From a bacterium (GTDB taxonomy: Bacteria > Patescibacteriota > JACMRA01): DNA of 43,118 bases. The stretch covers positions 1-43,118 of the forward strand of contig JAYUKQ010000086.1 of NCBI GenBank assembly GCA_043764315.1. Direction: 5' to 3'. This document shows, one piece after another, positions 1-43,118 of this stretch. The position numbers and the translations under genes were made by a program. The notes under the pieces were generated by a model, which did not search any database, had not been told where the DNA came from, and saw only the letters and a list, made by a program, of their open reading frames with translations. Positions within the stretch are counted from its first letter, which is position 1. Each line of letters begins with the position of its first letter.

Positions 1-35
1 CTCACATTAAACCCCAAAGTGCAAGACCAAAATTT

Positions 36-47
36 CTAAAGTGCAAG
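36..47. repeat. Subterminal extra copy of the IS inverted-repeat core (ctaaagtgcaag)
   Basis: The same 12-mer occurs in the right IR (reverse complement of 1028-1039), and a near copy ccaaagtgcaag lies at 14-25. Possibly an additional transposase-binding site. Confidence 0.5.
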
Positions 48-166
48 TTTTCACATTTTTGATAAGTAAAAAGTAAGGTATAGTTAATTATGATCAGCCT
101 TTCAAGATTTGATTCAAAATTACTAACAACCCTTACTAAGTTTAATTAAACACGAATTACAAACAT

Positions 167-1039
167 TTGTCTAAAGATGAGAGAATCCAAATATCAGCTC
201 TTTACAATCAAAATCATAATATTGCAAACATTTCCAAATACCTCAAAAGACCTGAATGTACAATTTCACGTGAGATAAGCAGGAATAAATCTGATAACAA
301 AACATACAACTACTCCATAGCTCACAAACTAGCCAAACAAAGACGAATCAACCTAAACAAGGAAAGAACCAACAGCACCAAATCCAAACCAGATTCTTGC
401 AACTTAAAATCCGATTCAAACAACTGGATCAAATACCTTAAGATACTAGGTAAAAAAGGTAATTACAGGAGAAAATATGGTACAAAGATAAGAGAGCTTG
501 AGAGGGAGAAGCTTAACAAAAAGAATATATCACTTAGACCTCAAATAGTAGAACAAAGATCAAGACTTGGAGACTTTGAAGGTGATACAATTGTTGGACT
601 AGAAAAAAATATACATATCTTAACGCACGTTGATCGAAAAAGTGGTTATCTAATAGCTAGATTGCTCAAAACAGCAACTGCAGAAGAAACCAGAGATCAA
701 ACCTTAATATCATTTGAATCAATACCAAAGTCAAAATTAAGGACAATAACGTATGACAATGGAGTACAATTTAGCAAGCACCAAGATACAGAACAAAAAC
801 TAAATACAGAAATATACTTTGCCAATCCTTATCATAGCTGGGAAAGAGGTACAAATGAAAATACCAATGGACTCCTAAGATATTACTATCCAAAAAAAAC
901 ACCCTTCAAAGACTTAACTCAAAAACAACTAGACAAAACCGTAGAACAAATCAATGATAGACCTAAAAAGAGACTTAATTACCTAACCCCAAAAGAAGTA
1001 TTTATTAAAAACTGGAAAAAGATACGTCTTGCACTTTAG
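167..1039 (+). CDS. IS30-family DDE transposase (TTG start in the track)
   Basis: N-terminal HTH-like segment ISKYLKRPECTISREISRN. DDE-region signatures GDFEGDTIVG, ITYDNGVQF and YHSWERGTNENTNGLLRYYYPKK are typical of IS30 transposases. Confidence 0.85.
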   Translation: MSKDERIQISALYNQNHNIANISKYLKRPECTISREISRNKSDNKTYNYSIAHKLAKQRRINLNKERTNSTKSKPDSCNLKSDSNNWIKYLKILGKKGNYRRKYGTKIRELEREKLNKKNISLRPQIVEQRSRLGDFEGDTIVGLEKNIHILTHVDRKSGYLIARLLKTATAEETRDQTLISFESIPKSKLRTITYDNGVQFSKHQDTEQKLNTEIYFANPYHSWERGTNENTNGLLRYYYPKKTPFKDLTQKQLDKTVEQINDRPKKRLNYLTPKEVFIKNWKKIRLAL

Positions 1040-1138
1040 GATTTAATGGAAGAACTCTACTTGTAATTTATATTGCCAAAACCGATACAGTATAATTTTT
1101 TTTAGTGTAAAAAACACTATTATTTTAATTTTAAGTAA

Positions 1139-1166
1139 TAAAAAAAACTGGCTTAATTAACCAGTT
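1139..1166 (-). terminator. Rho-independent terminator downstream of secA
   Basis: Stem aactgg (1146-1151) / ccagtt (1161-1166). On the minus strand it is followed by a U-run (A-run 1139-1147 on the plus strand). Confidence 0.6.
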
Positions 1167-1188
1167 AATTCATTTTCTACCAAAGATA

Positions 1189-3927
1189 CTATTCTTTAAT
1201 TTGACTAGACTCCATGATTCCAGCTGGGACTAATTCAGGTGTAATTTTGAAAATAGTTGCAGCAATTTCAATATCTATTTCATCTAACAGACCAACAAAA
1301 GATTGCATTCCATCATGTTTGAATTCGGTTAAAGGATCTTTTTGCGAATAACCCCTCAAACGTACAGAATCTTGCAGGTGATCAATGGTGACTAGGTGTT
1401 CAGTCCATAAAATGTCAATAGCTCTCAAGAATGCAAACCTCGACATGCCTAATTGAGATGACTCTGGGTAGATTTCCCATTTAGTTTTGAGTTGGAAGTT
1501 AATCTTGTCAGCAAAAATATTAGCTAATTTGGTATAATTGAACTTTTGATCCCAGAAGACTACTTGCAATACATCTTTATCAAAATCTGGCAAATTCACA
1601 ATTTCTTTGAGTGAATGTGATGCGTTAGATAATTGATTATTATCAATTTTATCTTTTGATCTTGCTTTATTTACACTTGATACAATTTTGAAAACTGAAC
1701 GAGCAATTGATTTTTGAACTTCTTCTTGCCATGCAAATCCTTTATTCAAAAGAACTTTTTGACGACGTGAATAAATTACAGACCTTTGTTTGTTAATTAC
1801 ATCATCGTAATCAGTTACATGTTTACGAATATCAAAATTTTGACCTTCAATTTTTTTCTGGGCTTGCTCAATCAGCCAACTAATTGATTTGTTTTGAATT
1901 GCTTCATCATCTGCAATTGGTAAAATATCACGATAATAGGAAACTCTATCACCTCCAAAGACTCTAATAATATAGTCTTCAAGGGAAATATAAAATTGAG
2001 ATCGACCTTGATCACCTTGACGCCCAGCACGACCTCTAAGTTGATTGTCGATACGTCGAGATTCGTGACGTTCAGTACCAATTACGAATAATCCACCTAA
2101 ATCTTTAATTTCATCGCTAATTTTCTTCCAAGAATCATATTTGGAAACATCTTCTGGAGGCTCACCACCGAGTTTTATATCTACACCACGACCTGCAATG
2201 TTGGTAGCAATTGTTACTGCCCCTAGAGTACCTGCATTAGATACAATTCTAGCTTCCTGTTCGTGATTCTTAGCATTGAGAACTTGATGAGGAACTCCAG
2301 CTTCAGTCAAAAGATGAGAAACCAAAAGGTTTTTTTCAATTGATGTAGTACCAACCAAAATTGGCTGACCAGTCTCGTGAATGGCTTTGATATCTCTAAC
2401 AATTGCTGTAAATTTACCTTCTTCAGATTTGTATATTTTGTCCACATAATCTTGTCTTCTAGTTGGTTTATTAGTTGGAATAGTTACTACCAAAAGTTTG
2501 TATATTTTGAATAATTCTTCAGCTTCAGTAGCAGCCGTACCAGTCATACCAGCTAATTTGGCATACAATCTAAAGTAGTTTTGGAAAGTAATTGTGGCTG
2601 TAGTTTTGGATTCAGCTTGAACATCAAGACCTTCTTTAGCTTCAATAGCTTGGTGTAAACCTTGATTGTAGCGACGACCATGCATCATACGACCAGTATT
2701 TTCATCAACTATAATAATTTCACCATCACGAACTACATATTCTTTTTCACGATTAAATAGGAATTTAGCTTTGAGGGCTTGTTCCAAATGATGCACCAAG
2801 ACTACATTACCAGAGTCAGCGTAAAGATTAATCAATCCAAGCATACCTTCTACTTTTTCTACACCCAAATCAGTGAGAATAATGGTTTTGCGTTTTTCAT
2901 CAATTTCACAATCAATATCTTTGACGATTTTTTCCACCATTTTGGAGAATTGCTTATAACGAGAACTGGAATCATCATCTTGAGCAGAAATAATTAACGG
3001 AGTTCTAGCTTCATCGATCAAAATAGAATCTACTTCATCCACAACTGCTGTGAAGTGACCAGCTTTTTGAACAATTTCATCAGGAGTTTGAGCCATGTTA
3101 TCGCGGAGATAATCAAAACCAAATTCTGAATTTACACCATACACGATATCTACAGGTTTTTTAATTGTTGGATCAAAATAAGCTCTAGCACGGTCGCACG
3201 GAATCAAATTTTTTACATCTAGTACAGTTCTCTTGTCCATTTCACCATCTTCCATAGTATCTACCCTACCCAAGTCACGCATTTTTTGAGATTCAATATC
3301 AGCTTCAGCTCCAAGTTTGAATATAAATGAAGCTTGATTTTGAATAACTCCAACAGTTAGACCTAAGTAGTCATAGATTTGACCCATCCAACTTGCATCA
3401 CGACGAGCCAAATAGTCATTAACAGTTACCAAGTGAACTTGTTGCTCTTGAGGTAAAGCGTTAAGGTATCCAACCAGAGTAGATACAAGAGTTTTTCCTT
3501 CACCGGTTCTCATTTCGGAAACGCGCCCTTCATGCAAGACCATCCCACCAATTAATTGAACTGGGTAGTGTTTTTGACCAATTACACGGTAAGCAGCTTC
3601 ACGAACTGTGGCAAAAGCTTCAGGTAAAATTTCTTTAAGTTTTCTTTCAATTTGTTTTTTGTCAGTTAACCCAGCTAAAGCTAAACGGAATTTTGAGGTT
3701 TGATTTTTGAGATCAGAATCACTCATGGCTTTCATTTTTTCGTCGAATTCTAGAGTCATTTTGACGGCTAGTTCATAACGGCGAAGTTCTTTACTTTCAC
3801 CAGCTACGGTAGAGAAGAAAAGGCTGATTGGACTTCTTTTTGTTTCTTGTTTTTGGAAATTCAAATCAGATGCCTTAACTTGCTGTGTAGTCTGTGCTTC
3901 TGCTGTATTTAGATTTGCTTTAGACAT
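1189..3927 (-). CDS. secA: Preprotein translocase ATPase SecA
   Basis: 912 aa. Walker A MRTGEGKTLV and DEVDSILIDEARTPLIIS (DEAD-like motor). Collinear SecA motifs run through to the C-terminal helical scaffold. About 30 aa N-terminal extension relative to E. coli SecA. Confidence 0.97.
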   Translation of the reverse strand: MSKANLNTAEAQTTQQVKASDLNFQKQETKRSPISLFFSTVAGESKELRRYELAVKMTLEFDEKMKAMSDSDLKNQTSKFRLALAGLTDKKQIERKLKEILPEAFATVREAAYRVIGQKHYPVQLIGGMVLHEGRVSEMRTGEGKTLVSTLVGYLNALPQEQQVHLVTVNDYLARRDASWMGQIYDYLGLTVGVIQNQASFIFKLGAEADIESQKMRDLGRVDTMEDGEMDKRTVLDVKNLIPCDRARAYFDPTIKKPVDIVYGVNSEFGFDYLRDNMAQTPDEIVQKAGHFTAVVDEVDSILIDEARTPLIISAQDDDSSSRYKQFSKMVEKIVKDIDCEIDEKRKTIILTDLGVEKVEGMLGLINLYADSGNVVLVHHLEQALKAKFLFNREKEYVVRDGEIIIVDENTGRMMHGRRYNQGLHQAIEAKEGLDVQAESKTTATITFQNYFRLYAKLAGMTGTAATEAEELFKIYKLLVVTIPTNKPTRRQDYVDKIYKSEEGKFTAIVRDIKAIHETGQPILVGTTSIEKNLLVSHLLTEAGVPHQVLNAKNHEQEARIVSNAGTLGAVTIATNIAGRGVDIKLGGEPPEDVSKYDSWKKISDEIKDLGGLFVIGTERHESRRIDNQLRGRAGRQGDQGRSQFYISLEDYIIRVFGGDRVSYYRDILPIADDEAIQNKSISWLIEQAQKKIEGQNFDIRKHVTDYDDVINKQRSVIYSRRQKVLLNKGFAWQEEVQKSIARSVFKIVSSVNKARSKDKIDNNQLSNASHSLKEIVNLPDFDKDVLQVVFWDQKFNYTKLANIFADKINFQLKTKWEIYPESSQLGMSRFAFLRAIDILWTEHLVTIDHLQDSVRLRGYSQKDPLTEFKHDGMQSFVGLLDEIDIEIAATIFKITPELVPAGIMESSQIKE

Positions 3928-4107
3928 AGATAATTTCTTATGTAATTACTGGAAAAAGTATTATTTTGATTAGTTGTATTGTCAAATTAAACCTAACTTT
4001 ACTAAATATATATCATTCCAAATTCTTGAATTCTAAACACTGTGTTTAAACTCTTGTTTAATGCTATCTTTTGATCATTTTGAGATTTGCAAATATGGTT
4101 GACTAAG

Positions 4108-4121
4108 CTGTGTGTGTGTGT
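4108..4121. repeat. (TG)7 dinucleotide microsatellite
   Basis: tgtgtgtgtgtgtg is flanked by the direct repeat taagct/taagct. It lies between a -35-like TTGACT (4098-4103) and a -10-like TAAAAT (4129-4134), 45 bp upstream of the lipoprotein ATG. Confidence 0.9.
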
Positions 4122-4165
4122 GTTAAGCTTAAAATCGATTTTTAAATTTTAATTATATTTACTTT

Positions 4166-4585
4166 ATGAAAAAACTAAACATATTAGGAGCACTAGTTGG
4201 ATTAACTTTTTTAGGAAATGGAATCACAGGTTGCACAGAAGCACCGACACAAACAGTTGAAGAGTTAAAGGTTGAACTAACTGCAAATCAAGCATTACTG
4301 GAACAAGTGTCAGCAATTAGAATGCAATCAATGGGTCAAGATCCGCGAATGCAAAGTTTTATTGATTGCCATGATGGTATTGACAAAACGATAAAGGATA
4401 ATGGACTAATTAGAAACAAAACAGGTCTTAACCAACCAGAACCAGATAGGCGTGTTTGTGGCGATGATCCAACCACGACTATATTCGAAGATAGAAAAAA
4501 TGCCCAAGAAGAAGCTCAAAAAAAGGTAGATGAGACCGAAATAAATTTTAAAGAAGCGGAAAAAAGAAATAGTAGTAAAAGTTGA
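4166..4585 (+). CDS. Putative lipoprotein, function unknown
   Basis: Signal peptide MKKLNILGALVGLTFLGNGITGC ends in a lipobox-like ITG-C. The mature part is hydrophilic. Confidence 0.7.
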   Translation: MKKLNILGALVGLTFLGNGITGCTEAPTQTVEELKVELTANQALLEQVSAIRMQSMGQDPRMQSFIDCHDGIDKTIKDNGLIRNKTGLNQPEPDRRVCGDDPTTTIFEDRKNAQEEAQKKVDETEINFKEAEKRNSSKS

Positions 4586-4598
4586 TTAATAATACCAA

Positions 4599-4623
4599 CC
4601 CACCATTAGGTGGAATTTTTTTT
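4599..4623 (+). terminator. Rho-independent terminator between convergent genes
   Basis: cccacc (4599-4604) / loop atta / ggtgg (4609-4613), followed by aa and T8. Confidence 0.65.
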
Positions 4624-4632
4624 GCTTAATTA

Positions 4633-5421
4633 TTAATTACTAAGTATCCAACCAGTTCTATTTTTGTTTTTTTCAAAGCCTAAGTTAGAATACAGATTAG
4701 CTACAGTTTCCTTGGAATTACTAAAAGTCAACGATTTTGCTGCCGAGAAGAACTCATTAGTGTAGTATTCATTCACAATTGCACTACAGAGAACTCCCAA
4801 TTTTTTGCCAGAATAGTTGTTGGGTAGGGTGCAAAGACCAGCTACATTACTCAATTGACATTCATCAAGTACATTAGCCAACGAAAAACAGCCAACAACG
4901 TCTCCACTTCTAGTTAAAATCAAAAAAGTCTGTATGAACTTATTGTGAATATTAATTGACAAATTATCCAAAATACTTTGCTTTCTAGATTCTTTAACCT
5001 GACCAAAAGTTAAGGATTTTTTGTTATGATCGACTGCAAAACTAGTTGTTAAAAAGTTACTTAGAATGGATAACATTTGAGAATTATTAGTTTCAATCTT
5101 AATAACCGCAAACTCTTGGCGATATTTTTCCCAATCAAGTTCGGAAGAAGTAAAAATATTGTGTTCCAAATCTTTCATTTGAACCGCAAAAAAGTTAGTA
5201 GAGTAGGGATTTAGTTGTAATGTAGAATTAGGAATTAGGAATGTAGAATTGATTTTATCTTTAATTTCTTGCTGATTTGTATAATCTGACAAAATACGAA
5301 CTTTATCTATTGCCAAAAAAGCTCTAACTTGAACTACAAAATCAGGATTAAAAATATCTTTGGGAGCGGTTATAGTTGCGAATATTCCACCTGACAAATC
5401 TTGGTAAATTTGATATGACAT
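4633..5421 (-). CDS. GNAT-like N-acetyltransferase domain protein (start moved to the internal ATG MSYQIYQ)
   Basis: The C-terminal third, VVGCFSLANV...LCTLPNNYSGKKLGVLCSAIV...ANLYSNLGFE, resembles the GNAT acetyl-CoA binding core (motif A, R/Q-x-x-G-x-G/A-like). The track's upstream 66 codons overlap the divergent gene and look non-coding. Confidence 0.5.
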   Translation of the reverse strand: MSYQIYQDLSGGIFATITAPKDIFNPDFVVQVRAFLAIDKVRILSDYTNQQEIKDKINSTFLIPNSTLQLNPYSTNFFAVQMKDLEHNIFTSSELDWEKYRQEFAVIKIETNNSQMLSILSNFLTTSFAVDHNKKSLTFGQVKESRKQSILDNLSINIHNKFIQTFLILTRSGDVVGCFSLANVLDECQLSNVAGLCTLPNNYSGKKLGVLCSAIVNEYYTNEFFSAAKSLTFSNSKETVANLYSNLGFEKNKNRTGWILSN

Positions 5422-5479
5422 TCCAAAAAACTTGTTTACAATAGGTTTTTTGTCAATTCTAAAAATACTAAATAATTTT

Positions 5480-6094
5480 ATGAAATCAATACGAATTGGA
5501 ACAATCGAACTAGATAATGACGGAGAATTGCACTTATTAAATGGGTCAAAAGAGGTTGGAAAAGAATCTAAAGAAACCCTTACAAACAAAGGAGAGACGA
5601 TAGAAGGAAATATAACCATTTCAGCCCAATGGCTAATTGAAGAGCTTATGATTTTGAGAAGTTATAGTTATTCAGACTTACTGATTCATCAAATTATTTT
5701 GGCTCCTTTTGACTTTTTTAATTACAGACTAACTACATTAAGTAAGAGTTTGTTTGGCAACCCAAAAATTTATGCCGATCCTACAATTATTAATTTACCA
5801 GATAATACTGTAGGTTACAGATACACACCCAGAGTAATAACTAAAAACAGACTTGAAAATAATTGTATTGTTTTAATTAATGGGAAGACTGTACATCTAT
5901 CATTAGAACCAAAAACCAAAACTGATAATAAAGGTGAATGGCAAATAAACCTTCCTTGTACTTTGAATTTTATAAATGGTATTGTAAGTCTAAGAATAGA
6001 ATTAGAAGATTGGAATGATTTAATTAACGATATCTTTGAGTTAAAATTTAGAAGAAATAGAAAAACCATAAAAAAAACGAGTAGAAGAATATAA
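5480..6094 (+). CDS. Hypothetical protein
   Basis: Long ORF with normal composition. ATG at 5480 is chosen over the TTG at 5432, which overlaps the divergent gene. No motif recognised. Confidence 0.45.
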   Translation: MKSIRIGTIELDNDGELHLLNGSKEVGKESKETLTNKGETIEGNITISAQWLIEELMILRSYSYSDLLIHQIILAPFDFFNYRLTTLSKSLFGNPKIYADPTIINLPDNTVGYRYTPRVITKNRLENNCIVLINGKTVHLSLEPKTKTDNKGEWQINLPCTLNFINGIVSLRIELEDWNDLINDIFELKFRRNRKTIKKTSRRI

Positions 6095-6351
6095 AATTGC
6101 AATAAAACTTGCATATTTTAACACTGTAGGCTTTTTGTAAAAAAAATTGTAAAGTAACACATAATACAAAAACAAGTGCCAAATAATCAATTTATACTCG
6201 TTTCACCAAATACAATACTTGTAAATTCCTAACTCCAAAAAAAACCCAGTCAGTCTGCGAATGCCAACCCATTAACAATGTGCAATTTGGTGTAAATTAG
6301 TTTTGAACTGTAATTAGTAAAATGAGTATATAGAGATAGTTTTTGAGCAGT

Positions 6352-6379
6352 AAAAAATACCCTAATTAATTTTAGGGTA
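6352..6379 (-). terminator. Rho-independent terminator downstream of rpoC
   Basis: taccctaa (6358-6365) / ttagggta (6372-6379). On the minus strand it is followed by U6 (A-run 6352-6357). Confidence 0.65.
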
Positions 6380-6414
6380 GAATGATTGAATTACTTTTTG
6401 TCTAAAAAATAGTT

Positions 6415-9400
6415 TTACATCTCATCGGCAGAGTCGTCAGCAAAGTCATCTGCAGAAATTGTTTGAGGATCTTGTTGGATCGCTTTGAATCCTGTACCAG
6501 CTGGAATCAACTGACCAAGGATAACATTTTCTTTTAGACCGAGTAAATGATCAGATCGACCGCTAATTACAGCTTCTACGAGAACCTTAGATGCCTCTTG
6601 GAATGATGCAGCTGATAAGAACGAGTCAGTAATTAAAGAAGCCCGAGAGATACCTGTAACACTACGATTAAACGTCGCTGGTTTTTTGCCTTCAGCTTGG
6701 AGTTGTCGGTTCAAATTAATTATCAACGAATAACGAATCAAATCGCCTACAATATAATCAGTGTCACCAGCATCTACGATTTGAACTCTAGAACACATTT
6801 GACGAATTATTACCTCAATATGTTTTTCGTTAACCAAAATACCATTTTCTGAATAGATTCCAATAAGTTGAGCAATGACATAATCTTGAAGTGCATCAAA
6901 ACCTAATCTGTCCATAATTTCTTGAAGATCAAAGGAACCTTCAGTTAAAGCTTGACCTTTTTGAACTACATCGCCTTCACGAACTTTCAAGTAATAACCT
7001 GGCATTGTATTAAACTCAATAAGTTCAGGTTGAATTTGGGTTATAATTAGCTGATTCTTTCCTTTAGTAATTTTGCCACCGATACTAGATCTTAAAACTT
7101 CACCAGTCTCTTTAACTAAAAGGTTATTATCAACTGTAATTTCATCATTATTTTCAACTAAAAGTATATCCTTAGTTGGATCGTATGGAAGAGTTGTTGT
7201 CATTACACTACCTGTAATCTGTAGGTTAAAACCTTGATCAACGGCACCTTCAGCAACTTTAACTACACCATCAGAGTTCAAGAAAGGTGCTTTGTATTTT
7301 GGACTTCTAACCTCAAAAATTTCTTCTACACGACCCAAACCTTCAGTGATATCAGATTTCAAGAGTCCTTTTCCATGTTTACCTTGATCCATCGTCAACT
7401 GTGTTGAGTTTTCACCAAGTGATTGAGCAGCGATTATACCAACTGGAACACCCAATGCAACTGGTTGATGAGTCGAAAAGTCAGCACCATAGCATTTTTG
7501 ACAAACACCTCTGTGGAGAGAACATTTGGTAGGAGTTCTAACATAGAATTCCACAATTTCACTTTTTTCAAATACTTTAAGTAAATTATTATCTACGTAA
7601 TCACCTTGTTTAGCTAAAATTTTACCAGAAGCTACGACATCAGCTTGCAGATATCTACCATATAGGCGACCATCCATATTATAAAGAGATTTACCGTACT
7701 TTTGAGCCTCAACTTGTGTCAAAATTGTTCCTTCAGTCGTTCCACAATCTTCAGAATTAATGACTACATTTTGAGCAACGTCAACCAAACGACGTGTCAA
7801 GTAACCAGCATCTGCTGTACGTAAAGAAATGTCTGACTGACCTTTACGCTGACCTTTCATTGAGATAAAGTATTCTAAACCAGTCAAACCTTCAAGATAA
7901 CCATGTTGAGCTGGAAGTTCAATAATATTACCAGCAGCAGTCACAGATAAACCTCTAATACCAGCGATTAAATTCAATTGAGAAACATTTCCCTTAGCGC
8001 CAGAGCGAATCATAAGACCAACATTGTTACTCTCATCCATAACTTTCTCGGTCATTTTAGAGATAATATCAGAAGCTTCACGCCAAACACCAATTATCTG
8101 CCTATATCTTTCATCATTAGTTGTCAAACCAAATTGATAAGAACCTTGAATGCTAGAAACTCGATTTCTGGAATCGTCTAAAACAGCAAATTTTTCTTGA
8201 GGAATTTTAAAGTCACCAGCTGAAAGAGAAATACCAGATTGAGTTGCGTACTTGTAAGCAGTTTTTTTGACACTATCCAAAACAGCTGGTAACGCGTCTT
8301 TTCCGAGTTTAAGGTACGCTTCTGAAATGGTTTTTTCGTAAAGTTTTTTGTTTAAAGCTTGATTAACAAATGGAAAATCACTAGGAAAACATTTATTAAA
8401 AATGATTCGTCCAGCTGTAGTTTCAATTAATTCAGTTTTACCTTCAAACACAATATTCACTTTAATTGGTTGTTGCAACTCAATTATATTATTATCCAAA
8501 GCCATGATAGCGTCAGAAGTTGAGGCGAACGATTTTAACTCTTTGGTAGTTTGAGGATTCATCATAGTCAAATAGTAAGATCCAAGAATTATATCCAAAG
8601 TACCGCCAGACATAATAATCTCACCAGACGCTGGTTTCAAAAGATTACGAGTAGCAAGCATTAAATTTTTGGCTTCATCTTGACCTTTAATCGTAATTGG
8701 CAAGTGAACAGCCATTTGATCCCCATCAAAATCTGCGTTAAATGCACGACACACGAGAGGGTGAATTTGAATTGCTTTGCCTTCTACAAGAGTTGGCTTG
8801 AAAGCTAAGAAAGAAAGCCTATGAAGTGTAGGAGCACGGTTAAGTAAAACGTACTTATCAGCAATTACCTCTTCCAAAATATCATAAACAATCGGTTTTT
8901 TACTTTCAATTAATCTACGAGCAGAATGAACATTAAAACATTGATCATCTTCATTCAAGACGCCAGATTCTGATTTGGAAATGATTCTTCCCATCAGAAA
9001 GGGCTTAAATAGCTCCATTGCTATTTGCTTTGGAATACCACACTCATCGAGTTTGAGGTCAGGTCCAACAATGATAACAGACCGACCCGAATAATCAACA
9101 CGCTTACCTAAAAGATTTTGACGGAATCTACCATTTTTACCTTTAAGAATATCAGTTAGTGACTTAAGTGGTCTTTTAACACCAGTAGATGCCATAACTT
9201 GTTTGCCACCACGCATTGAGTTGTCAATTAGAGCTTCTACAGCTTCTTGAAGCATACGTTTTTCATTACGTAAGATAACTTCAGGTGCTCCAATCTGAAT
9301 CAACTTACGCAAACGGTTGTTACGGTTAATTAATCTACGATATAGTTCATTGAGATCTGAAGCAGCGAATCTACCACCGTCGAGTTGAAGCATAGGTCTC

Positions 9401-10380
9401 AAATCTGGAGGTAAAACCATTATTCTATTCAAAATCATCCACTCAGGTTGAGTGCCATTATTCAAAAAGTGTTTAATTAGATTCAAACGACGAGCAAATT
9501 TTTTCTTAGTTTGACCCTTAGAAATCGCTAGTCTAGCTTTCAATTTTTCATATTCGGCTGGTAAGTCCAAGGCGGCCAGTAATTCCTGAACAGCATCAGC
9601 TCCAATACTCGCTTTAAACACTGGACCATACTTAGAAGCAAGCTCTTGATGCAAAGACTCTGGAAGAATATCCCTAACAGTTAAGGCTGTTAGTTGTTGT
9701 TTAGCAATTTCGGCAACAGTTTCAATTTTAGAAATTTCTTCAGTCTGTTTAGACCTTAACAAATCACGATTAGCTTCAAAAGTAGCTCGTAGTTGTTCAG
9801 CCATATCTGGATTTTTGTGTTTATTGGATTGATATTCTTTAGTTATGGATTCAAACTCGTCAACAAATCGTTGCTTAGTAGCTTTAATTCTATTTTCCAC
9901 TTCTTTATCAATCCGAATCAAATAGTCCTGTCTAACCTCTTCTCTAATTTCAGTTACAACGTAACTAGAAAAGTACGTTACGCGAGATAAATCTGTAGAT
10001 TTCATATCTAATAGCAAAGCGATACGAGATGGAATAACACGCAAAAACCAAGGATGAACACAAGGAGCAGCTAAAGAGATATGACCCATTCTCTCACGTC
10101 TAACTTGAGAAGTCGTAACTTCAACTCCACATTTGTCACAAATAACACCTGCGTATCTATAACGTTTATATTTTCCACAAGCACATTCCCAGTCCTTAGT
10201 TGGACCAAAAATTGCTTGACAAAATAAACCATTCATCTGAGGTAATCCAGTACGGTAATTAATTGTTTCAGCGGTCAGAACTTCACCATAACTCATTTCT
10301 GTCATATCAGCAGGTGACATTAAGTTTAAACTAATAGAATTTACATTTTTGAGGTTGGTTGGAATAGCTACGTAAGGCAT
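6415..10380 (-). CDS. rpoC: DNA-directed RNA polymerase beta-prime subunit
   Basis: Zn-finger CACGKYKRYRYAGVICDKCGVEVT and catalytic NADFDGDQMAVH. Collinear with bacterial RpoC throughout. Start set at ATG 10380 (MPYVAIPT...), which aligns with the E. coli N-terminus; the track's TTG at 10467 is unlikely. Confidence 0.95.
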   Translation of the reverse strand: MPYVAIPTNLKNVNSISLNLMSPADMTEMSYGEVLTAETINYRTGLPQMNGLFCQAIFGPTKDWECACGKYKRYRYAGVICDKCGVEVTTSQVRRERMGHISLAAPCVHPWFLRVIPSRIALLLDMKSTDLSRVTYFSSYVVTEIREEVRQDYLIRIDKEVENRIKATKQRFVDEFESITKEYQSNKHKNPDMAEQLRATFEANRDLLRSKQTEEISKIETVAEIAKQQLTALTVRDILPESLHQELASKYGPVFKASIGADAVQELLAALDLPAEYEKLKARLAISKGQTKKKFARRLNLIKHFLNNGTQPEWMILNRIMVLPPDLRPMLQLDGGRFAASDLNELYRRLINRNNRLRKLIQIGAPEVILRNEKRMLQEAVEALIDNSMRGGKQVMASTGVKRPLKSLTDILKGKNGRFRQNLLGKRVDYSGRSVIIVGPDLKLDECGIPKQIAMELFKPFLMGRIISKSESGVLNEDDQCFNVHSARRLIESKKPIVYDILEEVIADKYVLLNRAPTLHRLSFLAFKPTLVEGKAIQIHPLVCRAFNADFDGDQMAVHLPITIKGQDEAKNLMLATRNLLKPASGEIIMSGGTLDIILGSYYLTMMNPQTTKELKSFASTSDAIMALDNNIIELQQPIKVNIVFEGKTELIETTAGRIIFNKCFPSDFPFVNQALNKKLYEKTISEAYLKLGKDALPAVLDSVKKTAYKYATQSGISLSAGDFKIPQEKFAVLDDSRNRVSSIQGSYQFGLTTNDERYRQIIGVWREASDIISKMTEKVMDESNNVGLMIRSGAKGNVSQLNLIAGIRGLSVTAAGNIIELPAQHGYLEGLTGLEYFISMKGQRKGQSDISLRTADAGYLTRRLVDVAQNVVINSEDCGTTEGTILTQVEAQKYGKSLYNMDGRLYGRYLQADVVASGKILAKQGDYVDNNLLKVFEKSEIVEFYVRTPTKCSLHRGVCQKCYGADFSTHQPVALGVPVGIIAAQSLGENSTQLTMDQGKHGKGLLKSDITEGLGRVEEIFEVRSPKYKAPFLNSDGVVKVAEGAVDQGFNLQITGSVMTTTLPYDPTKDILLVENNDEITVDNNLLVKETGEVLRSSIGGKITKGKNQLIITQIQPELIEFNTMPGYYLKVREGDVVQKGQALTEGSFDLQEIMDRLGFDALQDYVIAQLIGIYSENGILVNEKHIEVIIRQMCSRVQIVDAGDTDYIVGDLIRYSLIINLNRQLQAEGKKPATFNRSVTGISRASLITDSFLSAASFQEASKVLVEAVISGRSDHLLGLKENVILGQLIPAGTGFKAIQQDPQTISADDFADDSADEM

Positions 10381-10819
10381 AAAATAAATAAAGATAAAGG
10401 TTACTAATCTGATGTCGAAAGGTAAATAGGAATTTATCCAGTATTTTTCATAATCAAAAGGTTTCAAAAATTTATTAAAAAAAATTAAATATTATGAATC
10501 AATAAACGTAAAAACATACATTTACAAAAAGTTTAGGTATATAAACATTTTTATTCAACAAAGTATAAAGAAAATTAAATGTATTTTTATTTTACAATCT
10601 AATAAAGTTTACTATCTCTAATATTAACACTTTAATTAATATACACTAATATTACAACTATAGCAAATAAGTTATAAAATTCATACTTGTATTAAAAAAG
10701 CTTTTAAATTAAAAGATAAAAACAAACATGAGTTTAAGCATGTTGAGTTTATTTCAAAAAAGACGTATGGTAAATTTAAAAAAATTAAAGCGAAAGTTCA
10801 TCTACAAAATAATAATAAT

Positions 10820-10842
10820 AAAAAAACTACCAAATAGGTAGT
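10820..10842 (-). terminator. Terminator hairpin downstream of 16S rRNA, potentially bidirectional
   Basis: actacc (10826-10831) / ggtagt (10837-10842), with an A7 run on one side and a T-run on the other. On the minus strand the hairpin is followed directly by U7. Confidence 0.55.
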
Positions 10843-10860
10843 CAATTTTTTAATCAAATA

Positions 10861-10898
10861 AAAAACATTTTGTGTTTGTGCATTATTCAGTAACCAAG
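10861..10898 (-). other. 3' arm of the pre-16S processing stem; pairs with 12583-12617
   Basis: attattcagtaaccaag (10882-10898) is the perfect reverse complement of cttggttactgaataat (12583-12599). Imperfect complementarity continues outward. This is the classic RNase III-type stalk enclosing a 16S gene. Confidence 0.75.
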
Positions 10899-11073
10899 AA
10901 ACGATATCACCAGACTATAGATCAATGTATAAATACATTTTTTTAATTATACTCTATTCAAATATAAAGAAGTTTGGATTTTTTGTTATTCTAGATAACA
11001 TAATATATATTACAAACAAAGGTTTGTATCAATCAAGTGAGTTAAGTATAAAACTTTTACTCGAATCTCCTTA

Positions 11074-12569
11074 AAAAGGAGGTAATCCATCCACAGCTTC
11101 CGCTACGGATGCCTTGTTACAACTTAAATTCAGTCACTGAGCTAGCCTTCCATTCCAAAACTGAAATTTTGGGGCTCTCTCAATTCCCAAACCTTGATGG
11201 GCAGTGTGTACAAAACCCGAGAACGTATTCACCGCGACGAGGCTGATTCGCGATTACTAGCAATTCCAGCTTCATGGAGTCGGGTTGCAGACTCCAATCC
11301 GTACTTAGGGAGGTTTTAATAGATTTGCTTGGCCTTGCGACTTAGCTGTCTCGTTGTACCTTTCCCATTGTATCATGTGTGTAGCCCTGGACATAAGGGA
11401 CACGCTGATCTGACGTCATTCTATCCTTCCTCCCGTTTAAACACGGGCAGTCTCTCTAGACATTAAATAACTAGAGATTAGAGTTGCGCTCGTTTTCGGA
11501 CTTAACCGAACATCTCACGACACGAGCTGACGACGACCGTGCATCACCTGTGAAAGCTTCTAGCAAGCTAGATCATCAGTGTTTCCACCTTTTACTACTA
11601 ACATGTCAAGCCCAGGTAAGGTTCCTCGCTTAATATCGAATTAAACCACATGATCCACTGCTTGTGCGGGTTCCCGTCAATTCCTTTGTGTTTTAGCCTT
11701 GCGGCCGTACTATACAGGCGGAGTGCTTATAGCGTTAGCTTTTGCCACTAAATCAGATTGATTTGACCTAATAGCAAGCACTCATCGTTTAGGGCGTGGA
11801 ATACTAGGGTATCTAATCCTATTCTCTCCCCACGCTTTCGTCCTAGCAGTGTCAGGATACACCCAGTAGTCTGCTTTCGCTTTTGGCGTTCCTTTACATA
11901 TCAACGGATTTCACCCCTACTTGTAAAGTTCCAACTACTTTTTTGTACCTCAAGTCTAGCAGTTTCCGAACCAAACACGCAGTTAAGCTGCGGTCTTTCA
12001 ATTCGGACATACTAAACAACCTTCGGAACGCTTTACGCCCAATAAAACCGGATAACGCTTGGAGCCTCTGTATCACCGCTGCTGCTGGCACAGAGTTTGC
12101 AGCTCCTTTCTAGAGATCTCTTCAAAATTTAGTAGATCTCCACAGAAGTTTACGACCCGAGGGCCTTCATCCTTCACGCGGCATGGCTCGGTCAGGGTTT
12201 CCCCCATTGCCAAAAATTCCCCACTGCTGCCACCCGTAGGTGTCTGGGCCGTGTCGCAGTCCCAGCGTGCCTAATCGTCCTCTCAGACTAGGTACCCGTC
12301 TTAGGCTTGGTGAGCTATTACCTCACCAACTACCTGATAGGAAATAGGCCTTGTCAATAGCGGTTTACACCTTTAATCTTACGATCACATTTGGGATTAC
12401 CTAGTCTTTCAACTAGCTATACCAAACTATTGGGAAGTTCCTATTTATTACTCACTCGTTTGCCGCTGATCATTTTTATGTATTGCTACACAAGAAATCA
12501 CCGCTCGACTTGCATGTGTAAAGCCTGCCGCCAGCGTTAATCCTGAGCTAGGATCAAACTCTCAAAAAG
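11074..12569 (-). rRNA. rrs: 16S ribosomal RNA, about 1.5 kb, no large insertion
   Basis: Reverse complement begins ...gagtttgatcctagctcaggattaacgctggcggc and ends ...gtaacaaggcatccgtagcggaagctgtggatggattacctcctt. Conserved blocks are present throughout. Ends are good to a few nt. Confidence 0.95.
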
Positions 12570-12582
12570 AAAATAGCGTTAT

Positions 12583-12617
12583 CTTGGTTACTGAATAATA
12601 CACAAAATATGTTTTTT
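12583..12617 (-). other. 5' arm of the pre-16S processing stem
   Basis: Complementary to 10861-10898 (see that feature). Confidence 0.75.
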
Positions 12618-12661
12618 ATCTGTAAATTTCTGCGTTGACAAGTGTCTCACAGCACCCCAGT

Positions 12662-12691
12662 ATTATAGAAAGAATTTATTAATCTTGTCAA
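12662..12691 (-). promoter_or_regulatory. Sigma-70-type promoter for the 16S rRNA
   Basis: The minus strand reads ctcTTGACAagattaataaattctttcTATAATactggggtgctgt (18-nt spacer). The same roughly 47-nt block recurs upstream of the 23S gene at 37042-37088. Confidence 0.8.
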
Positions 12692-12784
12692 GAGATAACA
12701 ATTTAAAAACCACTTTTGATATTGGTTTTTACTTCAATAAAACCTGACTATATCTAAAAATTATTCAATTTAAACTTCGATTAA

Positions 12785-12808
12785 AATAGTATAAAAAATA
12801 GTATAAAA
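12785..12808. repeat. Perfect tandem 12-mer (aatagtataaaa x2) in the divergent 16S/yvcK-like control region
   Basis: 12785-12796 is identical to 12797-12808. Function unknown; it could be an UP-element or a factor site. Confidence 0.8.
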
Positions 12809-12827
12809 AAACTAATATATTGACACC

Positions 12828-12855
12828 TAGACAACAAAATCAAAATTGTTATAGT
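12828..12855 (+). promoter_or_regulatory. Candidate promoter giving a near-leaderless yvcK/cofD-like mRNA
   Basis: TAGACA (12828-12833), 16-nt spacer, TATAGT (12850-12855). The ATG at 12864 is only 8 nt after the -10 element. Confidence 0.4.
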
Positions 12856-12863
12856 ATGTTTTT

Positions 12864-13904
12864 ATGTCATTTTATAAAATATTAGTTCTTGGTGCTGGTG
12901 GACACGGTATTTTATCTCTTAGGAATCTGTTTGAAGAGGAAAAAATTGATTTTAAAATATTTTATAATACAACTGATTGGGGAGGTAGTTACGGTCTGTG
13001 GGGAAGATTATTGGAATATAATAATCACGAATTAAATCAAAAACTACACAATCAAAAACTTCCAGTACTACCTTTTGCTGATCCTAATAAATTAATTTGT
13101 TTTTACTTAGAAAAATCTGGGATTGATCCAAAATTGTATTTTGACTTTAGATCAAACAATCAAAAAGAACATGTGTCTGCAATTAATAAAATGTTTGATA
13201 AAATAAAATTGACCAATGATCAAAAATCAAAATTTTTAGAGTATTTTGGTATAGTTTGGTATTATTATAAGCAAAATAGATTTAATTTGGAGTATGAGAG
13301 CAAATTATGTCTGGGTTATATATTTCAGTCTTTTTTATATTCAAGCCTTGGTGGTATGAAAGCCTGGAATACATTTTATCAAAATATTGGAATATTACCA
13401 AAAAACATTGAGATATGTTTTAGTGGCGATGATAGAAATATATTAGCTGGTAATGATATAAGCCTAGAGCGTGTTATTGGGGAAGACAAATTAGACACAT
13501 ATCAAAGTCCGATACTTCCTAACAGTTTGGAACTACTAGATATATACCATCAAACAATAAACTGCAATCGATTAACCGTAGATTGCGTTGAGCAATCAGA
13601 TTTGATTATAATACCAAATGGTTCAGTAGCAAATTGGTTACCACTAACAAACGACTCAACATTAAAAACAACATTAAAAAGTAAAAAAATTGTTTGGATA
13701 ACCAATCCTTACCGCACTCACAACGAATTGATAAACCCTAACTATTACCTATATTTGAAAGAAAATGATTTTAACTCTATTCCACTTGCTCAATTAAATG
13801 GAATTAAAAACAAAGGTTTTTGGAATGTACTGGAACAAGATAAACAAGGCAAATATAAACCAAAAGATATAGCAAATCAAATTTTAAAAATAATCGAAGA
13901 ATAA
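12864..13904 (+). CDS. YvcK/CofD (UPF0052) family protein, divergent
   Basis: KILVLGAGGHGILSLRNL and NTTDWGGSYGLWGRL correspond to YvcK IGGGTGLS and ADDGGSSGRLR. DLIIIPNGSVANWLPL corresponds to ADVIVIGPGSLYTSVLP. Confidence 0.7.
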   Translation: MSFYKILVLGAGGHGILSLRNLFEEEKIDFKIFYNTTDWGGSYGLWGRLLEYNNHELNQKLHNQKLPVLPFADPNKLICFYLEKSGIDPKLYFDFRSNNQKEHVSAINKMFDKIKLTNDQKSKFLEYFGIVWYYYKQNRFNLEYESKLCLGYIFQSFLYSSLGGMKAWNTFYQNIGILPKNIEICFSGDDRNILAGNDISLERVIGEDKLDTYQSPILPNSLELLDIYHQTINCNRLTVDCVEQSDLIIIPNGSVANWLPLTNDSTLKTTLKSKKIVWITNPYRTHNELINPNYYLYLKENDFNSIPLAQLNGIKNKGFWNVLEQDKQGKYKPKDIANQILKIIEE

Positions 13905-13917
13905 AACTGTATTAATT

Positions 13918-14523
13918 ATGCCCACAGCATCTCTTAGAGCTCCAGAAGGTTATCACCTTGTGAATATAATGCAATCTTGTATGCATGTAAGGTTAGACTT
14001 ATTTTTAAAATTTGGAGGTCATCCAGGGGCAGCTGGCTTTACATTGATAAAAGAAAATTTGATAGAGGCTAAACATTTGATGAGTTCACAAGTCAAGCCA
14101 AATACACAAGAACCAATTAAGTTTAATCAAAACATTGAAACACCAAAGGAATGGAATAATTTAATATGTAAAAAAAATATAATCTGGATAAAAATACAAA
14201 ATTTAGATATTAATCTACTGAATCAAGTTTTTGAGTTAGATCCATTTGGTCAAGACTTCCCTTTACCTAGTTTTGGTTTCAAATTAAGCCAAGAAGATAT
14301 TTTGAATTATTCTTTAATGGGAAACGATAATCAACATTTAAAAATAGAAGTTAATGGTTTCAAAATATTATATTTTAATGCTGATAAAAAAGTAATTGAA
14401 TACGTAAAAAATCCAATTGAAATGATGTGGATAATTGCCAAACCTAATAAAAGTAGTTTTAGACAAAAAACTTCTGTGGATTTGATTTTAGAAAAATTTT
14501 ATGTGAACAAACAAACTGAATGA
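13918..14523 (+). CDS. RecJ-like DHHA1 and C-terminal domain only (N-terminally truncated recJ remnant or stand-alone domain)
   Basis: ASLRAPEGYHLVNIMQSC...LFLKFGGHPGAAGFTL matches the RecJ GSxRS...FGGHxxAAG DHHA1 signature. The DHH catalytic domain is absent, and only 13 nt separate this ORF from the upstream gene. Confidence 0.6.
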   Translation: MPTASLRAPEGYHLVNIMQSCMHVRLDLFLKFGGHPGAAGFTLIKENLIEAKHLMSSQVKPNTQEPIKFNQNIETPKEWNNLICKKNIIWIKIQNLDINLLNQVFELDPFGQDFPLPSFGFKLSQEDILNYSLMGNDNQHLKIEVNGFKILYFNADKKVIEYVKNPIEMMWIIAKPNKSSFRQKTSVDLILEKFYVNKQTE

Positions 14524-15710
14524 CAATCATAGTTGATTTGAGGTGTTTGAACTATAAACCAATAACTGGTGTCAATGCTTATTGTATAAGATTTTTACAC
14601 TGCTTGTATATTAATAAAAATAAATATTCGCAATTTAAAATACTGGGTTTAGGTCTGCACAAGAATAGACAAATAGAACTAAATAAAGATTTCTATTTTT
14701 TTGAGATGTTGTTTGAAGGTCATTTGACACTGGGTGAATATCTTAATACTAGTACTAAAAATAGTAGACTCAATGAAATAAAAACAATCGGTAGTTTGTA
14801 TACCAAAAAAAATATTAATAGCTCAAAAGTTAAGTTTTTTGACTTGTTACTATTACCTCAACCTAGACCAATTTTAAAACACCCAAACACAAAATTAATT
14901 ACGGTTGTTCACGATATATTTTCAATTCTAGACAGGAGTAGCAATTTGACGCAAAAAATAATATACTCAAAAACAACCCTAAATAAAATTCTATCAGAGA
15001 GTCAAAAAACTATAGTAAATTCAATGGCAACTGGTTATGATATTCAAAAATATTTTAAAAACAAAAGCCAAATCAATCTAGTCTACCCAAGCCTCCCCAA
15101 GTTAAGTGAGATATCGACAAAGGTGTTTTTAACAGAGGGTGAGGTGGGTAAGTATTTAAAAAAAATAACCAAAAAACCCTTTATATTAGCTTTATCAGGT
15201 ATAGAAAAGAGAAAAAATTGGTTAAATTTAATCAAAGCTTACAATATCCTAGCTCAAAAAAATCAAGAATCACCAAGTTTAATTCTAGCAGGAACAATTG
15301 TTGATCAAAAATATTATAAACAAATACTTAACCTGATTCAAAAGCTTAATCTAAAATCAATTATTTGGTTTTTGAACCCCACCGAGGAAGAAAAAGAGTT
15401 TTTACTAAAAAATTGCTGCTTATTTGTGTACCCATCAATTTATGAAGGTTTTGGTTTTCCAATATTAGAAGCTCTACAGTTTGAAACCAAGGTGTTAACC
15501 AGCTCCATTTCTAGTATGCCCGAGGTGGGTGGGCAAAATTGTAAATATATCAACCCATTTAACCCGTTAGATATTTTTTTTGGTATAGTGAATAATCTGA
15601 ATAAAGAAAAAACACGAGAACAAAATTGTGTAGTTAAATTTGATTGGTTGGAGTTAGAGGTTTGGTTAGAAAAAAATGTTTTTGAATACCTAAAAACCTC
15701 CAAAGAATAA
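14520..15710 (+). CDS. Glycosyltransferase, GT4 (GT-B fold) family
   Basis: C-terminal EGFGFPILEALQFETKVLTSSISSMPEVGG is the classic GT4 E-x7-E region. ATGA start/stop overlap with the upstream ORF. Confidence 0.8.
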   Translation: MTIIVDLRCLNYKPITGVNAYCIRFLHCLYINKNKYSQFKILGLGLHKNRQIELNKDFYFFEMLFEGHLTLGEYLNTSTKNSRLNEIKTIGSLYTKKNINSSKVKFFDLLLLPQPRPILKHPNTKLITVVHDIFSILDRSSNLTQKIIYSKTTLNKILSESQKTIVNSMATGYDIQKYFKNKSQINLVYPSLPKLSEISTKVFLTEGEVGKYLKKITKKPFILALSGIEKRKNWLNLIKAYNILAQKNQESPSLILAGTIVDQKYYKQILNLIQKLNLKSIIWFLNPTEEEKEFLLKNCCLFVYPSIYEGFGFPILEALQFETKVLTSSISSMPEVGGQNCKYINPFNPLDIFFGIVNNLNKEKTREQNCVVKFDWLELEVWLEKNVFEYLKTSKE

Positions 15711-15817
15711 AAAAATATTAACAAAAAATGTCTATAAAAATGTCTATAACCTTTTTAAAATTAACACAAAAAACACCCAAAAAGCTCTTGTTTATCAGCA
15801 AAAAAAGAGTTTTAGAC

Positions 15818-15850
15818 AATGTCTATAAGTGTCAGCAGCTATACTAAACA
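15818..15850. repeat. Left arm of a 33-bp inverted repeat (1 mismatch); partner at 16051-16083
   Basis: aatgtctataagtgtcagcagctatactaaaca matches the reverse complement of 16051-16083. The arms enclose a 200-bp very AT-rich segment. Confidence 0.9.
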
Positions 15851-16050
15851 GGTTATTTTTTGAATAAAAGCTTTAAAATAGACTATTTTGAGTTGTTGAG
15901 TCTAAAAACCCCTCAAACAAGGTAAAAATGAGCATAAGTGAGTGTATAACTAACTATTAACATTTACGATAAAAACTATTAAATAATGGCTTTTGGTAGA
16001 ATGTTTTTAAAAAAAAGACTTTAATTAATAGTTTTTAAAAAATAATTACT

Positions 16051-16083
16051 TGTTTAATATAGCTGCTGACACTTATAGACATT
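16051..16083. repeat. Right arm of the 33-bp inverted repeat
   Basis: tgtttaatatagctgctgacacttatagacatt, complementary to 15818-15850. Confidence 0.9.
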
Positions 16084-16328
16084 TTTAAAAAAAGTTATAG
16101 ACATTTGTTCATAACTTTCATAACTTTTTGAGGTGAGTAAAAAGTTATAGACATTATCGACAATTGTCTATAACTTTATAGACACGAATAACGTCTACAA
16201 TAAAAGGAAAGAGAGAGTTATCGACAACTTATCGACAACTTATTACTACTGTTAAATTATTTTATATATTAAAAAAGAGAGTAAATGGTATAGAACAAAA
16301 TTACAAAATAAAGAGCCATAGAAAATGG

Positions 16329-16359
16329 TTGACAAAATTACAAAAAAATTGATCATAAT
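16329..16359 (+). promoter_or_regulatory. Candidate uvrA promoter giving a leaderless or near-leaderless mRNA
   Basis: TTGACA (16329-16334) and CATAAT (16354-16359), with a 19-nt spacer that is longer than ideal. The ATG at 16365 lies 6 nt after the -10 element. Confidence 0.35.
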
Positions 16360-16364
16360 TACAT

Positions 16365-19280
16365 ATGTCAAAAGACTCTTTCAAGCAGGAAATATATAAG
16401 TACAATTCGCCTAAATACTTATCAGATTTAAGCTTTACACCAAACCCAAACAATTTTATAACAGTTAGAGGTGCAAAAGAACACAATCTAAAAGATGTTT
16501 CAATAGTTATTCCAAAAAATAAATTGGTTGTTTTTTCTGGTCTTTCTGGCTCTGGTAAATCATCACTCGTGTTTGATACAATTTATGCCGAAGGTCAAAG
16601 ACGGTATGTAGAATCCCTATCCAGTTATGCTAGACAATTCTTGGGTTTAAAGGAAAAACCTCAAGTTGGTTCAATTGATGGCTTGAGTCCTGCCATATCT
16701 ATTGATCAGAAATCAACCTCACATAATCCAAGATCTACAGTTGGTACCACTACTGAAATATATGACTATTTGAGACTTCTGTTTTCTAAGGTTGGTATTC
16801 AACACTGTCCAGTCTGTCAATCACTAGTTTCGGGTGAAAGTGTTACCCAAATCGTTGGTAGAATATTAGAGCTAGAAAAAGAAACTAGAATTATAGTTTT
16901 AGCTCCGATTGTCTCTTCTCAAAAAGGTTGGCACAAACAACAAATTTCAGAAATTAAAAAATCTGGATTTAAACGTGTTAGGGTTGATGGAAAAATAATT
17001 TTGATAGAAGAGGCTGAAAAATTAGACCTTAATAAACAAGAAAAACACAGTATTGAAGTTGTTGTTGATCGTCTTGTTGTTGATGAAGATAACCGCCAAA
17101 GATTAATAGAGTCTGTCGAGGTCTCCCTTAAACAGGGTAAAGACAAGATGATGATACTACACACCAACCCTGATGGTATTGAGAGGGTTTTGTATTACAA
17201 CAAAAACAAAGCTTGTCCCAATGGTCATGGTACACCAGCTGACACTGAACCAAGATCTTTTTCTTTTAATTCACCTCATGGAGCCTGTACACTCTGTACT
17301 GGACTTGGGGTCGTAACTCAAATTGATGTTGACCTTGTTATTCCGTCTAAGACATTATCGATTATGGAGGGTTGTATAAGACCACTATCTCAACTTAGTC
17401 TTTCAGGTGGTTGGTTAACTAAAACACTTGAATCGATAGCTTCTAAGCTTAATTTCAAGTTAACAGAACCGTGGCAAAACCTATCAGAGGAGCAAAAATT
17501 AGCTATTTTGTACGGTTACGAACCCTTAAAATTCGAAGGTGTTATTAAGAACCTAGAAAGAAGGTACAAAGAAACCACTTCTGATTCCGCCAGAAAAGAT
17601 ATAGAAAGTTATATGACCAAAAAAGTTTGCCCGGATTGTCACGGAGCTAGGTTGAATAAAGATAGTTTGGCAGTTTATATTTGTGGTAAAAACATTTCTG
17701 AAATATCATCTTGGCCAATTTCAACTTGCTACAATTTTTTTGTTGAGCTGATGAATCCCGAAACAACCAAATTCAATTCTAGAGATTATGAAATATCCAA
17801 AATGATAGTTAAAGAGATAACTTCCCGTCTCAAATTCTTGAGTAATGTTGGTCTTGATTATTTAACTTTGGCTCGTTCCGCAGACACCCTTTCTGGTGGT
17901 GAAGCGCAGCGTATTCGATTAGCAACTCAAATTGGTTCTGGCTTAACTGGTGTTCTTTATATCCTTGATGAGCCATCAATTGGTTTGCATCAACGTGACA
18001 ACGTTAGACTACTTGAAACTCTCAAATACCTAAGAGATCTTGGAAATACTGTTTTAGTCGTTGAGCACGATGAAGACACTATTAGACAATCTGATTTTTT
18101 GGTAGATGTTGGTCCAGTTGCTGGTAAGAATGGTGGTCAAATAGTTGCAATGGGAACACCCGAAGACGTTATGAAAAATGACAATTCGCCAACTGGTAGG
18201 TTCCTTTCTGGTAAGGACAAAATTGAACTACCAAAACAAAGACGAGAAGTTGATTTTAATTCAAAACCAAAAGATAAAAACGGTCAGAAATTTGTAAGTA
18301 TTATCAACGCCAATGAGAATAACCTTAAAAATGTAACAATTCACCTACCTCTTAGAAAATTCGTTGCTGTAACTGGTGTATCTGGTTCTGGAAAATCCAC
18401 AGCTATTAATGATATATTATCTAATCATTTGATGAATTATTTTTATGACTCACACTTACCTATAGGAGATTTTGAAGAGATAACAGGTCTTGAGAATATC
18501 GACAAGCCAATTATTATTGATCAGAGTCCAATTGGACGTACACCACGTTCTAATCCAGCTACTTACACAGGTTTGTTCACACCTATTCGTGAATTATTTT
18601 CAGAAATACCAGAATCGAAGGCTAGAGGTTACACACAAGGTAGGTTTTCTTTTAATGTTCCAGGTGGTCGATGTGAAACATGTCAAGGTGATGGTTTGAT
18701 AAAAGTTGAAATGAGTTTTTTACCTGATGTGTATGTGGTTTGTGAAGATTGTCACGGAAGACGATACAATAGAGAAACTTTGGACATTACTTATCGGGAT
18801 AAAAATATTTCTGATATCTTAAGTATGAATGTGGAGGAAGCTTCTGAATTTTTTGCCAATCACAAGTTGATCAAAAGAAAATTAGATACTTTGATACATG
18901 TTGGTATGGGATATATTACACTGGGTCAATCCGCAACCACACTTTCTGGTGGTGAAGCCCAGAGAATAAAACTAGCAACAGAGTTATCTAAAGTTGGAAC
19001 TGGTAACACACTCTACATTCTCGACGAGCCAACAACTGGTTTGCACCCACTAGATGTCAAATTATTACTTGATGTTTTGCACAAGCTTGTCGATAAAGGT
19101 AATACAGTTCTGGTTATCGAACACAACTTAGATGTTATCAAAACAGCTGATTGGGTTATTGATCTTGGTCCAGAGGGTGGTGATATGGGTGGTCACATTG
19201 TTGCTGTTGGCACTCCAGAAACAGTAGCCAAATCCAAAGGTTCTTACACAGGTCAATTTCTTAAGAAAGTTATAAAATAG
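16365..19280 (+). CDS. uvrA: Excinuclease ABC subunit A
   Basis: 971 aa. Two ABC modules (GLSGSGKSSL and GVSGSGKST; LSGGEAQRI twice). Zn-finger CxxC pairs. Collinear with UvrA. Confidence 0.97.
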   Translation: MSKDSFKQEIYKYNSPKYLSDLSFTPNPNNFITVRGAKEHNLKDVSIVIPKNKLVVFSGLSGSGKSSLVFDTIYAEGQRRYVESLSSYARQFLGLKEKPQVGSIDGLSPAISIDQKSTSHNPRSTVGTTTEIYDYLRLLFSKVGIQHCPVCQSLVSGESVTQIVGRILELEKETRIIVLAPIVSSQKGWHKQQISEIKKSGFKRVRVDGKIILIEEAEKLDLNKQEKHSIEVVVDRLVVDEDNRQRLIESVEVSLKQGKDKMMILHTNPDGIERVLYYNKNKACPNGHGTPADTEPRSFSFNSPHGACTLCTGLGVVTQIDVDLVIPSKTLSIMEGCIRPLSQLSLSGGWLTKTLESIASKLNFKLTEPWQNLSEEQKLAILYGYEPLKFEGVIKNLERRYKETTSDSARKDIESYMTKKVCPDCHGARLNKDSLAVYICGKNISEISSWPISTCYNFFVELMNPETTKFNSRDYEISKMIVKEITSRLKFLSNVGLDYLTLARSADTLSGGEAQRIRLATQIGSGLTGVLYILDEPSIGLHQRDNVRLLETLKYLRDLGNTVLVVEHDEDTIRQSDFLVDVGPVAGKNGGQIVAMGTPEDVMKNDNSPTGRFLSGKDKIELPKQRREVDFNSKPKDKNGQKFVSIINANENNLKNVTIHLPLRKFVAVTGVSGSGKSTAINDILSNHLMNYFYDSHLPIGDFEEITGLENIDKPIIIDQSPIGRTPRSNPATYTGLFTPIRELFSEIPESKARGYTQGRFSFNVPGGRCETCQGDGLIKVEMSFLPDVYVVCEDCHGRRYNRETLDITYRDKNISDILSMNVEEASEFFANHKLIKRKLDTLIHVGMGYITLGQSATTLSGGEAQRIKLATELSKVGTGNTLYILDEPTTGLHPLDVKLLLDVLHKLVDKGNTVLVIEHNLDVIKTADWVIDLGPEGGDMGGHIVAVGTPETVAKSKGSYTGQFLKKVIK

Positions 19281-19570
19281 TTATTCAAAACCAATTTACA
19301 AAAGTCAATATAAATTTTTATAAATTTATTACAGGTTGCTACTCACTATTAGGCTCAAAAAAGACTACCACCACTAAAAAAAATCAATACAAGTTTTTTA
19401 TTCGATTAAAAATATCATCCACCTACCCACAAGAAAGAGCTTAGTTAGGATTGTCAAAGTTTGTTAAGTTTGGGGTAGTTTACTCTTGACAAGTTGAACC
19501 TTCTATATCTCACTTGTGGAGATTTTGTGGAGATTTTCTGTTTCAATCAAATCTTTTTAAATTTAAATTT

Positions 19571-20107
19571 ATGTCTATTTCAGCATCTAATCTATACTTT
19601 CTTCCATCTGGTACAGTCGAAGAATTCAATGTTATCATCGAGATCCCTTACGGTTCACAAAACAAATATGAACTTGATCCCTCTACTGGAGCTGTATTTT
19701 TAGACAGAGTTCTTTTCTCATCTGAATTTTACCCTTTTAATTATGGCTTCATCCCTTCCACCAAAGCCCCAGATGGTGATGCACTTGATGTAGCTGTGTT
19801 TTTGACTAATCCAGTCCCACCAGGTGTTGTGGTTAAGGCTAGAGCAATTGGAATTATCAAAAAAATTGACTCTGGAGATCAGGACAACTGTATACTTGCA
19901 GTTCCAATCAACGATCCAAGGTTTAAAGATATTACAGATATTTCACAATTACCAAAACACAAAATTCTTGAAATTGAGGACTTTTTTGCTTGTTACAAGA
20001 GGCTCCAAAATAAAGTTTGTACGATTGAGGGAACTTTTGGTAGGGAAGAAGGAGAAAAAGAAGTAGAATCTCACCTTAACAATTACCTATCACCAGAATC
20101 CAAATAG
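19571..20107 (+). CDS. ppa: Inorganic pyrophosphatase, family I
   Basis: IEIPYGSQNKYELD, YPFNYGFIP, DGDALDV and DNCILAV are family I PPase motifs. Start moved to ATG 19571 (MSISAS...). Confidence 0.9.
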   Translation: MSISASNLYFLPSGTVEEFNVIIEIPYGSQNKYELDPSTGAVFLDRVLFSSEFYPFNYGFIPSTKAPDGDALDVAVFLTNPVPPGVVVKARAIGIIKKIDSGDQDNCILAVPINDPRFKDITDISQLPKHKILEIEDFFACYKRLQNKVCTIEGTFGREEGEKEVESHLNNYLSPESK

Positions 20108-20260
20108 TTCTTACGTAAAAAAGTAATATTAATTATTGTATTATTTAGTAAATATTTCTTAATCTTTTAAAGATTATTGTATTGACAAAATATCAAAAAA
20201 TAGTCTAAACTAACAATCACTAACCTAAGTCAATTTTTGGCTAAACTAAATTATAATTAT

Positions 20261-20755
20261 ATGGCTACCCCAAAATCCAAAAAAACTAACATCGTCAACC
20301 TCTTAAAAAATGAAGTCAGCTCCCAAAAATCAATTGTTTTTGTAACAACTAAAGATACCAAGAAAACTGTAAATTCAATTGCTAACTTCGATCTTAGATC
20401 AAAATCTTACCATTCTGGTCTCAAAGTTTCCATAGTCAAAAATTCACTTATTCAAAAATCATTCAACACTGTATCAAAATTAACTGGTCAAACTTATATG
20501 GCTTATTTAATCAAAACGGAAGATACAAATGAAGTAATTGTTCCTAAATTGTTTATTAAGATGATCAGTAGTGATTTCCCAGATCAATTTAATGTTGTAG
20601 GAGCTTTGATTAACGGAGAATTTGTAGATGCTGCAGAAGCGATTAAGTACTCTAATATACCAACTAAAGATGAATCTTTGGGTATGGTTGCTGGAGCGTT
20701 AAATCAAGTTGCTGCTGGAATAGCTAGGGCTGTCAAAGCTATTAGTGAAAAGTAA
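20261..20755 (+). CDS. rplJ: 50S ribosomal protein L10
   Basis: Length and N-terminal pattern match L10, and the gene sits directly upstream of L7/L12. ATG 20261 is preferred over the TTG at 20237. Confidence 0.8.
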   Translation: MATPKSKKTNIVNLLKNEVSSQKSIVFVTTKDTKKTVNSIANFDLRSKSYHSGLKVSIVKNSLIQKSFNTVSKLTGQTYMAYLIKTEDTNEVIVPKLFIKMISSDFPDQFNVVGALINGEFVDAAEAIKYSNIPTKDESLGMVAGALNQVAAGIARAVKAISEK

Positions 20756-20784
20756 TTGTTTATTATACACCCAAAAAAATTAAT

Positions 20785-20808
20785 CCTGACTAGTATCAGG
20801 TTTTTTTT
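20785..20808 (+). terminator. Rho-independent terminator between rplJ and rplL
   Basis: cctga (20785-20789) / tcagg (20796-20800), followed by T8. Confidence 0.7.
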
Positions 20809-20951
20809 AATTACAAGCAATAACCCTATACACAATAAAAAATTATCTTGACAAGAAAATCAAACTTATGTTAACATAACCTAGATGCTGTCTAAACTTC
20901 TGTCGGTTTAGATTTTATTTTATTGTAAAATTCATCTGCAATTTTGTTAAT

Positions 20952-21323
20952 ATGTCCAAAACTCAACAAATCATCGACCAATTAAAAGAGCTATCCTTGA
21001 TGGAAGCCGCTGAATTGGTAAAATCTATAGAAGAAACCTTTGGCGTATCTGTTGCTGCCCCTGTAGCTGTTATGGCTGCCGCCGGTCCTGTAGCTGCCGC
21101 TGAAGAAAAGACTGAATTCAATGTTAAAGTAACTGAGGTTCCAGCTGATAAGAAAATCTCTGTAATTAAAGCTGTTAAGACACTTTTGAATATTGGTCTA
21201 GCTGATGCTAAAGCTAAAGTGGAATCTGCTCCTTTTGTATTATCTGAAGGTGTTAACAAAGAAACTGCCGAAGCTCAAAAATCTCAATTAGTTGAAGCTG
21301 GTGCTGTGGTTGTGCTTGAGTAA
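20952..21323 (+). CDS. rplL: 50S ribosomal protein L7/L12
   Basis: N-terminal dimerisation helix, Ala/Pro/Val hinge AAPVAVMAAAGPVAAAEE, and C-terminal domain KISVIKAVKTLLNIGLADAKAKVE...EAGAVVVLE. Confidence 0.95.
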   Translation: MSKTQQIIDQLKELSLMEAAELVKSIEETFGVSVAAPVAVMAAAGPVAAAEEKTEFNVKVTEVPADKKISVIKAVKTLLNIGLADAKAKVESAPFVLSEGVNKETAEAQKSQLVEAGAVVVLE

Positions 21324-21346
21324 TTATAAACCCAAATTACACCATT

Positions 21347-22123
21347 ATGTTAAGTTTAGCTAATCTATATCAATTGGGTACACACCGTGGAAACAGCAAA
21401 TCTAAGCTTAATCCGAGACTAAAAAATCGTGTGTATTCATACAAAAAGAATCTCTGTACTATTGATTTGGTCTCTACAATGGATTCCATTGTCAAAGTTA
21501 AAGATTTATTTCAAAAACTAGGTCACAAGAAAAAACAGATTTTAATTGTTGGTACATCTAATCATCTTTCTACCAATGTTCCTGAAATGGCTAAGCTGTT
21601 TACTAGTAACGAAATGCCTTATATCAACGCTCGTTGGTTGGGTGGTACTTTGACCAATTGGGTAACAATTAAGAAAAATCTAAAAATTCTTGAAAAACTA
21701 GAAAATATTCGAAATGATGAAAAATTTTTTGGCGCTTTAGCTCGCAATGAACAATTAAGTATTTCTCGCAAAATTGTGAAAATGAACAAGTTTTTTGTTG
21801 GTTTAAAAAACCTAAAAACTAATCGTCCTGGAGCTATTTTGGTTTTAGATTCAGCTTTAAATGATATTGCTATCAAAGAAGCTGAATTGGTTGGAATCCC
21901 TGTTGTCGCTTTGACTAATACTTTCATCCAAACTTTACCAAAAAATTCAAGTTACACTGTGTTGTGTAACAACAACTCAATTAATGCAGTTGACTTTATT
22001 GTCAAAGAGTTTGTTGATTCATACAACATTGGTTTAACAATGGCTATTGAGTCGGTTCAGAAGGAAAAATCTGAAAAGACTGCCAAGGTTGAACATATTG
22101 TAAGCGAAGAAGTTGTTGCTTAA
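21347..22123 (+). CDS. rpsB: 30S ribosomal protein S2
   Basis: LGTHRGNSKSKLNPRLKNRVYSYKKNLCTIDL corresponds to the S2 motif GxHFGHxxxxWNPKM..YI...R..IxIIDL. The length also fits. Confidence 0.85.
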   Translation: MLSLANLYQLGTHRGNSKSKLNPRLKNRVYSYKKNLCTIDLVSTMDSIVKVKDLFQKLGHKKKQILIVGTSNHLSTNVPEMAKLFTSNEMPYINARWLGGTLTNWVTIKKNLKILEKLENIRNDEKFFGALARNEQLSISRKIVKMNKFFVGLKNLKTNRPGAILVLDSALNDIAIKEAELVGIPVVALTNTFIQTLPKNSSYTVLCNNNSINAVDFIVKEFVDSYNIGLTMAIESVQKEKSEKTAKVEHIVSEEVVA

Positions 22124-22291
22124 CTAACTCCAACTTAAACGACTAAATTAGATTTATATACAAAGTAATTATAATTTTTTAAGCTAATTTTATAATTCCA
22201 ATTAAAGTATTCCAATAGTTTTAACTTAAAGAATATTTTTTATTTTTAGTAAAATCTAATTTAGTCATTTTAAATTTAATTTTTAATCACT

Positions 22292-22492
22292 ATGGCTTGG
22301 CAAAAAAACAAAATTTTGTTGGTTTCTGTGGAAGAGGTAACTCAACCTGATGGAACTATCAAGAAAGTCTATCATCGCTACGTGGTCAACAAATCCAAAG
22401 CAAAAGGTAAACCAATAAAAAAATTGGAACTTAAACGCTATAACCCTATTCTTAGGAAGCATGTCATTTATAAAGAAACAAAGTACAAATAA
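22292..22492 (+). CDS. rpmG: 50S ribosomal protein L33 (non-zinc type)
   Basis: The C-terminus KLELKRYNPILRKHVIYKETKYK closely matches E. coli L33 [23 protein letters not shown]. Confidence 0.9.
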   Translation: MAWQKNKILLVSVEEVTQPDGTIKKVYHRYVVNKSKAKGKPIKKLELKRYNPILRKHVIYKETKYK

Positions 22493-22495
22493 TAT

Positions 22496-22699
22496 ATGTT
22501 TAAAAGTAAATCCCGCGGTGCTATTTCTAAGAAAATTAAGGTAACTAATGGAGGAGATACCTCAAAAGGTAAATTTAAAATTGGTACAATTGGTCGTTGT
22601 CACCGCATGATCAAAAAAAATCGCCAACGTGTTTTGAACGGTAAGAAAAAGACTATGTTAAACATGTCTACTCACGCTCGTTTCAAAGCTATGTTGTAA
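22496..22699 (+). CDS. rpmI: 50S ribosomal protein L35
   Basis: 67 aa and very basic. The N-terminal KSKSRGAISKKIKVT pattern resembles L35 K-x-K-T-x-x-GA-x-KRFK-x-T. Immediately upstream of rplT, as in the canonical rpmI-rplT pair. Confidence 0.75.
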   Translation: MFKSKSRGAISKKIKVTNGGDTSKGKFKIGTIGRCHRMIKKNRQRVLNGKKKTMLNMSTHARFKAML

Positions 22700-22726
22700 T
22701 TTTCCGTTAATAATCTATTCTGAAAC

Positions 22727-23080
22727 ATGTCCAGAGTCAAAAAAGGTGTCGCCGCCTTAAAACATCGCAAATACCTTCTGGCCAGAGCAAAAGGGTTCCA
22801 AAATGCAGCTAAGTCAAAATTTAGGATTGCTAAAGAAAGACTGCTTAAAGCGGAATCCAATGCTTACAAATCAAGAAAACTACGCAAAAGAGAATTTCGT
22901 TCTTTATGGATTACCAGAATTAATGGTGCTCTAGACCAAATCGGTAGTGCAATGAATTATTCAACATTCATCAATCTATTGACCAAATCTGGATCAGCTT
23001 TAAATCGAAAATCTGTATCCGAAATTGCGCTTCGTGATCTTGAGGCCTTCAAGAAGTTGGTGGCTGGCTTAACTAAATAA
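22727..23080 (+). CDS. rplT: 50S ribosomal protein L20
   Basis: MSRVKKGVAALKHRKYLLARAKGF...YKSRKLRKREFRSLWITRING matches L20 from end to end. Confidence 0.95.
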   Translation: MSRVKKGVAALKHRKYLLARAKGFQNAAKSKFRIAKERLLKAESNAYKSRKLRKREFRSLWITRINGALDQIGSAMNYSTFINLLTKSGSALNRKSVSEIALRDLEAFKKLVAGLTK

Positions 23081-23091
23081 CTTTCACAATT

Positions 23092-23637
23092 ATGTCCCGT
23101 GTTGGTAAAAAAGTAATACAAATCGATCAAAGCGTTAAGTTTGAACTTAATGGAAATCAAGTCGTTGTATCTGGTCCGAAAGGCTCCATTTCTGCGGCTA
23201 TATTAGATTTCATTATTATCGAAAACGCTGAAAACAGTCTACAAATTTCTGTTAAAGATCCTAAAAGTAAATTCCAAAAAGCTGTGTGGGGAACAACTAG
23301 AGCTATTTTAGCAAATATGGTAACTGGTGTAACAACTGGTTTTACCAAAGAGGTAGAATTAAATGGTGTAGGTTTCAAAATGGAACTTTCTGGTCAAACT
23401 TTGACTGCTTACATTGGTTTCTCTCATCCTGTTAAATTAGACGTTGATCCCGCAATCAAACTAGTTTTGAACAAAAATCTTCTTACTGGAACTTCTCATG
23501 ACAAACAACTATTGAATAACTTCTTTGGTAATTTGCATGAGATGAAACCCTGTGACCCTTATAAGCACAAAGGATTCAAGTTCCCAGGTCGATTCTACAT
23601 CAAGAAAGTTGGTAAAAAAGGTGGTAAAGGTAAGTAG
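23092..23637 (+). CDS. rplF: 50S ribosomal protein L6
   Basis: MSRVGKKVIQI...VVVSGPKGSIS...NGVGFK...GFSHPV follows the L6 pattern. Confidence 0.9.
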   Translation: MSRVGKKVIQIDQSVKFELNGNQVVVSGPKGSISAAILDFIIIENAENSLQISVKDPKSKFQKAVWGTTRAILANMVTGVTTGFTKEVELNGVGFKMELSGQTLTAYIGFSHPVKLDVDPAIKLVLNKNLLTGTSHDKQLLNNFFGNLHEMKPCDPYKHKGFKFPGRFYIKKVGKKGGKGK

Positions 23638-23765
23638 AGTTAAAATACAAAATTAAAAATGCAAATCTATTTGGTAATTTAATTTTTATTATCTATCTTT
23701 TCATTGTTAGTTTTTTATCTTAATCTCAACAAACTTAATCAATTTTTAGTTTATATTCATATTCT

Positions 23766-24089
23766 ATGTCTACTCAAGCAATTAGAAAACGAAGAACTAC
23801 TCAAAAAATTACTTACTTCTATCCAGTCTTGACTGTGTCTCGATCCAATAAGAATATTATGGTTCAAGTTATTAGTCCAGAAACTAGACAAGTAGTTTTT
23901 ACAGCTAGTTCTAACAAATTAACTGGTATTAGCAAATCAGATCAATCTATTTCGATAGGTAAGACTGTGGCTGATTGGTTAAAAACTAACAATATGCCTC
24001 AAGCAGTTTATAACCGTAATGGTTACCTTTACCATGGTAGAGTAAAAGCTGTTGCTGAAGCTGTTCGTGAAGCTGGGATTATCATTTAA
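23766..24089 (+). CDS. rplR: 50S ribosomal protein L18
   Basis: The C-terminus NRNGYLYHGRVKAVAEAVREAGI matches L18 DRGGYxYHGRVKALADAAREAGL. Confidence 0.92.
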   Translation: MSTQAIRKRRTTQKITYFYPVLTVSRSNKNIMVQVISPETRQVVFTASSNKLTGISKSDQSISIGKTVADWLKTNNMPQAVYNRNGYLYHGRVKAVAEAVREAGIII

Positions 24090-24221
24090 TCCCTTTCTTT
24101 TTTAAATTTAATTATGCAGAAGCTTTAATTCTTATTTTACCTTAAGTTTGATTGTCAATCTGAATAAATTTCAGAATCCATTAAATTATAACTTAATAAT
24201 AAAAGAGTTAAACCCTCCGCT

Positions 24222-24977
24222 ATGACACATATTTTTATGTCAGAAGTACAAATAACCCCAACTCCAACAACTCCAGTAGTTTCAACTGCTCCAAAACCAG
24301 TTCAAAAAACTGAACGTACAGGACAAGCTAGTGGCCAAAATAATGGTCAACGTCGATCCTTTAACAGAACTCGTGATGGTAATTCATCCGCTCCTAGTGC
24401 AACTGGAGGAAGTCGTTTTGGTCGCCCTGGTCAAGGTGATCGCCGAAATAGTAGTGATCGCCCAAGTGGTCGCAACGATAGAGCTGCCGCTGGTCGCCCT
24501 GGTGGTCGCAATGATCGCCGCCAAAAAGAAAAAGAAGAACCCTTGTATGAATCTAAAGTGATCGAAGTTCGTCGCGTTACTCGTGTAGTAAAAGGTGGTA
24601 AAAGAATGAGATTTTCAGCTTTAGTAGTTGTCGGTGACCGAAATGGTAAAGTAGGATTTGGTTTGAAAAAAGGTTTAGATTTTGCAGATGCTGTTGCTAA
24701 GGCAACAAAAAAAGCAACCAATTCAGTTATTAAAGTTAGCTTGGATAAGAACAAATCTATCTCCTTTACTTCAAACACAAAACACAAATCTGCGGAAATA
24801 TTTCTCAAACCAGCTACTCATGGTACTGGATTAATTGCTGGAGGTTTTGTGCGTCCAGTTCTAGAACTGGCAGGTGTGGAAAATGTTTACTCTAAGATCA
24901 ACAGAACTCGTAACAAGATTCCTGGTGTTCAATGTGTAATCAAAGCTCTTCAAAAATACTCCAATAACAAGCAATAA
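24222..24977 (+). CDS. rpsE: 30S ribosomal protein S5 with a roughly 100-aa low-complexity N-terminal extension
   Basis: The core VIEVRRVTRVVKGGKRMRFSALVVVGDRNGKVGFGLKKG is canonical S5. It is preceded by an R/G/N/D/S/P-rich segment containing the repeat GRNDR...GRNDR. Confidence 0.93.
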   Translation: MTHIFMSEVQITPTPTTPVVSTAPKPVQKTERTGQASGQNNGQRRSFNRTRDGNSSAPSATGGSRFGRPGQGDRRNSSDRPSGRNDRAAAGRPGGRNDRRQKEKEEPLYESKVIEVRRVTRVVKGGKRMRFSALVVVGDRNGKVGFGLKKGLDFADAVAKATKKATNSVIKVSLDKNKSISFTSNTKHKSAEIFLKPATHGTGLIAGGFVRPVLELAGVENVYSKINRTRNKIPGVQCVIKALQKYSNNKQ

Positions 24978-24996
24978 TTATAACTAATATTTTATT

Positions 24997-25590
24997 ATGT
25001 CTTCAAATATAGAATTAATCAAAACTATTCGTTACAAAACTAACTTGTCTTTCAAAGATATCAAAAACGCCATTGAAGCTCTAAACACAGATAATGAGGT
25101 GGAAATTATTGATTATTTAAAGAAGCAAGGGGTTCTAAAATCTGCAGCAAAAGAAGGTCGTGAAGCAGCTCAAGGTTCTATATTCACGTATACTCACGAA
25201 ATGAGAATTGGTGTAATGATAGAAATCAAATGTGAAACCGACTTTGTAGCTCGTGGTGAAGACTTCCAACAATTAGGTAAAGAGCTTTGTTTACATATCG
25301 CCGCTTATCAACCAAAATTCGTTTCCGCAGAACAAGTATCTAAAGAATATATCGAAAGTGAACTTGCCTTAGCCAAAACTAAATTGGAAGAAGAGGGCAA
25401 AGCCAGTGAAATGATTACCAAAATATTGGAGGGTAAAAAATCTAAAATGGCTAAAGAGGTTTCACTTCTATCTCAACCTTTCTTGATGAATATGGAAATT
25501 TCAGTCGATGAACACGTTCGTCAATTAATGGCAAAATCAGGTGAAAACATACAAGTTAGCAAGTTTGTGGTGTATAACCTAAATGGGTAG
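24997..25590 (+). CDS. tsf: Elongation factor Ts, short 197-aa form
   Basis: UBA-like N-terminus (IKTIRYKTNLSFKDIKNAIEAL) and the core IGVMIEIKCETDFVARGEDFQ. Confidence 0.9.
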   Translation: MSSNIELIKTIRYKTNLSFKDIKNAIEALNTDNEVEIIDYLKKQGVLKSAAKEGREAAQGSIFTYTHEMRIGVMIEIKCETDFVARGEDFQQLGKELCLHIAAYQPKFVSAEQVSKEYIESELALAKTKLEEEGKASEMITKILEGKKSKMAKEVSLLSQPFLMNMEISVDEHVRQLMAKSGENIQVSKFVVYNLNG

Positions 25591-25595
25591 AATAT

Positions 25596-25842
25596 ATGTC
25601 TGAAAAATTACCAGAAATAGCTGTTGGTTATATTCAAGTTGACTATACCCCCCCCCACATCAGAACTTGAACAGATAAGAAAAAATATTGGAGCTGCCAC
25701 TGATTCACAGATAGTTTTTGCTGAAAATCCTATTATGCCCGAAGGTAACACTGTTGCTTTTGGAACTGCACCAGATGGAACACCAAAAAGTGGAGCTATT
25801 TTTGTAATTGGTGAACCCAACAGAATTGGTAGAACAGATTAA
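25596..25842 (+). pseudogene. Small ORF (about 81 codons if repaired) split by a frameshift at a C9 homopolymer (25648-25656)
   Basis: The ATG at 25596 reads MSEKLPEIAVGYIQVDYTPP and then stops at 25668. The +1 frame continues ...PPPTSELEQIRKNIGAATDSQ... to 25842. Removing one C, or adding two, fuses them. Confidence 0.55.
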
Positions 25843-25883
25843 AAGTAATAGAACACAATTTTTAACAAATTAACAACTCAAAA

Positions 25884-26168
25884 ATGTCTCTTACTGTAGA
25901 TTGTCAAAATCGAGTCGTAACTGGCCACGCTGTTCGAAAACTTCGTCGTGAAGGAATCATGCCAGCTGTCGTATACGGCGCCAAAATGGAACCTCTAAAT
26001 ATTCAACTCAATCTTAATGCCTTTGTAAAAATTGCTAAGTTATCTGGCAAAACTCAACCAATCACTCTTGATGTTGAAGGAAAGACTTTTTTAGTCAAAA
26101 TCCACCAAGCTGATCTTCATCCTGTGCGTGATACCTTCCGACACATTGACTTCTTAATAGTCAAATAA
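25884..26168 (+). CDS. rplY: 50S ribosomal protein L25, short 94-aa form
   Basis: [16 protein letters not shown] and ...HIDFL match the L25 signatures. Same length as E. coli L25. Confidence 0.85.
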
Positions 26169-26194
26169 TTACAAATATTAATTTTAAGACGAAT

Positions 26195-26632
26195 ATGCTT
26201 ACTCTATCCAATCTACCAAAAACAGTCATCAAACAATCTCGGAGAATCGGTCGTGGTATCGGTTCAGGTAAAGGTAAAAATGCTGGTCATGGTCACAAAG
26301 GTCAAATCAAACGAAATGGTGGTCGCAAGGCAACTGTAGGTTTTGAAGGTGGTCACGCCTCTTTGATCAAAAGAATCCCAAAATATCGTGGTTACAATAA
26401 TCCAGGTAGACTAAATCTCGATATGGTTACTTTGAACATTGGTGTAATTGCTAGATTTTTTGAAACAGGTGAAATGGTTAATATTGCAACTTTGCTGTTA
26501 AAAGACTTAGCCAACAAACACACTAAAAAAGTTAGAATTATCAAAAGTGGTGATGATCGAGGTAAAAAATTTTCTTTCGGTGAAGAAGTTTATCTAACCA
26601 AAGGTGCTAAAGACTTTTCAATAAACAATTAA
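26195..26632 (+). CDS. rplO: 50S ribosomal protein L15
   Basis: [22 protein letters not shown]...[15 protein letters not shown] is the L15 signature. Confidence 0.93.
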
Positions 26633-26634
26633 TT

Positions 26635-26769
26635 ATGAATTTTGAATCATTGATTAGTTCTAATATTGAAGAAGAAGGTACAGTTGCCAAAGATAATTCT
26701 TGTGTAAATAGTACCTGCTCAACATCTGGTTGTTTAGAAACACTAAAATATGGATTTGAAACATATTAA
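26635..26769 (+). CDS. 44-aa acidic, Cys/Ser/Thr-rich peptide (candidate precursor or signal peptide); below the ORF-track cutoff
   Basis: MNFESLISSNIEEEGTVAKDNSCVNSTCSTSGCLETLKYGFETY. The ATG is 2 nt after the rplO stop, and the ORF overlaps the next ORF's ATG by 20 nt. Its core CVNSTCSTSGC aligns with CLDSTFSNCDC of the peptide at 35531. Confidence 0.5.
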   Translation: MNFESLISSNIEEEGTVAKDNSCVNSTCSTSGCLETLKYGFETY

Positions 26770-27532
26770 GCAGTCAATCTTACAAGCTTCTCTTTCTATA
26801 GAGAGGTGTTTTGTTAATAGTAATTTTAAAATTAACCCTAATCAAGTTGTTAATAATTTCTTTAGTGACGATTTTAGTTACACTAGTTTTAACAATATCT
26901 GCTTTGAATTAGCACCTAACGAAACGCTATTGATTTTTAAATTAAGATCTAGGAGTTCTTTTAGTTTGCAGTTAATACATATGATGAGTCATCTTGATGG
27001 ATCACTTTTGGAAGTTGGAGCAAACATTCAAACAGTTGGTCATTTGGTTAAGTTTCATTTCCTAGCTGATTACTTTTTTTCTCACAAAAAAATAAATTAC
27101 TACTGTAGGGATCTGTTCTGGTTTAGTCTTGAAAGGATAGTATGGAATCATTTAAAATTTTATACCAACAATAAGGATAATTCAAGATTAGTTGAGTTAT
27201 TTTTGTGCTTATGTTTATTGCAAGATTTGGTACTTAAGAAAGATAAATGGCGACTAAAACATTTGATTAAAATTGTAAAAAATAAAATAACGTCAAAAAA
27301 CCAAACTAAAATTGAATTATCAGGAATGGTTGCAGTTATATATCGCTCTATCAAAGATGAATTATACTCTAAAGGTGATTATTCTTTGAAACATAAAAAG
27401 AAATTAAAAAACTTTCTAAAAAAACAATCTAAATATTGGAAGCAAATATGTCTCGGTGTTGAACAAAATTGCAAATATGAGGATGTGTTAGATTTAATTT
27501 TACTTCAGTTGAATACATATATCAAAAAATAA
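26750..27532 (+). CDS. Uncharacterised 260-aa protein, paralog of 35716..36525 (shared LIHxxxHxD motif)
   Basis: LIFKLRSRSSFSLQLIHMMSHLDGSLLEV aligns with LSLKLITRKEIELFLIHALAHSDAPIEV in the other copy. Further on, ELFLCLCLLQD plus a K-rich helix aligns with ELWAFCFMIDI plus a K-rich helix. Confidence 0.65.
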   Translation: MDLKHIKQSILQASLSIERCFVNSNFKINPNQVVNNFFSDDFSYTSFNNICFELAPNETLLIFKLRSRSSFSLQLIHMMSHLDGSLLEVGANIQTVGHLVKFHFLADYFFSHKKINYYCRDLFWFSLERIVWNHLKFYTNNKDNSRLVELFLCLCLLQDLVLKKDKWRLKHLIKIVKNKITSKNQTKIELSGMVAVIYRSIKDELYSKGDYSLKHKKKLKNFLKKQSKYWKQICLGVEQNCKYEDVLDLILLQLNTYIKK

Positions 27533-27634
27533 TCACATGTTTACAATGCAAGTGTTGTATTAGACATTACAATGAATTAAAGCTATTTTCTTGACAAAAA
27601 TGCTGTAACTTGTTTAACTAACTAAGTTGTCTTG

Positions 27635-27711
27635 GGGTGTGTAGCTCAGCTGGTTAGAGCACTTCACTGATAATGAAGAGGTCACAGGTCCGAGTCCTGT
27701 CACACCCACCA
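27635..27711 (+). tRNA. tRNA-Ile (anticodon GAT), CCA encoded
   Basis: Acceptor stem gggtgtg / cacaccc. D-arm gctcagctggttagagc. Anticodon arm cttca-ctGATaa-tgaag. T-arm acagg-tccgagt-cctgt. Discriminator a followed by cca. A TTGACA at 27591-27596 lies upstream. Confidence 0.9.
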
Positions 27712-27834
27712 CACCTAAAATTCTTATGGATTATTGCTCCAATTTATTACTAGTAAATAACTTACAATAGGATAAAACTCTGGATTAATAGTTCTTTTTT
27801 ATTATATCGACTTTTACGAATAATTTTTTTATAT

Positions 27835-28764
27835 ATGTCTTCCAACTTATTTTTAAATAACCACCCTGAAGTCAAAGCTAATTTGGTCAAGAATTCTGAT
27901 CAGAACTATACTTTAATAATTGAACCTTTGTATCCTGGATACGGTTACACAATTGGCAATTCTCTGCGTAGAATATTTCTATCGTCTATTCCAGGTTTTG
28001 GTATAACTAAAATCAAAATTAACGATTTGACTCATGAATATCAACCAGTTGCTGGTATTGTAGAAGATGCTTTGCAGATTATACTTAATCTTAAGATGGT
28101 TCGTGCTAGAATCAAAACTGATGAAGAAAGAGTTACAATGTCTTTTTCTAGAAATACCGCTGGTAATATCACAGCTGCTGAATTTAAGTCTGCTCATGCT
28201 GAAATTATCAACAAAGACCTTCATATTTGTACTTTGAATAAAGGTTCTAAACTTGACATTGAAATTGAAATTTCTCGAGGTGTTGGTTATCTTTCCATGG
28301 ATGATGTGAATCTAAGTGATAACAAAGATGCTCGTCAAATTTTGGTTGATGCTGTTTTTTCTCCAGTAACTAACGTCTTACTTAACGTATCTAAGGTTAG
28401 AGTAGGTGACAAAACCAATTTTGATAAAGTTGAAATCAATTTTGATATTGATGGTTCAGTTGATGCTATTGAAGTTGTAGACTATGCTTTGGATATAATG
28501 GCTAATATAATTTCTCAATCAAGAGCTAGTTTATCACTAAAAGTTTCTGATACTTCTCTCTATTCAAATACTCCAACTCACTCACCAGCTGCATTAAACA
28601 GCGAAGATGAAATTGATTTGCCAGAAAAAATTCGCAAGATACTAATTAAAAATGAGATACTTACAAACACTCAACTAAAAAATAGAATTGAAGAAGTTCG
28701 TGATTTTACTGGAATCGGAGCTAAAGCCTTGGAAGAAGTTCAAAATTACCTAAACAATCTATAA
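27835..28764 (+). CDS. rpoA: DNA-directed RNA polymerase alpha subunit
   Basis: N-terminal domain IEPLYPGYGYTIGNSLRRIFLSSIPG. The C-terminal domain carries a helix-hairpin-helix (FTGIGAKALEEV). Confidence 0.93.
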   Translation: MSSNLFLNNHPEVKANLVKNSDQNYTLIIEPLYPGYGYTIGNSLRRIFLSSIPGFGITKIKINDLTHEYQPVAGIVEDALQIILNLKMVRARIKTDEERVTMSFSRNTAGNITAAEFKSAHAEIINKDLHICTLNKGSKLDIEIEISRGVGYLSMDDVNLSDNKDARQILVDAVFSPVTNVLLNVSKVRVGDKTNFDKVEINFDIDGSVDAIEVVDYALDIMANIISQSRASLSLKVSDTSLYSNTPTHSPAALNSEDEIDLPEKIRKILIKNEILTNTQLKNRIEEVRDFTGIGAKALEEVQNYLNNL

Positions 28765-28792
28765 AATATAATTCAAAAATATAGAACAAAAT

Positions 28793-29233
28793 ATGTCTAA
28801 CGTCGATTTTTCCAAAGTTGCTACTCTCAAATATTGGTTGGAAGGAACCACAGCAGGTGCCGATGTCAATATCTTACCAGTTGAATTTAATAGTTTCTTT
28901 TATTATTTTTACATTTCAGTCTTTTCTGGGTTTTTGATACTTGCTATCGGAATAATGGTTTACAAATTGTTTTTACCTTCAAGTCATCCTCTCCAAAACA
29001 AAATTGGCTTTTTATCCCAGAACTTTGTATGGATGGGGATATTGGGAGTTAGTTGGTTCTTAGCCCGCCAAACTGGAATTAGTTTTTTGAGTTCTAGACT
29101 TTGGTTGATATTTGGATTTATCTGGTTACTTGCAATTTTTAGTTGGCTCTTTAGATTCTTAATAATTTTTTATCCGCTTGAATTAGCTTTCTACAAAAAA
29201 CAAAAAACAGAAGTGAAGTTAAACAAAAAATAA
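28793..29233 (+). CDS. Small integral membrane protein, about 4 TM helices, function unknown
   Basis: Four hydrophobic stretches (FFYYFYISVFSGFLILAIGIMVY, FVWMGILGVSWFL, LWLIFGFIWLLAIFSWLF and others). Confidence 0.6.
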   Translation: MSNVDFSKVATLKYWLEGTTAGADVNILPVEFNSFFYYFYISVFSGFLILAIGIMVYKLFLPSSHPLQNKIGFLSQNFVWMGILGVSWFLARQTGISFLSSRLWLIFGFIWLLAIFSWLFRFLIIFYPLELAFYKKQKTEVKLNKK

Positions 29234-29236
29234 CAC

Positions 29237-29260
29237 CCTAATTCATATTAGGAGTTTTTT
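29237..29260 (+). terminator. Rho-independent terminator
   Basis: cctaat (29237-29242) / attagg (29247-29252), then ag and T6. Confidence 0.6.
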
Positions 29261-29466
29261 ATTTCATTGATTCAATTGTTATTTTATCTTCATTTTCCAA
29301 AATAGATTCAGGATTATATCTTATATCTATACGTCAATATATTTTAATTTTATTTGTTCCATTAAAATTGACATTTTGGGATTCACATATAACTTCAATT
29401 TGCAAAAGAAAAAAAAGTATTGTATACTCAAATCATTTACAAAAATACAAATAAAAATACAGTTTT

Positions 29467-30048
29467 ATGAACCACGAGTCACACTTTAGGATTCGCACAG
29501 TCCAAAATAAATACAAAAAAAATCATATTAGTAGTCTTATTTCGGGTCGCAAATTCAAAGTTGCTTTATCAGTTGTTGGAGTTTATGCAATAGTTGGTGC
29601 AGGCGTTGGTTGGTTTTTGATAACACCGAATTCTGATCTTGCAAGTGCTGACAAATTTCAAAATGATACTAGCTTAATTGTTAGATTATCTGAAGAAAAA
29701 ACAGAAGGTGATAATGTTAGTCTCAAACTAACTATGGATAATACCAACAAAGATATTGAAATTGTTGAAGTAATAAGCGACTTTTACACTTCTGAAAATA
29801 ATATTAGCTGGCAATCAATGACTCCAATTGTAGCTGGTAATATATCTAGTAATCTGAATCAATTCAATAACCAATCTTTTGTGAATCTTAATCCACTTTC
29901 AGCTGGTGAATCAATGCAATATCTAGTTAAAGGTAAAATTAAAAATAAACAAGCCAAAAATATCACTGTCATGAGTCATATCAAATACTCCAAGAACGAA
30001 AATCCGTTTGAAGTTAGTTCTAACAAAGTTTTCTTTAGTTTTGAATAA
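29467..30048 (+). CDS. Membrane-anchored protein with a beta-rich extracytoplasmic domain, function unknown
   Basis: Basic N-terminus followed by one TM helix (FKVALSVVGVYAIVGAGVGWFLI). The remainder has alternating beta-like composition. Confidence 0.55.
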   Translation: MNHESHFRIRTVQNKYKKNHISSLISGRKFKVALSVVGVYAIVGAGVGWFLITPNSDLASADKFQNDTSLIVRLSEEKTEGDNVSLKLTMDNTNKDIEIVEVISDFYTSENNISWQSMTPIVAGNISSNLNQFNNQSFVNLNPLSAGESMQYLVKGKIKNKQAKNITVMSHIKYSKNENPFEVSSNKVFFSFE

Positions 30049-30171
30049 TATTTTTCATCTTTTTAGGTGATTTTTTTTGAATCAATATTGATTTGTCATT
30101 TGACTTTGGATGTGTAATAATTAGTTTAAGTCTTTTACTTTTTATAATTAAAATACGATTTAAGATTCAAT

Positions 30172-30606
30172 ATGATTACAATTTTACGCACACATAGAAT
30201 AGGTTCCAAGTTTTATGATTTAAAAGAGTTAGCAACAACACCAGAATCAGGAACAGAACCTTTTAATCAACAGGAGTTGGGTGCATTTTTAAAAAAGTTA
30301 AAATCAATGAACTTAATTGGATATAAAGGTGACTTTATTTACTCTCATGTACGTAAAGTTGATACTGTTAATAGTGAAACAGGTGAAAAATGTGTTATAG
30401 AACTTCCAGTGTTTGTATCTGGTGATATTTGGATTAGAGCATCTCCCTTAGGTGGTGGGAGAGTTACGAGTAATCAATTCAACGGAGCAAAGACTCTTGA
30501 AGAAATATACAAACTTGTTAATGGTCGTGAGCAATCTTATGGTACAGATTTAACAGGTGATAGTTTATCTGAATTAAGAAATGCTGCAAGTTCACTAATA
30601 TCCTAA
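30172..30606 (+). CDS. Hypothetical protein
   Basis: 144-aa ORF with typical composition. No motif recognised. Confidence 0.45.
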   Translation: MITILRTHRIGSKFYDLKELATTPESGTEPFNQQELGAFLKKLKSMNLIGYKGDFIYSHVRKVDTVNSETGEKCVIELPVFVSGDIWIRASPLGGGRVTSNQFNGAKTLEEIYKLVNGREQSYGTDLTGDSLSELRNAASSLIS

Positions 30607-30704
30607 AAAAACTCAAAAAGTTAATTCACCTAATTAGTGATTTTTTTGTGAAATCTAGTTTTAACCTTGACTTTTTTGAGTGACTAAAATAGCTTTATTA
30701 GACA

Positions 30705-31391
30705 ATGATCAAATTTATTAACGTTTCCAAAAAGTACTCCAGTAAAGATGAAGAAAGTCTCAAAGAAATTAATCTTAGCATAATTGCTGGTGAATTCGTA
30801 TCTATAATTGGTCACTCGGGTGCAGGCAAATCTACTTTACTCAAGCTTTTGACTGGTGAAATCAAACCCGAAATTGGCGGAGCTGTGTGGATCGAGGATA
30901 TTAGAGTCGACAAAATCAAACCAGAATATTTGCCTTATCTTAGGCGACGAATTGGCGTTGTCTTTCAAGATTACAAACTTCTGTACACTAGAACTATCTT
31001 TGAAAATGTATCTATCGCCATGGAAGTTGCTGGAGCGACACCTCAAGATATTAAACGTGATGTACCAAAGCTTTTGGACCTTGTAGGTCTGACTGATAAG
31101 TATAATCATTATCCTAACCAACTTAGCGGTGGTGAAAAACAAAGAGTTTCTATTGCTCGAGCTTTGTCACATAACCCAATTTTACTCATTGCTGATGAGC
31201 CTACAGGTAACCTCGACAAAGTTAACGCTTACGAAATTATTACTTTACTTCTGAAGATCAACAATTCAGGAACTACAGTTATTCTTTCAACTCATGATCA
31301 AGAAATTATCGACAAACTCAAAAAACGTGTAATTACTCTTCAAAAAGGTAAGGTCGTTCTCGATCAACCTGTTGGAATGTACTATATTTAG
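30705..31391 (+). CDS. ftsE: FtsE-like ABC ATPase
   Basis: 228 aa. Walker [12 protein letters not shown], signature [15 protein letters not shown] and Walker [13 protein letters not shown]. Size and N-terminus ([11 protein letters not shown]) are typical of FtsE. No ftsX follows. Confidence 0.7.
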
Positions 31392-31559
31392 TTAATAATT
31401 AAAAATACAAAATTAATAATATTGGCAATCAATACTTTTAGGTTATTAGTTTTTAGGTTATTAAACACGTTTAAGTTGATAAATTAATATTCTACAACAA
31501 CTCAAATACAAAAACACAACTCTTCATTTTAAATTCAATATTTATACAAATACACAAAT

Positions 31560-32462
31560 ATGTCTGCACTTTCAATAATCAACCTCAAAAAACAATATGG
31601 AGACAATGGTACAATAGCAATCGATGGAATCAACCTAGAGGTTGAAGAAGGTGATTTTTTTGCTTTGCTTGGAGCTAATGGAGCTGGTAAAACTACAATT
31701 ATTGGCATTGTTAGTTCACTAGTTAACAAGACTTCAGGTCAAGTCAAAGTGTTTGGTAACGATATTGATAAAGATTTTAGTCTCGCCAAAAGATTTGTAG
31801 GTGTCGTACCGCAGGAATTTAATTTTAGTATCTTTGAAAAAGTTCTCGATATAGTAGTTAATCAAGGTGGTTATTATGGAATTCCAAAATCAGTTGCCGA
31901 GCCGAGAGGTGTTGAGATTCTCACTAGACTTGGACTTGGTGACAAATTACAATCTGTGGCTAGGGTTCTGTCAGGAGGAATGAAACGCCGTTTGATGATT
32001 GCCAGAGCCTTGATTCACCAACCCAGACTTCTTATTCTGGATGAGCCAACTGCAGGTGTGGATTTGGAACTTAGGCTTGGAATGTGGGAATACCTCAAAG
32101 AGCTCAATCATCAAGGTGTTACTATAATTCTAACTACTCACTACTTGGAAGAAGTTGAACAACTGTGCAATAACATGGCAATTATCAAATCAGGCAAAAT
32201 CGTCACTCAAGGTTCTGTTCATCAACTACTTAGAAGTGTGGAAGAAGAGACTTATCAATTCGATGTTAGTAATTCTAATGGTTTGGAAAAAGTTCTTGGA
32301 GGTGTAATAATAGATGAAAATACTTTTGAAATCAAAGTTAATCAAAAACTAGGCTTGAATCATATTCTCAAACAACTTGATGATAATGGAGTTAAAGTAT
32401 TTGGAATTAGACCCAAAGGTAATCGTGTAGAAGAGCTGTTTATGAGTGTTATTAAGAATTAA
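31560..32462 (+). CDS. ABC transporter ATP-binding protein (ABC-2 / DrrA-NatA-like)
   Basis: Walker A GANGAGKTT, signature LSGGMKRRLMIARAL and Walker B LLILDEPTAGVD, plus a C-terminal regulatory domain. No permease gene is adjacent. Confidence 0.85.
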   Translation: MSALSIINLKKQYGDNGTIAIDGINLEVEEGDFFALLGANGAGKTTIIGIVSSLVNKTSGQVKVFGNDIDKDFSLAKRFVGVVPQEFNFSIFEKVLDIVVNQGGYYGIPKSVAEPRGVEILTRLGLGDKLQSVARVLSGGMKRRLMIARALIHQPRLLILDEPTAGVDLELRLGMWEYLKELNHQGVTIILTTHYLEEVEQLCNNMAIIKSGKIVTQGSVHQLLRSVEEETYQFDVSNSNGLEKVLGGVIIDENTFEIKVNQKLGLNHILKQLDDNGVKVFGIRPKGNRVEELFMSVIKN

Positions 32463-32551
32463 AAAACGATTGACACTAACCCAAAAATAAGCAATAGTGT
32501 CTATGTATTTGGACTATTCCAAATTAATTTTGAAAAACTAAGAATTATTTT

Positions 32552-33184
32552 ATGATACCACAAGCAATGGAAGCAATTACCGTCAATGGACACTCAACAG
32601 AAAAAGATACTAGGGGGGTACAGAATTCAGAAGGAGTAACAAACCCTAATAATCCACTTGAAATAGCACACCAGCTACATAAAGCAAGGCAGGGTACTGA
32701 ATCTCAATCAGTTACATTTGATCAAAAAACTACTTGTGAGAATGAAGTGCGATGGACTGATGGAGTATCGTTCGCACCAAAAGGTAATGTTATCGAAAAA
32801 TACGCAGGTGCTTGCAATACAGATGGAGTAGTGTGGACACAACAAACAATAGGTGAAACACCAGCTATGGCGGACATGAAGACATCAAAGAGTGCTATAA
32901 TTTTCTTTAACTCTGGTAAAACGTTAAATATGCCAGATGGAACCAAAATTGGTTTTAATGTAACCGGAGGAAGTTTTACAAAAGGAATGTATTCTCCCGA
33001 TGGATCTTCTAGTTATCAACCTTCTACTCAACAAGAAATGATTTCATATTTTCAACAATTTATATCCAACAAATTCGACTTATCTTTGACAGAGGGTGGA
33101 ATTTTAAAATTTAATCCACGACAAAACACAATATTAGATCAAAGACAAGATGGAATTCGCAGATTAGATATCACCTCACCATAA
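32552..33184 (+). CDS. Hypothetical protein
   Basis: 210-aa ORF. No signal peptide or motif recognised. Confidence 0.45.
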   Translation: MIPQAMEAITVNGHSTEKDTRGVQNSEGVTNPNNPLEIAHQLHKARQGTESQSVTFDQKTTCENEVRWTDGVSFAPKGNVIEKYAGACNTDGVVWTQQTIGETPAMADMKTSKSAIIFFNSGKTLNMPDGTKIGFNVTGGSFTKGMYSPDGSSSYQPSTQQEMISYFQQFISNKFDLSLTEGGILKFNPRQNTILDQRQDGIRRLDITSP

Positions 33185-33277
33185 CTTTTCTAAGATTTTT
33201 TACATCACACCAACCCTAAACAAGGGGTTTTTGTTTTGGCTTGACCTAAGAATCATAATTAGACACTATTGAAATCA

Positions 33278-34027
33278 ATGTCTATAATCAGTTTGAGTTC
33301 CAACAATATTAAGATTAAGCCCTACAATGGGGCTTTTTTGAGTGAGATTATTCACTTTGAAAAGAATCAAGAAATCAAATTATTGGGTAGAGTTGTATCT
33401 TTAAGTTTGGATTGTGTAACTGTTCAACCTCTGGGCAATATTCCTTCAATTAATTTGTCCGAGTTAAGAACTCAACCAACTCAAAAACCTATTCAAGTCA
33501 ATATGTCGCCAACGATAATAGGTCGCAAATTCAATTCCGTTGGTAATCCACTTGATGGATTAGGGGAGATTTTGGAGATTGAAACTGGTGATTTGATAAG
33601 TGTTGAGAAAGTTTTGGCATATTCAAAAATTGAAAATATTAGCCAAAGTGAATTATACGAAAATTTGGCTTATTTGACTCAGGACAACTTAGTTCTTGTG
33701 ATCGTTGGTCAAGCTAATCTTATTAGAGACAGAATATTACAATCTCATTTTCTAACCCAAATTAGTGTACAGTATGAAGTTGGTAATCTATGGACTGATT
33801 GGATAATTGCCTTTGAACAAGCTGCAATTGTAGCTCATTATATCGCATCGGTATTGAATTTTGAAGTAATTATCATACTTGATGGTGACCAACAATATAA
33901 AGATTCCATATCTCGTCAGAATCAATTTTACACCAAATTTTTAACTGATTTACCAGTAGAAATTACTTATCCAGATATTGTTTCTAGCGGCGATGTAGAT
34001 TCTAAAATCCAACTGTGGTTAGTTTAG
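33278..34027 (+). CDS. Degenerate F1/V1/FliI-type ATPase alpha/beta-family protein lacking the Walker A P-loop
   Basis: N-terminal beta-barrel-like segment followed by VNMSPTIIGRKFNSVGNPLDGLGEI (family motif V-x-VG-x-x-LLGR-x-x-N-x-x-G-x-P-x-DG-x-G). Further on, LVLVIVGQ... and VIIILDGDQQY correspond to YVAIGQK... and LIIYDDL. No GxxxxGKT motif is present. Only about 250 aa, versus roughly 450-510 for normal subunits. Confidence 0.5.
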   Translation: MSIISLSSNNIKIKPYNGAFLSEIIHFEKNQEIKLLGRVVSLSLDCVTVQPLGNIPSINLSELRTQPTQKPIQVNMSPTIIGRKFNSVGNPLDGLGEILEIETGDLISVEKVLAYSKIENISQSELYENLAYLTQDNLVLVIVGQANLIRDRILQSHFLTQISVQYEVGNLWTDWIIAFEQAAIVAHYIASVLNFEVIIILDGDQQYKDSISRQNQFYTKFLTDLPVEITYPDIVSSGDVDSKIQLWLV

Positions 34028-34095
34028 TTCTATTATTAAGCTATAATTAAGCAAAAGTTATTGACCAAAAATTTAGTGTTACCAACAATCTTACA

Positions 34096-35466
34096 ATGCA
34101 TATTTATTTTTCTGGACTTGGAGGTAGTGGCTTGTGTCCACTTGCTAATTTAGCTGTTGACTGTGGTTATTTGGTTAGTGGTTCTGATCGTGAATTAAGT
34201 CAAAATCTTGAGTCTTTATCCAAGCGAGGTATCAAATATAGTTTAGAACAATCAGAATCTGAAATTCAAATTATCCACAAAAAAAATTCAATTGATTGGT
34301 TGGTTTACACGTCGGCATTACCAGTTGATCATCCACACATTCTCTTTGCCAAAAAAAACGGAATTAAATTAACTAAGCGTCACGATTTGATTAACACTAT
34401 TTTGAAGGATAAAAATCTAAAAATGATTGCCGTTGCTGGAACGCATGGTAAAACAACCACAAGTGGCATGTTAGTTTGGCTATTCAAACAACTTGATATT
34501 CCAGTTTCGTATTTAATCGGTAGTAATATAAGCTACGGGCGAAGTGGGGAATATGACGCTAAGTCGGAATTTTTTGTTTATGAGTGCGACGAGTTCGATC
34601 GTAACTTTCTTAATTTTAAGCCTTATTTGAGTGTAATTCCTAGTTTAGATTTTGATCATCCAGACACTTACAAAGACGAAAAAGATTATGTGCAAAGTTT
34701 TATTCAATTTTTTGGTCAATCTCAACAGGTTTTGACTTGGCAACAAATTATTAATTACGCTGAACAATCATCAAACCAAACAACACTAGAAAACCTTAAT
34801 CTAAACTTGTTGCAAGATAATGATATTGATAATCAAAGTTATTTTGTTAATTCCAATCGTATTACCTTGCCCGGTTTTTATAACCGTCGTAATTCTCTTT
34901 TAGCTGTAGTCACAATGATTTCTTGGATTGGATTGGATCACGACAAGATTTTGATAGCTATAAATTCGTTTCCAGGAACAGCAAGAAGATTTGAAGAATT
35001 ACAGCAAAATTTGTTTTCTGATTACGGTCACCATCCCAAAGAAATTGAAGCAACTCTCAACCTTGCCAGTGAAGTTATTAGATCTAACTCACAACAACAA
35101 AATCAACAAAATTTAATTTTAATTTATCAACCTCACCAAAATATACGCCAACATGACAAAGATATTCAAGAAGGTTATGCTAATTGTTTTTTACAAGCTA
35201 ATAAAGTCTATTGGTTACCAACTTATTTAAGTCGAGAGCAAGGTAATTTGGTAATTTTAACTCCTGATGAATTAGTTACGATTACCACACTTAATTATAA
35301 AAAAAACAAAGAATCAAATTGGTCAGACTTACCTGAATTAGAAATTGCAGCACTTGATGACAATTTATTTTCCAAAATTCAAGAACATTTGAACCATAAT
35401 GATTTGGTTGTATGTATGGGAGCTGGGGATGTTGATAGTTGGATCAGAAAAAATTTGTTAAGCTAG
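34096..35466 (+). CDS. murC: UDP-N-acetylmuramate--L-alanine ligase (Mur ligase family, MurC-like)
   Basis: MHIYFSGLGGSGLCPLANLAVDCGYLVSGSD (MurC N-terminal Rossmann), IAVAGTHGKTTTSGML, ECDEFDRNFL and DFDHPD. Confidence 0.8.
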   Translation: MHIYFSGLGGSGLCPLANLAVDCGYLVSGSDRELSQNLESLSKRGIKYSLEQSESEIQIIHKKNSIDWLVYTSALPVDHPHILFAKKNGIKLTKRHDLINTILKDKNLKMIAVAGTHGKTTTSGMLVWLFKQLDIPVSYLIGSNISYGRSGEYDAKSEFFVYECDEFDRNFLNFKPYLSVIPSLDFDHPDTYKDEKDYVQSFIQFFGQSQQVLTWQQIINYAEQSSNQTTLENLNLNLLQDNDIDNQSYFVNSNRITLPGFYNRRNSLLAVVTMISWIGLDHDKILIAINSFPGTARRFEELQQNLFSDYGHHPKEIEATLNLASEVIRSNSQQQNQQNLILIYQPHQNIRQHDKDIQEGYANCFLQANKVYWLPTYLSREQGNLVILTPDELVTITTLNYKKNKESNWSDLPELEIAALDDNLFSKIQEHLNHNDLVVCMGAGDVDSWIRKNLLS

Positions 35467-35479
35467 ATTTGTATCAAAG

Positions 35480-35510
<31 letters not shown>

Positions 35511-35530
35511 GTTGATTAAGTTATATAAGT

Positions 35531-35656
35531 ATGAGACAAAATAAGAGTATGTCTGAAGGCTTTTATCCAACACTAGAAAATTTAACAGAAGTAGAATCAA
35601 GTTTTACACAGAATCCAGAATGTTTAGATTCAACATTTAGTAACTGTGACTGTTAA
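35531..35656 (+). CDS. 41-aa acidic, Cys/Ser/Thr-rich peptide, homolog of the 26635 peptide; below the ORF-track cutoff
   Basis: MRQNKSMSEGFYPTLENLTEVESSFTQNPECLDSTFSNCDC. The C-terminal core aligns with CVNSTCSTSGC of peptide 1 (C1, S4, T5, S7 and C11 identical). Confidence 0.5.
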   Translation: MRQNKSMSEGFYPTLENLTEVESSFTQNPECLDSTFSNCDC

Positions 35657-35689
35657 GATTATTAGTGAATCAGTTTTGTAAGTTCTATT

Positions 35690-35713
35690 AAGCCCTAGTG
35701 GCTTTATTTTTTT
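35690..35713 (+). terminator. Short hairpin plus T-run between the peptide gene and its partner gene (possible leaky terminator or attenuator)
   Basis: aagcc (35690-35694) / ggctt (35700-35704), then tattttttt, ending 2 nt before the ATG at 35716. Confidence 0.4.
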
Positions 35714-35715
35714 AT

Positions 35716-36525
35716 ATGTTTAAGCTAACCCATTACTTGTACAACAGATTCAACACGTACCCAATACGTAGTCAAAATAGATTGACTAAAAGAATGATCA
35801 GAAACTATATATATAATAATCATTTATCGATCTTAAATGACAAGTCTTATTCTCACTTTTTATCTCTAAAACTTATTACCAGAAAAGAGATAGAATTATT
35901 TTTGATTCACGCTTTAGCTCACTCAGATGCCCCAATTGAAGTGTCTTTTAGAGAAATAGATTTTGGAGCAAAGTCTAATACAATAATAGATTTCTTGTGG
36001 TTTTTTACCAACGTAAAACCAACCAAAGTTGAAACTAAAGTTCTCTTGGAGTTAATCAAAATAGTTGTTAAAAGAAATTTTAAAATAAATTATTCTGATA
36101 AATCAATTAAGAGAGCTGATTTGGTTGATAAATCTAAATACATAACTGAATTGTGGGCTTTTTGTTTTATGATAGACATAATAATTAGTGAGTCATATAT
36201 TTGTTCATTGCAAAAACTAAAAATAAGAAAAAAATTGATTAAAAAACTCAAATCTAATCATTTCAAAGTTCCATTAAATTTTAGTTATTTTGCTTACTCT
36301 TTTGTAAATTCTTTTGCTATACATGATAATCCTAATAATTTAGTTAATTTCAAAACTGAACACTTTATTCCAATATTACAGCATAAGTTTAACACTCATT
36401 CGTTCACCAAATTACAACAAGTTGGTCAGAGTGTCATTGATAATGGAGTTGAAGGTAGTTACAATGCTACAGCGAATATAGTGTATAGTCACATACTAAA
36501 CCTTCTTGGAAGTGGTGATATTTGA
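35716..36525 (+). CDS. Uncharacterised 269-aa protein, paralog of 26750..27532 (shared LIHxxxHxD motif)
   Basis: See 26750..27532. ATG 35716 (MFKLTHY) is preferred over the GTG at 35698. Confidence 0.65.
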   Translation: MFKLTHYLYNRFNTYPIRSQNRLTKRMIRNYIYNNHLSILNDKSYSHFLSLKLITRKEIELFLIHALAHSDAPIEVSFREIDFGAKSNTIIDFLWFFTNVKPTKVETKVLLELIKIVVKRNFKINYSDKSIKRADLVDKSKYITELWAFCFMIDIIISESYICSLQKLKIRKKLIKKLKSNHFKVPLNFSYFAYSFVNSFAIHDNPNNLVNFKTEHFIPILQHKFNTHSFTKLQQVGQSVIDNGVEGSYNATANIVYSHILNLLGSGDI

Positions 36526-36587
36526 CAAAAAAACCATTTGTAAGCAATATTTATGAAGTTATACAATTTTAATCAAAGTCCATTATT

Positions 36588-36812
36588 ATGCCAGCACAAT
36601 GCGCTCTTACAGGTAAATCAAGACACAAAGTCATCAAAAGATCCAAATCCATGCATGGAACAATTACTTTCCTAAAAGCTAATTTGGTCTCAAAAAGAGG
36701 AGAAAAACTCAACACTATGCTAGGCTTTCCATATTTTGCTCCAAACAAAAAAATTAAAGTATCAGCACGTGCTTTGAGAACAATCAAGCATAAAATAATG
36801 AAAATTAAATAA
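36588..36812 (+). CDS. rpmB: 50S ribosomal protein L28
   Basis: MPAQCALTGKSRHKVIKRSKSMHGTITFLKANL...KIKVSARALRTI matches the L28 pattern M-x-x-x-C-x-x-TGK...N-x-SH-x-x-x-x-T-x-R-x-F-x-PNL...VS-x-x-x-x-R-x-I. Confidence 0.85.
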   Translation: MPAQCALTGKSRHKVIKRSKSMHGTITFLKANLVSKRGEKLNTMLGFPYFAPNKKIKVSARALRTIKHKIMKIK

Positions 36813-36849
36813 TATTTTATTTACTCAAATTTACTCAAAATTTAATTAT

Positions 36850-36876
36850 CCTGAATTCACTTCAGGTATTTTTTTT
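36850..36876 (+). terminator. Rho-independent terminator after rpmB
   Basis: cctgaa (36850-36855) / ttcagg (36861-36866), then ta and T8. Confidence 0.75.
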
Positions 36877-37044
36877 GTACAAATTGTAATAATTTAGTTT
36901 GTGATGATTTTTTGAAAAATAATTTATCTTTTGGGTATAAAAAGAATATTAATCTTAACATAGTAATTAATAATTTTATTATTGTGTTATTGAGTTTTTA
37001 CCTTTATTAAAAGCAATTATTTAATAATTAAAAAGTATTAACTC

Positions 37045-37074
37045 TTGACAAGATAATAAAATTCTTTCTATAAT
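37045..37074 (+). promoter_or_regulatory. Sigma-70-type promoter for the 23S rRNA, near-identical to the 16S promoter
   Basis: ctcTTGACAagataataaaattctttcTATAATactggggtgctgt (18-nt spacer). Matches the 16S promoter block apart from the position of a single extra base in the spacer. Confidence 0.8.
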
Positions 37075-37115
37075 ACTGGGGTGCTGTCAGAGAGAAATCG
37101 ACGACAACAAGCAAT

Positions 37116-37141
37116 AAATTTACAGTTAAATTTAAATAACA
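37116..37141 (+). other. 5' arm of the pre-23S processing stem; pairs with 40303-40328
   Basis: The reverse complement of aaatttacagttaaatttaaataaca is tgttatttaaatttaactgtaaattt, versus tgttatttaaatttaactgtaagttt at 40303-40328 (1 difference). A second inner pairing links 37201-37227 with 40263-40289. Confidence 0.75.
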
Positions 37142-37220
37142 AGTAGAATCATCTTTATAACCTGATTTAAGAATTTATTCTTTTATCAATAATAGAAATT
37201 CGTTACAAAAATTTGTGAAA

Positions 37221-40272
<3,052 letters not shown>

Positions 40273-40302
40273 CGTAAATTTTTGTTACGATTTGATTCCA
40301 AC

Positions 40303-40328
40303 TGTTATTTAAATTTAACTGTAAGTTT
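40303..40328 (+). other. 3' arm of the pre-23S processing stem
   Basis: Complementary to 37116-37141. Confidence 0.75.
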
Positions 40329-40523
40329 ATTCTTGCATTATACAAAATTAATCACTCCAATTATGGGGTCTTTTTTGTTTGTTTAAAATTTTTGATTTGT
40401 CAGAGTATTTCAAGAAATTTTGAAGTTCATAATTATTACTTAAACTGTATTATTGTCTTGACCAGAATTGGCTTATTATGGTATTTTTGGTTAGCAAATT
40501 TACTTTTTCTAATTTTTTTCTTT

Positions 40524-40792
40524 ATGCCTAATATCAACTCACCAATTACCAGAACTAACCCATCCTTAATTGTATTCTTACTAGATCAATCTGGTTCTAT
40601 GAGTGGACAGAAAAACTAATAATGGAACCAAATGCTGTTGGATTCGTGCTTAATGCTAAGCTTAATGACTTCAATAGATTCTTGAATGTCGGAACCCCTC
40701 TCGCTTCTGGCGATTTAGTTATTACCACTGTTCAACCTTCCTCAGCACAGTTGACTAATAGTAGTAACAACACTTTTGATTTGCCAATGTAA
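40524..40792 (+). pseudogene. von Willebrand factor A (TerY-like) gene remnant, frameshifted at an A5 run and 3'-truncated
   Basis: MPNINSPITRTNPSLIVFLLDQSGSMSGQKN then a double stop (MIDAS DxSGS motif). The -1 frame continues (L)IMEPNAVGFVLNAKLNDFNRFL...DLVITTVQ, which looks like vWA helix 1 and strand 2, and ends at 40792. The repaired length of about 90 aa is far short of a roughly 180-aa vWA fold. Confidence 0.6.
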
Positions 40793-40801
40793 TTGTTGAT
40801 T

Positions 40802-41635
40802 ATGTCTCAATATTCAACCCGAATTGTATTCAACCAGACAACACCTAAGCAAGGCTATGAACAGACAATTAATGAAGATTGCTCTAGGGTCTCAACTGAT
40901 TGTAATATAATTGCAATAGCTGATGGTGTCAGTTCTGCTGCTTATTCCAGAGATTGGGCTACCTTAATCTGTGATAGAGCAACTGATAACTTCCAAGAGT
41001 TCTCAACTGATGTTAATGAGTGGTTCCAAGTAACCCAAAAACAACACCTTACCAAAATGAGAGAGATTGTTCTTGATATGGTGAGCAGGGGTGAAGCTTT
41101 GCCTTTTTGGTGGGAACAAAAAATCCTAGTTGAAGGAGCTAGAGCCACTCTTATTGTCTGTGAAATAAAGCCAGAATCTCAAGAAGCTGTTATTCATAGT
41201 ATTGGAGATAGTTTTGCTTTTCATATTCTTAACGGTCAGATTATTGATCACAATACAATTTCTCATTGTCAGACTGGAAGTGTAGATAAAGGTAAATTAA
41301 CCCAAAAAATTATTACCAAAATTACAAAACTCCAAAAAAGTAGTCAGATATTATTGACCACAGATGCAATTGGCAATTATCTCTTGGAATACCCTAGCGA
41401 ACTTGAGGAATTACTTCAAGCTGGACTAGGGTCTGAGGCAGATTACTTCAACTTCGTAGATGTTAAGAGAGCTGAGAATAAGCTCAAAGATGATGATTGC
41501 ACTGTTGTTTTGATTGACTTGAAAGACGAACTAAAAAAATTCCAAAAGACACTAGAAACCCTAAAAAAAAAGCAAACAAAAAAAGTGTGTCGGAATCAGC
41601 TAACGAGACGATTCCCATTATTATCAATTAACTAA
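40802..41635 (+). CDS. PP2C-family Ser/Thr phosphatase-like protein
   Basis: IIAIADGVSS, IHSIGDSFAF, LLTTDAIGNYL and DDDCTVVLIDL correspond to the PP2C metal-binding Asp motifs. Confidence 0.7.
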   Translation: MSQYSTRIVFNQTTPKQGYEQTINEDCSRVSTDCNIIAIADGVSSAAYSRDWATLICDRATDNFQEFSTDVNEWFQVTQKQHLTKMREIVLDMVSRGEALPFWWEQKILVEGARATLIVCEIKPESQEAVIHSIGDSFAFHILNGQIIDHNTISHCQTGSVDKGKLTQKIITKITKLQKSSQILLTTDAIGNYLLEYPSELEELLQAGLGSEADYFNFVDVKRAENKLKDDDCTVVLIDLKDELKKFQKTLETLKKKQTKKVCRNQLTRRFPLLSIN

Positions 41636-41650
41636 TAACTTTGTGAATTA

Positions 41651-43118
41651 ATGCCAATTGACCAAACCGCCTATACAGAGTCTATAGAGGGTGGAGCTGC
41701 TTTTAACGCTCTTAACCCAAATATTCCAAACACTCTCAGAAACCTTCAATTCAAAAAAACTGATGGTGGCGGGTGTTGGTATGCCAGAGGTGGATTTGGT
41801 ATGGTTGTTGCGACTGTTGATAAAAACAATAACCCCCAAAAAGCACTCAAATTCTTCTTTCAGATGATTGATGAATGGTGCATTAGATATTCAACTATTC
41901 AACGGTATTTTACACAGTGCCAGTCCAGACCATCTTGGTTACTGGGTTTTGAGATTCATAGACGAGGTATTTTTATCAACCCAGATGGAGCTCCCGGACT
42001 TTATCCAGTTCTGGAGATGGATTGGGCAACTAATCATATTGAGATTGGTAAATTTATATCCCAGAATTATAGAGACAAAGATAAAATGAGGAGTCTAGCT
42101 AAAGTAATCTATAGACTAGCTCAAGATTGCCAAAAATACGGAATTGCTCACTGTGATATTCAACATGGCAATATAATGATCAATCCTGAAGGCAATCTAC
42201 AAGATATTAGTTGTCTCAAATTGATTGATTATGATGGCATGTTCGTTCCTAATAACAGTCGTCTGAATAATGTTGTTGCTGCTGGTTATGTTGGTTATCA
42301 ACATCCGTTATTCAGGAATTATTATGGAGTTGAAAGAGACTTTTTTGGATGGCATATCTTGTATTATACAATGGTTATATTATCGGAAGATCCTAATCTA
42401 TGGGAGAATCTGGTTAGTGAGAATGGTTCTTCAATTGTTAATCCTGTGAAAGAAGCGGAAAGTATGTTGTTCCAAGGTTATGATTACACAATGACAAACA
42501 ATAATACAATCAGCCCATTATTCCAAAAACTCTTGAATCACCCTAGTGAATTAGTCAAAAAAATTGCCCAACATATTCAACGATTAGTTAGATTAAACGA
42601 TATTAGCACAATTAATAATGTCAATCCAAAAGTAGATATAACTGGCATAGCAACTGTTCCAACTCAGAATGTTAACAATCAGAATCAACAACAATTCCAA
42701 GGATTCAATTTGTTTGATAATGATTTTCGCAAGCATGTTATCCAGATTATTGATATTATTCCAGTAATTATTATTCCCAATCCACCACAGAAGAATAGAG
42801 GGGTATGGCATAAATACAGTATGATTCCAACGAATATAGATGGAATTATAGCTAATCATGGGAATGGCAAAAATCTGCAAAAATTGAAAAATAGTTTAAT
42901 AGAAATAGAAAAGAAACACCACCAAATCAAATTATATCTAATAAAAGATTATGACACCAAGTTGAAGGATTATCCAATTAAGAGTATAAATTTTGATGCT
43001 AGACTTTTGGATGATTTTTTATCATTTAATCTAGCATTGTTTGATTCTGTAAACCCTGCTTTAAAAGTGGATGAATTTTTGGGTAGAGCTGTTGTTGGTC
43101 TGTTAATTTTACTTATAC
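41651..43118 (+). CDS. Hanks-type Ser/Thr protein kinase, 3'-partial (open to the window end; absent from the ORF track)
   Basis: My own translation finds no stop from ATG 41651 to 43118 (489 codons). Gly-loop ARGGFGMVV, ALKFF (the Lys of the VAIK motif), catalytic loop HCDIQHGNIMI, and DYDG in place of DFG. These are followed by an N/Q-rich linker and a hydrophobic AVVGLLILLI at the edge. Confidence 0.8.
   Translation, partial: MPIDQTAYTESIEGGAAFNALNPNIPNTLRNLQFKKTDGGGCWYARGGFGMVVATVDKNNNPQKALKFFFQMIDEWCIRYSTIQRYFTQCQSRPSWLLGFEIHRRGIFINPDGAPGLYPVLEMDWATNHIEIGKFISQNYRDKDKMRSLAKVIYRLAQDCQKYGIAHCDIQHGNIMINPEGNLQDISCLKLIDYDGMFVPNNSRLNNVVAAGYVGYQHPLFRNYYGVERDFFGWHILYYTMVILSEDPNLWENLVSENGSSIVNPVKEAESMLFQGYDYTMTNNNTISPLFQKLLNHPSELVKKIAQHIQRLVRLNDISTINNVNPKVDITGIATVPTQNVNNQNQQQFQGFNLFDNDFRKHVIQIIDIIPVIIIPNPPQKNRGVWHKYSMIPTNIDGIIANHGNGKNLQKLKNSLIEIEKKHHQIKLYLIKDYDTKLKDYPIKSINFDARLLDDFLSFNLALFDSVNPALKVDEFLGRAVVGLLILLI

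Follow-up and report, generated by a model that had tools for sequence, protein, structure and literature searches.

The intergenic gap at positions 15711-16364 of the window (the whole stretch of 43,118 nucleotides that was analysed, contig C86 of a 1.15-Mb assembly that comprises 130 contigs and is 73% complete) is probably the origin of chromosomal replication (oriC) in a bacterium of the Patescibacteria type with a small genome, a reading that we put at roughly 80% on the basis of its sequence. Its organization is very probably that of a Bacillus-type origin which is unlinked from both dnaA and dnaN and employs a DnaA box with a changed core base. A preceding sequence-only reading had proposed an origin with DnaA-box-like 9-mers, with dnaA elsewhere, and this proposal gained support from the uniqueness of the box cluster, from a module of the basal unwinding system (BUS) type, and from a nearby turn of both GC skew and gene orientation; it also fits the monotonic skew of the contig that carries dnaA, the unlinked origins of related genomes, and the altered residues in the DnaA protein of this genome. 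The features of the locus are listed in Table 1.

Table 1. Features of the candidate origin and its surroundings (window coordinates)
Feature	Position	Strand	Description
Gene-orientation divergence and cumulative GC-skew minimum of the contig	12570..12863	.	
Whole candidate oriC	15711..16364	.	654-bp non-coding gap between the glycosyltransferase gene and uvrA; 75.8% AT
Boxes, minus strand	starts 15729, 15741, 15820, 16165	-	
Boxes, plus strand	starts 16073, 16095, 16145, 16154, 16176, 16218, 16229	+	
Distal left box pair	15729..15749	-	TTATAGACA, ttt, TTATAGACA
Head-to-head pair	15810..15828	.	TTTTAGACA (+, one mismatch) and TTATAGACA (-)
Inverted repeat, left arm	15818..15850	.	33 bp; holds box 15820
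Inverted-repeat interior	15851..16050	.	200 bp; 77.5% AT vs 66.4% in the genome
Inverted repeat, right arm	16051..16083	.	33 bp; holds box 16073
Main array, six boxes (proposed DnaA-assembly array)	16073..16184	+	16073, 16095, 16145, 16154, 16165 (-), 16176
Tandem pair	16218..16237	+	TTATCGACA-AC-TTATCGACA
DnaA-trio-like run	16240..16254	-	top TTA TTA CTA CTG TTA; bottom 3'-AAT AAT GAT GAC AAT-5'
AT-rich tract, proposed DNA-unwinding element	16255..16276	.	sequence after the trios, AATTATTTTATATATTAAAAAA
uvrA promoter candidate	16329..16356	+	TTGACA-16 nt-GATCAT; ends about 8 nt before the ATG

A motif scan of the gap recovered every one of the 11 exact copies of TTAT[A/C]GACA (TTATMGACA) that had been reported there. 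In the whole 43-kb window, the motif occurs 15 times compared with 1.09 occurrences expected, a count that was reached in none of 100 shuffles, and under a Poisson model with the background rate, a stretch of 509 bp would contain at least 11 boxes with a probability of about 3e-28 per window of that size. The assembly as a whole contains 46 copies, and the array in the gap is the sole group of at least three within 300 bp, so that the genome-wide count that had been suggested as a check shows no other cluster. Together with a twelfth site that has one mismatch (TTTTAGACA at 15810), the boxes are present in both orientations within 509 bp of non-coding DNA, as is required of an oriC box cluster. 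Position 6 is G in all 11 copies and, as had been pointed out, this is the only position at which they depart from the E. coli DnaA box; the stringent consensus TTATNCACA and its relaxed form TTWTNCACA are accordingly not matched, and eight of the nine positions agree with the DnaA consensus. Because the residues with which the DnaA of this genome would read the box are altered as well, we treat the 9-mer as a variant DnaA box, that is, a predicted DnaA-binding site.

The gap is flanked by genes that Pfam assigns to a group-1 glycosyltransferase (14520-15710) and to uvrA (16365-19280). In genome and metagenome collections, the glycosyltransferase finds its best match, at 39% identity, in a Candidatus Peregrinibacteria MAG. 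Leftward of the distal box pair, a T-rich tract reaches the glycosyltransferase stop codon. Within the main array, where DnaA is proposed to assemble, two boxes form a head-to-head pair, TTATCGACA-AT-TGTCTATAA, and the same design is found in the relative G020. The uvrA promoter candidate overlaps none of the boxes, the last of which ends 92 bp before the -35 element. An Rfam search of the gap returned nothing at the gathering score, and a permissive search yielded only far-sub-threshold matches to plant miRNA hairpins, which rules out an RNA gene that Rfam would detect at that score; parS-like sites do not occur in the window above chance.

The right-hand part of the gap resembles the basal unwinding system, for which Pelliciari et al. 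require a single box or a box pair, followed within 16 bp by three or more NAN trios; the spacer most often measures 13 bp when counted from the upstream box of a tandem pair (PMC8287927). Boxes may deviate from the species' own sequence at up to two positions, and the spacer may be as short as 0 bp (PMC8287927). When these rules are applied to the gap, the boxes at 16218 and 16229 are followed by five NAN triplets, each with adenine in the middle, on the bottom strand (16240-16254). These triplets start after a 2-bp spacer behind the second tandem box and exactly 13 bp from the upstream one; the orientation of boxes relative to trios was deduced from G023 and G008, two relatives with canonical boxes and GAT trios. 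Taken alone, five NTN triplets in T-rich DNA are a weak sign of DnaA-trios. The adjoining 40-mer, 16237-16276, has a computed stability of -37.6 kcal/mol, compared with a mean of -48.0 for the window, and belongs to the 15 least stable of the window, as expected in silico of a DNA-unwinding element.

A second weak spot, 16022-16061, is the least stable 40-mer of the gap and belongs to the least stable part (16000-16061) of the inverted-repeat interior. The inverted repeat itself was confirmed as described from the sequence alone, with arms of 33 nt and one mismatch; it can be extended to 67 nt at 79%, encloses a nested 25-nt repeat (15970-15994 / 16013-16037) and, according to computed folding, could form a long hairpin as a single strand (z-score -8.1). 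The AT-rich core between the arms had been put forward as the unwinding element. The interior is indeed AT-rich, but the segment that immediately follows the tandem boxes, 16240-16276, is the likelier place of opening, and the interior ranks second because it lacks an adjoining layout of tandem boxes and trios.

A close known parallel to this arrangement is the incC BUS of B. subtilis oriC, which consists of DnaA boxes 6 and 7, a spacer, DnaA-trios and an AT-rich region (PMC6669920, PMC8287927, PMC10721633). In both cases, two boxes in the same orientation are separated by 2 bp, such that the pair 16218/16229 would be the counterpart of boxes 6 and 7, the first trio starts 13 bp past the upstream box, the complementary strand carries three or more NAN triplets ahead of an AT tract, and additional boxes in either orientation are found upstream. 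The differences concern the box sequence (TTATCGACA here, TTATCCACA in B. subtilis), the spacer (AC here, a GC cluster there), the trios, which here are mostly AAT with one GAT, and the location, which is between a glycosyltransferase gene and uvrA rather than between dnaA and dnaN, without a bipartite arrangement around dnaA. In B. subtilis, the boxes adjoining the trios are fixed in orientation, whereas distal boxes act in either orientation at hundreds of base pairs, probably via looping (PMC6669920). By analogy, domain IV of DnaA would bind the eleven TTAT[A/C]GACA boxes, the tandem pair would position an oligomer of ATP-DnaA that extends onto the bottom-strand trio run, and the AT tract (approximately 16255-16276) would then be opened for helicase loading. 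The boxes further upstream, among them a distal left group at 15729-15828 that is oppositely oriented and 400-500 bp away, might raise the local occupancy of DnaA, possibly with looping.

The statement of the sequence-only reading that neither dnaA nor dnaN is adjacent to the array holds: both genes are on contig C71, dnaA at 20861-22297 on the minus strand and dnaN at 39551-40765, 17 kb further along. Because of where each locus sits on its contig, the array must be at least about 37 kb away from dnaA. The neighbours of dnaA are, as we presume from their translations, signal-peptidase-like and formyltransferase-like ORFs. No boxes were detected in the 400-bp gap upstream of dnaA or in the 21-bp gap before dnaN, and the earlier suggestion to look for the same box next to dnaA thus gave a negative result in these two gaps. 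The cumulative skew of C71 is monotonic, declining by 893 over 50 kb, as expected of a mid-replichore segment. In E. coli, oriC is located between gidA and mioC and is not linked to dnaA. The locus analysed here is similar in that the origin would be tens of kb or more from dnaA and in that the dnaA promoter region examined lacks DnaA boxes, as in an E. coli-type unlinked origin; unlike in E. coli, there is no gidA/mioC context, and the module is of the Bacillus (trio) type, with no E. coli 13-mer repeats.

Clusters of canonical boxes, either TTATNCACA or TTWTNCACA, are absent from the 1.15-Mb assembly. An unbiased scan of the assembly for repeated 8-mers revealed four other repeat clusters, none of them box-like, namely a CRISPR array on C58, coding repeats on C81 and C40, and a plasmid-type locus on C34. 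At the latter, nine copies of a 16-mer are located directly upstream of a gene that weakly matches Replication initiator protein A, and the contig also encodes ParA-like, relaxase-like and coupling-protein-like genes. We considered the C34 repeats as an alternative chromosomal origin and rejected them, as an iteron and Rep locus of the plasmid type that does not resemble DnaA boxes.

The cumulative GC skew of C86 reaches its minimum at 12.5 kb after a drop of 334 and climbs by 505 from there on, which makes it the clearest V-shaped skew among the 25 largest contigs. Genes to the left, including secA, rpoC and the 16S gene (11075-12569, minus strand), point leftward, the 23S gene (37221-40271, plus strand) and ribosomal-protein genes point rightward, and all real ORFs beyond 12.86 kb are on the plus strand. 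The reversal of gene orientation near the array that had been described previously, with secA, rpoC and 16S on the minus strand and the right side on the plus strand, is correct, with the switch placed at about 12.6 kb, so that 3 kb separate it from the array to its right. The proposed check of skew and strand bias over the contig shows that the skew minimum coincides with this switch. The array lies 3-3.7 kb to the right of the minimum and the strand switch (12.6-12.86 kb), a distance to be read with the fragmentation of the assembly and the calculation of skew per contig in mind. Given that skew and gene orientation are confounded at such a scale, the signal is read as an origin somewhere within 12.6-16.4 kb.

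The family is represented by 26 genomes and the order by 27. In a search for three TTATNNACA sites in the same orientation, followed by inspection, intergenic box clusters were verified in six other genomes of the same family, and in all six dnaA is on a different contig, whereas in G028 and G030, which belong to two other families, a canonical cluster adjoins dnaA. Both the box and the next gene vary within the family. The box is TTWTCCACA before recA in G023, TTWTGCACA in G008 before an ORF with a recA-like start, which we take to be recA from the resemblance of its first codons, and TT[A/G]TCCACA, including TTATCCACA, before a 673-aa ORF in G015. In G020, there are 14 exact copies of TTATCAACA in and beside a gap that precedes recA; G014 has TTATGAACA / CTGTGAACA before rpoC; and G010 has about 13 copies of TTATNTACA before a gene that, judging from its translation, is presumably frr, the gene for ribosome recycling factor.

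The modules of four of these genomes were aligned by eye. In G023 and G008, a box is followed by a degenerate second box, a 4-bp spacer, CTACTACTACCACTAC (3'-GAT GAT GAT GGT GAT-5' on the other strand) and an AT tract; in G015 and G010, tandem boxes are followed by TTATTATTA, in close resemblance to the window. Because this module is shared with relatives, the array in the window is taken to be the counterpart of family origins that are no longer beside dnaA. Box-pair searches of four genomes from the same genus yielded no comparable array, only chance matches in coding DNA; on contig C53 of one of these, G004, two to four sites form a weak group, and the sequence upstream of uvrA in G001 and G003, also of this genus, is unrelated, with neither a box array nor synteny. 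Since the origins of these four genomes were not found by the box-pair search, the box with G at position 6 is confirmed in a single genome. Several isolated pairs were rejected as origins: the TTATMGACA pairs of G010 and G013 lie inside genes, and a pair of G021 lies inside a 479-aa ORF. The box pair of G017 sits at an ABC-transporter promoter and is not counted among the verified origins. In a survey of 401 genomes, which represent 319 genera of the phylum, several tandem TTATNGACA pairs are present in this genome only, and three other genomes contain one such pair each, which is the level of the reversed-pattern control.

In E. coli DnaA, base-specific contacts are made by R399, P423, D433, H434, T435 and H439, with residues 433-434 forming a highly conserved dyad (PMC2533591, PMC7561715, PMC5043019). 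Alignment of domain IV from this genome to the E. coli domain IV structure (1J1V) shows that R399, H434 and H439 are kept and that three of the six base-reading residues are replaced (P423K, D433S and T435S), along with R432K. Domain IV is only 35-41% identical to the DnaAs of the same genus, compared with 54-61% for the whole protein or the longest matched stretch; the four same-genus proteins have the motif KNHST and have likewise lost Pro423. Across the verified origins, the residues and the boxes vary together. Pro423 combined with RDH(S/T)T at 432-436 is accompanied by C at position 6 (G023, G015, G028 and G030), and Pro423 with RNHTT by strict G5 and C6 (G008). Gly423 with RNHST goes with GA at positions 5-6 (G014), Gln423 with RSHAT with CA at the same positions (G020), Thr423 with RTHPT with T6 (G010), and Lys423 with KSHST with G6 (this genome). 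The four verified genomes that have both Pro423 and Asp433 thus have C at position 6, and the four lineages without both residues have A, A, T or G. The association is clean within a small sample of nine genomes with verified origins, which were found with a search pattern that could detect box variation at positions 5 and 6 only.

The residue changes and the change of the box may be causally linked. A broader and more tentative scenario, to which we give somewhat less than even odds, is that in this one family of Patescibacteria the initiator and its site have been re-tuned repeatedly, each non-C lineage having independently exchanged the near-universal Pro423/Asp433 for a different pair. Species-specific boxes have been described before, namely AAACCTACCACC in T. 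maritima, TTGTCCACA in Mycobacterium and a box with strict T5 in Epsilonproteobacteria (PMC5043019, PMC7561715), and the DnaA of T. maritima reads a different 12-mer (PMC7561715); this protein has Ser at position 433, as does the one studied here. As in those cases, the general origin design is kept, the box departs from the E. coli consensus, and domain IV differs in parallel. Position 6, by comparison, has been treated as fixed, with any departure from TTATNCACA reducing the affinity (PMC5043019). Unlike the published species-specific boxes, the change found here affects position 6, and all four bases occur at that position in different genera of one family. Compared with the textbook origin, this locus has G at position 6, where C is otherwise strictly conserved, within what is very probably an origin of known design.

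Given that the assembly is incomplete and that clusters of this kind exist, the most serious alternative is that the array is a secondary DnaA-box cluster which titrates or regulates DnaA, comparable to datA or the non-oriC clusters of B. subtilis, and that the actual oriC is to be found in the 27% of the genome missing from the assembly. The 73% completeness and the displacement of the array by 3 kb from the skew minimum would be compatible with this possibility, and dense boxes away from dnaA are precisely what datA and the B. subtilis clusters have in common with this locus. However, a titration site needs neither a trio run nor a melting-prone tract nor a nearby skew turn, all of which are found here. 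The module is complete (tandem boxes, trios and AT tract) and common to the origins of relatives, the eleven boxes are the largest and sole cluster of the assembly and are located on the single contig with a clear V-shaped skew, and the flanks of dnaA and dnaN are bare of boxes. We therefore consider a secondary cluster unlikely.

Two other interpretations had been offered together with the original proposal of an origin. That the 9-mers are operators or iterons of a protein other than DnaA, such as a repressor that controls uvrA upon DNA damage or a Rep of the plasmid type, is suggested by the position of the array before uvrA here and before recA in G023, G020 and, presumably, G008, both DNA-repair genes, and by the mismatch of every copy to the canonical DnaA consensus at position 6. 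Yet the equivalent arrays of G014 and G010 precede rpoC and frr, the uvrA promoter, where an SOS or repair operator would have to be, is free of boxes, and eleven copies in both orientations across 500 bp are not operator-like. An iteron origin would in turn need direct repeats of approximately 17-22 bp beside rep, whereas here the repeats are 9-mers in both orientations with no Rep gene adjacent, and the true iteron and Rep locus of this genome on C34 looks different. Considering also that eight of nine box positions fit the DnaA consensus and that the box and the reading residues of DnaA change together within the family, this interpretation is improbable. Least probable of all is that the inverted-repeat unit 15818-16083 was inserted as a mobile element, such as a MITE, and that the box array is partly its by-product. 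The 33-bp terminal inverted repeats with one mismatch around a 266-bp non-coding unit have the appearance of such an element; however, no target-site duplication is evident at the ends, seven of the 11 boxes are outside the unit, and a BLAST search found no second copy in the 1.15-Mb assembly, which is why the MITE interpretation was rejected. An origin of chromosomal replication thus appears to be the best explanation of the locus.

For uncultivated ultra-small bacteria, almost all origin predictions rely on closeness to dnaA and on resemblance to the E. coli box. Neither rule holds in this genome or in its family, and therefore standard origin finders would mislocate the origin or miss it. 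If the interpretation presented here is correct, tools keyed to TTATCCACA overlook real origins. Estimates of growth rate from metagenome read depth depend on a correct position of the origin. The family would also be a natural series of matched switches in DnaA and box specificity that is usable to derive the recognition code of domain IV, and the matched pairs of residues and boxes might reveal how an initiator that is essential can shift its specificity jointly with that of its many sites without killing the cell.

Leftward of the left tandem box pair of the candidate origin, a T-rich, low-stability tract reaches into the stop codon of the glycosyltransferase gene, and pair and tract together weakly mirror the unwinding module on the right (tandem boxes, trio run and AT tract). 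On the other flank, the uvrA mRNA may be leaderless or nearly so given that the promoter candidate ends approximately 8 nt short of the ATG. Further to the left, RecJ appears to be split or truncated: the first ORF of the region (346 aa) has no Pfam match, and the second (201 aa), which starts 13 nt after it, contains only the DHHA1 and RecJ_OB domains.

Features around the candidate origin, elsewhere in the same assembly (G000) and in related genomes
Feature	Location	Remarks
Left tandem box pair and T-rich tract	window 15700-15749	boxes 15729, 15741, minus strand
uvrA promoter candidate	window 16329-16365	TTGACA-16 nt-GATCAT
RecJ region, two ORFs	window 12864-14523	
Repeat array and ORF	G000 C34:16820-18646	outside window
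CRISPR-like array	G000 C58:60-800	outside window
Two different full-length dnaA genes	G002 contigs C14 and C49 (L098, L074)	same-genus genome
Origin, next gene recA	L055 3912-4294	G023; recA by Pfam
Origin, next gene recA	L056 5200-5657	G020; recA by Pfam
Origin, next gene recA-like	L100 1230-1450	G008; recA by first codons only

Among the other contigs of the assembly, the cumulative GC skew of C23 (~11.5 kb) forms an inverted V (+230, then -242), so this contig is a possible terminus region. A small V on C44 (~8 kb; -164, then +184) is not accompanied by a box cluster. Contig C34 carries nine direct copies, one partial and one inverted copy of the 16-mer ATCCGCGATATGACAC in AT-rich DNA, immediately followed by a 379-aa ORF whose match to Replication initiator protein A (PF10134) is weak and falls short of the cut-off (E 2.6e-5). 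ORFs resembling ParA, relaxase and VirD4 and a methyltransferase ORF are also present on this contig. The whole has the appearance of a replicon, from a plasmid or an integrative conjugative element, that was binned together with a Patescibacteria genome. The array on C58 comprises at least 10 copies of the 36-nt repeat CTTGAACTTATCGTTTTATTTTGAACTAGCTAAAG separated by spacers of ~30 nt.

The two dnaA products of the same-genus genome have the reading motifs KNHST and KNHAT; the two genes could be paralogues, stem from a mixture of strains or reflect contamination of the bin.

In three genomes of the same family, recA is located directly downstream of the origin (in G008, recognized from its first codons only), whereas in the window genome the candidate origin lies upstream of uvrA. 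The adjacency of repair genes and origins could be a coincidence or could reflect a preference for placing repair genes there.

Follow-up and report, generated by a model that had tools for sequence, protein, structure and literature searches.

Several described bacterial systems pair a short gene with one larger neighbor. They include type II toxin-antitoxin and effector-immunity modules (such as epsilon/zeta and colicin DNase-Im), the SCIFF or ranthipeptide pairs, in which a ~45-aa multi-cysteine precursor (six Cys) accompanies one radical-SAM maturase, and the RRNPP-type quorum-sensing pairs (Rap-Phr, PrgX-PrgQ, AimR-AimP), a number of which control conjugation or lysogeny. In Patescibacteria, type IV secretion is thought to be central to the epibiotic lifestyle, and to our knowledge essentially none of its cargo proteins are known. 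A precedent from type IV secretion comes from Agrobacterium, where the secretion chaperone VirE1, a small acidic protein, is encoded just 5' of, and co-expressed with, the nucleic-acid-binding type IV secretion substrate VirE2 (PMC4513855, PMC5389803).

Here, we describe a two-gene cassette within a 43,118-nucleotide stretch of Patescibacteriota DNA (hereafter the window), in which an ORF encoding a 44-aa acidic tri-cysteine peptide (pep1, 26635..26769, + strand; MNFESLISSNIEEEGTVAKDNSCVNSTCSTSGCLETLKYGFETY) runs into the ORF of a 260-aa protein of no known family (partner A, 26750..27532, + strand). Judged by the conservation of both products and of their adjacency, the pair represents a real, conserved module of peptide and partner that belongs to an undescribed family.

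The cassette resembles type II toxin-antitoxin and effector-immunity pairs in its two co-directional, tightly spaced genes, its small acidic first product and larger basic second product, its occurrence on a conjugative element as well as in scattered chromosomal contexts, and its patchy, narrow distribution. It differs from them in lacking homologs among the toxin, antitoxin and defence families of Pfam, NCBIfam and PADLOC, in having a small product of only 43–46 aa with three invariant cysteines, in a small gene whose rate of evolution does not exceed that of the large gene, and in the retention of an intact partner without the peptide gene on two contigs of ~1.1 kb (L018 and L024). As in VirE1-VirE2, a small acidic protein is encoded directly 5' of a basic one, and one member of the family (L012–L015) lies within a type IV secretion operon; unlike that pair, the cassettes of the window and of L021 are not beside type IV secretion genes, the products show no sequence similarity to VirE1 or VirE2, and no Pfam family matches either of them. 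VirE2 is moreover much larger than the ~260-aa partner. With SCIFF and ranthipeptide pairs the cassette shares a ~44-aa, cysteine-containing, precursor-like peptide beside one larger gene and no dedicated exporter, but its peptide has three cysteines rather than six and no NCBIfam precursor match, its partner has neither a radical-SAM CxxxCxxC motif nor a Pfam or NCBIfam match, and the unit is mobile and present in a conjugation operon. The likeness to RRNPP pairs lies in a predicted all-helical ~260-aa protein beside a ~44-codon peptide gene, with one copy on a conjugative element; in contrast to those pairs, the peptide gene is upstream rather than downstream or divergent, the acidic peptide lacks a signal and any hydrophobic segment, and the partner has no HTH or TPR.

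A preliminary description of this DNA had placed a 44-codon ORF at 26635–26769, starting 2 nt past the rplO stop, overlapping the partner ATG by 20 nt and encoding a C-x4-C-x4-C core, and our reading agrees with it in each of these respects, including the translation. The encoded peptide is acidic (pI 4.06, charge −5.5) and has no signal or hydrophobic/transmembrane segment (maximum 19-residue hydropathy 0.24). Short ORFs abound by chance in this DNA: 14.5 kb of the window contain 95 that reach 30 aa or more. Nevertheless, pep1 is, by its codon usage and conservation, more than a chance ORF, because its codon-usage log-likelihood ratio (LLR) of 0.233 per codon lies within the range of real genes (a score reached by 0 of 56 spurious ORFs), gene callers predicted it in three further assemblies, and homologs of it stand beside homologs of the partner. 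A tblastn search of the window with the peptide from L012 likewise returned a match at pep1 (E 9.9e-6). Shine-Dalgarno evidence is of no use here, since no gene of the window genome has such a site. We also considered an alternative genetic code with UGA as a sense codon and rejected it: no long conserved ORF is interrupted, and TGA serves as the stop codon in 3 of 35 ORFs.

Partner A is predicted to be all-alpha and is strongly basic (pI 9.5, charge +17). Its +6.6 charges per 100 aa exceed those of all window proteins except the ribosomal ones and the transposase, which it matches in basicity, suggesting that it may bind nucleic acid. The start codon is backed by a homolog alignment that begins at M1, and the conserved positions comprise R68-S-S, H77-x3-H81-L-D83, H103-x3-D107, Y198-R-S and W230. 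Among these, H-x3-H-L-D and H-x3-D form two i/i+4 pairs of invariant His/Asp residues that resemble a metal site shared by neighboring helices.

Family searches placed neither product. Pfam, NCBIfam, PHROGs and PADLOC, queried with partner A, its homolog clusters P0003 and P0004, the orphan protein B encoded elsewhere in the window, the peptides, and N- and C-terminal fragments, gave nothing above threshold; for the partner, Pfam and NCBIfam gave nothing at E up to 1, nor at E up to 10 with fragments, and neither a TPR nor an HTH or other DNA-binding domain was detected in its family. A weak CBF/Mak21 match on P0003 was discarded as spurious. Sequence searches of the PDB with the partner profile, B and the peptide profile yielded chance matches only, none of them placing partner A, and the NCBIfam/Pfam precursor families (SCIFF, NHLP, Nif11, lanthipeptide) matched none of pep1, the peptide from L012, or pep2, a further cysteine-containing ORF of the window. 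The earlier statement that partner A bears no known maturase signature thus holds in a stronger form, as it has no family match whatever, and it falls into no known family unrelated to peptide handling either. AlphaFold2 models of partner A (pLDDT 38.5 alone, 41.2 with a three-sequence alignment) are unusable beyond the statement that the protein is mostly helical, and none of the Foldseek matches to the better model is meaningful (E no lower than 0.74, TM ≤ 0.3).

A full HMMER scan of 1.84 billion proteins with the partner retrieved a single remote homolog group, made up only of the P0003 and P0004 clusters, with full-length matches at 28–30% identity and E 1e-8. At 90% identity, three clusters out of ~5.8 billion make up the family. 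They come without exception from a single set of related metagenome samples, for which we found no mention in the literature. The preliminary description had proposed looking for a small cysteine-rich ORF beside partner homologs, and a homologous 43–46-aa ORF was found directly 5' in three of the four contexts: L012 (43 aa), L021 (46 aa) and L022 (partial). A short ORF therefore adjoins the partner, as expected of a RiPP pair, in the window, L012, L021 and L022, and is absent in L018/L024. Smith-Waterman comparison of pep1 with the L012 and L021 peptides gave z of 11.7 and 10.1, respectively, and none of 5,000 shuffles equaled these scores. The invariant peptide residues are E4, S9, E13, E14, G15, N21, S22, C23, N25, C28, C33, G40 and F41. 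Spacing between the two genes is always tight but variable, the 20-nt overlap of the window being replaced elsewhere by gaps of 11 and 4 nt, so an overlap of the two genes is not a conserved feature of the family.

Both genes of the pair are, by their substitution patterns, under purifying selection. The partner gene has an NG86 omega of 0.16. That of the peptide gene is 0.22, and its excess of synonymous changes (p = 0.009) is in keeping with the conservation at the amino-acid level on which the initial proposal depended. Across the family, identity is 38% for the peptide versus 28% for the partner, and charge ranges from −5.5 to −7.4 in the peptides against +17 in the partners. The strain variants L001, L019 and L020 carry no selection signal, being 99.9% identical, and their cassettes differ only by C51Y in partner A. 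On L018 and L024, which come from two samples, the partner ORF is intact and the peptide gene is replaced upstream by unrelated sequence without a peptide ORF, over at least 111 nt in L018 and at least 62 nt in L024, on contigs of only ~1.1 kb. The idea that peptide and partner are one frameshifted gene was rejected: stops are present, and the two ORFs are offset by different frames in the window and in L012, which marks pep1 and the partner as separate genes.

Comparison with relatives reveals the cassette as an insertion. In six of six (L002–L007), rplO is followed within about 25–60 nt by tRNA-Ile(GAU) and then by rpoA, with no insert. By reference to this empty site, the inserted segment covers about 950 bp (26633..27585, + strand; right edge approximate), between the rplO stop and the native spacer, which holds a promoter-like TTGACA ahead of tRNA-Ile. 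The left flank is rplO (L15; 26195..26632, + strand), which by tblastn is 44–49% identical to full-length L15 in L003–L007 and 36% identical in L002, where the C-terminal 69 residues alone are present; the right flank is tRNA-Ile(GAU) (27635..27711, + strand), and rpoA follows at 27835–28764. The suggestion that the cassette occupies the place of secY through rpsD was misleading for this lineage, given the rplO-tRNA-Ile-rpoA order of the six relatives, and infA, rpsM, rpsK and rpsD lie ~17 kb downstream in the window genome.

The pair was found in at least four unrelated contexts. Besides the rplO/tRNA-Ile site in the ribosomal-protein operon, these are a conjugative type IV secretion operon that also encodes a relaxase and a coupling protein (L012–L015, with the short contigs L016, L017 and L023 identical to this type), where the copy sits between the cell-wall hydrolase and coupling protein genes; a site 3' of a riboflavin-synthase-like (ribE-like) gene with no type IV secretion genes adjacent (L021); and a fourth context. 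Homology between L012 and L021 begins ~33 nt 5' of the peptide ATG, and the sequence 3' of the partner diverges between contexts straight after the partner stop codon. From these boundaries, the peptide and partner genes are co-inherited and move together between unrelated sites. The cassette has low GC (26.9% for partner A versus 33.8% for the window) and atypical codon usage. The mobile unit comprises just two genes, with no exporter, leader peptidase/protease or immunity gene. We found neither direct nor inverted terminal repeats around this locus or the other window locus analyzed, so nothing points to a transposon or integron cassette; the 3' spacer folds no better than shuffles (z 0.89), and neither tblastn against plasmids and phages nor IMG/VR scans with the partner A family profile and B gave a match.

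The model we tentatively favor, to which we give rather less than an even chance, is that an acidic three-cysteine mini-protein binds, and holds or escorts, a strongly basic helical partner with a His/Asp site. The segment from 26633 to ~27585 would be a horizontally acquired, self-contained two-gene cassette. Its first product is a strongly acidic 43–46-aa mini-protein with three invariant cysteines, cytoplasmic in this model, and its second a strongly basic, predicted all-helical protein of about 260–270 aa, and we infer that the two act directly on one another. Most likely the acidic peptide would bind the basic partner, itself possibly a nucleic-acid binder, and would hold it inactive or soluble until required, following the logic of antitoxin-toxin, immunity-effector and VirE1-VirE2 chaperone-substrate pairs; the peptide thiols may touch the partner's putative His/Asp metal site. 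The window cassette has no promoter-sized spacer ahead of it, and its expression probably relies on read-through from the ribosomal-protein operon, with its translation coupled to that operon. Charge complementarity, tight spacing, a cytoplasmic two-gene unit and the VirE1 precedent all count for this model, as do the conservation of both genes and their mobility as a unit. Against it count the absence of sequence or structural similarity to a toxin, antitoxin, immunity protein or chaperone, the C-x4/5-C-x4-C arrangement, which is no classical zinc motif, and a peptide slightly better conserved than its partner, since conservation above their partner is unusual for antitoxins. The partner-only allele is also awkward for a toxin that requires its inhibitor, and a conserved acidic N-terminal half followed by three invariant cysteines with variable residues between them is equally reminiscent of a RiPP precursor.

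This resemblance leads to a different reading, which the preliminary description had raised alongside that of a small signalling peptide and which we consider doubtful: a RiPP-like substrate-enzyme pair in which the cysteines of a leader-plus-core precursor would be modified by a new helical His/Asp metalloenzyme, the product working inside the cell or leaving through a host transporter. The conserved layout (an acidic N-terminal half with E4, S9 and EEG, then NSC, C, C and GF) is that of a precursor, invariant His/Asp pairs are typical of catalytic metal sites, adjacency is kept across 28% partner identity, and an enzyme-only allele as in L018/L024 would do no harm. However, no maturase, RRE or precursor family was found, no radical-SAM, YcaO, Lan, ATP-grasp or DUF692 gene lies nearby, and a two-gene mobile unit devoid of exporter, leader peptidase and immunity gene is not what a RiPP cluster would predict. 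The peptide is conserved at least as well as the presumed enzyme, whereas the core is usually the fastest-evolving part of RiPP clusters, and its Ser/Thr positions vary across the family, making lanthionine chemistry unlikely. Nor does a substrate-enzyme pair account for sites in conjugation and ribosomal-protein operons. That the family is an undescribed class of peptide maturation, with a helical His/Asp metalloenzyme modifying three cysteines and conjugative elements spreading it among Patescibacteria-like bacteria, strikes us as unlikely.

The same residues could instead belong to obligate subunits of one protein, for instance a protein with a metal or redox centre or a regulator that binds DNA, with the peptide supplying Cys ligands and the partner His/Asp ligands and with no inhibitor or substrate relation between them. 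Three cysteines and several His/Asp residues could form a Cys/His metal site, the spacing is of the co-translation type, omega is similar in both genes, and strong basicity suits nucleic-acid binding. The existence of a partner-only allele speaks against obligate subunits, the partner A family has no detected HTH or other DNA-binding domain, and the structural models of A are unusable; we judge this arrangement improbable. Finally, the small ORF might be a mere regulatory upstream ORF (a leader peptide or attenuator) or a chance ORF with a functionless product, as its short length, its overlap with the partner start in the window and the frequency of 30–50-aa ORFs by chance in the window might suggest. 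Amino-acid conservation (z 10–12), an omega of 0.22 with a synonymous excess (p = 0.009), gene-like codon usage, and a length (43–46 aa) and cysteine spacing (C-x4/5-C-x4-C) that are both conserved make this very improbable indeed, and the overlap with the partner start is not conserved.

If the pair is inhibitor and effector or chaperone and substrate, as in the binding model that we tentatively favor, it would add a wholly new sequence family to those that serve Patescibacteria in conflict or transfer; should it instead modify a peptide, the partner would represent a new cysteine-directed maturase fold. In both cases, comparative context alone can validate a 44-codon ORF beside an orphan gene, and the two genes make a compact construct that lends itself to testing. 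The family is undescribed but very rare, and given its extreme rarity and its restriction to one group of related samples, its general importance may be small.

The preliminary description had also reported a second copy of the arrangement at 35531–36525, with large proteins collinear to one another. The two ORFs are there, pep2 (35531..35656, + strand), a 41-aa acidic ORF with three cysteines whose status is doubtful, and the larger frame at 35698–36525, but the homology was not borne out, and the comparisons below do not support the locus as a demonstrable paralog of pep1 and partner A. On the peptide profile, pep2 ranks outside the best 12 of 774 window segments; its codon score is ambiguous (0.043), and it scores z about 1 against the two other family peptides. 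BLASTP aligns B with A non-collinearly at E 0.067, hhalign gives a probability of 1.4% with the LIHxxxHxD stretch alone aligned, and B resembles A only in LxLIHxxxHxD. On the family profile it scores no better than noise (9.6 bits, under an unrelated L005 segment at 10.5 bits), and it reaches z 0.6 against P0003. Two pairwise comparisons alone gave suggestive signals, B with A by Smith-Waterman (z 4.4–4.9) and pep2 with pep1 (z 3.1; 49 of 5,000 shuffles). A terminator-like hairpin and T-run (35690..35704, + strand) lies between pep2 and B and overlaps the GTG at 35698, an alternative start that would give a 275-aa B. We read B as a 269-aa basic orphan protein from the ATG also used in L019 and L025 (35716..36525, + strand). 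In a word-index search of 5.8 billion protein clusters B finds itself alone, and its N-terminus carries a sub-threshold resemblance to DUF1836 of the HTH clan (18–19 bits versus a cutoff of 27).

The cassette between rplO and tRNA-Ile consists of two overlapping plus-strand genes: pep1 (26635-26769), which encodes a 44-aa tri-cysteine peptide and begins 2 nt past the rplO stop, and A (26750-27532), which encodes a 260-aa partner whose ATG lies within a 20-nt overlap with pep1. These ORF descriptions agree exactly with the preliminary description. Six relatives (L002-L007) have tRNA-Ile(GAU) no more than a few tens of nucleotides beyond rplO, with rpoA next, and compared with them the window has an extra ~1 kb at the rplO/tRNA-Ile spot. 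A TTGACA ~39 nt ahead of the window tRNA has a counterpart at a comparable distance in L002, so the insert probably extends from roughly 26633 to 27585. It was previously proposed to sit in place of the genes secY through rpsD, but on a longer public contig infA, rpsM, rpsK and rpsD are found ~17 kb downstream, beyond the genes for 23S and PP2C, a kinase-like gene and miaA. Gene A (26.9%) and gene B of a second locus (27.4%) have the lowest GC among the listed window genes and codon usage atypical for the host, both of which agree with a foreign origin. No terminal repeats were found flanking either locus.

Neither A nor B matched a family in Pfam, NCBIfam, PHROGs or PADLOC, and each matched only itself in a word-index search of 5.8 billion clusters. 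A, run with HMMER against all 1.84 billion representatives, returned one remote homolog, P0003 (268 aa, 28% identity over the full length, E 1e-8); a profile search added the related cluster P0004, and variants P0005 to P0008 came from looking up clusters. P0003 is encoded on L012 within a conjugative type IV secretion (T4SS) cluster of pilin, TrbL, VirB4-like ATPase, M23 hydrolase, coupling protein, TrwC relaxase and RPA-like initiator, and a 43-aa ORF upstream of it ends 11 nt short of its ATG. P0006 (L021) is encoded 3' of a riboflavin-synthase-like gene and is likewise preceded by a 46-aa ORF, which ends 4 nt short of the P0006 ATG. The region upstream of P0005 (L022) encodes the C-terminal portion of that peptide; at L022:1-65, Illumina adapter sequence (GTGACTGGAGTTCAGACGTGTGCTCTTCCGATCT) runs directly into the 3' portion of its gene, so this contig start is adapter contamination of the public assembly. 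All family members and the window contig come from related sample series (ERZ273143xx; ERZ28573xxx/ERZ28574xxx, SAMN194337xx; SRR146894xx).

The upstream peptides are homologous to pep1. Thirteen residues (E4, S9, E13, E14, G15, N21, S22, C23, N25, C28, C33, G40 and F41) are invariant across pep1 (MNFESLISSNIEEEGTVAKDNSCVNSTCSTSGCLETLKYGFETY) and the peptides of L012 (MSLECFFESDPIEEGVVKDENSCVGNRACYGEVCVSSIEHGFN) and L021 (MSLENFNFESDPIEEGVAKDENSCIGNRACHGEVCVLSIDYGFDGK), and Smith-Waterman alignment of pep1 with the latter two gave z scores of 11.7 and 10.1, with the score attained in none of 5000 shuffles. A tblastn search of the window with the L012 peptide hit the pep1 frame only (E 9.9e-6). 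The L012 and L021 peptides differ by 8 synonymous and 9 nonsynonymous changes (S = 25, N = 104; omega 0.22, binomial p 0.009), and omega for the partner is 0.16. Codon usage of pep1 is gene-like, its score being attained by 0 of 56 spurious ORFs. Peptide and partner are offset in frame by different amounts at different loci, which rules out a single frameshifted gene; peptide and partner are therefore two genes. This evidence is consistent in identifying pep1 as a real gene, and the idea that the small ORF is purely regulatory or a chance occurrence is essentially excluded. On the same grounds the first copy of the preliminary description stands on all three points at which it could have failed: partner homologs have an adjacent small ORF, the peptide is under purifying selection at the amino-acid level, and the partner falls into no unrelated family.

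Homology between L012 and L021 starts ~33 nt 5' of the peptide ATG, and past the partner stop the contigs diverge into a T4SS 367-aa gene (L012 and L023), a different sequence (L021), and a third sequence common to L018, L022 and L024. Counting the window, the unit, which as judged from sequence comparison is two genes and nothing else, is found in at least four contexts. L018 and L024, short contigs (~1.1 kb) from two samples, encode a partner 97-99% identical to P0006 without a peptide gene, and so represent a naturally occurring 'partner-only' allele. In the stretches concerned (L018:1-136, L024:1-62), what precedes the partner has given way to unrelated sequence that takes in the entire peptide gene, with a breakpoint ~10 nt 5' of the ATG.

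The contig carrying P0003 (L012:1-20598, ERZ28574377 scaffold_529) also encodes a type ISP restriction enzyme and looks like a complete conjugative element. Its GC is low (32.8%) and was judged the same as that of the window (33.8%). The T4SSs of Patescibacteria belong to the monoderm conjugation type (PMC12102498). ATPases of the CD1110 family, which come from monoderm plasmids, share 24-29% identity with the VirB4-like protein of L012. A recent survey found the relaxase missing from most Patescibacteria T4SS clusters (PMC12102498), and the L012 element, which has one, would therefore be notable if it comes from Patescibacteria.

The claimed second copy at 35531-36525 was not borne out. It comprises pep2 (35531-35656, plus strand), a 41-aa ORF, and B, read as 275 aa from a GTG at 35698 on the plus strand (public gene calls: 243 or 269 aa), with a terminator-like hairpin at 35690-35704 between them. 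Alignment of pep2 with pep1 gave z 3.1 (49 of 5000 shuffles) and with the L012 and L021 peptides z ~1; pep2 lay outside the best 12 of 774 window segments on the peptide profile, and its codon score was ambiguous. B aligned with A by BLASTP at E 0.067, non-collinearly, and by Smith-Waterman at z 4.4-4.9 (1-2 per 500-1000 shuffles; controls ≤2.9), and with P0003 at z 0.6. Against the A-family profile hhalign gave a probability of 1.4%, with an alignment limited to the LIHxxxHxD stretch, and the A-family HMM scored B at 9.6 bits versus 10.5 bits for an unrelated L005 segment. Physically the two loci are alike (peptide pI 4.05-4.10, partner pI 9.5-9.9, comparable sizes); homology is unproven, and we treat pep2/B as a separate orphan pair rather than a demonstrated duplicate. 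The B N-terminus (residues 4-53, window 35716-35880) has a sub-threshold match (19 bits, cutoff 27) to DUF1836, a member of the HTH clan (PMC3146951), which hints that B may bind DNA.

The pep1 and A genes are thus real; they are inherited together, evolve under constraint and are mobile. Both products are predicted to reside in the cytoplasm, neither having a predicted signal or transmembrane segment. For the partner an all-helical structure is predicted, the one point for which the low-confidence structure models of A were used. Invariant partner motifs H77-x3-H81-L-D83 and H103-x3-D107 form i/i+4 pairs that would be of the kind building metal sites on adjacent helices. The charge density of the partner (+6.6 per 100 aa) is equalled or exceeded in the window only by ribosomal proteins and a transposase, which hints at possible nucleic-acid binding, and the peptide is strongly acidic.

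Peptide and partner would interact directly. No exporter, protease or immunity gene travels with the cassette, a portable two-gene unit, and for these reasons we tentatively favor a model in which the acidic Cys3 mini-protein would hold or escort its basic partner, analogous to antitoxin-toxin and immunity-effector pairs and to VirE1-VirE2 (PMC4513855, PMC5389803). That one family member is encoded in a T4SS cluster would suit a protein that is transferred or associated with transfer. The RiPP-like system proposed earlier is a serious rival, if on the unlikely side: the peptide is conserved in the manner of a precursor, and an enzyme would account for the partner-only allele more readily than a toxin. 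That the two products are obligate subunits of a metal or regulatory protein is decidedly unlikely in our estimate. Truly new peptide-maturation chemistry we consider improbable. In the favored escort model the module would work like known small-product-plus-partner cassettes on mobile DNA; it bears the defining sequence feature of no known family, and neither of its protein families has been described. The finding is well founded and can be tested, yet the family is extremely rare and the roles of pep1 and A are ones that we infer.

The nearest rpoA relatives are Patescibacteria/CPR MAGs (43-58% identity). The rRNA genes are unlinked, with 16S on the minus strand (11075-12569) and 23S on the plus strand (37221-40271), 25 kb apart; no 5S was detected at the Rfam gathering score. 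The sole tRNA-Ile(GAU) reported in the window (27635-27711) stands alone between rplO and rpoA, as in the six relatives. Ribosomal-protein order is scrambled at 20237-26632 (L10, L7/L12, S2, L33, an unknown 67-aa gene, L20, L6, L18, S5, EF-Ts, L25, L15), the relatives share an S8-L6-L18-S5-EF-Ts-L25-L15 stretch, and infA, S13, S11, S4 and S16 follow ~17 kb past L15 (L025:13686-17804), beyond 23S, PP2C, the kinase-like gene and miaA. The genetic code is standard, since long conserved ORFs are unbroken and TGA terminates 3 of 35 ORFs. In L004 (8590-9725), a relative labelled Gracilibacteria, L15 and L25 seem split or truncated under table 11 while a tblastn alignment spans the break, which would fit UGA as a sense codon (code 25); in the window organism TGA is a stop.

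At the left end, beside secA, a 290-aa ORF with HTH_38 and rve integrase-core domains (167-1039) looks like an IS30-like transposase. A 201-aa ORF with DHHA1 and RecJ_OB domains, preceded by a 346-aa ORF without a Pfam match (together 12864-14523), may represent recJ, either split or very divergent. Between tsf and L25, the codon usage of a 72-aa ORF (25624-25842) clearly resembles that of genes (LLR 0.30); in strain variant L019, where 2 bp within it (CC, 25648-25649) are deleted, the ORF is uncalled. Immediately 5' of the PP2C gene, ORFs of 75 and 56 aa (40392-40792), the first ending in a vWA-like DxSGS motif, look like fragments of one interrupted gene. Strain contig L001 (k141_1823608) differs from the window by one SNP up to position 30315, after which its last 137 nt (L001:13567-13703, window 30316-30452) are wholly divergent, suggesting an assembly junction or structural variant inside the ORF at 30172-30606.

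Follow-up and report, generated by a model that had tools for sequence, protein, structure and literature searches.

Two probable paralogous cassettes of an acidic peptide gene and an orphan, predicted helical protein gene in a Patescibacteria-type genome

Two small cassettes in the genome of an ultra-small bacterium of the Patescibacteria type are best explained as paralogous copies, duplicated long ago, of a two-gene module that is specific to the lineage. Each cassette combines a gene for an acidic peptide with a gene for a basic, soluble protein of about 265 aa that is predicted to be all-helical. It is highly probable that this peptide-plus-partner module is real and duplicated. The window, which is the whole stretch of 43,118 nucleotides that was analysed, has a G+C content of about 32%. 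It contains the 16S rRNA gene on the minus strand (11075-12569) and, unlinked to it, the 23S rRNA gene (37221-40271). The window also encodes SecA, RpoC, UvrA and MurC as well as a rearranged string of ribosomal proteins. The nearest public genomes are MAGs of the Patescibacteria group, and the identity of their RpoA is just 43-58%. A Shine-Dalgarno sequence was found in 0 window genes, so start codons cannot be checked by this signal. Translation table 11 is valid for this genome. An altered genetic code was ruled out, as translation with this table leaves the large conserved genes uninterrupted, and TGA rarely serves as a stop codon (3 of 34).

Copy 2 starts with pepB (35531..35656, plus strand), an ORF for an acidic peptide of 41 aa whose translation is exactly MRQNKSMSEGFYPTLENLTEVESSFTQNPECLDSTFSNCDC. 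The peptide has a pI of 4.05, with 7 acidic residues, 2 basic residues and 3 Cys, and its C-terminal core is CLDSTFSNCDC. It is annotated as a gene in public assemblies. The true start of pepB may instead be M7 (35549, ATGTC), which has the usual start context of the genome and gives a better alignment with the peptide of copy 1. A weak, terminator-like hairpin with a T-run follows at 35690..35713 on the plus strand. The hairpin proper (35690-35704) has a 5-bp AAGCC/GGCTT stem and a 5-nt loop, CTAGT, and is followed by TATTTTTTT up to 35713. The ATG of B269 (35716) stands 2 nt on, and 59 nt separate the end of pepB from B269. B269 (35716..36525, plus strand) is an orphan protein of 269 aa. It is basic (pI 9.7), soluble and predicted to be all-helical, and it carries H65-x3-H69-x-D71. 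The same 269 aa are found in NCBI/ENA (P0005). Another gene caller uses an alternative start at 35794, which gives 243 aa (P0001), and the first 26 codons of the long form have a poor codon score of -0.28. The long form is favoured because its N-terminus weakly resembles that of copy 1 (MFKLTH/MDLKH and NRFNTYP/NSNFKINP). A single frameshifted gene was ruled out for copy 2, since stops occur in all frames between pepB and B269. The two ORFs and the 5-bp hairpin with its T-run, 2 nt ahead of the ATG, were all confirmed where the first-pass annotation had placed them.

Copy 1 (26635-27532, plus strand) consists of pepA and A260. The ORF pepA (26635..26769, plus strand) starts 2 nt past the stop codon of the L15 gene and encodes an acidic peptide of 44 aa (pI 4.06, 3 Cys, core CVNSTCSTSGC). 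Its end overlaps the start of A260 by 20 nt. A260 (26750..27532, plus strand), the paralogue of B269, is basic (pI 9.5) and predicted to be all-helical, and carries H77-x3-H81-x-D83. The hairpin and U-tract of copy 1 (26786..26815, plus strand) consist of an 8-bp stem (26786-26807) and then GTTTTGTT. The hairpin begins 17 nt past the pepA stop codon and lies within codons 13-20 of A260 (codons 13-22 with the U-tract), and this region of A260 has no other in-frame start ahead of the conserved block.

The two loci had been proposed to be paralogous pairs of peptide and partner. The support for this is modest but consistent with respect to both genes, and the copies also agree in gene order, spacing, charge and Cys count. 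The similarity of A260 (26750..27532) to B269 (35716..36525), on which the proposal depended, is significant by Smith-Waterman shuffling and not by BLASTP alone, where the best HSP had 19 bits and E 0.07. The Smith-Waterman score was 72, compared with 40.5±6.7 for shuffled sequences. It was reached by 3 of 1000 shuffles and, when the local composition was kept in block shuffles, by 2 of 2000. In a comparison of 86 real proteins (at least 150 aa) encoded in the window or in relatives, A260 and B269 were reciprocal best hits (72 versus next-best scores of 54 and 58). Their alignment is collinear and near full-length with 27% identity, and MAFFT and Smith-Waterman gave the same result. Both partners are soluble (maximum KD19 1.5) as well as basic, and the hydrophobic maximum falls at the equivalent aligned position. 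DNA-level similarity of the two cassettes was not detected. This indicates that the duplication is old and that the protein is the conserved level.

The His-x3-His-x-Asp motif is indeed common to both copies. IHALAHSD of B269 (H65, H69, D71) and IHMMSHLD of A260 (H77, H81, D83) occupy matched columns in the Smith-Waterman and MAFFT alignments. The first-pass annotation had also taken this motif as a sign of metal binding or catalysis. The motif weighs little in this respect, because two sequences with 27% identity are compared and 60 columns of their alignment are invariant. We therefore treat the conserved H-x3-H-x-D of the aligned sequences as a lead rather than evidence.

The peptides are probably translated. 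The alignment score of pepA and pepB was 38, compared with 23.1±4.8 for shuffled sequences, and 59 of 5000 shuffles scored as high. When nine frame pairs of the upstream regions were compared, pepA/pepB alone were similar (39 versus at most 22). Background small ORFs scored as high in 0 of 329 cases against pepA and in 1 of 329 against pepB. The probability of an ORF this long in shuffled intergenic DNA was 0.003 for copy 1 and 0.046 for copy 2. The codon score of pepA (0.22) is gene-like and was matched by 0 of 158 spurious ORFs. The codon score of pepB (-0.04) is ambiguous, with 15% of spurious ORFs as high, and it resembles the atypical usage of the partners (-0.04 for A260 and 0.03 for B269). 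Both peptides have a pI of 4.05-4.06, 7 acidic and 2 basic residues and 3 Cys, while Cys makes up 0.9% of core proteins. Both end in a common core of 11 residues, C-x-[ND]-S-T-x-S-x3-C, a C-terminal Cys/Ser/Thr loop. In the six frames of the window and of ten related loci (about 200 kb), the pattern C.[ND][ST][ST].[ST].{1,4}C was exclusive to pepA and pepB. The N-terminal part of the peptides has diverged and the core is better conserved, which agrees with the earlier description of differing leaders and a shared C-(V/L)-(N/D)-S-T-x-S...C core. The peptides are acidic and polar throughout (GRAVY -0.3 and -0.8), and no GG motif, signal peptide or hydrophobic N-terminus was seen when they were read directly.

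One rival explanation is that the small ORFs, or one of them, are non-functional. A260 and B269 would then be fast-evolving orphan paralogues, and the upstream similarity would be residual or coincidental. The ambiguous codon score of pepB is compatible with this explanation, and so is the finding that an ORF of 41 codons or more arises in 4.6% of shuffles of the copy-2 intergenic DNA. The starts are also without Shine-Dalgarno support. However, the ORF length, the frame-specific similarity, the identity in charge and Cys and the unique motif are jointly improbable for non-functional ORFs, and the codon score of pepA is coding-like. We consider this explanation unlikely.

The cassettes are lineage-specific insertions. 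In 5 of 5 related genomes, the string L6-L18-S5-Tsf-L25-L15 is followed by tRNA-Ile(GAT) within about 30-65 nt and then by RpoA. In the window, about 1 kb with pepA and A260 separates L15 from tRNA-Ile. Because L15, tRNA-Ile and RpoA are adjacent in the five relatives, copy 1 is regarded as a lineage-specific insertion. Synteny was used to look for the cassette at 10 related loci with 35-58% RpoA identity. It was absent from 10 of 10, and homologues of either partner or peptide were not found in these loci. In L003, L004 and L005, the three relatives in which MurC or its downstream sequence is retained, no cassette is present there. Two others (L006 and L007) had no MurC match and hence lie outside this comparison. 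In L005, an unrelated orphan of 304 aa stands after MurC. This orphan and the other orphans of the window were rejected as relatives of A260 and B269, as no similarity was found. The possibility that A260 is a divergent Map or Adk in the usual place after L15 was also rejected, as it has no Pfam match and the relatives are empty there. Neither flanking repeats nor mobility genes were found around the cassettes.

In architecture the module is familiar; in homology it is an orphan, and it comes from one clonal organism. In a word-indexed homology search of 5.8 billion protein clusters, B269, A260 and the peptide profile retrieved themselves only. When 1.84 billion representatives were searched exhaustively with HMMER profiles, A260 and B269 were the sole matches. 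A scan of viral contigs for the module gave no match. Nothing usable was obtained with the partners from Pfam (E up to 10), NCBIfam, PHROGs and PADLOC; there was one sub-threshold domain match, to DUF1836 (E 0.02). Sequence and profile searches of the PDB with the partners were empty. AlphaFold2 with a two-sequence alignment gave about 12 helices per partner at pLDDT 40.3 and 45.9, and the models were unusable. With these models (pLDDT 40-46) as input, the best match of Foldseek in the PDB had E 1.2, TM values did not exceed 0.29, and the matches were discarded.

RiPP, bacteriocin, toxin or defence domains were not found in the module by Pfam, NCBIfam and PADLOC. In the partners and the 10 neighbouring proteins scanned, there was no modifying-enzyme, RRE, protease or exporter domain, and no leader protease, C39-domain exporter or permease was found near the cassettes. 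Two ABC ATPases, without a permease, lie 3-5 kb upstream of copy 2. Since the partners have zero homologues, catalytic residues are without support from a conservation pattern. The partner had been suggested to be a processing or immunity protein, and no link to such a role emerged from Pfam, NCBIfam, PHROGs, PADLOC, the PDB or Foldseek.

The hairpin of copy 2 had been described as a weak terminator. It has a folding energy of -4.8 kcal/mol, with 5 bp, 3 GC pairs and 7 T, and 28 of 200 shuffles were equally stable, which makes it indistinguishable from a chance hairpin. The hairpin of copy 1 has -10.3 kcal/mol, and 2 of 200 shuffles were equally stable. Six terminator-like sites were counted in 11.5 kb, compared with 3.9±2.2 expected. 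Other terminator-like sites are sensibly placed 3' of L28 and 3' of the ORF 32552-33184. Because these sites sit sensibly 3' of genes, short hairpin-plus-T terminators may well serve this genome. In both copies, a hairpin and U-tract with putative function lies 17-34 nt past the stop codon. The leader regions of 131 nt and 141 nt folded no better than shuffles (z about 0; 0.06 for copy 2). Alternative or antiterminator pairing was not seen in these regions, and neither region matched an Rfam family.

An acidic peptide with a conserved C-terminal Cys/Ser/Thr loop was duplicated together with a basic, predicted helical partner, and this combination suggests that peptide and partner are cognate. 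The best single reading, which we hold tentatively, is a RiPP-like precursor with a dedicated modifier or binder. The peptide would be translated, and pepA would be coupled to the highly expressed L15 gene. The cognate partner would then bind the peptide and modify or hold the conserved Cys loop, and the conserved His/His/Asp together with one conserved Cys may form a metal or catalytic site. The hairpin and U-tract past each peptide ORF may keep partner expression below that of the peptide. Whether the partner acts on its peptide is nearly balanced in our judgement, with a slight leaning against it. A covalent modification of the RiPP type as that action is possible and rather doubtful.

The module resembles RiPP precursor and maturase pairs, for instance those of class I/II lanthipeptide operons like nisA-nisB, in several respects. 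Its precursor-like ORF is short, with acidic residues in the N-terminal part and a core rich in Cys, Ser and Thr, the partner gene is directly downstream, the copies are duplicated as cognate pairs, and a hairpin and U-tract lies between the genes. Lantibiotic structural genes are followed by attenuating terminators. The layout of a precursor next to a modifier is present in both copies, with pepB 59 nt ahead of B269 and pepA overlapping A260. As in a lanthipeptide-type core, Ser/Thr and Cys occur together in CVNSTCSTSGC and CLDSTFSNCDC. Unlike the known pairs, the module is without a LanB/C/M/KC/L, YcaO, radical-SAM, MNIO or RRE domain. Its partner is an orphan of 260-269 aa, a protease or exporter is missing, the core rather than the leader is conserved, and the host is of the Patescibacteria type.

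Several findings were counted against the RiPP-like reading. Conservation favours the core over the leader here, whereas most RiPP families show the opposite and typically keep the leader rather than the core. The first-pass annotation had offered the shared core and diverged leader as the pattern expected for precursors. The core is shared, but the argument is weaker than stated, because typical RiPP families conserve the leader. In addition, the hairpin of copy 2 is no more stable than expected by chance, and that of copy 1 falls within the A260 reading frame. The ambiguous codon score of pepB, the missing modifying-enzyme domain and the rarity of Patescibacteria clusters were also counted. 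Patescibacteria seldom have biosynthetic clusters. A new RiPP class, in which a Cys/Ser/Thr-loop peptide would be matured by an unprecedented all-helical His/His/Asp enzyme in two cognate pairs, seems quite unlikely to us.

The module may also be compared with a toxin-antitoxin-like or antidote pair. In such a pair, the acidic peptide would neutralise the basic protein by binding, and the cassettes would be addictive or selfish insertions in essential operons. As in type II toxin-antitoxin systems, the gene for the acidic product is small and lies upstream of a larger gene for a basic product, which it adjoins or overlaps (pI 4.05 versus 9.5-9.7, with the 20-nt overlap in copy 1). The multi-copy, fast-diverging and accessory character of the insertions is also similar. 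Two divergent copies occur within one small genome, both are lineage-specific insertions in conserved gene strings, and the codon usage of the cassettes is unlike that of core genes. However, Pfam and PADLOC show no toxin or antitoxin domain, and the module differs from type II systems in having no known toxin or antitoxin fold. With 41-44 aa, the upstream product would be an unusually short type II antitoxin, and it has no DNA-binding domain. It is Cys-rich, and its conserved Cys/Ser/Thr loop is atypical of antitoxins. The flanking repeats or mobility genes that would fit selfish insertions were not found. We consider a toxin-antitoxin-like pair unlikely, like the explanation by non-functional ORFs.

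Peptide signalling is another explanation. The peptide would be a signal for a cytoplasmic helical receptor of the RRNPP kind (Rap-Phr, Rgg-SHP, PlcR-PapR), with the C-terminal loop as the mature form and one separate channel per pair. In RRNPP systems, a peptide gene of about 40 aa adjoins the gene for a helical cytoplasmic protein, and the peptide length (41-44 aa), the partner size and the helical prediction are all comparable here. Rap-Phr cassettes are typically duplicated cognate pairs with a conserved C-terminal part. The present cassettes likewise occur as duplicated cognate pairs with a conserved peptide C-terminus. Several divergent cognate cassettes per genome and a conserved, functional C-terminus are thus shared features. 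Nevertheless, the peptides are acidic and without a signal peptide, secretion signal or hydrophobic segment. The peptide gene comes first, which is opposite to the gene order of Rap-Phr, PlcR-PapR and ComR-ComS. Pfam revealed no TPR or HTH match in the partner, which is strongly basic, and the Rgg3 and RapI matches from Foldseek carry no weight (E at least 2.7, TM at most 0.25). We regard signalling of this kind as improbable.

A regulatory upstream ORF is still less probable. In this explanation, translation of a leader rich in Cys, Ser and Thr codons would govern the hairpin and U-tract, and thereby partner expression through attenuation. The hairpin and U-run are 17-34 nt past both small-ORF stops, and the Cys, Ser and Thr codons are bunched near the ORF ends. 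Against this, the wider leaders fold like shuffles (z about 0) without evident antiterminator pairing, and no Rfam leader family was matched. The copy-1 hairpin is within the A260 ORF, and pepA overlaps the start of A260. Moreover, the amino-acid similarity reaches past the putative regulatory codons, and the partners are not recognisable as biosynthetic genes. A classical bacteriocin with immunity protein is disfavoured, because the peptides are acidic and without a signal or double-glycine leader, and the partner is large (260-269 aa) and soluble.

At present, the module is a well-defined orphan gene pair in two small cassettes and not a demonstrated system. If it is true that the partner modifies or senses the peptide, the partners would be a peptide-handling protein family without known relatives. 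Such a family would be placed in bacteria that are thought to be nearly devoid of secondary metabolism or signalling. It would also follow that such modules can sit within ribosomal-protein operons. Strain variation was sought for dN/dS in the public assemblies of the organism, which are all clonal and identical across both cassettes. The sole recorded strain variant is C51Y in A260, which comes from another contig.

Between a conserved 146-aa membrane protein and MurC, at 29467-34027, four orphan ORFs (193, 144, 210 and 252 aa) form a block with two ABC ATPases that lack a permease. This is a second lineage-specific block of the window, since the relatives carry only a HIT-like gene at this position. 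On the other side of MurC, the related genome L005 encodes a 304-aa orphan ORF (13163-14077) only 16 nt 3' of MurC, the position held by cassette 2 in the window. The L005 orphan is unrelated to the cassette proteins; it showed no similarity to A260 or B269, with an SW score at the level of shuffled sequences. A hotspot for accessory genes may exist at the position 3' of MurC.

The last ORF of the block (33269-34027) contains a terminator-like hairpin, AAGCCCTACAATGGGGCTT followed by TTTT, within its 5' end (33317-33335). The sequence AAGCCCTA is common to this hairpin and to the hairpin between pepB and B269 (35690-35713, forward strand). The arrangement recalls the cassettes, in that a hairpin stands either slightly within the start of an orphan ORF or immediately ahead of it. 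A perfect pentanucleotide microsatellite, (TTGTT)x5.4, occupies 35480-35506 in the MurC-pepB spacer, 24 nt 5' of the pepB ATG. Its length was the same in all four of the other assemblies spanning the region. Slippage at this repeat could change the promoter spacing upstream of pepB. In cassette 1, the peptide gene pepA was identical across all assemblies, and A260 carried a single substitution (C51Y; codon 51, 26900-26902) in another assembly of the same organism, at a position within a segment that B269 lacks.

The ribosomal-protein gene string of the window has the unusual order L6-L18-S5-Tsf-L25-L15-tRNA-Ile-RpoA (23092-28764), and this order was kept in four relatives (L004-L007), whose RpoA is 43-50% identical to that of the window. 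The L15-RpoA interval of the conserved string is without SecY, Adk, Map, IF1, L36, S13, S11 and S4. For the related genome L003 (RpoA 58% identical), only the L15-tRNA-Ile-RpoA end was confirmed.

The rRNA genes are unlinked and on opposite strands, with about 25 kb between them. The 16S rRNA gene (11075-12569, reverse strand) lies directly 5' of rpoC, the position expected for rpoB. The 23S rRNA gene (37221-40271, forward strand) spans 3051 nt compared with 2925 nt for the model, and no 5S gene was found within the window. Directly 3' of the 23S rRNA gene is a PP2C-type phosphatase gene, and the gene that follows it encodes a protein of 896 aa whose match to kinases is faint (40793-41635 and downstream; 15272-18811 in L013).

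A Shine-Dalgarno sequence was found at none of the starts of the approximately 30 window genes (for example 16365, 20952, 27835 and 34096), despite the presence of CCUCC at the 3' end of the window 16S rRNA. The sequences ahead of the genes are rich in A and T and frequently contain a TATAAT-like box a few nucleotides 5' of the ATG; many of the genes open with ATGTC. Together, these features suggest leaderless or Shine-Dalgarno-independent initiation.

In the region 12864-14523, the recognisable part of RecJ is C-terminal only, a partial DHHA1 plus RecJ_OB (201 aa), and the 346-aa ORF 5' of it had no match in Pfam; RecJ may have been split or have diverged strongly. An IS30-like transposase (HTH_38 and rve integrase core) is encoded at the window edge (167-1039).
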